A DNA stretch of 41,017 nucleotides from Pseudomonadota bacterium (GTDB lineage: Bacteria; UBA10199; 2-02-FULL-44-16; JBDRGF01), in the NCBI GenBank assembly GCA_043818055.1, contig JBDRGF010000156.1, positions 1 to 41,017 of the forward strand. Reading direction: 5' to 3'. The notes under the pieces are model-generated. The model was given only the letters and a program-made list of their open reading frames with translations, had not been told where the DNA came from and made no database searches. The position numbers and the translations under genes are program-made. Positions 1 to 41,017 of the stretch are shown piece by piece (position 1 is the first letter of the stretch; each line of letters starts with the position of its first letter).

Positions 1-137
1 CTACTTTGTTTTGTTCTTTTTGTTCTTCGTGTCATCCCCGCGAAGGCGGGGATCCAGTATTGATAGGTATTAGCCAAATCTGGATCCCCGCCTTCGCGGG
101 GATGACAAGCGGGAATCATAGGTTTTTAGAGGTGCCC
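1..137. mobile_element. MITE-like element (left end off-window) containing an inverted REP-like doublet
   Basis: Perfect 27-bp inverted pair GTCATCCCCGCGAAGGCGGGGATCCAG (31-57) / CTGGATCCCCGCCTTCGCGGGGATGAC (80-106). Ends in TTTTTAGAGGTGCCC (123-137), the reverse complement of GGGCACCTCTAAAAA that starts the second copy at 3802. Confidence 0.7.
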
Positions 138-170
138 TTAAGTAAAAACATAAATTGTAATTAGAAGACT

Positions 171-202
171 TAAGCACTCAAGCACTTAGACACTTAAGCA
201 CT
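171..202. repeat. Four tandem degenerate 8-mers (TAAGCACT) upstream of lon
   Basis: TAAGCACT CAAGCACT TAGACACT TAAGCACT read directly. Confidence 0.75.
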
Positions 203-218
203 TATTCAAGGGGGAAAA

Positions 219-2636
219 ATGCCGACAGAGAAAAAGATAGAGAAGATGAGTCCGGATAGCGTGTTAGTTCCACTTTTACCACTGCGTGACATTGTGGTCT
301 TTCCACATATGGTCGTTCCTCTCTTTGTGGGGAGGGAGAAATCGATCGCGGCACTCGAAGAGGCGATGGAGAAGGAGACGGACATACTCCTTGCATCCCA
401 GGTCAACCCAAAGACAAACGATCCCAACCCTGAGGATATTTTTCAAATCGGAACGATGGCGGCTATCATTCAGCTGCTTCGACTTCCCGACGGCACAGTG
501 AAGGTTTTGGTTGAAGGTAAACAGCGGGCAAACATCGTGCAGTATGTTCCAAGTAACGATTTCTTTTTGGTTGAGGCTCAGCCGCTTGAAGAAGAGGATA
601 TCTCTTCGATAGAGACCGAGGCATTGATGAGAGGTGTTAAAAATACCTTCGATCAGTATGTCAAACTCAACAAGCGCATTCCGCCTGAGATGCTCTCGAG
701 CGTATCTGGCATTGAGGAACCTTCGCGTCTTGCTGATACAATAGTCGCGCATATCACGTTGAAGCTTCCTGATAAACAGAAGATACTTGAAATAGCATCT
801 GCTGCTAAGAGACTCGAGAAGTTGCTTACGATGATGCAATCCGAGATCGAAATCCTTCAGGTAGAGCGGAGAATTCGTCAGCGCGTGAAAAAACAGATGG
901 AGAAGACCCAGCGCGAATATTATCTCAACGAGCAGATGCAGGCGATTCAGAAGGAGCTTGGAGAACGGGATGACTTTAAGAATGAGATTGTTGAGATTGA
1001 AGAGAGTCTGAAAAAGAAAAAGATGCCGCTTGAAGCCAGAGATAAGGTTGAAAAGGAAATTAAAAAATTAAAGCTCATGTCTCCGATGTCGGCAGAGGCG
1101 ACGGTGATCAGGAACTATATCGACTGGTATTTAAGCCTGCCGTGGGATGAGCTCACGAAGGATAAGCTTGATATAGTTGAATCCGAAAGGATTCTGAACG
1201 AGGATCATTACGGCCTCAATCAGCCCAAGGAGAGAATTTTAGAATATCTGGCTGTTAGGAAGCTTGTGGAAAAGATGAAGGGATCTATCTTGTGTTTCGT
1301 AGGCCCTCCGGGAGTCGGAAAGACCTCTCTTGGAAGATCGATCGCCCGCTCGATGGGAAGAAAATTCGTGCGCATCAGTCTTGGCGGTGTCAGGGACGAG
1401 GCTGAAATAAGAGGTCACAGAAGAACCTACATCGGTGCGCTTCCGGGAAAGATCATTCAGAGTCTGAAAAAAGCCGGTTCATCCAATCCGGTTTTTCTGC
1501 TGGACGAGATCGATAAGATGAGCATGGATTTCAGGGGAGACCCTTCTGCCGCACTTCTCGAGGTTCTCGATCCCGAGCAGAATGTGACATTCAACGATCA
1601 TTATCTCGATATCGATTACGATCTTTCGAATGTGATGTTCATAACAACTGCCAATACACTTCCATCCATTCCGGTTCCGCTGCAGGATCGCATGGAGATC
1701 ATCAGGATTCCCGGATATACGGAGCTTGAGAAGATCAAGATCGCGCAGCTCTATCTCGTTAAGAAACAGATGGAAGCAAACGGCATTTCGAAGAAGAATA
1801 TCCAGTTCACAGAAGCTGCTTTGAAGCTGCTCATCAGGCGTTACACGAGGGAAGCGGGTGTTAGAAATCTGGAGAGGGAGATCGCTTCTATCTGCCGGAA
1901 GGTCGCCCGCGATGTTGTAAAATCAGACAACAAGGACCTCTTTGTGAGAATCACTCCCAAAAAAGTTAATAGATACCTTGGAGTATCGAAGTATCATTAT
2001 GGGTTGGCTGAGGAGGAGGATCAGATCGGAATGTGCCATGGACTTGCATGGACTGAGGTCGGCGGGGAGCTCCTTTCTACAGAGGTGACTGTTATGCCCG
2101 GAAAGGGAAAACTCATCGTCACAGGAAAGCTCGGCGATGTGATGCAGGAGTCGGCGCATGCCGCTATGAGTTATGTTCGCTCACGTGCTCCGCAATTGGG
2201 GTTGGCGGACGATTTTTATACGAAGGTTGATATTCACATCCATCTGCCAGAGGGGGCAATCCCTAAGGATGGCCCATCTGCCGGTATCACGATGGCTGCA
2301 ACTATCACCTCGGCGCTTTTGAAAATTCCGATAAAGAAAGACATCGCCATGACAGGTGAAATAACCCTGCGTGGTAGGGTGCTTCCAATAGGTGGACTCA
2401 AGGAGAAACTCCTGGCAGCTCACAGGGGAAAGATAAAGACTGTCCTTATTCCGAAGGAGAATGAAAAGGATCTGAAGGAGATTCCGAAGAAGATATTGAG
2501 CGAGCTCGAAATCCATCTGGTCGAACATATGGATGATGTTTTGGCGCATGCGTTGAGGACGAATGGAAAGCCGATTAAATTGTCCGAAGATAGCATTCTG
2601 TCATCGGCAAATGCTGACAAAAAGAAAAAGGAGTAA
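219..2636 (+). CDS. lon: ATP-dependent Lon protease
   Basis: N-terminal [10 protein letters not shown], Walker [10 protein letters not shown], Walker B LLDEIDK, protease motif PKDGPSAG; 805 aa. Confidence 0.98.
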
Positions 2637-2642
2637 CTCTTT

Positions 2643-3704
2643 TTACAACTGGGGAGCTTTGGAGATATTTTTGAGCTTAGATATTGGATTTGAGATCTTT
2701 GCTACACTGCTCTTTTGAGTAATCATTTTTTGCTCACGCTCTAAAGCATACAATTTTCGAGTGTACATGCTAGCATTGTATCGGTTTGTTATTTTTTTAT
2801 ATGCTGCCCTTGCTCCCCATTGCATAAGTATGTTCTTTGGCCATGATGCGTTTGAATTAAAGACGAGGGTGTGAGTTTCAAATGAGCCCTGATTATCGGC
2901 TGTTTTTCTTAACACATTTAATTGAATATATACTGCTGAACCGAAATTAAAGGAAATGCTGCCGTCGTTGTTGATCCCCAGAATAGGGTCTTTTTTGTAA
3001 CTCTTGTTCGAAAAGTATAATTCCCATCTTGTAAAACTTTTATTAACGTAAGTTCGTATTGTGTAATCTATGGTGGTGATCACAGCAGAGATGAAGTGAG
3101 TTGAGAGGAGCATTCCATTTTTTTGAAATACGATAGGATTTCTTCCCTTTGTTTTTTTATGTTGTGTATAGTTAGGTGAATTTTCGGGTTTGGAGAAAAG
3201 CATTTGTGCTGCACGAGAATCGAGGGGAACTGAAAACATTGCACAGGGTATTGGAAGAGCGCTGATTGCTTTGACTACATTGTCGAGATTTTTAACGCTA
3301 GGATGATAACAGGAGAGTCGGGTCGGATTGATGCTCTTTGTTGTTATTATCGACTTAAGAGGGAATTGTTGAGCCACAACCCCAACTTTCAAGGCCTCTT
3401 TGATATTTAATCCCAGACCCTTTTTCAAAAACCTTTTTCTTACTGTTGTAAGTTGTGTTGTGGAGATGATACTTGGATAGACTAAGGTTTTGCATATAAA
3501 ATTGCTTGAGAAGTAATAATTGGCGAAAAGTTTAGCCAGTTTACTTGTGTCTACAGGAAAATGCCTGTAAGTTTCCTTCATCGCTTTTGTAAGCTCATAA
3601 GTGGCGCGCTTTCTAAAGCGCCACAATCTGATGGGGCTGATTTTACATTTTCCATTTGCGGTTATGACAGCATCTATTCTTTGCTTTGATGTTGAAGTTG
3701 ACAT
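2643..3704 (-). CDS. Hypothetical basic protein
   Basis: 353-aa ORF, Lys/Ser/Thr-rich, purine-rich SD-like sequence upstream, no recognisable motif. Confidence 0.6.
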   Translation of the reverse strand: MSTSTSKQRIDAVITANGKCKISPIRLWRFRKRATYELTKAMKETYRHFPVDTSKLAKLFANYYFSSNFICKTLVYPSIISTTQLTTVRKRFLKKGLGLNIKEALKVGVVAQQFPLKSIITTKSINPTRLSCYHPSVKNLDNVVKAISALPIPCAMFSVPLDSRAAQMLFSKPENSPNYTQHKKTKGRNPIVFQKNGMLLSTHFISAVITTIDYTIRTYVNKSFTRWELYFSNKSYKKDPILGINNDGSISFNFGSAVYIQLNVLRKTADNQGSFETHTLVFNSNASWPKNILMQWGARAAYKKITNRYNASMYTRKLYALEREQKMITQKSSVAKISNPISKLKNISKAPQL

Positions 3705-3801
3705 GATTTTTTCCTTTCATTGGAATTCAAAGTGCATTACTATTTTATTGCTTTTGGAATGACAAGACGCAGTGCAGAAAAATAATTTACAATTAACAAT
3801 A

Positions 3802-3882
3802 GGGCACCTCTAAAAACTACTTTGTTTTGTTCTTTTTGTTTTTCGTGTCATCCCCGCCTTCGAGGGGATGACAGGCGGGAAT
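3802..3882. mobile_element. Second, internally deleted and right-truncated copy of the MITE-like element
   Basis: GGGCACCTCTAAAAA followed by near identity to positions 1-41, then to about 92-116. The 50 bp between the two ATCCCCGC repeats are missing and there is no right terminal repeat. Confidence 0.75.
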
Positions 3883-3932
3883 GATGATGTATTGTTAATT
3901 GAATATTTTGAATTGTTAATTATTTTTATTTT

Positions 3933-4358
3933 ATGAAATACATTTTACGCGCATTACATGCCGTCATAAGTTTTCTATGGTATTGCTTTGAAGCTGCTGC
4001 TGACTGGGTTGCTTCAGCCTCAAATACAACTGAGTATGTGAGGAGTGGAAAGTGTTTGAGGTGTGGCAGGTGTTGTCGCCTTCTCGCTTTGCAGGTGCCG
4101 GATTATGTGGAGCGGCATCGTTTTTTATTAAAAGCCGCAAAGTGGTGGCACGATAAGGTGCTGAATTTCGAAATTCAGGGAGAATGGAAAGGCTGGCTGG
4201 CTTATAGGTGCAGGAATTTTAATGAGGAGAAAAAGGGGTGCGGGATTTATCATTTCAGACATAAATTGTGCCGGTTTTATCCGAGACCTGATCAGTTTGG
4301 ACACCCCAATGTTCACAAAGAGTGCGGTTATAAGTTTAAATTGAGGCGTGAAAGGTAA
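3933..4358 (+). CDS. YkgJ-family (CxxCxxCC) cysteine-cluster protein
   Basis: CLRCGRCC plus downstream C..CGIYHFRHKLCRFYP pattern. Confidence 0.8.
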   Translation: MKYILRALHAVISFLWYCFEAAADWVASASNTTEYVRSGKCLRCGRCCRLLALQVPDYVERHRFLLKAAKWWHDKVLNFEIQGEWKGWLAYRCRNFNEEKKGCGIYHFRHKLCRFYPRPDQFGHPNVHKECGYKFKLRRER

Positions 4359-4425
4359 TAGTGGCTTTTTTTGTTGTCTTTTCGCTCTTTTGGAAATAAA
4401 GAACGATTTTAAATGGAGGTGAAAG

Positions 4426-4956
4426 ATGAGATTTGCATTTGTTTTGATACTTTTTGTTGCGGTTTCCGCGATGGCAGCATGTGAAAAATCAAGCTTCAAT
4501 TTTTATGATTCAGAAAAAATGGGTGATCAGCAGAAAGAAAAGGAGGCCGAAGTAAGCCCCCCGATTACAGCTTCGATCAATCTTGCCACGGTTGTTTTGA
4601 GCTCTGGTGGCAAGGAATCTTCTGTTACCACAGAAATAGCCCAGACGGAGAGCGAAAGGGCTAAAGGCTTGAGCGGCAGGGAGTCCCTCCCCGAGGGGAA
4701 TGGAATGCTTTTCATCTTTCCCGAAGAGGGTTTAGAAAAATTCTGGATGAAGGATACGGCAATTCCGCTCGATCTGATCTATATGGACAAGGATAAAAAT
4801 ATCGTCGATATCATCACATACGCCGTACCATATGATTTAAAACTTCTCGAATCCAAGGAACCCTTCATGTATGTGCTCGAAGTGAATGCAGGATTTGTAA
4901 AGGATAAGAATATCAATATCGGGGATAAGGTAGAAGTTCGAATTGGACCAAAATAA
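4426..4956 (+). CDS. DUF192-family exported protein, probable lipoprotein
   Basis: Signal peptide ending AMAAC; EIA..ERAKGL, GMLFIF, FWMKDTAIPLD, YVLEVNAG motifs; GGAGG SD. Confidence 0.88.
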   Translation: MRFAFVLILFVAVSAMAACEKSSFNFYDSEKMGDQQKEKEAEVSPPITASINLATVVLSSGGKESSVTTEIAQTESERAKGLSGRESLPEGNGMLFIFPEEGLEKFWMKDTAIPLDLIYMDKDKNIVDIITYAVPYDLKLLESKEPFMYVLEVNAGFVKDKNINIGDKVEVRIGPK

Positions 4957-4971
4957 GTTGTAACTTCGTTC

Positions 4972-5012
4972 AAAAAAAACCGACTCAGGCTTAATGCTTA
5001 AGTCGGTTTTTT
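4972..5012. terminator. Bidirectional intrinsic terminator
   Basis: A8-CCGACT...AGTCGG-T6 hairpin between convergent genes. Confidence 0.8.
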
Positions 5013-5032
5013 ATTTATATAAAAAATATTCC

Positions 5033-6022
5033 TCAGCCGTTGGTCTTCTTCTCAGCTGTAGGTTTGGTTGATTCGACTGGCGCAGCTTTCATCTCCTTTA
5101 ATTCTTTAGCCTTTTCAAATTCCATCTTCTTTTTATCATTCTCCTTAGCTAAAGCCTCGGCTCTGGCATTTTCCATCTGAGGATAGGATATCTTCGCCTC
5201 GGCCTTCAATTTTTTCAGAAGCTCATCTTTAACCTCGCCGCGAACTTTGAAGATGATGCTCTGTTTCGCAGTATCAAAATTTTCCTGCTCGATCCCCTGT
5301 GTGACTGTAACGAGATAATACCCATCCTTGGTTTTTACAGGCCCGACCACTTCGCCGACCTTGGCATTGTATGCAGTCTCTAATATCGGAGCATAGCCTC
5401 TTGCCATCAATCTCTTTTCGTCCTTAGAAGCAAGGCCTAAATCTCCACCCCTCTCCTTTGTGATTCTGTCATCCGAGTATTCCTTCGCCAGCGCTTCGAA
5501 CTTATCTCCTTTATCAAGGCGAGCCTTAATTTTATTTGTCAGTTCGAGCGCATCCTTCGCATTTTTCTTCTTCTTGTCCTTTTTCGCATCGGCATCGGAG
5601 ACATAGGCAATCTGAATGATCGAGAGTCTTAATTTATTAAATTCATCTGGATTGTTTTTGTAATACTCAAGCGCCTTCTCATCTATCGTTTTATCGATGA
5701 GAGATTGGGCGATGATGGCCTTTTTGTAGAGTTCAATCTTTGCCTTAACAAGATTGTCGCGATTTACGCCCTCTTTGATCGCCTCCTGGTAAAGGAGGTC
5801 CTGATCGACCATATTGTCTAAAATTTGTTTGCGCATGGCTGGATTTTGAAGCCGCATCTTTATCTGGGGATTGACATCTCCCAGCAGCTCCATGTCCTGC
5901 GCGGTTATTTCGTCTCCGTTGACTTTGACCAGCACGTCGCCTTTACTGGAAGAGCAGGCGGAACTGATCATCATCAGCAAGATAAAAATTGATGAAGCTG
6001 TTACGATTTTCTTTGATTTCAT
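5033..6022 (-). CDS. PpiC/parvulin-type peptidyl-prolyl isomerase (SurA/PrsA-like lipoprotein)
   Basis: Lipobox SSAC, KVNGDEIT, FEALAKEYSDD...GGDLG, GPVKTKDGYY. Start placed at ATG 6022 after an AGGGGG SD. Confidence 0.88.
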   Translation of the reverse strand: MKSKKIVTASSIFILLMMISSACSSSKGDVLVKVNGDEITAQDMELLGDVNPQIKMRLQNPAMRKQILDNMVDQDLLYQEAIKEGVNRDNLVKAKIELYKKAIIAQSLIDKTIDEKALEYYKNNPDEFNKLRLSIIQIAYVSDADAKKDKKKKNAKDALELTNKIKARLDKGDKFEALAKEYSDDRITKERGGDLGLASKDEKRLMARGYAPILETAYNAKVGEVVGPVKTKDGYYLVTVTQGIEQENFDTAKQSIIFKVRGEVKDELLKKLKAEAKISYPQMENARAEALAKENDKKKMEFEKAKELKEMKAAPVESTKPTAEKKTNG

Positions 6023-6093
6023 ATATCCCCCTATTGATTTAAAAGTTCTGACGATCTTAATACCCACGACTCAAGCTGTCAATCATTCAAAGA

Positions 6094-6366
6094 TTAATAT
6101 CGAATATTGAAGCTTCTGAATTCCCCTGTCGCAGTGGATTCGGTGATTTTGACCTCATCAACCTTCGCTGGCTCCGGTCCCCGTTTACATAAATCGAGGA
6201 GCTTTTTCAACTTTTCCTCTTCCCCTTCCGCCAAAATTTCGACATCTCCTGAGGATGTGTTTCTCACCCAGCCGGTGACCTCAAGCCTTGTGGCGCAATC
6301 CTGTGCGTAAGCCCTGAAAAACACCCCTTGAACGCGCCCGGAAATTATTAAATGTAGCCGTTTCAT
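6094..6366 (-). CDS. acyP: Acylphosphatase
   Basis: SGRVQGVFFR and GWVRN motifs; start placed at MKRLHL. Confidence 0.95.
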   Translation of the reverse strand: MKRLHLIISGRVQGVFFRAYAQDCATRLEVTGWVRNTSSGDVEILAEGEEEKLKKLLDLCKRGPEPAKVDEVKITESTATGEFRSFNIRY

Positions 6367-6413
6367 GTTTGCGCAGGATAACAATAATAATTTGTGAGGT
6401 CAAAAGTAAAAAG

Positions 6414-6450
6414 AGCATGTGGCATGTGGTAAAAAGCTCGTTAAACGAGC
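6414..6450. repeat. Partial GCATGTR heptamer-repeat element
   Basis: GCATGTG GCATGTG GTAAAAAGCTCGT resembles the left arm of the element at 22583-22660. Confidence 0.5.
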
Positions 6451-6509
6451 CTTCCCATTTTTTCTTCACTGGCTTTTTTAAAAATATCTATGTAACCTGC
6501 CGATTCAAT

Positions 6510-6938
6510 ATGAGGATTCTTTGTCTCGACATAGGCAAGCATCGGATCGGGGTTGCGGTGAGCGATCAGATGGGATGGAGCGCGCAGGGGGTGAGCGTCA
6601 TCGAGCGCAAGGGATGGGCGAAGGATTTGAAGCAGATAGCAGATTATTGCAGGGAGTATGAGGTTGAAAATATCTTAATCGGTTTGCCTACCGCCACTGA
6701 TGGCTCAGAGGGGAAAGCTGCTTTGCTCGTTCGCGATTTTGCGAAGAGGTTAGAGGAAAAACTGAAAGAGGATAGTTTTTCGATACCACTTGAATTCTGG
6801 GATGAGAGCTATTCGACAGTGAATGCCCATGAGATACTTATAAAAGCGGGCTTTGGCAGGAAGCGTAGAAAAAAGGTTGTGGATAAAATCGCAGCTGTTA
6901 ATATCCTCACGGACTATTTGGAAAATAACAGAGGTTAA
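6510..6938 (+). CDS. ruvX: Pre-16S rRNA nuclease YqgF/RuvX
   Basis: MRILCLDIGKHRIGVAVSD, IGLP, WDESYST, VDKIAAVNIL motifs. Confidence 0.93.
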   Translation: MRILCLDIGKHRIGVAVSDQMGWSAQGVSVIERKGWAKDLKQIADYCREYEVENILIGLPTATDGSEGKAALLVRDFAKRLEEKLKEDSFSIPLEFWDESYSTVNAHEILIKAGFGRKRRKKVVDKIAAVNILTDYLENNRG

Positions 6939-6939
6939 T

Positions 6940-7965
6940 ATGTTCAGGTTTATAAAAGGTTTATTCAGCCTTGCATTGGTCGTTGCAATATTTGCTGTCG
7001 GTTTTTCGATCTACTACTCGATCTATGTCATTCGCTCCGACAAGGCTATCGATTTTGGCATAGAGCAGGGGATGAGTGTGAGGACGATAGCTGCCAGCCT
7101 TCAGGCGCAGGGTGTGATGAAGACACCAAAGCTCTTCGTCTATTATTCGAAGTTCAAACATCTGGATAACAAGATGAGGGCAGGGTTCTACGAGCTAAAT
7201 TCCGGCATGACGCTCGAAGAGATCGCGAATAAGTTTGTGAGCGGGCAGGTAAAACAATTTCCGATCAAATTCATCGAGGGGTGGAACCTCAGCGATTATG
7301 TGGTGGCTATACAGTCCAATCTAATGCTCGGCACCGGGATGGCCAATGAATTTTTGAAATTAGTCTATGATACTCAATTTATTTCCGGGATACCATTTTT
7401 CAGGGATTATAAAATCACCTCGCTCGAGGGATATCTTTTTCCTGATACCTATCTCCTGTCCGGCCCGCAGTCGGCAAGGATTCTCGTGGATATGATGCTA
7501 AAAGAATTCATCAAGGTCTATTATGAGGAGGCTAAGGTTGCTTCGGCAGTTTCTGTCAATCTGAACAGGAATGAAAAAATCGTACTCGCATCAATTATTG
7601 AAAAGGAGACGGGGGATAGCTCCGAGCGTGCCATCATCGCCTCCGTTTTTTACAATAGATTGAAAAAAGGCATGCCGCTGCAGAGCGACCCGACTGTAAT
7701 ATACGGGCTGAAGAATTTCGATGGAAACTTGAGGAAACGCGATCTCTCGAATCCACACATCTATAATACTTATGTGCATCCCGGCCTGCCGCCGGGACCG
7801 ATATGCAACCCCGGAAGGGAATCGATAAGGGCGGTGCTGCATCCGGCGACAACAGATTATCTCTATTTCGTCTCAAAGAATAACGGGACGCACGAGTTCA
7901 GCAAGAATCTTCAAGATCACGCCAGGGCAGTGATGAGGTATCAGATTAAAGGCAGTAATAAGTGA
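6940..7965 (+). CDS. mltG: Endolytic transglycosylase MltG
   Basis: N-terminal TM helix; LEGYLFPDTY, LASIIEKE, LQSDPTVIYG, YNTY..PGLPPGPICNPG. Confidence 0.95.
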   Translation: MFRFIKGLFSLALVVAIFAVGFSIYYSIYVIRSDKAIDFGIEQGMSVRTIAASLQAQGVMKTPKLFVYYSKFKHLDNKMRAGFYELNSGMTLEEIANKFVSGQVKQFPIKFIEGWNLSDYVVAIQSNLMLGTGMANEFLKLVYDTQFISGIPFFRDYKITSLEGYLFPDTYLLSGPQSARILVDMMLKEFIKVYYEEAKVASAVSVNLNRNEKIVLASIIEKETGDSSERAIIASVFYNRLKKGMPLQSDPTVIYGLKNFDGNLRKRDLSNPHIYNTYVHPGLPPGPICNPGRESIRAVLHPATTDYLYFVSKNNGTHEFSKNLQDHARAVMRYQIKGSNK

Positions 7966-7977
7966 TTAGATATTTTT

Positions 7978-8003
7978 GTAGGGGCAGGCCCCTGTGCCTG
8001 CCC
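7978..8003 (+). repeat. GTAG-type REP hairpin
   Basis: GTAG-GGGCAGGC-ccctgt-GCCTGCCC. Confidence 0.75.
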
Positions 8004-8023
8004 GTTAAGTGGATGGCTAATCT

Positions 8024-9376
8024 ATGAAAAACCAAAAACTTTTAATCAAAAACGCGCTTATCATCACCAACAGCAGTGATCGTGTGATAGAGGATGGTTT
8101 TATCCTGATGAAGGATGGCTTGATGGCGGATATCGGTTCGATGAAAGACTGTCCAAAAGTACCCGATGCACGGGAACTCGACGCGAAAGGTTGCGTCGTC
8201 ATGCCGGGGCTGATCAACCCTCATATGCACCTCTACAGCTCTTTTGCACGTGGTATCTCAGTCCCTCGTGCTAAAAATTTTAAAGAGATTCTTAATAAAT
8301 TGTGGTGGCGCCTCGATGAAGAGCTCACACCTGACGATATATATTTAAGTGCAATCAACGGACTGATCGAATCTTTGAAGAGCGGTGTTACGACGGTGAT
8401 AGATCACCACGCGAGCTACGGCTTCATAAAGAGTTCACTCGATCTTATAGCTCTCGCATTTGTGGAGACCGGAGTGCGCGGCATCCTCTCTTTCGAAGTC
8501 TCCGACCGCCATGGAGGTCAGTCGAGGGATGACGCTCTCATAGAGAATCTCATGTTCATCGAGCAATCATCGGGCCGAAACGGTGTGAGCAAAGGGGGAA
8601 CGCTCTCTGGCATGCTCGGCCTCCACGCATGCATGACGCTCTCCGATGAGACGCTCTATTTGGCGCGGCAGATTATGGATACATTCAACATCGGGACTCA
8701 TGTTCATGTGGCGGAAGGAATAGAGGATTTTAAATTCAACAAAAAGAAATATCATCTTTCCCCCGTGGGGCGTCTTGAAAAGTTCGACATATTGAGGCCA
8801 AAGACTCTGGCGGTGCATTGCGTTCACGTTGATAAGAGGGATATCACCCTATTGAAGAAGAGTGGAGCGACTATCGTTCATAATCCCCTTTCAAACCAAA
8901 ACAACGCTGTCGGGATAGCTCCATATTTAAACTTTTGTAAGATGGAAATCCCCACCCTCATCGGCACAGATGGCATGAGTGCTGGCATTGCCGATGATGT
9001 GAAATCTGCTGCATTTTTTCACAAGCTCTCAATGAAAGATCCTCAGGCAGGATGGAACGAGGTGAAGGATTCAGTTTTAAAAAGCGCACCGAAATTCGCA
9101 TCCGAATATCTTGGCGTGAAACTTGGTGTCATCGATAAAGGGGCAGCGGCCGATGTCGTCCTCTACGACTACTATCCCAACACGCCATTGACGAAGGAAA
9201 ATTACTGGGCACATATACTGTTCGGCATATTTTCATCGAGGGCAAAAGATGTCGTCGTAAATGGAAAATTGCGACTCAAGGATTACAAGGTGGTAGGCTT
9301 CGACGAAGCCCAAATCGCAAAACTCTCCCGCCAACTCGCCCAAAAATTCTGGAAGAGGTTTGGGGGGAAGTTGTAA
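8024..9376 (+). CDS. ssnA: SsnA-like metal-dependent amidohydrolase
   Basis: PGLINPHMHLYSSFARG, LWWRLD, GVTTVIDHHAS, HVHVAEG, HNPLSNQNNAVG, GTDG. Confidence 0.85.
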   Translation: MKNQKLLIKNALIITNSSDRVIEDGFILMKDGLMADIGSMKDCPKVPDARELDAKGCVVMPGLINPHMHLYSSFARGISVPRAKNFKEILNKLWWRLDEELTPDDIYLSAINGLIESLKSGVTTVIDHHASYGFIKSSLDLIALAFVETGVRGILSFEVSDRHGGQSRDDALIENLMFIEQSSGRNGVSKGGTLSGMLGLHACMTLSDETLYLARQIMDTFNIGTHVHVAEGIEDFKFNKKKYHLSPVGRLEKFDILRPKTLAVHCVHVDKRDITLLKKSGATIVHNPLSNQNNAVGIAPYLNFCKMEIPTLIGTDGMSAGIADDVKSAAFFHKLSMKDPQAGWNEVKDSVLKSAPKFASEYLGVKLGVIDKGAAADVVLYDYYPNTPLTKENYWAHILFGIFSSRAKDVVVNGKLRLKDYKVVGFDEAQIAKLSRQLAQKFWKRFGGKL

Positions 9377-9471
9377 GTGATAAGTTTTAACAAATTCTGA
9401 AAAAATTTGATATCTAACCATTTGATTTATCGTGAAAAACTCAAGTATTTACCAAATTGTCTTAAAAAGTC

Positions 9472-9503
9472 TTGCATTGTATAGTAAAGTACAATAAAGT
9501 ACA
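9472..9503 (+). promoter_or_regulatory. Putative sigma-70 promoter overlapped by tandem direct repeats
   Basis: TTGCAT(9472)-17 bp-TAAAGT(9495); TAAAGTACA at 9485 and 9495; GTG start 6 nt after the -10, no SD. Confidence 0.5.
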
Positions 9504-9506
9504 GAT

Positions 9507-10097
9507 GTGGATAAAAAACATTCAAAAATATTGTCCGTCAAAGAGGTTGCTGAGTGGTTTGGGGTTGATGAGGTGACTATATATAGAAAGGCTCGGCGCG
9601 GAGATATTCCCGCGATGAAATTTGGCAAGCAATGGCTTTTTTCTCAGGAGGTGATCGAAGAGTGGATATCATCAAAAATGGGGGGAAAAGAGGCCTCTGC
9701 ACCAACGCCATTAGTAGAACGGCTAAAGGTTTTGACCGGTGAATTTGATGAACTCAAAAATATAAAATTGATATATCTCTTTGGATCGTCTTTGACCGGT
9801 CATAATACGCCGCTGAGCGATGTCGATATTGCCTATCTGGATGATGAGAGCTTATCTCCTTTTGATTTTGAATATAGGATTGAGGAGATAATCCGAAAAA
9901 AAATCCCGGATCTGCCGCGCATAGACCTTGTCCGTTTAAATGATGCCCCTGTTGTTTTTTGCTTCAAGGCGATAAGCGAAGGAGAACTGATATATCGCAT
10001 TGATGAGAAGAGTCAGGCTCTGTTTGAAGAACGTGTGATAGGTGAGCATCTTGATTACAGTTATGTGCTAAAGGCTTTTTACATGGATGCCGCATAG
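9507..10097 (+). CDS. Excisionase-like HTH fused to minimal nucleotidyltransferase (MntA-type antitoxin)
   Basis: N-terminal LSVKEVAEWFGV..TIYRKAR.G.IPA.K.GKQWLF; C-terminal YLFGS...SDVDIA...IDLVRLN. Confidence 0.87.
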   Translation: MDKKHSKILSVKEVAEWFGVDEVTIYRKARRGDIPAMKFGKQWLFSQEVIEEWISSKMGGKEASAPTPLVERLKVLTGEFDELKNIKLIYLFGSSLTGHNTPLSDVDIAYLDDESLSPFDFEYRIEEIIRKKIPDLPRIDLVRLNDAPVVFCFKAISEGELIYRIDEKSQALFEERVIGEHLDYSYVLKAFYMDAA

Positions 10098-10113
10098 CAT
10101 CGAGGGAGAAAAG

Positions 10114-10536
10114 ATGGAGATCGATAAGGAATTAATTCAGAGAAGGCTTGGTGAATTGCTTTCGTTTGTGAATGAGCTAAGGGGGATGGGAAATATCGAA
10201 AGGGAAACTTTTAAAAAAAACATAGAGCGCCAATATTCTGTCATGCATTTGTTGCAACTTAGCATCGAGGCAACGCTTAGCATTGCAAACCACATAATTG
10301 CGAGGAAACATCTAGGAATACCCAACAGCTATCAAGATAGTTTCGAGCTCCTGGAGAGGGCAAAAATTCTTTCCCCAGAGTTTACAATCGAGATGAAAAA
10401 AATGGCCCGCTTTAGAAACAGATTAGTCCATCTCTACTGGCAGATTGACCTCGATCAGATATACGATATCTACACAGGAAAACTCGGCGATTTTGAAGAA
10501 TACGCTCGGTTGATCAGGGGATCGTTGCAGGTGTGA
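10114..10536 (+). CDS. HEPN/DUF86 ribonuclease toxin (HepT-like)
   Basis: FRNRLVHLY Rx4H motif; follows an MNT gene. Start placed at MEIDKE after GAGGGAG; the ORF also opens at 10087. Confidence 0.9.
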   Translation: MEIDKELIQRRLGELLSFVNELRGMGNIERETFKKNIERQYSVMHLLQLSIEATLSIANHIIARKHLGIPNSYQDSFELLERAKILSPEFTIEMKKMARFRNRLVHLYWQIDLDQIYDIYTGKLGDFEEYARLIRGSLQV

Positions 10537-10659
10537 ATATGAAGAGATGGCGGTCCTGCCACCTTATGTTCATTTTCTTTACACGTAAAATGTTTAAAAT
10601 ATTGACTTTAGCTGTCTATCCATATAAAAAAACATCTTGAGGGGGGGGGCAAGGGAGCC

Positions 10660-11445
10660 ATGAACAAAAACAAGGGTTCATATATTAAACGTTTGAGGGG
10701 AAAAATGAATTTTACTCAGGATTACGTTGCTCGTGAGATTGGAGTTTCGCGTCCAACCTACATCCTCATGGAAAAGGGAGAGAGGGAGCTGTCGATTTCA
10801 GAAGCGGAGAAGCTTGCAAGGTTGTTTGATATGTCGATCGAAGAATTCTTAAACGAAGAGGAGGGTCGCAAACACGAAGTTGTTTTGGAAAAATCTTCCG
10901 CACGCTCCCATATGAAACAGAATATACGAATCAGCGTACCCCAAAAAAATCTTAAAAAATTCAAAGAGGTTCTTCTCTATATTCTCGAAAAGGTTGGTGC
11001 TCGTCCAAATATTGGAGAGACTGCTATCTATAAACTTCTCTACTTCATAGATTTTGATTATTACGAAAAATTTGAAGAACAATTGATTGGGGCTACGTAC
11101 ATAAAAAACAAATTTGGCCCGACACCGGTTGAGTTTGTAAAAATTGTACAAGAGATGATGAAAGAAAATGAGATTGAAGTTGTGAAGAGCAAATATTTTC
11201 AGTTTGAACAGAAAAAATATCTTCCTCTAAGGTCTCCCGATCTCTCTGTTTTGAATGCCAGAGAGTTGGAACATATCAATGAGGTGCTTGCTCGCCTTGC
11301 GGACAAAAGCGCAAAAGAATTAAGTGACTATTCTCATGATGATTTACCATGGAAGGTTCACAAGATGAACGAAAGGATCAGTTATGAAAGCGTCTTTTAT
11401 CGCGATTACGAACATTCGGTAAAAAGCTATGACGATGAAGTTTAA
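10660..11445 (+). CDS. XRE-HTH fused to DUF4065 (Panacea/SocA-like) antitoxin
   Basis: N-terminal IKRLR...TQ..VA..IGVSRPTY..MEKG; C-terminal KLLYFIDF, GPTP, ELSDYSH.D.PW. Confidence 0.85.
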   Translation: MNKNKGSYIKRLRGKMNFTQDYVAREIGVSRPTYILMEKGERELSISEAEKLARLFDMSIEEFLNEEEGRKHEVVLEKSSARSHMKQNIRISVPQKNLKKFKEVLLYILEKVGARPNIGETAIYKLLYFIDFDYYEKFEEQLIGATYIKNKFGPTPVEFVKIVQEMMKENEIEVVKSKYFQFEQKKYLPLRSPDLSVLNARELEHINEVLARLADKSAKELSDYSHDDLPWKVHKMNERISYESVFYRDYEHSVKSYDDEV

Positions 11446-11776
11446 TGAAACTGCGAAATTCAGCAAGGAATTAAAAACCCTTTCAAAAAAATACAGGTCT
11501 TTGTCGGACGATCTGGCAGAATTTAAAAAGGTTATTACATCTATCCCGTGTGGTACCAGTAAACATAGTGTGATGTTACATAATGCTGGAGATTTTAAAA
11601 TCATCAAATCCCGTTTTTTCTGCAGATATCTCAGAGGATCGTCTATGAGAATCGTCTATGCATATTACGAAAAAAAACAACAGGTCGAATTTATTGAGTT
11701 GTATTTCAAGGGGGATAAGGAGAGGGCGGATGCTAAAAGGCTGGATGAATATATAATGTCGTGTTGCGCAAGTTGA
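11429..11776 (+). CDS. RelE/ParE-superfamily toxin-like protein
   Basis: FSKELKTLSKKYRSLSDDL...MRIVYAY...FIELYFKGDKE; overlaps the antitoxin-like gene. Confidence 0.7.
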   Translation: MTMKFNETAKFSKELKTLSKKYRSLSDDLAEFKKVITSIPCGTSKHSVMLHNAGDFKIIKSRFFCRYLRGSSMRIVYAYYEKKQQVEFIELYFKGDKERADAKRLDEYIMSCCAS

Positions 11777-11848
11777 ATTGAAATGATAGAGTTTTGCTTG
11801 GAGTTTATGGTGTGAGGAGAAGTAAATATGTTGTTTGGAGTTAATTAG

Positions 11849-12853
11849 ATGGATATTGAACAAATTATTCCTAATTACACAGTTGCTGATATTGCTAAAA
11901 AAATATCAAAAATAATTGAACCAGGAAATTGTGTTGCTTGGATTGGATCTGGTTTTACAAAGTTGGCTGGTTATCCATCATTGTATAAACTTGTTATGAA
12001 TCTTATTGATAGTTGTTATAGCAATAACAGCAAAAGTGCGAAAGATCTGAAAAAACAGCTAGATGACAAAATACTCACGGAATATGAAATTGCCGAAAAA
12101 TGTTTTGATTCGGGTAAGAATCAAAAAAAGTATTATGAATGTCTAGAAAAACAATTTGAAAAAAATAATATTACTCGAGAAGGTATTACTACGCTGGCCA
12201 AGTTACCCTTCAAAGCTTATATTACTACAAACTATGATTCCAAATTGCCAAATGCAATTGATGTGGAATTGTCTTACAATGCAAAAGTTTTTGTTGGAAA
12301 ACAATCAAAATATAGTGAAATTTCTAAGCACACAAAACCAGTTTTTTGTATACATGGACTTGTAGATTTTAAGAGTATTGGGGATCCAAAAACCATTGTA
12401 TTAAAAGAATCAGATTTTAGCAGAGGATATGAGGATATTAAGACATTTATAAAAGATGTTCTCATAAAGGAACAAGTTGTTTTCCTTGGTTGTAAGCTCG
12501 AAGAATCTATAATGAGGGAGATTTTTAATGAAATTGATGAAGTGCCGAAAAAAAAGAAATTTTGTATTTTAAGTAAAACTTCTGAAAATGACGCTGAAAT
12601 AGCATTGTTAAAAAATAGCCCTGACATCAAGATAGATGAAAAATCGGATGAAGAAAAACAAAAACTAATAAATGAGCAAAGAAAAATAATGGATAAAAAC
12701 CACGCTAAAAGATTCGATAAGATTAATGCAATAACCTTTGCATATGAACCCGAGAAGCCTTCGTATCATGATGAAATCGAAACTTTATTAGAGTTAATTA
12801 ACAGAAATTGTTTGGATAAAGTAAGAATAAAGCAGAAAGAACTAATAGTATGA
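11849..12853 (+). CDS. SIR2-like (sirtuin/NADase-type) domain protein
   Basis: VAWIGSGFT..AGYP, YITTNYD, FCIHG, VVFLGC motifs typical of defence-associated SIR2 domains. Confidence 0.87.
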   Translation: MDIEQIIPNYTVADIAKKISKIIEPGNCVAWIGSGFTKLAGYPSLYKLVMNLIDSCYSNNSKSAKDLKKQLDDKILTEYEIAEKCFDSGKNQKKYYECLEKQFEKNNITREGITTLAKLPFKAYITTNYDSKLPNAIDVELSYNAKVFVGKQSKYSEISKHTKPVFCIHGLVDFKSIGDPKTIVLKESDFSRGYEDIKTFIKDVLIKEQVVFLGCKLEESIMREIFNEIDEVPKKKKFCILSKTSENDAEIALLKNSPDIKIDEKSDEEKQKLINEQRKIMDKNHAKRFDKINAITFAYEPEKPSYHDEIETLLELINRNCLDKVRIKQKELIV

Positions 12854-15705
12854 ATATAAAAGAAAAAATAGATATTATTGATAAGATGCTACGAGAAAAT
12901 AAAGCTTCCCATACTGCTTTAATGAATATTGTTAATGACAAAGTGGCTATGAATTATTTTGTAGATAGGGTGGATGATCCTGATTGGATCTCAATTTTTA
13001 AAAAAGAAGGTTGCTTTAACAAAACTGAAGATTGGGTTGTTGGATTATTATCAAAGTTTGCGACGGATTCGCCAAAAGATGTTTCTGATATTATTGTTTC
13101 ACTGCCTTATACAGAGAACGAATGGCATCATCGTGATTTTGTTGAAGCTGCAATCAAGATGTCGGTTGAATACGCAGTTAAAATTGCAAAAAAGGAGATT
13201 GAATGGATCGAAACAAGAGAGTCAATATTTCATATCGATCCTAGAAAATATGGAAGCTTAATAAACAAGCTCTGTCATGATGGAGAGGCTAACACTGCTC
13301 TCGAATTAACAAAATCTCTCTTGGAAATATCGAAAGAAAAATTAAAGGGCGATTTCGTTTTAGTAAAATTAAAAACCAAGATAGAGACTTGGAGTTATGA
13401 TCAGCTCGTTAAAATGGTTGTGCCTGATCTGACTAAATATTCACAATTTGATGCCCTCGAGCTATTTTCTAAACATTTAGATAATGCACTAATAAATTCA
13501 AGAGAATCAGCTGATAAAAATAAACCTTGTGATTATTCCAATATGTGGAGGGAGAAAATTTTATCATCCAGTAGGATGCCTTCAGATGATATTAAAAACT
13601 CACTTGTAACTGCTGTGAGAGATTCGGCTATTATAATCTGTGAAGCTAATAAAAATAACTCCAATAAAATTAGCGAAGTAATCAAAAAAATTGAAGATTA
13701 TAACTGGGATGTTTTTAAAAGAATTTCTCTTTACCTTTTGGATAAGTTTTCTGATGTTGCAGCTGATCTAATTGTTCAAAGATTAACTAAAAAAGAATAT
13801 TTCGAGGAACTTGGGGTCTATAACGAATTTTACCAACTTTGGAAAATACATTTCAATTTGCTCAATCCCGATCAAAAAGAAAATATCCTCAACTGGATTA
13901 CAAAATATGAAATCGAACCTGGTTTAAATGAAGATAAAAAACAATCAGAGCTGTTTTTAAAGAATTTCCAGAGAGACTGGTTTGAGGCTATTTCTGATAA
14001 ACTGCCTTCAAAATACAAAGAACACTACGATGCGCTGATTAAAGAGATTGGACATTCAGAACATCCTGGGTCTAGAGCACCAGTTCATAGGACAATGAGC
14101 GGGCCGAATTCTCCGAAGAGTATTCCGGAACTGTCAGAGATGAAAATCGAACAATTAATTGAATGTTTGAAGGAGTGGAAGCCGAAGCCGAGTGGTGAGT
14201 TTATGTCACCCTCACCAGAGGGCTTGGGTCGGAACCTGACGGGGGTTATCGAGGAAAATTCATCTTGCTACGCAAAGAATGCTTTGGAATTCAAAAAACT
14301 AGATGAACCGACATATATAAAATCAATTCTCCGCGGTTTTCTAAACGCTTGCAACAATCAAAAAATTTTCGATTGGGATCAGGTGCTTGAATTGTGTAGA
14401 TGGATTGTTATAGATGATCCAAAATATTCTGATCGAAACAAGGAATTATTGAGGGAATATGAACAGGATCCGGATTGGAATTACACATATTCTACAATCG
14501 CAAGATTTCTCGAAGCTGGTTTTTCGCAGAAAGACACTCAGATTCCAAATGAGTATCGAAAGTTAGCTTGGGTAATATTAGACGGGCTTTTTGGTAAACG
14601 ATATAAGTTACCAAAGGAAGAATTTAATCCTGACAACGATTACATTCATGAATCCTATAACAAATTTGAGGGACAATTGTTTCACACCTTGATTCAATAT
14701 GCCCTATGGGTGAGAAGGGAGCTTGAGTTAAATGATAGTTCTGAAGAGAATAGAAAAAAACTTCAGGTGGAGGGGTTTAATAATTTTCCTGAAGTAATAG
14801 AAAAATTAAATGACTATTTGGATAACACCGACAATTATAATGGGATAATTCATTCGGTTTTAGGTCAAAGATTTGCATGGTTGTTGATGCTCGATAAGAG
14901 TGTGACAGTAAATGCAAAAGGAAAAATTTTCTCAGATGATCAGTTTGGTGAGACTGCTTGGAGAGGATATCTCGAGTTCTCAGCTCCATATGATAGTGTT
15001 TTTGAATTAATTAAAAATAATTACAAGAATGCTGTTAAAAAACTTGGAACACCTTACTTTAAAAATGAGAATGACAGAATTCCCACATACATCGAAAATT
15101 TAGCTGAGCATATTATACAATATTATTGGCGGGGTTTGATCTCTCTTAATGATGAAATAGTGAAAGACTTTTTTAAGCAATCTCCTTTAGAACTTAGAGG
15201 ATATGCTTTGAATTTTATTGGTCGTGTTTTAAAATCTGAAAAAGATAAAATCCCCGATGAAGTGATGGATCGATTTATCAAATTATGGGAACGAAGATTT
15301 AGTGAAATCAAAGATCTTCCAGGTGGAGAAAAAACACCTGAGCTAAAAGCTTTTATATATTGGTTTAGGTCTGGAAAATTCGAAATGAAGTGGGCATTTG
15401 AAAGGCTAAACGAAGTTCTTGAAAATCTAAATAAGGGTGAGGATGGTGTTGATTCGATGTTCATGGAATATTTGGCTCATTTGAGCGAGGAGTATCCTCA
15501 AGAATGTATAAAGATACTTCACAAGATCGTGGAGAAAAACTTGTGGAGGGCATATATGTTTTTTGAAGAGGATATTCCTGAGACCATAATCAAAAACGCC
15601 CTAGAACATGATAGCTCTGAAGCGACTAAAAAAATAGTTCGAGAGGTTATCACTCGTTTTCTTGAAAACGGCTATTTCAAACTCCGCGAACTCTGGCCGG
15701 AGTGA
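12850..15705 (+). CDS. Large predicted alpha-helical protein, translationally coupled to the SIR2 gene
   Basis: 951-aa ORF, ATGA overlap with the SIR2 stop, amphipathic helical pattern, no Walker A, signal peptide or TM segment seen. Confidence 0.8.
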   Translation: MNIKEKIDIIDKMLRENKASHTALMNIVNDKVAMNYFVDRVDDPDWISIFKKEGCFNKTEDWVVGLLSKFATDSPKDVSDIIVSLPYTENEWHHRDFVEAAIKMSVEYAVKIAKKEIEWIETRESIFHIDPRKYGSLINKLCHDGEANTALELTKSLLEISKEKLKGDFVLVKLKTKIETWSYDQLVKMVVPDLTKYSQFDALELFSKHLDNALINSRESADKNKPCDYSNMWREKILSSSRMPSDDIKNSLVTAVRDSAIIICEANKNNSNKISEVIKKIEDYNWDVFKRISLYLLDKFSDVAADLIVQRLTKKEYFEELGVYNEFYQLWKIHFNLLNPDQKENILNWITKYEIEPGLNEDKKQSELFLKNFQRDWFEAISDKLPSKYKEHYDALIKEIGHSEHPGSRAPVHRTMSGPNSPKSIPELSEMKIEQLIECLKEWKPKPSGEFMSPSPEGLGRNLTGVIEENSSCYAKNALEFKKLDEPTYIKSILRGFLNACNNQKIFDWDQVLELCRWIVIDDPKYSDRNKELLREYEQDPDWNYTYSTIARFLEAGFSQKDTQIPNEYRKLAWVILDGLFGKRYKLPKEEFNPDNDYIHESYNKFEGQLFHTLIQYALWVRRELELNDSSEENRKKLQVEGFNNFPEVIEKLNDYLDNTDNYNGIIHSVLGQRFAWLLMLDKSVTVNAKGKIFSDDQFGETAWRGYLEFSAPYDSVFELIKNNYKNAVKKLGTPYFKNENDRIPTYIENLAEHIIQYYWRGLISLNDEIVKDFFKQSPLELRGYALNFIGRVLKSEKDKIPDEVMDRFIKLWERRFSEIKDLPGGEKTPELKAFIYWFRSGKFEMKWAFERLNEVLENLNKGEDGVDSMFMEYLAHLSEEYPQECIKILHKIVEKNLWRAYMFFEEDIPETIIKNALEHDSSEATKKIVREVITRFLENGYFKLRELWPE

Positions 15706-15726
15706 TTGAAACCTAAACAGCTATTC

Positions 15727-15894
15727 AAAACATTCCCGATCGGGAATGTTTTCTAAAATATACTGATTTTATATACCCTTTAAGGTATAAAGAACGAAGA
15801 ATTATACCCAAAAAGGTATATTCTTTAAAATATTAACTAAATATATACCTTAAAAGGTATAAAATATTGACAATTATACCCAAGGGGGTATAGT
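15727..15894 (+). promoter_or_regulatory. Array of palindromic operators and sigma-70 promoter of the hipB-like gene
   Basis: TATACC-N6-GGTATA at 15772, 15803, 15844, 15875; perfect 26-bp palindrome 15727-15752; TTGACA(15867)-16 bp-TATAGT(15889). Confidence 0.85.
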
Positions 15895-15901
15895 AAAACT
15901 T

Positions 15902-16117
15902 ATGAATTTTAGGGATTACATAAAAAAACGCAGGAAAGAGGAGGGTTTTACGCAAGAGAAGATCGCTGAACTTGCAGGTGTCGGTTTGCGATTTATACGC
16001 GAGTTGGAGCAGGGAAAAGAAACTTTGCGAATGGACAAGGTGAATTTGGTGTTGAAACTCTTTGGCAAAAAGCTGGGTCCCGTTGATCTCTTCGAAGATG
16101 AAGAGGTGCCCAAATGA
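15902..16117 (+). CDS. HipB-like (y4mF-type) XRE transcriptional regulator
   Basis: TQEKIAELAGVGLRFIRELEQGKETLRMDKVNLVLKLFG. Confidence 0.88.
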   Translation: MNFRDYIKKRRKEEGFTQEKIAELAGVGLRFIRELEQGKETLRMDKVNLVLKLFGKKLGPVDLFEDEEVPK

Positions 16118-16404
16118 AATCCGCAAAAATTTTGCTATGATCAGGTTGCCTGATAAAGGGTATAGACTCTCTCCCGCCTTTGATATTGCGAGTTCAAGAC
16201 TAGCCCTTCCAAATGAGTCAGATGAGATGGCAATTGCGATCAACGGCAAACAAAACAAAATCAAACTCAATGATTTTAGGGCGCTGGCTAAATCACTTGA
16301 GATGAATGATAAAAATTTCGATGATGCTGTCAATCGCGTGAAGTTAATTAAAACAAGTGTGGATAAATTTTTGAATAACTCATTCCTCCCCGCTGAATTC
16401 AAAG
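16114..16404 (+). pseudogene. hipA-type operon remnant: stub start (MKSAKI) joined to the C-terminal part of a HipA kinase
   Basis: ATG overlapping the hipB-like stop closes after 8 codons. Another frame reads KNFAMI...YRLSPAFD...AINGK...SFLPAEFK (HipA C-lobe) with no N-lobe. Confidence 0.8.
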
Positions 16405-17442
16405 CCTGAATTCAACCGGGAAGTGCCCCACGTAGCTGGTTGAAGACCTCGGTGGGTGTTTGAAAACCCAAACACTTTCGTGGTCTGTTGTTTAGTCGTC
16501 GTTCAACAAAACTTATATCCTTTTTCGTAAATTTCGCAAGGTCAGTCTTCTTCGGAATGAAACGCCGAACTAACCCGATCGTATTTTCAACCGTTCCCTT
16601 CTCCCAGCTGCGATATGCGCCACAGAAAAAAGAAAGTGTTCCGAGGGTCACATTTACCCGCTCATGTTCAGTGTTCTCAGATCCATTGTCATAAGTAATG
16701 CTACATCGAACCGATTGCGGATAGTGAGACAAACGTCTATTGATTGCCGTTCGTGTCTGTGATGCTGTCTTACGTTTAACCAATGTCAATTTTGTGTAAC
16801 GGCTTTTGCGCTCAACTAGCACCTGTGTAGCAGTTTTGCTTGCCCTGGATATCATCGTATCCGCTTCCCAATGTCCAAACTCTTTCCGCTGATTTACCGC
16901 TGTGGGACGCTCTGAAAGACTGATCCGGTTCGGTATATGCGACTTTCTATGTTTACGGCTGTGTCCTTTTTTATGCCTCTGCTTATGCCGCCGAGGAAGA
17001 TAGCCAATCAAATCTGTACGCTTCTCATATATCCATCGGTAGATCGATTCATGACTCGCCGTTAATGACTGACTCTTAAGCTTCAATCGACCGGCAATTA
17101 GTTCCGGTGACCAACCCTCTTTTAGTCGCTTCTCGATATGTCGTTGAAGCTTCAAGTTCTTAAGCCATTCCCGTTGTCCAGCAGCCTGTTTCCGCTCCTT
17201 AGCTCGCTCATGCGCTTTGTGGGGCAGATAATATCCTTGATATACCGGTGGAGCATTTCGCAACAGCTCCCGTTCGATCGTTTTACGATCTCGTCCCATT
17301 AGTCGCCCAATCTCGCTAGGCCCTCGTCCTTCGGCTTTAAATATTGAAAGCTTCTCTCGCTCCTCCAAACTTAAATGTCTGTATTTCTTTTTCATACCCA
17401 CCTTCTATCATACTAGGTGGGGCACTTCCTCTTTGAACTTGG
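16405..17442 (-). mobile_element. IS30-family insertion sequence
   Basis: Imperfect ~30-bp terminal inverted repeats sharing TTCAA and GGAAGTGCCCCAC; AAAG on both flanks (16401-16404, 17443-17446). Confidence 0.9.
16412..17395 (-). CDS. IS30-family DDE transposase
   Basis: YRHLSLEER HTH, WSPELIAGRL, GHWEADT, ITYDNGSE, WEKGTVENTIGLVRRFIPK, LNNRPRKCLGFQTP. Confidence 0.95.
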   Translation of the reverse strand: MKKKYRHLSLEEREKLSIFKAEGRGPSEIGRLMGRDRKTIERELLRNAPPVYQGYYLPHKAHERAKERKQAAGQREWLKNLKLQRHIEKRLKEGWSPELIAGRLKLKSQSLTASHESIYRWIYEKRTDLIGYLPRRHKQRHKKGHSRKHRKSHIPNRISLSERPTAVNQRKEFGHWEADTMISRASKTATQVLVERKSRYTKLTLVKRKTASQTRTAINRRLSHYPQSVRCSITYDNGSENTEHERVNVTLGTLSFFCGAYRSWEKGTVENTIGLVRRFIPKKTDLAKFTKKDISFVERRLNNRPRKCLGFQTPTEVFNQLRGALPG

Positions 17443-17496
17443 AAAGTCAATTTTCAGAACATTTTCCAGGTGAGATATAAACGAATGTTTAAGTAA
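17443..17496 (+). pseudogene. Extreme C-terminus of the HipA remnant beyond IS30
   Basis: Removing the IS and one AAAG gives ...SFLPAEFKVNFQNIFQVRYKRMFK*, ending at TAA 17494-17496. Confidence 0.7.
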
Positions 17497-17498
17497 GC

Positions 17499-18923
17499 TT
17501 ATTCGAATAAACAATCTGACAACAGCACTTGTGAAAAATAACCGCTTTCATCGAGATCTTTAGTGATTCCTTCGGTTGTGATCAGTACCTTTTCAATGGT
17601 TTTTTGAGCTTGAGGTAATTTAGAAATTTTATTTTCTATATCATCGATGATCCATTTTCCAATTTTTCCTGAGTAGTATTTTAATTCGCATATAGTAATA
17701 ACCGGGTCGTGCCGTTCGAACAGTAAATCGATTTGAACTCCCTCTTTTGTATTGGTTTCGCGGTTGAAGTAAGATCCAAAATCTGACACCAATTGGTCAA
17801 TTTTAAGTCTTTTTGCTATTTGGTTTATATGTTTAAGGCAAAGCCTTTCGAATGCCAGCCCTTGCCATGCCTGATACTTTCTTGATCGCATGATTTGAGA
17901 AAAAAGATTTTCTTCCAGGTTTTTTTCAATTTTTTTGAAATTTGGTTTAATAAATTTAAAATAGAAATGGATATACTCATCTTCCAGTCTATATCTTTTT
18001 AACTTACTCTCCTCTGGTTTTCCACAAGGGATGTATCCCTTAATAAATCCCGCTTTTTCAAGATTATCCAAATAGCGTTGAAAGCCTCCCCCCTCCGTCA
18101 TTTTTAGTGCATCCAGCAGTTCTGTTGCTTTTAAACTTTTATACTTGCTAAAAAGCATTATCATTTTTCTGTATACTTTGTCTTCATGGAAGACATCTTT
18201 AAAAATTCTATCAAACTCTTTTGTAAAGTAGCCATCTTTTGAAAGGGCCAATTTGTTTATGTTAACCGCAACGGAACGATTATTCTCAAATTGCATAAGA
18301 TATGCAGGGATTCCCCCACAAAACATATAGAGATTCATTATCTCCCGCTGAGATCGTTTTCCTTCGAAAAAATCGTAAGTCTCCTTGATGGATAGTGGTT
18401 GCAGACAGATTTCAAGATTGATGCGTCCGTAAAGGGATGAGGAATTGATCACTGAATCGACCATAAATGAAGCGATAGATCCGCAAAGCACCAGAGTAAA
18501 ATCCTCTCTCTTTGACCAAAGGTTGTTCCATCCCCAAGTGAGCTCCGAGATCATTTCCGACCGCCTATTTGCCATGTAGGGGATCTCATCTAGAAAAAGG
18601 ATCATATCGTGTTTATGTTTTGTTTCATCAATAGCTTTATCGAGCAATTTAAAGGCCTCAATCCAATTTTTACATTGTGCGGTTCTGTAAAGATTGTTTT
18701 TTGTGATATCAGCAAGGGTTTCGAGAAAAGAGGAAATTTGCCTCTCTTTTGACTGATTTTCCAATCCTTCGAACTTCCATATATTCTTATCTTTGTAATA
18801 TTCTTCAATGAGTCTTGTTTTTCCCACCCGGCGCCTTCCGTAAATTGCAATCAGGCTGGCGCTGTTTTTGTCATACTCCTCTTTCAGAACTCTTTTCTCA
18901 TACTCTCTTCCGATGAATTTCAT
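17499..18923 (-). CDS. Archaeal-type AAA ATPase with wHTH and C-terminal PD-(D/E)XK nuclease-like domain (DUF234-like architecture)
   Basis: FIGRE, Walker A YGRRRVGKT, Walker B LFLDE, LCGS, GGIPAYL, QIDLL...ICELKY. Confidence 0.87.
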   Translation of the reverse strand: MKFIGREYEKRVLKEEYDKNSASLIAIYGRRRVGKTRLIEEYYKDKNIWKFEGLENQSKERQISSFLETLADITKNNLYRTAQCKNWIEAFKLLDKAIDETKHKHDMILFLDEIPYMANRRSEMISELTWGWNNLWSKREDFTLVLCGSIASFMVDSVINSSSLYGRINLEICLQPLSIKETYDFFEGKRSQREIMNLYMFCGGIPAYLMQFENNRSVAVNINKLALSKDGYFTKEFDRIFKDVFHEDKVYRKMIMLFSKYKSLKATELLDALKMTEGGGFQRYLDNLEKAGFIKGYIPCGKPEESKLKRYRLEDEYIHFYFKFIKPNFKKIEKNLEENLFSQIMRSRKYQAWQGLAFERLCLKHINQIAKRLKIDQLVSDFGSYFNRETNTKEGVQIDLLFERHDPVITICELKYYSGKIGKWIIDDIENKISKLPQAQKTIEKVLITTEGITKDLDESGYFSQVLLSDCLFE

Positions 18924-18939
18924 GGTACCTCCATAAAAA

Positions 18940-19038
18940 TGTCCGATTAGGGGTAAAAAATGGTCTTATAGGACACTTTTGTCAACAGATAATTGTGTCC
19001 GATTAGGGATTAAAAATAGCATTATAGGACACTTTTGT
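18940..19038. repeat. Two 43-bp direct repeats upstream of the ATPase gene
   Basis: 18940-18982 and 18996-19038, 38/43 identical by manual alignment, each with TGTCC...GGACA inverted motifs; minus-strand TTGACA at 18980-18985. Confidence 0.85.
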
Positions 19039-19173
19039 ATTGTTAACTGTGGGACATTTCGCATGTTACGGTAATAGTCATTACCCCTTGACGCTCTAAT
19101 TTTCACCCGCTACTCTTCCCCACAGTTTTTTTACTTATCGCTTACAGTTTATAGCTAACACAAAGGAGCTCAC

Positions 19174-20571
19174 ATGATATTCGGTCCCACATATGATGAG
19201 ATGCTGCATCCTGAAAAGATCGACGGGAAAATAAGGGAGAGGGCGCTCAAAGTGCGAAATGATGACCCTCTCGACCCGATCAACCTCTTCAACATAACGT
19301 GGAAGGATGAAAAGAACAGGATCTATTATCAGGTCATCCCTGAGGAGATCACAGGTGTGGCCGCCCCGATCGTCGTCATATATTCCAAGGAATTTCCGAC
19401 AGGCTCGCACAAATCGGGCGCTACATATTCCGTGCTGATGGAAAAACAGCTTCGAAATGAAGTCGATCCCAAGAAGCATACGCTCGTCTGGCCATCCACC
19501 GGCAATTATGGAATCGGCGGGGCGTGGGTCGGTTGTCGCATGAAATACGACTGCCTCGTGATACTCCCTGAGGAGATGAGCCAGGAGCGCTTTGACAGGA
19601 TTGAGAGCTACGGCGCCCGCTATATCAAAACACCCGGGTGCGAATCGAACGTGAAGGAGATCTACGACAAGACGTGGGAGTTGAGAAAGTCCGACCCCGA
19701 TAAGATCCGCATCATGAACCAGTTTGAGGAGATGGCCAACTATCGTTTTCATTATCAGGTTACCGGAAATACGATCGTCGAACTTGCGAGCGAGCTCAAA
19801 GCGCAGCAGATCGGAAATGGAAAGATTGCAGCATTCGTTTCATCGATGGGTTCTTCCGGTACGATCGGCGCGGGTGATCGTATCAAGGAGGAGTGGAGGG
19901 ATCATCTGATAGTCGGGCTTGAACCTGTTCAATGTCCAACCCTCTATTCAAACGGCTACGGTGGGCACGACATTCAGGGGATTGGCGACAAGCATGTAAC
20001 ATGGATTCATCACACTGACAACATGGACGCGATCATGTGCGTCGATGACATGGAGTGTAAGTTGGGGCTCCAGCTTTTTACAGACGATGTCGGAAGCAAA
20101 TTTCTCACAAAAGAGGTGGGTGTGAAGGAGCAGGATGCAAAGATGCTCTCTGAAATTTTCGGCATAAGCGGGATCTGCAACCTCATCGGCGCGATCAAGA
20201 CGGCAAAGCATTATCGCCTTGGCAAGGATGATGTCATCGTCACCGTTTGCACCGACGCCATCGACCGCTATCATTCTGTAATGAAGGGGCTAGACGACCA
20301 GTTCGGAAAGCTGTCACCTTCCGAATCTCACAACAGGCTGCGCCATATCTTCCACGGCGCGCGCACGGATTATATACTCGAAGGGACTCAACATGCCCGC
20401 GATTGCTGGCACAATCTAAAATACTACACATGGGTCGAGCAGCAGGGAAAGACTGTCGAAGAGCTGAACCGCCAGCGGACGAAAGAGTACTGGCTGGAGG
20501 AGCAGTCGGAGATCTCTGAAGTTGATGCGATGAATCTAAAAAATCGCAATAATGCAATCGCTGGTCGCTAG
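19174..20571 (+). CDS. PLP-dependent enzyme, fold type II (cysteine synthase/TrpB-like)
   Basis: FPTGSHKSGA (PLP lysine), WPSTGNY, MGSSGTIGAG, HDIQGIGDKH; AAGGAG SD. Confidence 0.88.
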   Translation: MIFGPTYDEMLHPEKIDGKIRERALKVRNDDPLDPINLFNITWKDEKNRIYYQVIPEEITGVAAPIVVIYSKEFPTGSHKSGATYSVLMEKQLRNEVDPKKHTLVWPSTGNYGIGGAWVGCRMKYDCLVILPEEMSQERFDRIESYGARYIKTPGCESNVKEIYDKTWELRKSDPDKIRIMNQFEEMANYRFHYQVTGNTIVELASELKAQQIGNGKIAAFVSSMGSSGTIGAGDRIKEEWRDHLIVGLEPVQCPTLYSNGYGGHDIQGIGDKHVTWIHHTDNMDAIMCVDDMECKLGLQLFTDDVGSKFLTKEVGVKEQDAKMLSEIFGISGICNLIGAIKTAKHYRLGKDDVIVTVCTDAIDRYHSVMKGLDDQFGKLSPSESHNRLRHIFHGARTDYILEGTQHARDCWHNLKYYTWVEQQGKTVEELNRQRTKEYWLEEQSEISEVDAMNLKNRNNAIAGR

Positions 20572-20587
20572 TTACTGGTTATTTAGT

Positions 20588-20614
20588 GTAGGGGCGGTTC
20601 GCAAACCGCCCTAC
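20588..20614 (+). repeat. GTAG-type REP hairpin
   Basis: GTAGGGGCGGTT-cgca-AACCGCCCTAC. Confidence 0.78.
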
Positions 20615-20634
20615 ATGCAAAAAAGGCTTCAACA

Positions 20635-20748
20635 CGCACATTAAAGGCGCACTTTTTAATGGCAATAAATCGAATGAAAAACGAATAAACTCAATAAATA
20701 CAATATAATACATTATTAATAAAGGCGCACATTAAAGGCGCACTTTTT
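20635..20748. repeat. Exact 23-bp direct repeats upstream of the Fic gene
   Basis: CGCACATTAAAGGCGCACTTTTT at 20635-20657 and 20726-20748; an extra TAAAGGCGCAC at 20720. Confidence 0.85.
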
Positions 20749-20770
20749 TCTGGAATTGTTGCTATTTTCC

Positions 20771-21940
20771 ATGTATAGTCATCATATGTTTCCTGCCTTT
20801 CCTAAAATTAATAAAGAGCTTGAAAGACTCTCAGTGGAAATTATCAGTCGCTCTGCACAGCTTGGCAGAGGGCTCAATCCGAAACTGGTTAAATCGATCA
20901 GTGAGTTTATGATGAATATCAATAGCTATTATACCAACGCTATGGAGGGAAATCCCTCTCTGCTGAATGATATTCAAGCTGCATTGAATAAACACTACTC
21001 AACAGATGAAAAGCTTCGAAACTATCAATTGGAACACATGGCGCACATTTCAACGCAACGGGAGATGATTGAGCGATTGGAAAATGAAAAAGATTTAGAT
21101 GTTTGTTCAATAGATTTTCTTTGTTGGATCCATAAAGAATTCTATTCAAAACTTCCAGATGAACTTTGCTATGCACACACTCGGAGTGGCGAAAAAATAC
21201 CTGTATTGCCAGGTGTTCTCAGAGATCGTCCCTCTTCTGTGGGACAACACCTTCCACCCGTTGATTTAGATGAGGTACGAGGCAATCTCAATAATTTTCA
21301 AAGATGCTATTCTTTGAAAAATGTAGAAGAAACAAAAAAAGTTGTTGCTCTTGCAGCTTCGCATCACAGGCTCTTGTGGATACATCCCTTCAGAGATGGG
21401 AATGGAAGAGTTGCCCGCCTTTTTACAATTGCCTACCAGCATCAAATTGGTGTGGGTTCAAATGGATTATGGACGATCACACGCGCATTCGCAAGAAATC
21501 GGTCAGAATATGATAAGCATTTGAGTTTAGCAGATCGGTCAAGAAGAAACGACTTTGATGGAAGAGGACTTCTATCTGAGGAAGATCTGACATTGTTTTG
21601 TACATATTTTTTGAAGGAGTGTATTGACCAGTTGAAATTCATGGAATCGACTTTGGAGCTCCACGAATTTGAAAGAAGATTTGAAAATTATTTGGGATTT
21701 ATGGTTTCGCAAAAAAAGATTTCTAAAAAATCCGTCGAAGCCCTTCGCGAAATGTTTTTCAGGGGAGAAATTAAACGCGGAGATATTCAAAAGATATGCT
21801 CTGTAAAGAAAAGAAGGGCAACTGCAATTATCAAAAACCTTTTGGAAAACTATCTGATAACCAGCAATTCGCCACACGGCCCACTTCGACTCTATTTTTC
21901 AGATGAATCTGCAGCGCATCTGTTTCCGAAGCTGGTTTAG
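20771..21940 (+). CDS. Fic-family protein with N-terminal autoinhibitory motif and probable C-terminal wHTH
   Basis: HPFRDGNGRVAR catalytic motif; TNAMEG (S/T)xxxE(G/N) motif. Start uncertain (20756, 20771 or 20786). Confidence 0.9.
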   Translation: MYSHHMFPAFPKINKELERLSVEIISRSAQLGRGLNPKLVKSISEFMMNINSYYTNAMEGNPSLLNDIQAALNKHYSTDEKLRNYQLEHMAHISTQREMIERLENEKDLDVCSIDFLCWIHKEFYSKLPDELCYAHTRSGEKIPVLPGVLRDRPSSVGQHLPPVDLDEVRGNLNNFQRCYSLKNVEETKKVVALAASHHRLLWIHPFRDGNGRVARLFTIAYQHQIGVGSNGLWTITRAFARNRSEYDKHLSLADRSRRNDFDGRGLLSEEDLTLFCTYFLKECIDQLKFMESTLELHEFERRFENYLGFMVSQKKISKKSVEALREMFFRGEIKRGDIQKICSVKKRRATAIIKNLLENYLITSNSPHGPLRLYFSDESAAHLFPKLV

Positions 21941-22005
21941 AATATGGTGAAAAAACCCGTTACATCCTGAATTTGACCATATACCATATACTACATGCTA
22001 TATGC
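21940..22005. repeat. Heptamer-repeat element between convergent genes
   Basis: GAATATGGT ... ACCATAT ACCATAT ACTACAT GCTATAT GC followed by a T-run. Confidence 0.6.
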
Positions 22006-22016
22006 TTTTTTGTTTT

Positions 22017-22394
22017 TCAAAAATTCCCATTTACACCTACGCCGTAGGAGCCGTTTCCATTTTTTGAAACGTTGACAACCGGCGTGACTGATACCTTTGG
22101 TTTTTTCTTGATTAGCGCGCCGATGCCGGTGCCGATGCCCGCAGTGATTAGCATTGTCCCAACGATCGATACTGGTATCATTACCTTTCCTAGCCCCTTG
22201 AAATCATCAGGGTCGCCTGAATTGTTGTTTTTGCTTCCTGAACTGGCTACGGCTATATACGTTCCAATTGCTGCACCACCCGCCAGCGCCCCGATTCCCA
22301 TCCCCTCTAACCAGTACGATTTTCTTTCGGCCTTGCAGGGCAGGCTTGTCAGGATTGTTACGGCTGTTAATGCGATCACGAGTAATTTCTTCAT
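22017..22394 (-). CDS. Small exported/membrane protein with two glycine-rich hydrophobic helices
   Basis: Signal peptide MKKLLVIALTAVTILTSLPCKA, GxxxG segments, C-terminal YGVGVNGNF; AGGAG SD. Confidence 0.75.
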   Translation of the reverse strand: MKKLLVIALTAVTILTSLPCKAERKSYWLEGMGIGALAGGAAIGTYIAVASSGSKNNNSGDPDDFKGLGKVMIPVSIVGTMLITAGIGTGIGALIKKKPKVSVTPVVNVSKNGNGSYGVGVNGNF

Positions 22395-22433
22395 AATTCA
22401 CTCTCCTTTGTTTGTTGTTCGATCAAAGGAGAA

Positions 22434-22450
22434 TGCAAGCAGCCTGCCAA
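22434..22450 (-). promoter_or_regulatory. Putative sigma-54 (-24/-12) promoter
   Basis: Minus strand TTGGCAGG-CTGC-TTGCA fits TGGCACG-N4-TTGC spacing; IHF-like TTTCAA-N4-TTA lies further upstream near 22486-22498. Confidence 0.65.
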
Positions 22451-22582
22451 CTATGCCAAAAAGGGTAAGAAAATTTTAGTAACGATTTCAAATAATTAGG
22501 GGGTTGAAAAAATCACCGACTAAGGATGCCAGACGGCATTTATCCAACATTGACCAAAAATAACTAACGAAAATGCAAAAGC

Positions 22583-22660
22583 GCATGTAGCATGTGGCAT
22601 GTAGACAAAGGCTCGTATTGCTGGCTTTTTTCCACATACCATATGCTACATGCCACATGC
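22583..22660. repeat. Inverted heptamer-repeat hairpin (GCATGTR family)
   Basis: Arm GCATGTAGCATGTGGCATGTAGA (22583-22605) is complementary to 22631-22653 with 3 mismatches. Confidence 0.8.
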
Positions 22661-22670
22661 TGCCTTTATA

Positions 22671-22699
22671 TTGACAATCCCCTTTTAGATCAGTAGTTT
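22671..22699 (+). promoter_or_regulatory. Putative sigma-70 promoter of hrcA
   Basis: TTGACA-17 bp-TAGTTT, 9 nt before the ATG. Confidence 0.6.
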
Positions 22700-22708
22700 C
22701 GCCTAAAT

Positions 22709-23746
22709 ATGAATTTTAACCTCTCACAGCGGGATTCAGAAGTCCTTGAGATGATCATCACCGACTATATTGCAAGCGCGCGGCCGGTTGCCTCCAATGC
22801 CATCTCAAAGCATTACATCCCCCGTTTATCTCCGGCGACGATAAGAAATGTCATGTCCGAGCTTACTACCTTGGGGCTCATTTCCCAGCCACATACTTCG
22901 GCCGGTAGGATACCGACAAACCAGGGTCTTAGGTATTTTGTAGATAGCATGCTCGAGTTTGGAAATCTTTGTTCCGAAGATGAAAGGATGATCAGGGAGC
23001 GATTCAACGAACCTCAAGGAGGGATAAAGTCTCTGCTCACGCAGGCCTCACAAGCCTTGGCGACATTTACAAAACATGTGGGACTCGTCTCCGCCCCCGT
23101 CTGGAATGATGTCGTTTTCAAGAGGATAGAATTTATCAGGCTTTCAAAATCGAGGCTGCTCGGCATATTCGTCGGTCAGGATGGCCGCGTACAGAATCGC
23201 ATCATCGAAGTCAGTGAGGATTTTTCACTTCGCGAGGTCGACAAGATCAACAGCTATTGCAATAACGCCTTTCACAATCTCACACTCGATCAGGCCAAAA
23301 CCAAAGTGAGAAGGGAACTCGATGAACATAAGATTGATTATGACCACCTCATCGCCAAGGCCTTCACATTTGCAGATCAGATCTTTAACAAGCTCCCCTT
23401 GGGCGAGTTGATGGTCGATGGCGAGACGCACCTTCTGGATGCCTCACGCATGAACGAGGTGGAGAAGATAAAAAAGCTGATGCAGTTTTTGGATGAGAAG
23501 GAGAGCGTGCTCAAGCTGCTCGATAGGTGCAAGGAGGCTGAAGGGGTAAAAATTTTCATCGGAGCGGAATCGGGAGATGAAGCGCTCACGGAATCGAGCA
23601 TCGTTACCGCTCCATACTCGCAAGGGGGAAAGATCGTTGGGACGATCGGCGTGATCGGCCCTACTTATATGAATTATTCAAAAACGATTTCAGTTGTAGA
23701 TTTTACAGCAAAATTATTGAGCGATTTACTGGATGCAAAGGAGTAA
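22709..23746 (+). CDS. hrcA: Heat-inducible transcription repressor HrcA
   Basis: LSPATIRNVM, QPHTSAGRIPT, IFIGAE, GTIGVIGPTYMNY. Confidence 0.96.
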   Translation: MNFNLSQRDSEVLEMIITDYIASARPVASNAISKHYIPRLSPATIRNVMSELTTLGLISQPHTSAGRIPTNQGLRYFVDSMLEFGNLCSEDERMIRERFNEPQGGIKSLLTQASQALATFTKHVGLVSAPVWNDVVFKRIEFIRLSKSRLLGIFVGQDGRVQNRIIEVSEDFSLREVDKINSYCNNAFHNLTLDQAKTKVRRELDEHKIDYDHLIAKAFTFADQIFNKLPLGELMVDGETHLLDASRMNEVEKIKKLMQFLDEKESVLKLLDRCKEAEGVKIFIGAESGDEALTESSIVTAPYSQGGKIVGTIGVIGPTYMNYSKTISVVDFTAKLLSDLLDAKE

Positions 23747-23753
23747 GGTTATC

Positions 23754-24347
23754 ATGACTGTTAAAAAGGATTCAAAACAAAGGGTAAAAGAGGAAATAGA
23801 AAATGAGATCACCGGGGATGAGGTTCAGGGTGCGGGTACTTCCGAAGATGAGCAGGATGCGAAGTCCCTGACCGATGAACTCGAAGCGGCTCAAGCCGAA
23901 GCCAAGGGACACTACGATAAGCTCCTTCGCGTGATGGCGGAGTTTGAAAATTTCAAAAAGCGTATCTCGCGGGAGCACACTGAATATTTGAAGTATGGCA
24001 ACGAAAAGCTGCTCAACGCGCTTATCCCCGTCATCGATGATTTCGAGCGGGTCCTGGATCATATACCTCCTGACGCCAAAAATGAGCTCAAGAGCTTTGG
24101 CGACGGGATGGAGCTCGTTCATAAAAATGTCCTGACAGTGCTGGCCAAGTTCGGTTTGAAAGAGGTTGAAGCGCTGGGCAAGGAGTTCGACCCCAATTGC
24201 CATGAAGCGATCGGTTATCAGCCAAGTTCAAAGTATCCGCAGAACATAGTGATGGAGGTGCATCGCAAGGGATACTGGATGCAAGACAGGCTTTTGAGGG
24301 CAGCCATGGTTACAGTCTCTCAAGGGAAAACAAAAAAAGAGGGATGA
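23754..24347 (+). CDS. grpE: Nucleotide exchange factor GrpE
   Basis: LRVMAEFENFKKR, LIPVIDDFER, FDPNCHEAI, KGY...RLLRAAMVTVS. Confidence 0.96.
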   Translation: MTVKKDSKQRVKEEIENEITGDEVQGAGTSEDEQDAKSLTDELEAAQAEAKGHYDKLLRVMAEFENFKKRISREHTEYLKYGNEKLLNALIPVIDDFERVLDHIPPDAKNELKSFGDGMELVHKNVLTVLAKFGLKEVEALGKEFDPNCHEAIGYQPSSKYPQNIVMEVHRKGYWMQDRLLRAAMVTVSQGKTKKEG

Positions 24348-24354
24348 TCATATC

Positions 24355-26325
24355 GTGACAAAATCATTTCGAATGAAACTCGTTCTATCGTTCTTGTTCA
24401 CTCTTATCGTTATTTCGTCCGGATGCGGCAAGACCGCAGTGGCTCCAACTCAGAGCTCTCTCTATCCCAGTATCGCTGAAAAACAAGCTAGATTGGATTT
24501 TGAAGAGGCGAAGAGCAACTTTGAAGCGAAGCGATACGACCTTGCGCGCACTTTCTTCGAAGGGATCGTCGAGGGAGATTTTTACAACGAACTCACCGAT
24601 CCATCCCTCTATTATCTCGGGGAGATATCATCGATCAGAGGAAGGTCCGAAGATGCGTTGCGCTATTACGACAAGGCAGTTTCCCGCGTTTATAATCCAA
24701 AAATATCGCCTGAAGCGTATTTCAAAGCCGCGCTGATACTCTTTGAGATGAAGAAATATACTGATGCCGTTGATCATCTCTTGAGCATAAAAAGAGGGGA
24801 TGCAAAGACTGAACTGCTGATTCAGGCCGATTCGCTCGGCATGCTCTCGGCGACCAAGGCAAACTTTTCTACCTTTATCTGGGCGCTGAATTTGATGGAT
24901 GATTACAAGATGCTCTCAACGCCTCCACAATGTCTGAGGGCAGAATCTCAGGATGCGGATTTAGCTATTGATCAGGAGAGTTGGGGGTGTATCTTTGAAA
25001 TTATAGCAGAGGATGGAGCGAAGATGGTCGCGGATGAGTGGCTGCGCTATAATAATCTGAACAGCGATCAACTCGCTGGTTACTATGACGAACAGAGAAG
25101 GGGGCTCCATTCAGGGGGATACCTCTCATATGCGCTCGCACGCTCTTATTACTACGAGGGAAAAAGGGATGAAGCTCTCAAAGAGCTCAAGAATTTCAAA
25201 CAGAGTTATGGAAAGCATGATCTGTATGATCAGGCTATGCTCTTATATAATGAAGTGAGCGATCAGGTGGGTGAAGGTGGTGTTAAGATCGGCGTCCTCC
25301 TTCCGCTCTCGGGAAAATACAAAGTGTATGGAGATTCGGTGCTCAAGGGGATCGAATGTGCGGCAGGCATATACGAGCCGTGCAAGGGTTCCGGCAACGT
25401 TAAACTTTTTATCAGGGACACAGCCGGCAACCCGGGAGTTGCTGCAGAGGCGATGAGATCGCTGAATGATGCAGGCGTGGTCGCCGTCATCGGCCCTTTG
25501 ATGTCTATAAATGAAGAAGCGGTCGCGGCTCTTACAAAAGAATTTAAACTTCCGATGATCAGCTTTACCCAGAAGGGAGAGGCCTCTGCTAACGAATACC
25601 TTTTCAGAAACAGGGTCAGGACCGAAGATGAGGTGGAAACCATCGTAAAATACGCATCTGAGGTGAAGGGACTCAAACGATTCTATGTTCTCCATCCTTT
25701 GAGCGCAAAGGGGACTGAGTATTTCAAGCTCTTCGCAAAAAGCGTTATGGAATATGGTGGAAAGATAGTCGGCGATTATGAATATTCCCCAAACCAGCTC
25801 GGCTTTATGGAAGAGATCAAGAGGCATTTCTTGCTCGCGGGCGGAAAAAATAGTGACGTCTATTTTCAAGCTGTATTCATCCCTGACTCTTACTGGACCG
25901 TCGGAAGATTAGCGTCGGCGATATCGCTTGCGGGTATCGAAGGTGTGCAGTTTTTGGGAAATTCCAGATGGAACAACGATCGTCTGGTTCAGGATGCAGG
26001 TGAATTTATAAATAACGCGGTTTTCACGGATGCCTTTGTGAAAAATGGCAAGGATCTCTTGAGCCGGCATTTTACCGATGACTTCAAAAGCGTTTACGAT
26101 CTAGAACCGACGTTGCTGGAAGCTCTTGGGTTCGACTCTGCAAGGATGATCATCTCATCTTCACAAAGCGGCAGCGATCCGGGCAGGGATTATGTCAAAA
26201 AGCATCTCTCGAACATCAGCAATTTTCAGGGCGTCACAGGGAGTTTGAGCGTTGATGAAAAGAGGAATGTCCAAAGAAAACTCAAACTTCTCATTGTCAG
26301 AAATGGGAAGATCGAGGAGCTGTGA
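24355..26325 (+). CDS. LpoA/LppC-like lipoprotein (TPR region plus periplasmic-binding-protein fold)
   Basis: Lipobox SSGC, TPR-like helices, KIGVLLPLSG, AVIGPL, AVFIPD, EALGFD, FQGVTG. Alternative start 24373. Confidence 0.8.
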   Translation: MTKSFRMKLVLSFLFTLIVISSGCGKTAVAPTQSSLYPSIAEKQARLDFEEAKSNFEAKRYDLARTFFEGIVEGDFYNELTDPSLYYLGEISSIRGRSEDALRYYDKAVSRVYNPKISPEAYFKAALILFEMKKYTDAVDHLLSIKRGDAKTELLIQADSLGMLSATKANFSTFIWALNLMDDYKMLSTPPQCLRAESQDADLAIDQESWGCIFEIIAEDGAKMVADEWLRYNNLNSDQLAGYYDEQRRGLHSGGYLSYALARSYYYEGKRDEALKELKNFKQSYGKHDLYDQAMLLYNEVSDQVGEGGVKIGVLLPLSGKYKVYGDSVLKGIECAAGIYEPCKGSGNVKLFIRDTAGNPGVAAEAMRSLNDAGVVAVIGPLMSINEEAVAALTKEFKLPMISFTQKGEASANEYLFRNRVRTEDEVETIVKYASEVKGLKRFYVLHPLSAKGTEYFKLFAKSVMEYGGKIVGDYEYSPNQLGFMEEIKRHFLLAGGKNSDVYFQAVFIPDSYWTVGRLASAISLAGIEGVQFLGNSRWNNDRLVQDAGEFINNAVFTDAFVKNGKDLLSRHFTDDFKSVYDLEPTLLEALGFDSARMIISSSQSGSDPGRDYVKKHLSNISNFQGVTGSLSVDEKRNVQRKLKLLIVRNGKIEEL

Positions 26326-27311
26326 AGATATCCGAGAGAAACTTAATAGACATCATATCCAAAGGAAGCCTCAAAAGGGCTAGAGGTCTTCTCTGCGGCA
26401 TCGGAGATGACGCAGCTGTCATCGAGGCAGGAGAGGGAAGAGCTTGGCTTATCTCTACAGACGCCCTTTTCGAGGGTGTGCATTTCGATCTCGGTTATAC
26501 AACTCCTAAAAAGCTTGGCAGGAAATCGCTGAATGTCAATTTGAGCGATATCGCAGCCATGGGTGGGGTTCCGAAATTTTTTCTAGTGAGCATTGGAATA
26601 CCCAAGACTATCGACGAGGGCTTTGTCAAATCGCTCTATGCCTCGATGGCAGAGTGCGGAAGAGAGCATGGCGTAGAGTTGATAGGCGGTGACACTTCGT
26701 CGTCAAAATCGGATCTGGTCATATCGGTCACGATAATAGGAGAGGCGAAAAGTGGTTCAGTTGTATTTCGATCGGGCGCCAGATCGGGTGACTCGATCTT
26801 CGTGAGTGGAATGCCAGGGTTCTCCGCATTAGGCCTTGAGATGTTAAAACGAAGAATTAAAAAGCCATCGATGTTTATCGAAAAACATCTCGATCCCACA
26901 CCTCAATTGAAGCTTGGAAAATGGCTGGCTGATACGGGAATAGTCAATTCGATGATCGATGTGAGCGATGGCCTGATTTTGGATCTCGACAGAATCGCTC
27001 AATGTTCAAAGGTGGGGTATATTGTCGAGATCGATAAGATCGTGAAGGATAAAAAATTCGATGAAGTTGCAGGGAAGATGCGATTGTCGCGAGAGGAGCT
27101 GATACTATCAGGTGGAGAGGACTATTCTCTGCTCTTCACAGTCGGAAAAAGGAATCGCAGTAAATTTTTGAAATTATTGAAGCAGGAAAAATCCTTTTGT
27201 GATACTATTTACGAAATCGGAAGGATCACGGATGCCTCTACGAAAAAAGCTGTCGATTCAAAAGGGCGCACTGTGAAACTTCCTAAATTGGGGTTCGATC
27301 ATTTTTTGTGA
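26322..27311 (+). CDS. thiL: Thiamine-monophosphate kinase
   Basis: GIGDDAAV, NLSDIAAMGG, LIGGDT, MIDVSDGL, SGGEDYSLLFT, GFDHF. Confidence 0.96.
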   Translation: MKISERNLIDIISKGSLKRARGLLCGIGDDAAVIEAGEGRAWLISTDALFEGVHFDLGYTTPKKLGRKSLNVNLSDIAAMGGVPKFFLVSIGIPKTIDEGFVKSLYASMAECGREHGVELIGGDTSSSKSDLVISVTIIGEAKSGSVVFRSGARSGDSIFVSGMPGFSALGLEMLKRRIKKPSMFIEKHLDPTPQLKLGKWLADTGIVNSMIDVSDGLILDLDRIAQCSKVGYIVEIDKIVKDKKFDEVAGKMRLSREELILSGGEDYSLLFTVGKRNRSKFLKLLKQEKSFCDTIYEIGRITDASTKKAVDSKGRTVKLPKLGFDHFL

Positions 27312-28315
27312 GTTTATTCGCTAACATAATCTTCTTTTTGCTTCTCCTCTGTGCCTCGGCATATTTCTCAGGCACGGAGACAGTCCTCTTTTCCCTCTCC
27401 AGGGTGCAGAGACGAAGCTACAGGACAAAAAAAACGCTTGCGGCCAAAAAAATATGCGAGATCTTTGCAAAGCCGCGAGAGATTCTGGTCACAATTCTCA
27501 TCGGCAATGAAATAGCAAATGTCGCGCTCTCCGTTGTCGGCGCGTCGATCTTAGCATTCCTCATAAGAGGCGATGTCAGGATGGAGAGCGCAATATCCAT
27601 TCTCATCATAACACCCCTTCTGCTGATATTCGGCGAGATAATGCCAAAGAGCATCGCGATAAACTTCGCGCGGAATCTTGTCCCCATAGTCATATTTCCA
27701 CTCATCCTCTTTTCGAAGATCGTCTGGCCGCTGAGGGTTGTATTTACCTGGGTAGCGAACAGAATCACCCACCTCTTCGGCGGGAGTTCGAGAAAGTCGA
27801 GCGCCGCTATGATGGAGGATGAATTCAGGCGTCTCGTTGATCTTGGAAAGAAGGAGGGGGCTTTAGAAGAGGAGGAGCGCGATCTCATACACAAGGTGTT
27901 CGATTTCAGCGACAAGGTTGTTTCAAATATCATGACACCTGTTAACGAAATATTCTCACTACCTGTGAACATGCCTTACAACCTTATGCTCAAGAGGATC
28001 ATGGAGGAGAGATTCAGCAGAGTGCCTATCTATGAAGGCGAGTTGAATAATATAATCGGGATTTTGCATGTACGGGATCTCTTCGCGTATGAGAAACAGA
28101 AGGATTCGGGCGGTCTTCATGATATGAAGGCGTGGCTGCACAAATCGCTATTTGTCGAACCGAATGAGCCGATCGAGAAGCTTTTAAGATCATTTCAGAT
28201 GACACATCTGCATCTCGCGTTGGTTAAAGGCGAAAATGATATTCTTGGAATCGTTACGCTGGATGATGTTTTAGAGGAACTCTTCGGTAAAATTCAGGAG
28301 AGAAAGAGGATATGA
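27308..28315 (+). CDS. CNNM/DUF21-CBS hemolysin-family membrane protein (no C-terminal CorC_HlyC domain)
   Basis: SAYFSGTET, ILIGN, FGEIMPK, IMTP, FSRVPIY, GIVTLDDVLEELFG. Confidence 0.9.
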   Translation: MSLFANIIFFLLLLCASAYFSGTETVLFSLSRVQRRSYRTKKTLAAKKICEIFAKPREILVTILIGNEIANVALSVVGASILAFLIRGDVRMESAISILIITPLLLIFGEIMPKSIAINFARNLVPIVIFPLILFSKIVWPLRVVFTWVANRITHLFGGSSRKSSAAMMEDEFRRLVDLGKKEGALEEEERDLIHKVFDFSDKVVSNIMTPVNEIFSLPVNMPYNLMLKRIMEERFSRVPIYEGELNNIIGILHVRDLFAYEKQKDSGGLHDMKAWLHKSLFVEPNEPIEKLLRSFQMTHLHLALVKGENDILGIVTLDDVLEELFGKIQERKRI

Positions 28316-29553
28316 CGCTGACAGTTCTTATACCGCTTTTGGTTGTTCTTTTATTGATCCATGGCTTTTTTTCCGGAAGCGAGATGGCAGTGGTCAATGC
28401 CGACCGGAATAAGTTGAGGGCCAAGGCTCATGTTGGAAATAAGGGCGCCAAAATAGCCCTGGCCTTTCTTTCCAATCCCACCCGGTTTTTTTCTGTAGTT
28501 TTGTTCGGAACTAATATCTGTATCGTCAGCGCATCGGTCGTCGTGACTTTGTATATCATCAAGACTTATGGCTTTGAATATCTGCCACTTGCTATGCTCT
28601 ATGGCCCGTTGGCCCTTCTCTTCGGAGAGGTGTTGCCCAAATCTGTCTATCAACGTCATGCGGACAATCTTGTGGTGAGAGTCGCTCCTCTTTTGCAGTT
28701 TTTTTATTATCTCCTCTATCCCTTTGTCACCCTTCTCACCATTTTTACAAATATCTTTTTGCGCAAGGTCAAAAAGGCGGTGCCGCATACCAGATCCCTT
28801 GAGGTGACGAGAGAGGATCTCGAGCTGATGGTCGAGCCAACTTCTTCCGAAACGGGGACGACCGATATCAAACTTTATGAACGGACGATGGTTTCGAGAA
28901 TACTGGACCTGGCTGAAAAGCGCGTTGAAAATGTCATGACCCCTCTCGTCGATATAGTGGCGCTTCCGATCACGGCATCAAGGGATGATGTGATAAATGC
29001 CCTTGAAGAGAATGAATATTCGAGGATTCCGGTTTATAAGGACAGAATTTTCAATATCGTTGGCGTCATCAAGGGTGCGGATCTGATCTTCAATCAAAAA
29101 GATATGCCGCTCAAAAAGTTTATATCGCCGATTGTCTATGTCCCGGAGGATATGCATCTCGACGAGCTTCTGATAAGTATGAGGCGGGAGGAATCTCCCA
29201 TGGCTGTCGCTGTCGATGAATACGGTGCTGCTACAGGGCTTGTCACAGCTGAGGATCTCTGGGAGGAGGTCGTAGGCGAGATCAGGGATGAACACGATGA
29301 AGATGTACTCCCTTACAAGACGCTTGGGAAGAATAACTATTTGGTCAGCGGTCGCCTCGAGATAGAGCAGGCAAATGATGATTTAGACCTCGACATCCCC
29401 GAGGGGGATTATGAAACGATCGCAGGATTACTTCTTCATCACCTCGAACATATTCCAAAGCAGGACGAGAAGCTTACCCTTGACAACCTCACCTTTATCG
29501 TGCGACGAGCCTCCAAACGCGTCATCCTAGAGGTTGAGGTGATCAAGAAGTAA
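28312..29553 (+). CDS. CNNM/DUF21-CBS-CorC_HlyC hemolysin-family membrane protein
   Basis: GFFSGSEMA, FGEVLPK, YSRIPVY, VDEYG, EDLWEEVVGEIRDEHD, YETIAG. Confidence 0.92.
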   Translation: MTLTVLIPLLVVLLLIHGFFSGSEMAVVNADRNKLRAKAHVGNKGAKIALAFLSNPTRFFSVVLFGTNICIVSASVVVTLYIIKTYGFEYLPLAMLYGPLALLFGEVLPKSVYQRHADNLVVRVAPLLQFFYYLLYPFVTLLTIFTNIFLRKVKKAVPHTRSLEVTREDLELMVEPTSSETGTTDIKLYERTMVSRILDLAEKRVENVMTPLVDIVALPITASRDDVINALEENEYSRIPVYKDRIFNIVGVIKGADLIFNQKDMPLKKFISPIVYVPEDMHLDELLISMRREESPMAVAVDEYGAATGLVTAEDLWEEVVGEIRDEHDEDVLPYKTLGKNNYLVSGRLEIEQANDDLDLDIPEGDYETIAGLLLHHLEHIPKQDEKLTLDNLTFIVRRASKRVILEVEVIKK

Positions 29554-29608
29554 TCGTAGATATTCAAGTCTATGTGCCATGGTTAAACGAATTAGCTTTG
29601 GATATTTA

Positions 29609-29680
29609 CCCAGCGAGCAAAGCGAGCGTGAGGGGGAGGCTCCGTCGGCTTTGCCGAGGGAGGGGGCGACGCTAGCCCCG
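29609..29680. other. GC-rich structured intergenic element
   Basis: GCGAGC twice, hairpin CTCCGTCGGC-ttt-GCCGAGGGAG, then hairpin GGGGC-gacgcta-GCCCC. Confidence 0.5.
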
Positions 29681-29700
29681 GAAATAGAGGTTATTAAAAA

Positions 29701-30840
29701 ATGAGCACAGCATATTTCGAATGTTTTAACGGCATCGCCGGGGATATGGTAATTGGGGCCATGCTTCATGCGGGGCTCCCTCTCGAACATCTGCAGGATG
29801 AACTCTCTAAACTTGGGTTAAGCGGTTATAAAATTTCCGTCGAAGAGAAGTGGCGGACAATCCACGGTGCCGATTTTAAAGTTCATATCGAAGACAAATC
29901 GTATCACAAAAAATACGCTGAAATAATCAGGATCATCGAAGATAGCTCGCTCTCTGGATTCGTAAAGGGGCTGTCAAAAAAAATATTCAAGCGGATGGGC
30001 GAGGCAGAAAGCGCTGTTCACGGCTACTCAGTCGGTGATGTGCATTTTCACGAGGTGGGGGATATAGATGCGATCGTTGATGTGGTGGGGGCGTGCATCG
30101 GCGTCGAGTATTTCAATTTCGATTTGATCGCGGCCTCTCCGATCCCCTTCGGAGGTGGAAGTGTTAAGTGCGCACACGGTGTTTTGCCGAATCCGGCTCC
30201 TGCAACGCTCGAGTTACTAAAGGGCATTCCACTTGAAACCTGCGCTATAAAGGATGAGATCGTCACACCCACTGGTGCTGCGATAATCACGACGATCGCG
30301 CAGCATTTTGGAGAGAGCCCGCTGCAAAAAATTGAGAAGATTGGATACGGCTTTGGCGATAAAGATTATGGAGAACGGGTCAACGCCCTCAGGCTCCTGA
30401 TCGGAGATGGTTTCCCTGTTGTCGTAATTGAGGCGAATATCGACGACATGAATCCCCAGATCTTCGGATATGTCATGGAGAGGCTGTTGGAAAGAGGTGC
30501 TGTCGATGTGCTCATGCAGCCTATGCAGATGAAGAAGAACCGCCCGGGCATTTTGCTCTCCTGCCAGTCCCCATGGAATAAAAAAGATGAGCTGATCGAT
30601 ATTATTTTGAAGGAGACGACGACATTCGGCGTGCGCTACTATCCAGTCGAGCGAAAAGTTTTGAAGAGGGAATTAAAGACTGTCATCGTTGAAAATATGA
30701 ATGTCAGAATCAAACAGGGTTTCGATGACGATGGAAATCTCATCAAAGAAATCCCCGAATACGAAGATGTTAAACGCCTCGCGAGAGAGAAAAACCTCTC
30801 CCTTCAATCCGTTTATAAACTGGTATTAGAAAAAGTGTGA
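29701..30840 (+). CDS. larC: Nickel pincer cofactor biosynthesis protein LarC
   Basis: GIAGDM, VHFHEVG..DAIVDV, AHGVLPNPAPAT, TPTGAA, EANIDDMNP, MKKNRPG, ETTTFGVR, PEYED. Confidence 0.95.
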   Translation: MSTAYFECFNGIAGDMVIGAMLHAGLPLEHLQDELSKLGLSGYKISVEEKWRTIHGADFKVHIEDKSYHKKYAEIIRIIEDSSLSGFVKGLSKKIFKRMGEAESAVHGYSVGDVHFHEVGDIDAIVDVVGACIGVEYFNFDLIAASPIPFGGGSVKCAHGVLPNPAPATLELLKGIPLETCAIKDEIVTPTGAAIITTIAQHFGESPLQKIEKIGYGFGDKDYGERVNALRLLIGDGFPVVVIEANIDDMNPQIFGYVMERLLERGAVDVLMQPMQMKKNRPGILLSCQSPWNKKDELIDIILKETTTFGVRYYPVERKVLKRELKTVIVENMNVRIKQGFDDDGNLIKEIPEYEDVKRLAREKNLSLQSVYKLVLEKV

Positions 30841-30884
30841 ATATAATCACAATATATCAAGTTAATATTGACATATTTTCACAA

Positions 30885-31163
30885 TTTTTAAAGGTCTTGG
30901 GAAATGAAGAACTTTTTTATTGGAGGAATGAAGAAAGGATGGCAGAAATCGACTTTCTCTATGAGCGCCAGGGCCAAATCTATCCGCTTGAGGTTAAATC
31001 CGGAATCAATGTGAAGAGCAAAAGTTTGCGCTATTACGATGAAAAATATAAACCATCATTGATGATCAGGGCAACGCTTCTAAATTTGAAAAAAGATGGA
31101 AAGGTTTTAAATGTACATCTCTATGCTTTGCCTTCTCTTCCCAGGCTTTTGAATCTGATTTGA
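30885..31163 (+). pseudogene. C-terminal (DUF4143-like nuclease) fragment of an AAA ATP-binding protein
   Basis: LFYWRNE...AEIDFL...IYPLEVKSG...KSL...VHLYA, with no ATPase domain upstream. Confidence 0.7.
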
Positions 31164-31164
31164 T

Positions 31165-33660
31165 CTATGGCGCCTTATACGGATCACATTTTTCATCAGT
31201 CTTTGCATTAAAACAGGTGAAGTAGAAGTTGTTATCCTCGCGTTCTTCGAAGAGCTTGTCTCCGAGATCGATGAAGAGATAAAACCCTTCCTTGTCATTT
31301 GGATCAATGATGCCGTTTGGAAATGAGAGATTCGTGGTGGAGCCTGAAAGGATATCCTTGTTCACCGGTAGAACAAAATCAAATTTACCGGTGTAATTCA
31401 CATTATCCCTTTGACCGACTGATCTCATTCTTGAAGCACGGACGATTCCTACAGAATAATTTTTATTTATCACATTTGCTTTGCCGATATTTTTTATAAA
31501 AATAGCCCCACCGTACTGATTCGCTTTCACATCTGTGATGATCAAATCCGGTTTTAGCGTTGCAAGATATTTTTCATCGCATACATCTCCGATGTTGTTT
31601 TTATCCGCATCCTCCTGACCCTTGTTGGAAAATTTTGGACAGTTGTCTTTTACGTTTAGAACTCCATCGCCATCAATGTCGTCGTCGCATTCGTCGCCGA
31701 TCCCGTCCTGGTCCAGATCCTCCAGCCATATAGCTTCAACTTTGATCTTGAGCTCCTTGTCGGAAGGGTCAGGAATGATGTTGCTGACTGCAATATCTAT
31801 GTCATTCGTCTTTCGGCTGCTTACACATTTGAGCTCCATGAGTTTTTTATCCGCGGAGTTTTCGTTTGCATTGAGTGCAAAGCCTTTAATATTGTGACTT
31901 TGAATAACCTGATTGGTTTTGTAATAGAAGGGTTTCGATGCATCTTGGATGCCTGTGGTTTCGAATGCCCATGCGTCAATGAGGCAGAGGGGGCATGTTG
32001 GATTTACTGAAAATGAAATAATCAAATTGTCCGGCTTGCTTCCAAAATTTTTGTTCAGGTCATAATGAAGATAGTAAGCACCAAATGGCTGTAGTTTCCA
32101 GTCAGAATCTGAGATATATTCAAATGAAGTGCTTCTTGGGAGTCCGCGAGATGAGGGGCTTGCGCTTTTATTGGAGGTGCCAAGCCTTAACATGGTCGAA
32201 GTTGGCGATTGCCAGATATTACCTCTTGTATAATACCCCTTTTGCCGGATGAAGTGAAAATCGTCTAAATTGAGTTCTGGTGGGGGAGAATCGTAGTTGC
32301 TAGTTAAAAAATGCATGTGGAATTTTCGAGCCAGAGTCAAAAGGGAGAGATTGTTTTCAACGAGGAAATTTAAAAAGGTCTGTAATTTCCAGCCACCTCT
32401 GTTGAAATAATCTTTCATAAGATCGAATGCTACGTCGTAGCCATATCCAACTGTCGGGACTGTTTTCATCTTTGTAAGATATTCTGTCAGGTAATCGTAA
32501 AATGGTTCATAATATTCAGTGTAGAGCATATCCTTCGGAATTGGGTAGGTATACATCTTGGTCACTTTATTGTTGATAGTTTCACTATAGGGTCCCCAAT
32601 AGTTATATTTTCCATCTATAGCGTTGTCCATCCATGCTGCCATGCTTTCAGCTGCTGCTTTGGCGAATAAATTGTCAGTTTTGCTCAACGTAAAAGATTT
32701 ATCTCTATATCCATATTCGTATTGAATAAAGTGAAAGTATTCATGGTATGCGGTGTAAAACTTTTCACCAACATACTTTAATACAATATCCTTATCATCT
32801 TTCGAAGCTCTGCCTGCTAAAATAAACGGTGGAGATATTCTTACGGGGATTTTAAAATTTGGAACATTAAACCCAAGTGATATAAACTTTTTTCTAACCC
32901 ACTCCATATGTATGGCTGTTTTTAAAATTGGATCAGGCACAGAAAAAATAGATGGTGTTCGTTTTTCTTTTGAGCCGTCTGGGAGGGCGATCTCAAAGTT
33001 TGTGAGCAGATCAGCATCAGGCGTATTATATTTTTTGTCATTACCAGTGCAGCCTTTAAAATATTGAAAACGGAAATTGGCCGTTTCGTAATAATATTTA
33101 CAAGTTGAACTTAGGGATTGTATTTTTTGTCCAAATTCTTCCTTTGAAGAATCTGTTTCGTCACTTTTTAAGTTGCTGAAAGATTGATTTATAATTTTTT
33201 CAATATCAGCTTTGAAATGTTCTCCAAAGCGTTCGGCAAGATCAAGGATCAGGTAATAAACTCCTGTGCCCGACTCCTCGGCTGAAGGAAACTGAAACCT
33301 CTCTCCATGTTTGCCCATATAGACATTTCCCTCAGCTTGCATCTCACCTGCGAATATTTTTGCAATATTTACGATATCCTTATCGGTCCAGCTATCGAAC
33401 CATCGTTCCTGCTCTGCTTCGATTTTGTTAAGAAGAAAATCGTGGATAAAAAGGTTTTCCTTTAACAGATCGTCTTTGGATTTGTCGCTGGAATAGATAT
33501 TGTCCGCAATGCTGTAAAATTCGGAATTTTTCAAATTCAATGTAACATTCGGTATAGTTTTTTCCTGTTGGATTTTTGGGGGAATTCTTTCCATGGCCTG
33601 TGTGTAAATTAAAAAGGCAAACAGTGCTATTATCACAACAAACAACGATATTATTTTCAT
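31165..33660 (-). CDS. Secreted zinc-metallopeptidase-like protein with thrombospondin type-3 Ca-binding repeats and C-terminal CARDB-like domain
   Basis: Signal peptide; HEYFHFIQY followed by [26 protein letters not shown]...[13 protein letters not shown]...KNIG...EEREDNN. Confidence 0.78.
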
Positions 33661-33683
33661 AAGTTATCTCCTGTCAGCAGTGT

Positions 33684-34949
33684 TCATCTTCTGGCTTCAA
33701 GCCAGTCATACAGCGGTTGATACACGAACTCCTTTGCATCCTCTCCAATCAAGACGTCGAGATGACCAAAGCCTTCGAGAAGGTGATACTCCCGATCAGT
33801 GCTCTTTATCAGTGTCGGCCCCATAGCCTTCCACTCGAAATTCATGCCAAGGGCGTCAGTCCACATTTGGGAGGCGAAGACTATTATCGGAATGTCGACT
33901 TTTCCAAGATTTTCTCTGAGATGGTAACCGGGGCCGGTCGGAGTGTCGCCATCCCAATTTCCGATATAGGTCTCCTCTGCATAATCGACCAGCGGCCAAT
34001 ATGAGGAATCTGTTGTCATATTGAACGCAAGGAGCATGCCGACGGTCGAGTAGTTATTTTCTACATTTGTGAGCTGGGCATCTCCCCACGCGTTTTGATA
34101 CTGGTCGGCGAGATAGTCAGTGACAGTATTGAAGCCTTCATACGGACCGTAAGTCGGCCCCTGATCGTAATAGAGTCTCACCGCTTCATCAAATCCATCT
34201 CCAAAGACCAGAACGATGTTGTTGTAATATGTTACAGGATCTGCCGTGATTCCCATATCCTGAAAATAAGCGCGATTCGCTTCCGAATTTCCCGCGTCAA
34301 GCTTTGCATGGATCTCGTTTAAGCTTATACTCTCAAGGCTAGTTGGTGCTCCATCAGTCTCCCACGGGGCGCTATCGAGGATTATCATTCCACTAAGATC
34401 ATCGTTCCATCTCTCAGCAGCATAAAGATATACGTAGTGTCCCCCTGAGCTGTGTCCCGCTATAAAGACCTTGCTTGCTCCTGTCTTTACCTTGGCGAAT
34501 TCTATTATTGACTGAATGTCATCAATGAAAACATCATTGCCCCAGGTTGCCATTGAGGAGAGATCCTGGGCTCCCGATGGAACGAAGCTCGTTCTATAAT
34601 CGAGGCTGAAGATCTCGTATCCGCGATTTGCAAGGTAGAGTCTGAAATCATAATTTTCGTCGTAATTTGTCAGAGAGGCGTCGGGATATAGCTTTGCGTT
34701 TGTGAAGGATGGTGGAAGATAGACGACAACCGCCTTTGTGCCAGTCGTCGCATTTTGAACCAGCCTTCTTGCGCCGATTTTATCATATGGGCCAAACGGA
34801 TATCTCGCCAGATTCCAAACTGTCTCTGTGAGATCGCCTATCGGTTGTGTTGATATCTCATCCCAGCTATAAGTCGTGCCACTATTGCAGCCTTGCATAT
34901 AGGACGCGCAAATGATTAAAAGGAGACTGAATATTTTTAGCAGCTTCAT
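33684..34949 (-). CDS. Alpha/beta-hydrolase lipoprotein
   Basis: Lipobox MQGC; LANRGYEIFSLDYR, AGHSSGG nucleophile elbow, GFGHLDVL. Confidence 0.87.
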   Translation of the reverse strand: MKLLKIFSLLLIICASYMQGCNSGTTYSWDEISTQPIGDLTETVWNLARYPFGPYDKIGARRLVQNATTGTKAVVVYLPPSFTNAKLYPDASLTNYDENYDFRLYLANRGYEIFSLDYRTSFVPSGAQDLSSMATWGNDVFIDDIQSIIEFAKVKTGASKVFIAGHSSGGHYVYLYAAERWNDDLSGMIILDSAPWETDGAPTSLESISLNEIHAKLDAGNSEANRAYFQDMGITADPVTYYNNIVLVFGDGFDEAVRLYYDQGPTYGPYEGFNTVTDYLADQYQNAWGDAQLTNVENNYSTVGMLLAFNMTTDSSYWPLVDYAEETYIGNWDGDTPTGPGYHLRENLGKVDIPIIVFASQMWTDALGMNFEWKAMGPTLIKSTDREYHLLEGFGHLDVLIGEDAKEFVYQPLYDWLEARR

Positions 34950-35043
34950 CTATCATTAATCTAACATTGTTTGTTTGTGAAGAAAATATGATTTTTGATG
35001 CTTCGGATATGCAGATTTTTGTTAATGTGATAAAGGGAACCTT

Positions 35044-36099
35044 ATGAAAGTAAAAATCGAAAAACTTGTACATGGTGGTAGCGGGTCAGCCCTTCTTGAT
35101 GGGAAGATGGTCTTTGTTCCATATGCGGTCCCAGGGGATGAGGTCGAGATCGAGATAGTCGCGTCACATCGTGGTTACGACGAGGCGAAGATAGTGAAAA
35201 TTGTAAAACCTTCAGATGATAGGGTAGAGCCTGAGTGCCCTGTCTTCGGGCGTTGCGGCGGTTGCCAATGGCAGCATATTTCTTACGATGCTCAGGCCTA
35301 TTGGAAGGAAAAGATTGTCAGAGAGGCTCTTGTTAGGATTGGCAAAATTCCTGATCCGAATGTTTTGAAGATCATTCCATCGACAGATCAGTGGCATTAT
35401 CGCAATCGTGTTCAGCTTCATGTAGATCGGGAAGGCCGTGTTGGTTTCTACGCGCCGAAGTCTCAGGATGTTGTTGAGTTCGATGAGTGTCTGATCGCTG
35501 CCACTGAGATCAATGAAAAGTTGTCTGAGCTAAAGCCATCTTTGAGAGGACGAGATCGGGGAATATCCATTGAGATAGAGGAGAGGGGTGGGAGCTTTTC
35601 CCAGATCAATTCAGCCCAGAACGAAAGGTTGAAGGGGCTGCTTTGCGATTGGCTGAGAGATGTGCCGCATGAAAATGTCGTGGAGCTCTATGCAGGCAAC
35701 GGCAATTTTAGTTTCGAGCTCTCTAAAATCGCCAAACAGCTGCTTGCGACAGATGTTGACAGAAAGGCGATCGATCATGCGAAAAAAAGGGCGAAGGAAG
35801 AGGGTATCGAAAATCTGAAATTTCTCTCCGCAGATGCCAGGAAGAGTTTGAATCTTCTAAAAGAGCCCACCGATTGTCTGGTGCTAGATCCCCCGAGAAA
35901 GGGGTGCCAAGATATACTTGAGGATATCGTCAGGAGAGAGCCACGGGCGATCATTTATGTTTCCTGCGAACCAGCCACATTAGCGCGTGATTTAAAACAC
36001 CTGCTAGAAGCTGGATATAAGCTTGAAAAGGTTCAGCCGATCGACATGTTCCCCCAGACCTTCCACATCGAATCTGTAAGTTTGTTATTAAAAATATAA
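35044..36099 (+). CDS. rlmD: TRAM-domain RNA (uracil-5)-methyltransferase, RlmD/TrmA family
   Basis: N-terminal TRAM, CPVFGRCGGCQWQH, YRNR, FSQIN, ELYAGNG, LDPPRKG, YVSCEPATLARD, DMFPQT.HIE. Confidence 0.88.
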   Translation: MKVKIEKLVHGGSGSALLDGKMVFVPYAVPGDEVEIEIVASHRGYDEAKIVKIVKPSDDRVEPECPVFGRCGGCQWQHISYDAQAYWKEKIVREALVRIGKIPDPNVLKIIPSTDQWHYRNRVQLHVDREGRVGFYAPKSQDVVEFDECLIAATEINEKLSELKPSLRGRDRGISIEIEERGGSFSQINSAQNERLKGLLCDWLRDVPHENVVELYAGNGNFSFELSKIAKQLLATDVDRKAIDHAKKRAKEEGIENLKFLSADARKSLNLLKEPTDCLVLDPPRKGCQDILEDIVRREPRAIIYVSCEPATLARDLKHLLEAGYKLEKVQPIDMFPQTFHIESVSLLLKI

Positions 36100-36119
36100 C
36101 TATCAACAATGTTTGGACT

Positions 36120-37118
36120 CTAAGAAAACAAAAGATTCACGATTGTTATCGTCGCAAATGTGAGGACTAAAAATCCGAGTGCCATGAGGCCTATCTCTAT
36201 TGTTGTGTATTTGGACTCCTTGGCTTTGGGGGCTGGGTATTCGCTCTTTGCCTTAATTTTGACATCGGGAGGGGGAATCTTTTCACCCATTGGCGTCTTT
36301 TCTTCCTCCTCCTCTTCGCCGGAGGGGATCTCCTTTTCAGATGGTTCGCCGAGAGGGATCTTGTCAGGGTCGATTCTCGCCGGAGCGTTTTTTGGCGCCA
36401 CACTTTCAGGTAATGTCGACAGATTTATATCTTTAGGATTGCGGAAGATCATCACGATAGTACCTAGCGCAATCCTGTCCCCATCGTGAAGAAACTCTTC
36501 GACGATTCTTCTGCTGTTGAGAAATGTCCCGTTCTTGCTCTCAAGGTCGCGGATGGCAATCCCTCCCCATCGCATATTTATCGTGGCATGCCTTCTCGAT
36601 ATCACATGCTCCTTGATGGAGAGATCACAATCGTCATCCCTTCCGATCGCGTATTCACTCTTGCCATCGGTGAATTCGAGGCGCTTTCCTTCGGCGGCGC
36701 CATTTAAGACCTCTAAACTCGGTACCTTCTCCTGCTCGAGCGCTCCCAAAACCTTCTTGAGCAGCTTTACCTCAAGCACCTCGCTGTTGGTCACCTCTTC
36801 AGCAAACTCTTCATCTACGGAGCTTACGCGAAAGAGGATATCAAAGGTCTCTATGCTGATGAGATCTGCGTTTTGCAAAAGGGTTTGTTGATTTGTCTGT
36901 AATTTGTTTCCATTTAAAAAAGTTCCATTAACGCTTCCGAGGTCGATGATATAAGCGTTTTCTCCCTCGATCAAAACTTTTGCGTGTTGGCGTGAGACGC
37001 CTTTTGAAGGGAGAGGAATGCGGCAGCTTGTGAGCCTTCCGATAAAGTTCTCGGCATCTGTGAGTTTTACCTCAACCGATTCCTTGTTCGATCTGTTTGT
37101 GATCTTTACTTTGAACAT
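36120..37118 (-). CDS. Double-FHA-domain protein with C-terminal TM helix
   Basis: Two sets of IGR / SRxHA / DLxSxNGTFLN; Pro/Glu linker; hydrophobic C-terminus. Confidence 0.92.
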   Translation of the reverse strand: MFKVKITNRSNKESVEVKLTDAENFIGRLTSCRIPLPSKGVSRQHAKVLIEGENAYIIDLGSVNGTFLNGNKLQTNQQTLLQNADLISIETFDILFRVSSVDEEFAEEVTNSEVLEVKLLKKVLGALEQEKVPSLEVLNGAAEGKRLEFTDGKSEYAIGRDDDCDLSIKEHVISRRHATINMRWGGIAIRDLESKNGTFLNSRRIVEEFLHDGDRIALGTIVMIFRNPKDINLSTLPESVAPKNAPARIDPDKIPLGEPSEKEIPSGEEEEEEKTPMGEKIPPPDVKIKAKSEYPAPKAKESKYTTIEIGLMALGFLVLTFATITIVNLLFS

Positions 37119-38401
37119 TTCTGACCACTCTCCTGTATTTCTTGTCTAGCAACTTCCACTTCGCTTGGAAACTCATCTTTTGCGATGTCGATAAATTTAC
37201 AAAACGCCCTGGCTGATTTTTTCATATCGCCGGATGCCTTGTAGGCATTCCCGAGATTATAGTAAGCCCGCGAATATCTCGGGTTGACGACGATCGTGTA
37301 TTCCCATTCTGAAATGGCCTCAGCAGTCTTGCCCAACTTCAAATAGGCGAGTCCCAGATTGTAGCTCGCTTCTGCAAAATTCGGTTTGACATCCTTTGCC
37401 TTTGAAAGTGCGGTGATCGCACCCTCGTATCTTTGTGAGGCTAATTTAGGATTCTGATCGGATATCGCGTCAGCAGTTTCGAGATATGCGCTGCCGAGCT
37501 TGAACCAGGCGTTAGCATCCTGCTGCATGAATACGGTGACGCTCTTGTATTCATTGATCGCATCATCAACACGACCCTCATTCATATAATAATCCCCGAG
37601 CAGGTTGTGTGCATCGGCTGAATAGGGATTGATCTGGAGGGCTGCGTTGAAAGCCGCAATCGCTTTTGTGGAATCGTGTCGGGAGAGATAGAGCTTTCCC
37701 AGCTCGACCCAGTCTTTATCGGACTGTGGCGAGTTGCCTAGCGCCAATCTGAAACGAATCGCGGCCAGATCAAATCTCCCCTGGCTTTCATAGAGGTGAG
37801 CTAGCACTTCATGCACATGTGTGAGGTTGGGATCGAGTTCCGTTGCCCGTTTTAAGGCTTTTTCAGCTAAAGCTTCGTTCTTCTGCTTATCATCCTTTTT
37901 GGCCAGGGCGAGATAAGCGAGCCCAAGGTTGTAAAATCCATCTGAAAGAGTCCTGTCCTTTTTTATCCCTTTTTTGATTATCGACACAGCCTCTTTGGGG
38001 TTTCCCTGGTCGAGATATATTGTCCCCAGATGTACGTAGGCAGGGGCGTAATTTTTGTCGAGTTTGATCGCTGTTTCAAAGTTCGTTATAGCCTCGCCGA
38101 ATTTTCCCTGAAGCTTCTGAACTAGCCCTAAGTTGTTAAACGCTTCGACGTAGTGTGGGGAGAGTTCAACCGCCGTCTGAAATTCGGTCAGGGCTCGATC
38201 GAAGTTTTCCTGCCCTAAAAATATTATCCCCTGATTATTATGATATACCGCGCGGTTTGTCGGCTGCGTGATTTTCTTCTTAGCGTTGGCTGTCACGCCA
38301 ATGCAGAGCAGTAACAGGATGAGAATCCCGCATTGTATTGCTTTGTAGGGGCAGGTTTTAAACCTGCCCGCAGCACTATATTTTATTCTCAATCTATGCA
38401 T
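37106..38401 (-). CDS. Exported tetratricopeptide-repeat protein
   Basis: Multiple TPRs (AFNNLG, AYVHLG, FYNLG, AWFKLG, AYYNLG); signal peptide; overlaps both neighbours. Confidence 0.92.
   Translation of the reverse strand: MHRLRIKYSAAGRFKTCPYKAIQCGILILLLLCIGVTANAKKKITQPTNRAVYHNNQGIIFLGQENFDRALTEFQTAVELSPHYVEAFNNLGLVQKLQGKFGEAITNFETAIKLDKNYAPAYVHLGTIYLDQGNPKEAVSIIKKGIKKDRTLSDGFYNLGLAYLALAKKDDKQKNEALAEKALKRATELDPNLTHVHEVLAHLYESQGRFDLAAIRFRLALGNSPQSDKDWVELGKLYLSRHDSTKAIAAFNAALQINPYSADAHNLLGDYYMNEGRVDDAINEYKSVTVFMQQDANAWFKLGSAYLETADAISDQNPKLASQRYEGAITALSKAKDVKPNFAEASYNLGLAYLKLGKTAEAISEWEYTIVVNPRYSRAYYNLGNAYKASGDMKKSARAFCKFIDIAKDEFPSEVEVARQEIQESGQKCSK
38345..38369 (+). repeat. GTAG-type REP hairpin inside the TPR gene 5' end
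   Basis: GTAG-GGGCAGGTTT-t-AAACCTGCCC. Confidence 0.75.
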
Positions 38402-39453
38402 GGGTTGATCTCTTTCGCATTGTTGAGGGCGTTTTTAGCGCCCTTGTTGTTCTTGAGCTTTTTCAACATATTAGAGAGGTGAAACCAGGAGAGAGCATCT
38501 TCAGGGACGAGCTTTGTTGCCCGCTCAAAACCGTTTGCCGCGTTTTTCCAATCCTTTTTCTTCTCGGCTATTGATCCCTGCATGTAGGCGAGATTTCCGG
38601 CGAGGAACCTGTTGGGAAGTTTGCTAAGTCCCATCTCTTCCATAGTTTTTAGCACCCCGGCCGAATTTTCTATCGGTATCTTCTTGCGGTTTCTCTGAAT
38701 CATCAGAAGATATTCAGCTTGAGCCTGCTGATAAAAGATCGAATATGTCTCGCCCGCCTGTTTGTTATATAGTGCCTGAAATGTCAGAAGATTGGTGAGT
38801 CCCTGATATCCGAGGGGGGAGTGGACATCCGCGTTGACCGCCTCCTTGAACCATGTCGATGCTACCTCGAGATTTTTAGGGTTGTAGTGGTGTAGCTCGT
38901 TTCTTCCTTTTGCGTAATTGGTATAGCACGCTGTTGAATCTGTGAGGGCTGCGATCTGAGAGAGTTTTTCTTCATTATATTTTAGAGTGAGATAATCGAG
39001 GATTCCCTTGGCGGCCTTTTTCATGCTGTTGAAAAAATCGGTATGCTCAGGATATGTGATCTCGTAAGTGAACTGCTGGACGAGCTTCTTGCTATTTCCT
39101 CTGTAGAGATTGAAATAGATCTCAAGCTTTTTCTCCTTGTGATTAAACGCACCCCTGATTGTTATCGCAGGGGTCTTCGCGGCCTTATCGAACTGAGCGG
39201 AAAGTCCACTCAAAACTCTCACACCGGAACCCGTTCTGAGAAGGTCGGTGAGAAAATCCCTGAGGCCAAATGTAAGCCATTCGTCGCCGGGCCACTTCGT
39301 CTTGTCCTCGAATGGCTCGATCACGACGACTTTCCCCCGATCCATATTTGAGATCTCAAATATGGTCATCGTCTTTGGCCAGTCGATGCATTGTTTCGCG
39401 CTTACCGTGACAGGAAGTAACAGGAGAAGTAATATAATTGTAATCTTCTTCAT
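38389..39453 (-). CDS. Exported protein with TolB_N/CsgG-like N-terminal region and C-terminal TPRs
   Basis: Signal peptide MKKITIILLLLLLPVTVSA; VVVIEPFED...WLTFGL...LTDLL pattern; TPR-like helices. Confidence 0.7.
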   Translation of the reverse strand: MKKITIILLLLLLPVTVSAKQCIDWPKTMTIFEISNMDRGKVVVIEPFEDKTKWPGDEWLTFGLRDFLTDLLRTGSGVRVLSGLSAQFDKAAKTPAITIRGAFNHKEKKLEIYFNLYRGNSKKLVQQFTYEITYPEHTDFFNSMKKAAKGILDYLTLKYNEEKLSQIAALTDSTACYTNYAKGRNELHHYNPKNLEVASTWFKEAVNADVHSPLGYQGLTNLLTFQALYNKQAGETYSIFYQQAQAEYLLMIQRNRKKIPIENSAGVLKTMEEMGLSKLPNRFLAGNLAYMQGSIAEKKKDWKNAANGFERATKLVPEDALSWFHLSNMLKKLKNNKGAKNALNNAKEINPCID

Positions 39454-39517
39454 AACTGGTTGTCGATTATGATGATTTTACCTCAGAAAATCAAGCGATA
39501 GTATGGGGGAAAAAATC

Positions 39518-39619
39518 GCATGTGGCTATAAACGTGAAGCGTCCGCCCGTGAAGCGTGAAACGTAAAAATGCCTTTTTTGCGCTTCACGAACGACGTTTC
39601 ACGCCTACATGCCATATTC
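39518..39619. repeat. Nested heptamer-repeat inverted structure
   Basis: Outer GCATGTGG / CTACATGC arms enclose inner CGTGAAG CGTGAAA / CGCTTCACG, CGTTTCACG arms. Confidence 0.72.
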
Positions 39620-39624
39620 CGCTT

Positions 39625-40719
39625 TTACTTTTTTCGATTCAGAGAGGTTGCCATTGTAAAACAGTTCTTGCCGATACAGTTGAAGGCAAGATGAGGGTAG
39701 CTGGCCTTTATCCGCATTCCCACGAATGAATAGTAAGGATAATTCGTTAGCCAATTTAAAGTTTTTCGCCGTGCGATTTGCGATAATATTTCTTTTATCA
39801 ATCTCCACTTTCGATTATATACCATTCTTCTGACAAAGAGTTTTTTTGAGTCTTTCGATTTGCGGCAGTAATTTCTATATCTTTTTCTGGCGAGTCTTCT
39901 GCCATCGTATTGCCATGTTTTGCCTCTTGGAGTCTTAGCCCTTACGATATGTGCGAGGGTCACTTTTTTCGAAGTCCCGCCTTTATAAGCAAAGGACTCT
40001 GCAGCGATCAGCTTGCTTTTTGTCTGGATCAGTTTTTCTGTGATTTCCCTTCGCTTGTCATTGATGACCCTCATCATGACTTCGAGATTCATAGTGATAT
40101 CATCGAAGCTGTTCGCTTTGCCTATATCGAGAGGGATGTCGTTTCGCCTTAAAAAGGCTGCGAATTTAGTTTTAAATTTTTTAAGATTTTTCAGGTTGCG
40201 ACCGAATTTACCATATTTCGAAGGTTTATTGACAAATTCAGCATGGAGTCTCAACCCCATGGTCGAGAGCTTAAGGACTTTTTTAAATTCCATATGAACG
40301 AGTCTTACTTCCCTTCTTTTTTGGATAATAAGTTTCTTTCGTCTTATGACTGTAGCGATGATGGCCTCAATCTGCCTTTTTATTATGAGCAGCTTGCCCG
40401 GATTATGGCAAAAATCGCGGATATCGAGCGCTTCGACCTCTGTCCAGAGCGTCAACAGAAGCTCGTTGAGTTCTCGTTTTGAAAACCTGCCAACCGGGCC
40501 TCTGAAAAATGGCAGATCCCTCTTTACGTTGCATCTTTTAGGCACAAAAAGCCTGCAGAATGGCCTGATCGTTTCGCTGGCTGTATAGGTTTTTCTGCGG
40601 GAGCTGCGATAAGCCAACTTCTTATTAGTTTTAATGGGGCAGTTTTTCCCTGAAAAACTAGAACCAGTTGAAATTAAAGAGTTATTGCCTATTTTTAGTA
40701 TAGTGGGTCCATTTAACAT
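39625..40719 (-). CDS. Hypothetical, very Lys/Arg-rich protein
   Basis: 364-aa ORF with GAGGA SD and a promoter-like motif upstream; no recognisable domain. Confidence 0.65.
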   Translation of the reverse strand: MLNGPTILKIGNNSLISTGSSFSGKNCPIKTNKKLAYRSSRRKTYTASETIRPFCRLFVPKRCNVKRDLPFFRGPVGRFSKRELNELLLTLWTEVEALDIRDFCHNPGKLLIIKRQIEAIIATVIRRKKLIIQKRREVRLVHMEFKKVLKLSTMGLRLHAEFVNKPSKYGKFGRNLKNLKKFKTKFAAFLRRNDIPLDIGKANSFDDITMNLEVMMRVINDKRREITEKLIQTKSKLIAAESFAYKGGTSKKVTLAHIVRAKTPRGKTWQYDGRRLARKRYRNYCRKSKDSKKLFVRRMVYNRKWRLIKEILSQIARRKTLNWLTNYPYYSFVGMRIKASYPHLAFNCIGKNCFTMATSLNRKK

Positions 40720-40737
40720 AGATTTCCTCTATCTATA

Positions 40738-40766
40738 TTATCGGCAGATAGTCGCATAATGTTGCG
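40738..40766 (-). promoter_or_regulatory. Putative sigma-28 (FliA/WhiG-type) promoter
   Basis: Minus strand CGCAAC-N15-GCCGATAA; perfect -10 box 18 nt before the ATG, non-canonical -35. Confidence 0.6.
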
Positions 40767-40767
40767 T

Positions 40768-41017
40768 GTGCGAGGCAGATTTCTTTAACGGAAAAGGAGA
40801 AAGGAGGTAAAGGCAAATAATCCCCGGTGGTTGGAGAATTCCGAAATTCACCACCCGAAGCCCGGGAGACAAAGGCTCCGATCTGTAAGCCGCTGTGGCA
40901 ACACAGTGACGAAGTTCTGCAAGAAGTCAGGGCGGCGTAGTAGTGAGTAAAGCCAGTGAGAGCTGGCGGACTGTGTGCAGGGAAAAAAAGGTCACACAGG
41001 GCTCAATGATCACGAAA
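40768..41017 (+). ncRNA. Probable 5' end (domain I) of a group II intron, truncated by the window edge
   Basis: Begins GTGCG; no ORF in the track; consecutive hairpins including CGCTGTG-GCAA-CACAGTG (GNRA loop) flanked by GTAAG/GAAG, GCCAG/CTGGC, CTGTGTG/CACACAG and TCCC..TGGT/ACCA..GGGA. Confidence 0.55.

Follow-up and report, generated by a model that had tools for sequence, protein, structure and literature searches.

The helical sensor common to Dsr1 (defence-associated sirtuin 1; PADLOC PDLC04166, NCBIfam NF041818) and Avs7, a STAND receptor, detects the phage major capsid protein (PMC13581612). A 73-gene screen identified this protein as the sole activator of both SeAvs7 and EcDsr1, the only two family members for which capsid sensing is proven; its binding moves the sensor lobes together, and recognition proceeds through broad shape complementarity, not single residues. 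In apo SeAvs7, contacts of the C-lobe keep the effector inactive. The mechanism presented covers the NTPase-containing Avs7, and the sections consulted leave unexplained by what route a Dsr1-type sensor lacking an NTPase switches on its effector. NTPase-less HEPN-like sensor proteins are also described there, with a Streptomyces example, and the survey of the sensor noted split proteins and analysed their neighbours. On the effector side, DSR1 depletes NAD+, and defence by DSR2 requires N133 and H171.

The locus described here lies in a window of 41,017 nucleotides (contig JBDRGF010000156.1, from a Pseudomonadota bacterium) and comprises two genes on the forward strand: one encoding a stand-alone SIR2 protein (11849..12853, 334 aa), a predicted NADase effector, and one encoding a Dsr1/Avs7-type helical sensor without NTPase (12850..15705, 951 aa), a predicted capsid-protein receptor. 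The reading frames share an ATGA stop/start overlap (12850..12853, +), already recognised in the first-pass annotation, which suggests that they are translationally coupled. That annotation took the pair for an undescribed anti-phage system. Its two-gene sensor/SIR2 design in a defence island stands, but the sensor belongs to the named Dsr1/Avs7 family, and the pair is therefore likely to be a known anti-phage alarm in a form naturally divided in two, with a predictable trigger, and not a new kind of system. Specifically, we consider it somewhat better than an even bet (about 0.55) that the pair represents a Dsr1-type system naturally encoded by two genes, in which the SIR2 protein and the separate sensor likely bind each other and closure of the sensor by the major capsid protein would trigger the destruction of NAD+.

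The pair resembles Dsr1 in placing the same helical sensor after a SIR2, in lacking an NTPase, and in retaining the catalytic Asn and His; however, Dsr1 is one polypeptide, the window's SIR2 belongs to a distinct clade of stand-alone proteins, and the window's sensor lies far nearer to sensors found with HEPN or an NTPase than to those of canonical enterobacterial Dsr1. With Avs7 it probably shares the bilobed sensor, the likeness being drawn from a two-lobe model and from P-loop proteins taken as Avs7-like, whose C-terminal ~930 aa are covered by the family profile. In contrast to Avs7, the effector is supplied in trans and there is no STAND NTPase, and nucleotide-driven tetramerisation therefore cannot apply. 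DSR2 has a SIR2 fold, the catalytic N and H and a helical sensor logic in common with the pair, but is a single chain that senses the tail tube protein. Among solved structures the nearest SIR2 by both profile and fold is that of Thoeris ThsA, although the match (8-232 of 478) leaves the window's protein without the second-messenger domain (SLOG/STALD or Macro), and no gene for the TIR protein ThsB, the Thoeris partner, was found among the 30 window proteins scanned. SIR2-HerA and SPARSA differ in that the partner here is an all-helical solenoid with no match to a HerA ATPase or short pAgo in Pfam or PADLOC.

The identity of the 951-aa protein emerged from fragments and profiles. As a whole it matches no Pfam or PADLOC family and has one non-credible NCBIfam match (E 0.09), a genome search with the PADLOC Dsr1 model missed it, and NF041818, the whole-protein Dsr1 model (1400 bits), matches neither window protein and reaches no more than 57 bits in the relatives. 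When the sensor was searched as four fragments, two matched PDLC04166, at positions 500-863 (E 3.4e-27) and 732-1000 (E 6.3e-24), as did all 13 sensor homologues tested. A PADLOC run had been proposed at the outset, together with the claim that the large protein matched nothing named; the whole-protein result agrees with that claim and the fragment matches and family profile overturn it, the sensor having been overlooked because the whole-protein HMM scan is empty while sub-fragments match.

A profile of the sensor family spans the C-terminal ~930 aa of two haloarchaeal P-loop NTPase proteins (E about 1e-88), and matches a Bacillus SIR2 fusion (E 5e-38) and all four annotated Dsr1 proteins (E 1e-7 to 4e-16, 23-51 bits, against 14 bits for the best of 103 controls). 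The reverse profile, built from the bodies of those four Dsr1 proteins, found 54 of 184 relatives but failed to detect the window's sensor (E 0.78). Taken together, sequence comparisons assign the 951-aa protein to the helical sensor common to Dsr1 and Avs7. The family comprises 3,435 clusters at 50% identity, and its tree is star-like, such that the nearest relative of the window's sensor cannot be named from it. Given a family of this size, and a pair that is invisible to whole-protein scans with PADLOC, Pfam and NCBIfam, defence catalogues may undercount it.

The AlphaFold2 model of the sensor is nearly all helix (mean pLDDT 81.5, pTM 0.54), and we found neither a Walker A pattern nor a Pfam NTPase match nor a hydrophobic segment (maximum 19-residue hydropathy 0.96), in agreement with its initial description as a helical protein lacking Walker A and transmembrane features. 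A non-helical, low-confidence linker (residues 401-424; 14050..14121, +) lies between the predicted N-lobe and C-lobe; pLDDT falls below 50 at residues 410-418, and structural matches often begin or end at residues 407-426. Foldseek, also proposed at the outset, and VIA-align recovered the helical solenoid but only in generic form, with the best match (Avs4, Z 12.5) tied with importin/CAND1-type folds. The best hit of the sensor profile among PDB sequences was to designed helices (E 0.06). DSR2 was not found in that search, nor is it listed in the sequence and fold searches of the sensor, which can miss long solenoids, and a search of a phage collection returned no match.

The 334-aa protein matches Pfam SIR2_2 (E 5.7e-14), and its SIR2 motifs are intact, as first reported: the GSG motif lies at 11945-11953 (+), the catalytic N128 and H169 codons at 12230-12232 (+) and 12353-12355 (+), and G33, G35, T126, N128, H169 and G170 are invariant among 37 aligned members of its clade. 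The best Foldseek matches of its model are the SIR2 domains of ThsA and DSR2, and the clade profile scores wild-type DSR2 at 86.5 bits and DSR2 H171A at 79.1 bits. In a quick tree of 34 rows, in which the row of the window's SIR2 is long, one branch (SH-aLRT 96) separates the 15 partner SIR2s from the remaining rows, and six of seven Dsr1-type SIR2s group apart from them (support 98). By sequence, then, the window's SIR2 is a divergent member of its own stand-alone sensor-partner clade, separate from the SIR2 of Dsr1. The tail of the protein is not conserved in alignments across the clade, and the enzyme therefore shows no obvious motif for docking.

Given the domain order, which is that of Dsr1, one could propose that a single Dsr1 polypeptide had been broken by an assembly error or is joined by a programmed -1 frameshift; 15 of 17 measured SIR2/sensor junctions are in the -1 phase, and HEPN-type relatives with nearly identical sensors occur both fused and split. 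This proposal is largely refuted, and we find it scarcely credible. The window's junction is bridged without difference by contigs from two studies (X1 record 3, X4 record 10), the two other phases occur in L094, L106 and L034, such that all three frames are represented, and a start codon stands just before the N-terminal cap helix of the sensor in 17 of 17 measured junctions. A GAGG/GGAG/AGGA motif, read by eye, accompanies 14 of these; unlike most relatives, the window's junction has no clear Shine-Dalgarno motif. A search of longer proteins yielded no fused clade member (best 73 bits, whereas members of the clade scored at least 113 in the near search), and the clade SIR2 does not group with that of Dsr1.

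Across metagenome loci of the SIR2 clade, the sensor is a separate downstream reading frame in all 21 that could be evaluated and fused in none, and it adjoins clade SIR2s in 21 of 21 evaluable loci as against 0 of 54 for SIR2s outside the clade. Searches that started from the sensor placed a clade SIR2 upstream of all six cap-bearing stand-alone sensors. The split thus appears from comparative sequence evidence to be natural, as the first-pass annotation had supposed, and the consistently fused homologues and frameshift that it named as grounds for abandoning a two-gene design were not found. Literature searches turned up no experimental study of a SIR2 and sensor encoded by two genes; the words split, sir2 and dsr1 do not occur in seven supplements of PMC13581612, and such forms may be listed in others, probably including Supplementary Table 8 and Extended Data Fig. 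2.

A survey of homologues for other effectors, also suggested initially, showed that most sensor relatives carry a HEPN-like effector instead of SIR2, separate or fused (of 68 GTDB loci that could be evaluated, 40 have a split and 24 a fused form). The NTPase-less HEPN-like proteins and their split forms belong to the same sensor sub-family as the window's sensor; they differ in their effector and in the placement of one conserved helix, which forms the C terminus of HEPN-like effectors but the start of SIR2-partnered sensors. In the window this cap helix occupies residues 3-16 of the sensor (12856..12897, +), a stretch that ranks first in cap likeness among the protein's 938 14-mers and aligns with the cap helices of relatives, and the linker helix of the Bacillus SIR2 fusion resembles it. 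A cap-like stretch in the window's SIR2 (residues 306-319) was taken as its ordinary last helix.

In our preferred reading, the capsid-triggered two-gene system, a phage major capsid protein would bind the sensor and the two lobes would clamp together, by analogy with Avs7 and EcDsr1. The SIR2 would dock non-covalently, most plausibly at the N-terminal end of the sensor, where the fused effector sits, and then oligomerise, and NAD+ depletion would block the phage through abortive infection or a transient drop, as for Dsr1 and DSR2. The autoinhibition of apo SeAvs7 through C-lobe contacts means, however, that a release model fits equally well. Here the sensor would be an antitoxin that holds an inherently active SIR2 inactive and frees it to oligomerise upon capsid binding. 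The constant separation of the SIR2 (21 of 21 loci plus six), set beside HEPN-like effectors fused in 24 of 68, is consistent with such a role, but the order of translation, SIR2 before sensor, would be hazardous if the SIR2 were a free toxin, and we consider the antitoxin role unlikely. Locus L107, in which the sensor is largely deleted, is not decisive here because its SIR2 is truncated as well.

With the balance of probability against it, the NTPase-less capsid sensor may be a free-standing receptor hub serving exchangeable effectors in trans through two couplings, HEPN-like nucleases completing the first helical repeat of the sensor with their own tail helix, and the never-fused SIR2 clade docking on an already complete sensor, with capsid binding either holding it off or setting it free. 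If true, the arrangement would amount to a receptor-antitoxin mode, one described for neither Dsr1 nor Avs7. Since the natural form is in two pieces, sensor, enzyme and capsid protein can be purified separately, making activation versus release directly testable.

The window's copy is unusually divergent. Its sensor shares only 19-36% identity with relatives and retains 64 of 78 columns of high conservation, with fewer in only 3 of 242 relatives, and its SIR2 keeps 16 of 20, the lowest of 37, in comparisons biased toward the relatives because these defined the columns. Conserved positions are changed in the sensor (e.g. R607E, R668H, Y671L, W685V), and there is a short deletion after residue 61. 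Together with the weak similarity to canonical Dsr1, these differences could mean that, within the same architecture, the sub-family or this copy senses some phage protein different from the major capsid protein. Given that two distant sensor branches, Avs7 and Dsr1, both use the capsid protein, and do so through broad shape complementarity, we consider a different ligand decidedly improbable.

The surroundings of the pair form an AT-rich island of toxin-antitoxin and defence genes, and the flanking toxin-antitoxin modules and AT-richness first noted there are both borne out. Upstream lie an HTH-MntA antitoxin and HepT toxin (type VII; 9507..10536, +; NCBIfam NF047752 and NF047751, above cut-off) and an Xre-Panacea antitoxin with a RelE-like gene (10660..11776, +; Pfam PF13274, ESM Atlas); downstream are a HipB-like antitoxin and HipA C-terminal remnant (15902..16409, +; TIGR03070 above cut-off, PF07804), a transposase-bearing, IS30-like insertion sequence with 25-nt inverted repeats (I3; 16411..17437, -; HTH_38 and rve), and a PDC-S27 candidate defence ATPase (17499..18923, -; PADLOC E 3.5e-125). 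The GC content is 29.7% in the SIR2 gene and 34.8% in the sensor gene, versus 45-51% in six housekeeping genes and 43.3% in the genome, where equally low values occur in 0.6% of 2,386 segments of the same length. Scans for promoters (30 vs 30.2) and terminators (6 vs 6.9) were at chance level. Contigs from the RNA run cover parts of the island and carry no expression information.

The broken hipA and adjoining insertion sequence, the bottom-ranking motif retention in both genes, the long branches, the junction without a clear ribosome-binding site, and the fact that several relatives are themselves broken raise the prospect that the window's copy is a decaying, non-functional member of an otherwise active family. 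We regard this as very unlikely, given that the retention measure favours the relatives, that the SIR2 retains its catalytic N and H, that many changes are conservative, that both reading frames are full length with no stops over 3.86 kb, and that the listed contig pieces from other samples are identical in both genes.

The two genes described in the first-pass annotation are borne out on the sequence: a 334-aa open reading frame (11849-12853, forward strand) overlaps at ATGA (12850-12853) a 951-aa one (12850-15705, forward strand). The smaller product, annotated as SIR2-like, is a defence-type SIR2, as judged from its match to Pfam SIR2_2 (E 5.7e-14), a PADLOC match to the ThsA SIR2 region (E 2e-14), and a predicted structure (pLDDT 84.7) whose top structural matches are ThsA and DSR2. 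The larger product, the putative sensor, is predicted to fold into a solenoid of helices, residues 401-424 forming a loose linker, and neither a Walker A pattern nor a membrane segment was found in its 951 residues, as had been claimed. The pair is also AT-rich (33.5% GC versus 43.3% for the genome), a GC content as low occurring in 0.6% of 2,386 genome windows.

The pair had been proposed to match no known layout, which holds for the separate genes but not for the large protein. Whole-protein scans of the window sensor against Pfam, PADLOC and NCBIfam gave no credible match, yet its relatives are many: 37, itself excluded, in one search, and 3,435 clusters at E 0.001 in another. The Dsr1 model PDLC04166 was matched by all 13 relatives submitted to PADLOC, mostly over positions ~290-1220 of 1227, that is, beyond the SIR2 domain, and by two of four fragments of the window sensor (E 3.4e-27 and 6.3e-24). 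A family profile built from 19 sensor sequences aligned over its full length with C-terminal regions: those of two haloarchaeal P-loop proteins (E ~1e-88), of a fusion from Streptomyces (E 7e-126) and of a SIR2 fusion from Bacillus (E 5e-38). A profile of 243 sequences matched all four annotated Dsr1 proteins at 23-51 bits, the best of 103 controls reaching 14 bits. The reverse profile, made from the bodies of these four Dsr1 proteins, missed the window sensor (E 0.78), yet found 54 of 184 relatives. Lee et al. (PMC12803255, PMC13581612) describe a bilobed sensor common to Avs7, Dsr1 and proteins that lack the NTPase and bear other effectors, with SeAvs7 and EcDsr1 triggered uniquely by the major capsid protein; at the sequence level, our pattern of profile matches agrees with that sensor. 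On our reading the window pair is Dsr1-like in its predicted working; it differs in architecture (two genes, whereas Dsr1 is a single chain), in failing to pass the curated Dsr1 model, and in its SIR2, which falls outside the Dsr1 lineage. Our literature search found no test of the two-gene SIR2 and sensor form, though survey supplements may list such forms.

A survey of sensor homologues for alternative effectors, as the annotation had suggested, yielded 80 loci in GTDB, 12 of which were left out for a missing N terminus or upstream gene. The remaining 68 carry a separate overlapping HEPN-like gene (40), a fused N-terminal domain (24) or a separate SIR2 gene (4), where the label HEPN-like derives from sub-threshold pP_pnuc_1 matches in 16 of 69 effectors, cross-matches among three effector profiles and, in part, known HEPN motifs. 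A profile made from five sensor-partner SIR2s set apart 25 stand-alone proteins as a distinct clade, each scoring at least 113 bits, the following match scoring 75; a search of longer proteins gave no fused member, none of them exceeding 73 bits. Among 79 metagenome loci with SIR2, 25 belong to this clade, and in 21 of these a separate sensor ORF begins directly behind SIR2 (19 called by profile and two from short DNA ends, with five pairs being near-duplicates, and three of the clade loci, L100, L112 and L113, having frameshifts within a gene); of the other four, L107 is internally deleted and L108-L110 stop at contig ends. No sensor lies beside the non-clade SIR2 at the other 54 loci. The 17 measured SIR2/sensor junctions comprise 13 overlaps of 4 nt, two of 1 nt, one of 20 nt and one 12-nt gap, and at all 17 a start codon immediately precedes the cap, the 14-residue helix that begins SIR2-partnered sensors. 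Two phyla were sampled at 401 genomes each; 12 and 6 genomes, centres included, carried the sensor, which added two further separate SIR2-sensor pairs and no SIR2-sensor fusion. The window's own phylum has the sensor in 3 of 93 genomes, one with the HEPN-like split form adjoining a type I restriction locus (G007; restriction genes named by eye from translations). A frameshift near 12850 had been raised as a check on the split; besides the separate homologues at the 21 clade loci, contigs from two sequencing runs of two studies (X1 and X4, one of which may be the source sample) span this position without difference.

Effector type is not followed by the sensor tree: near-identical sensors occur at L007, where the effector is separate, at L018, where an effector of that same type is fused, and at L008, where the fused effector is of a different type. 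For one HEPN-like effector type, split and fused forms seem to lie one base apart at a conserved ~29-nt overlap (L007:5983-6011, L018:2227-2928 and similar loci; effector end DEILEEANS, sensor start MKSWKKPTPEQ), where programmed frameshifting or repeated switching of form is possible. Further variety includes DUF4062 fused to the HEPN-like effector, an AAA_35 NTPase before a fused effector-sensor, and PIN_12 fusions (loci as grouped: L019:4965-6008, L026, L027; L051:4072-8919; P0039; L182). At L092 (5948-10798), and likewise at L093, the sensor and an entire pyruvate kinase form one continuous frame of 1617 aa, probably through a lost stop codon.

The 15 partner SIR2s group together, apart from Dsr1 SIR2s (SH-aLRT 96), in a quick tree covering 34 rows out of 89, in which the window row is long and compositionally odd; a second analysis gave weaker support. 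The cap opens all 20 aligned SIR2-partnered sensors. Among 40 separate HEPN-like effectors, 35 carry the best match to it within their final 26 residues, and 19 of 25 fusions carry it in their linker; none of four SIR2s has it at its end. In the window sensor it occupies residues 3-16, the best of 938 positions, with a weakened motif. Because the cap sits on the HEPN-like effector tail but on the start of SIR2-partnered sensors, the two effector kinds would dock differently: HEPN-like effectors may do so by completing the sensor's first repeat, and SIR2 partners would couple otherwise.

Beyond sequence identity, we infer every step of the mechanism. SIR2 would most likely bind the sensor, whose lobes would be clamped by capsid protein, as PMC12803255 describes for SeAvs7; SIR2 would then oligomerise, followed by NAD+ cleavage. 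N128 and H169 are invariant across the SIR2 clade, and the clade profile drops ~7 bits on DSR2 H171A; 10.1101/2021.12.14.472415 reports that DSR2 requires N133 and H171 and that DSR1 causes transient NAD+ depletion. Less likely, the sensor would keep inactive a SIR2 that is active by itself, and capsid binding would free the enzyme. Since the window copy retains fewer conserved residues than nearly all relatives, altered specificity or decay of this copy is possible.

Pfam annotation of 72 ORFs around 13 SIR2-type loci, counted without a background control, placed type I restriction genes near four and Fic, AlbA, DndB or PIN/IrrE genes near three more; four had none of these in their neighbour ORFs, and two only an IS or GIY-YIG gene. 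In the window, the pair sits inside a 9.4-kb stretch, bordered by an amidohydrolase gene and a PLP-dependent enzyme gene, that contains the anticipated toxin-antitoxin genes, an IS and a PDC-S27 ATPase. A RelE-like gene (11429-11776), 3' of an Xre-Panacea antitoxin, lacks a Pfam match and is grouped by Atlas with RelE-like clusters. A hipA remnant (16114-16409) adjoins the IS end: its ATGA-coupled start behind a HipB-like gene stops within a few codons, and only the HipA C-terminal part follows. Palindromic TATACC..GGTATA sites, repeated at 15766-15892 around a near-consensus promoter 5' of the HipB-like gene, are probably its operators. A 23-nt imperfect inverted repeat (10587-10609 / 17443-17465), which may be due to chance, encloses the Panacea pair, the SIR2-sensor pair, hipBA and the IS. 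The PDC-S27 candidate (17499-18923; ATPase plus DUF234) is a full-length PADLOC match (E 3.5e-125), and two 50-nt direct repeats, 84% identical, lie 5' of its gene at the right edge of the island (18933-19038).
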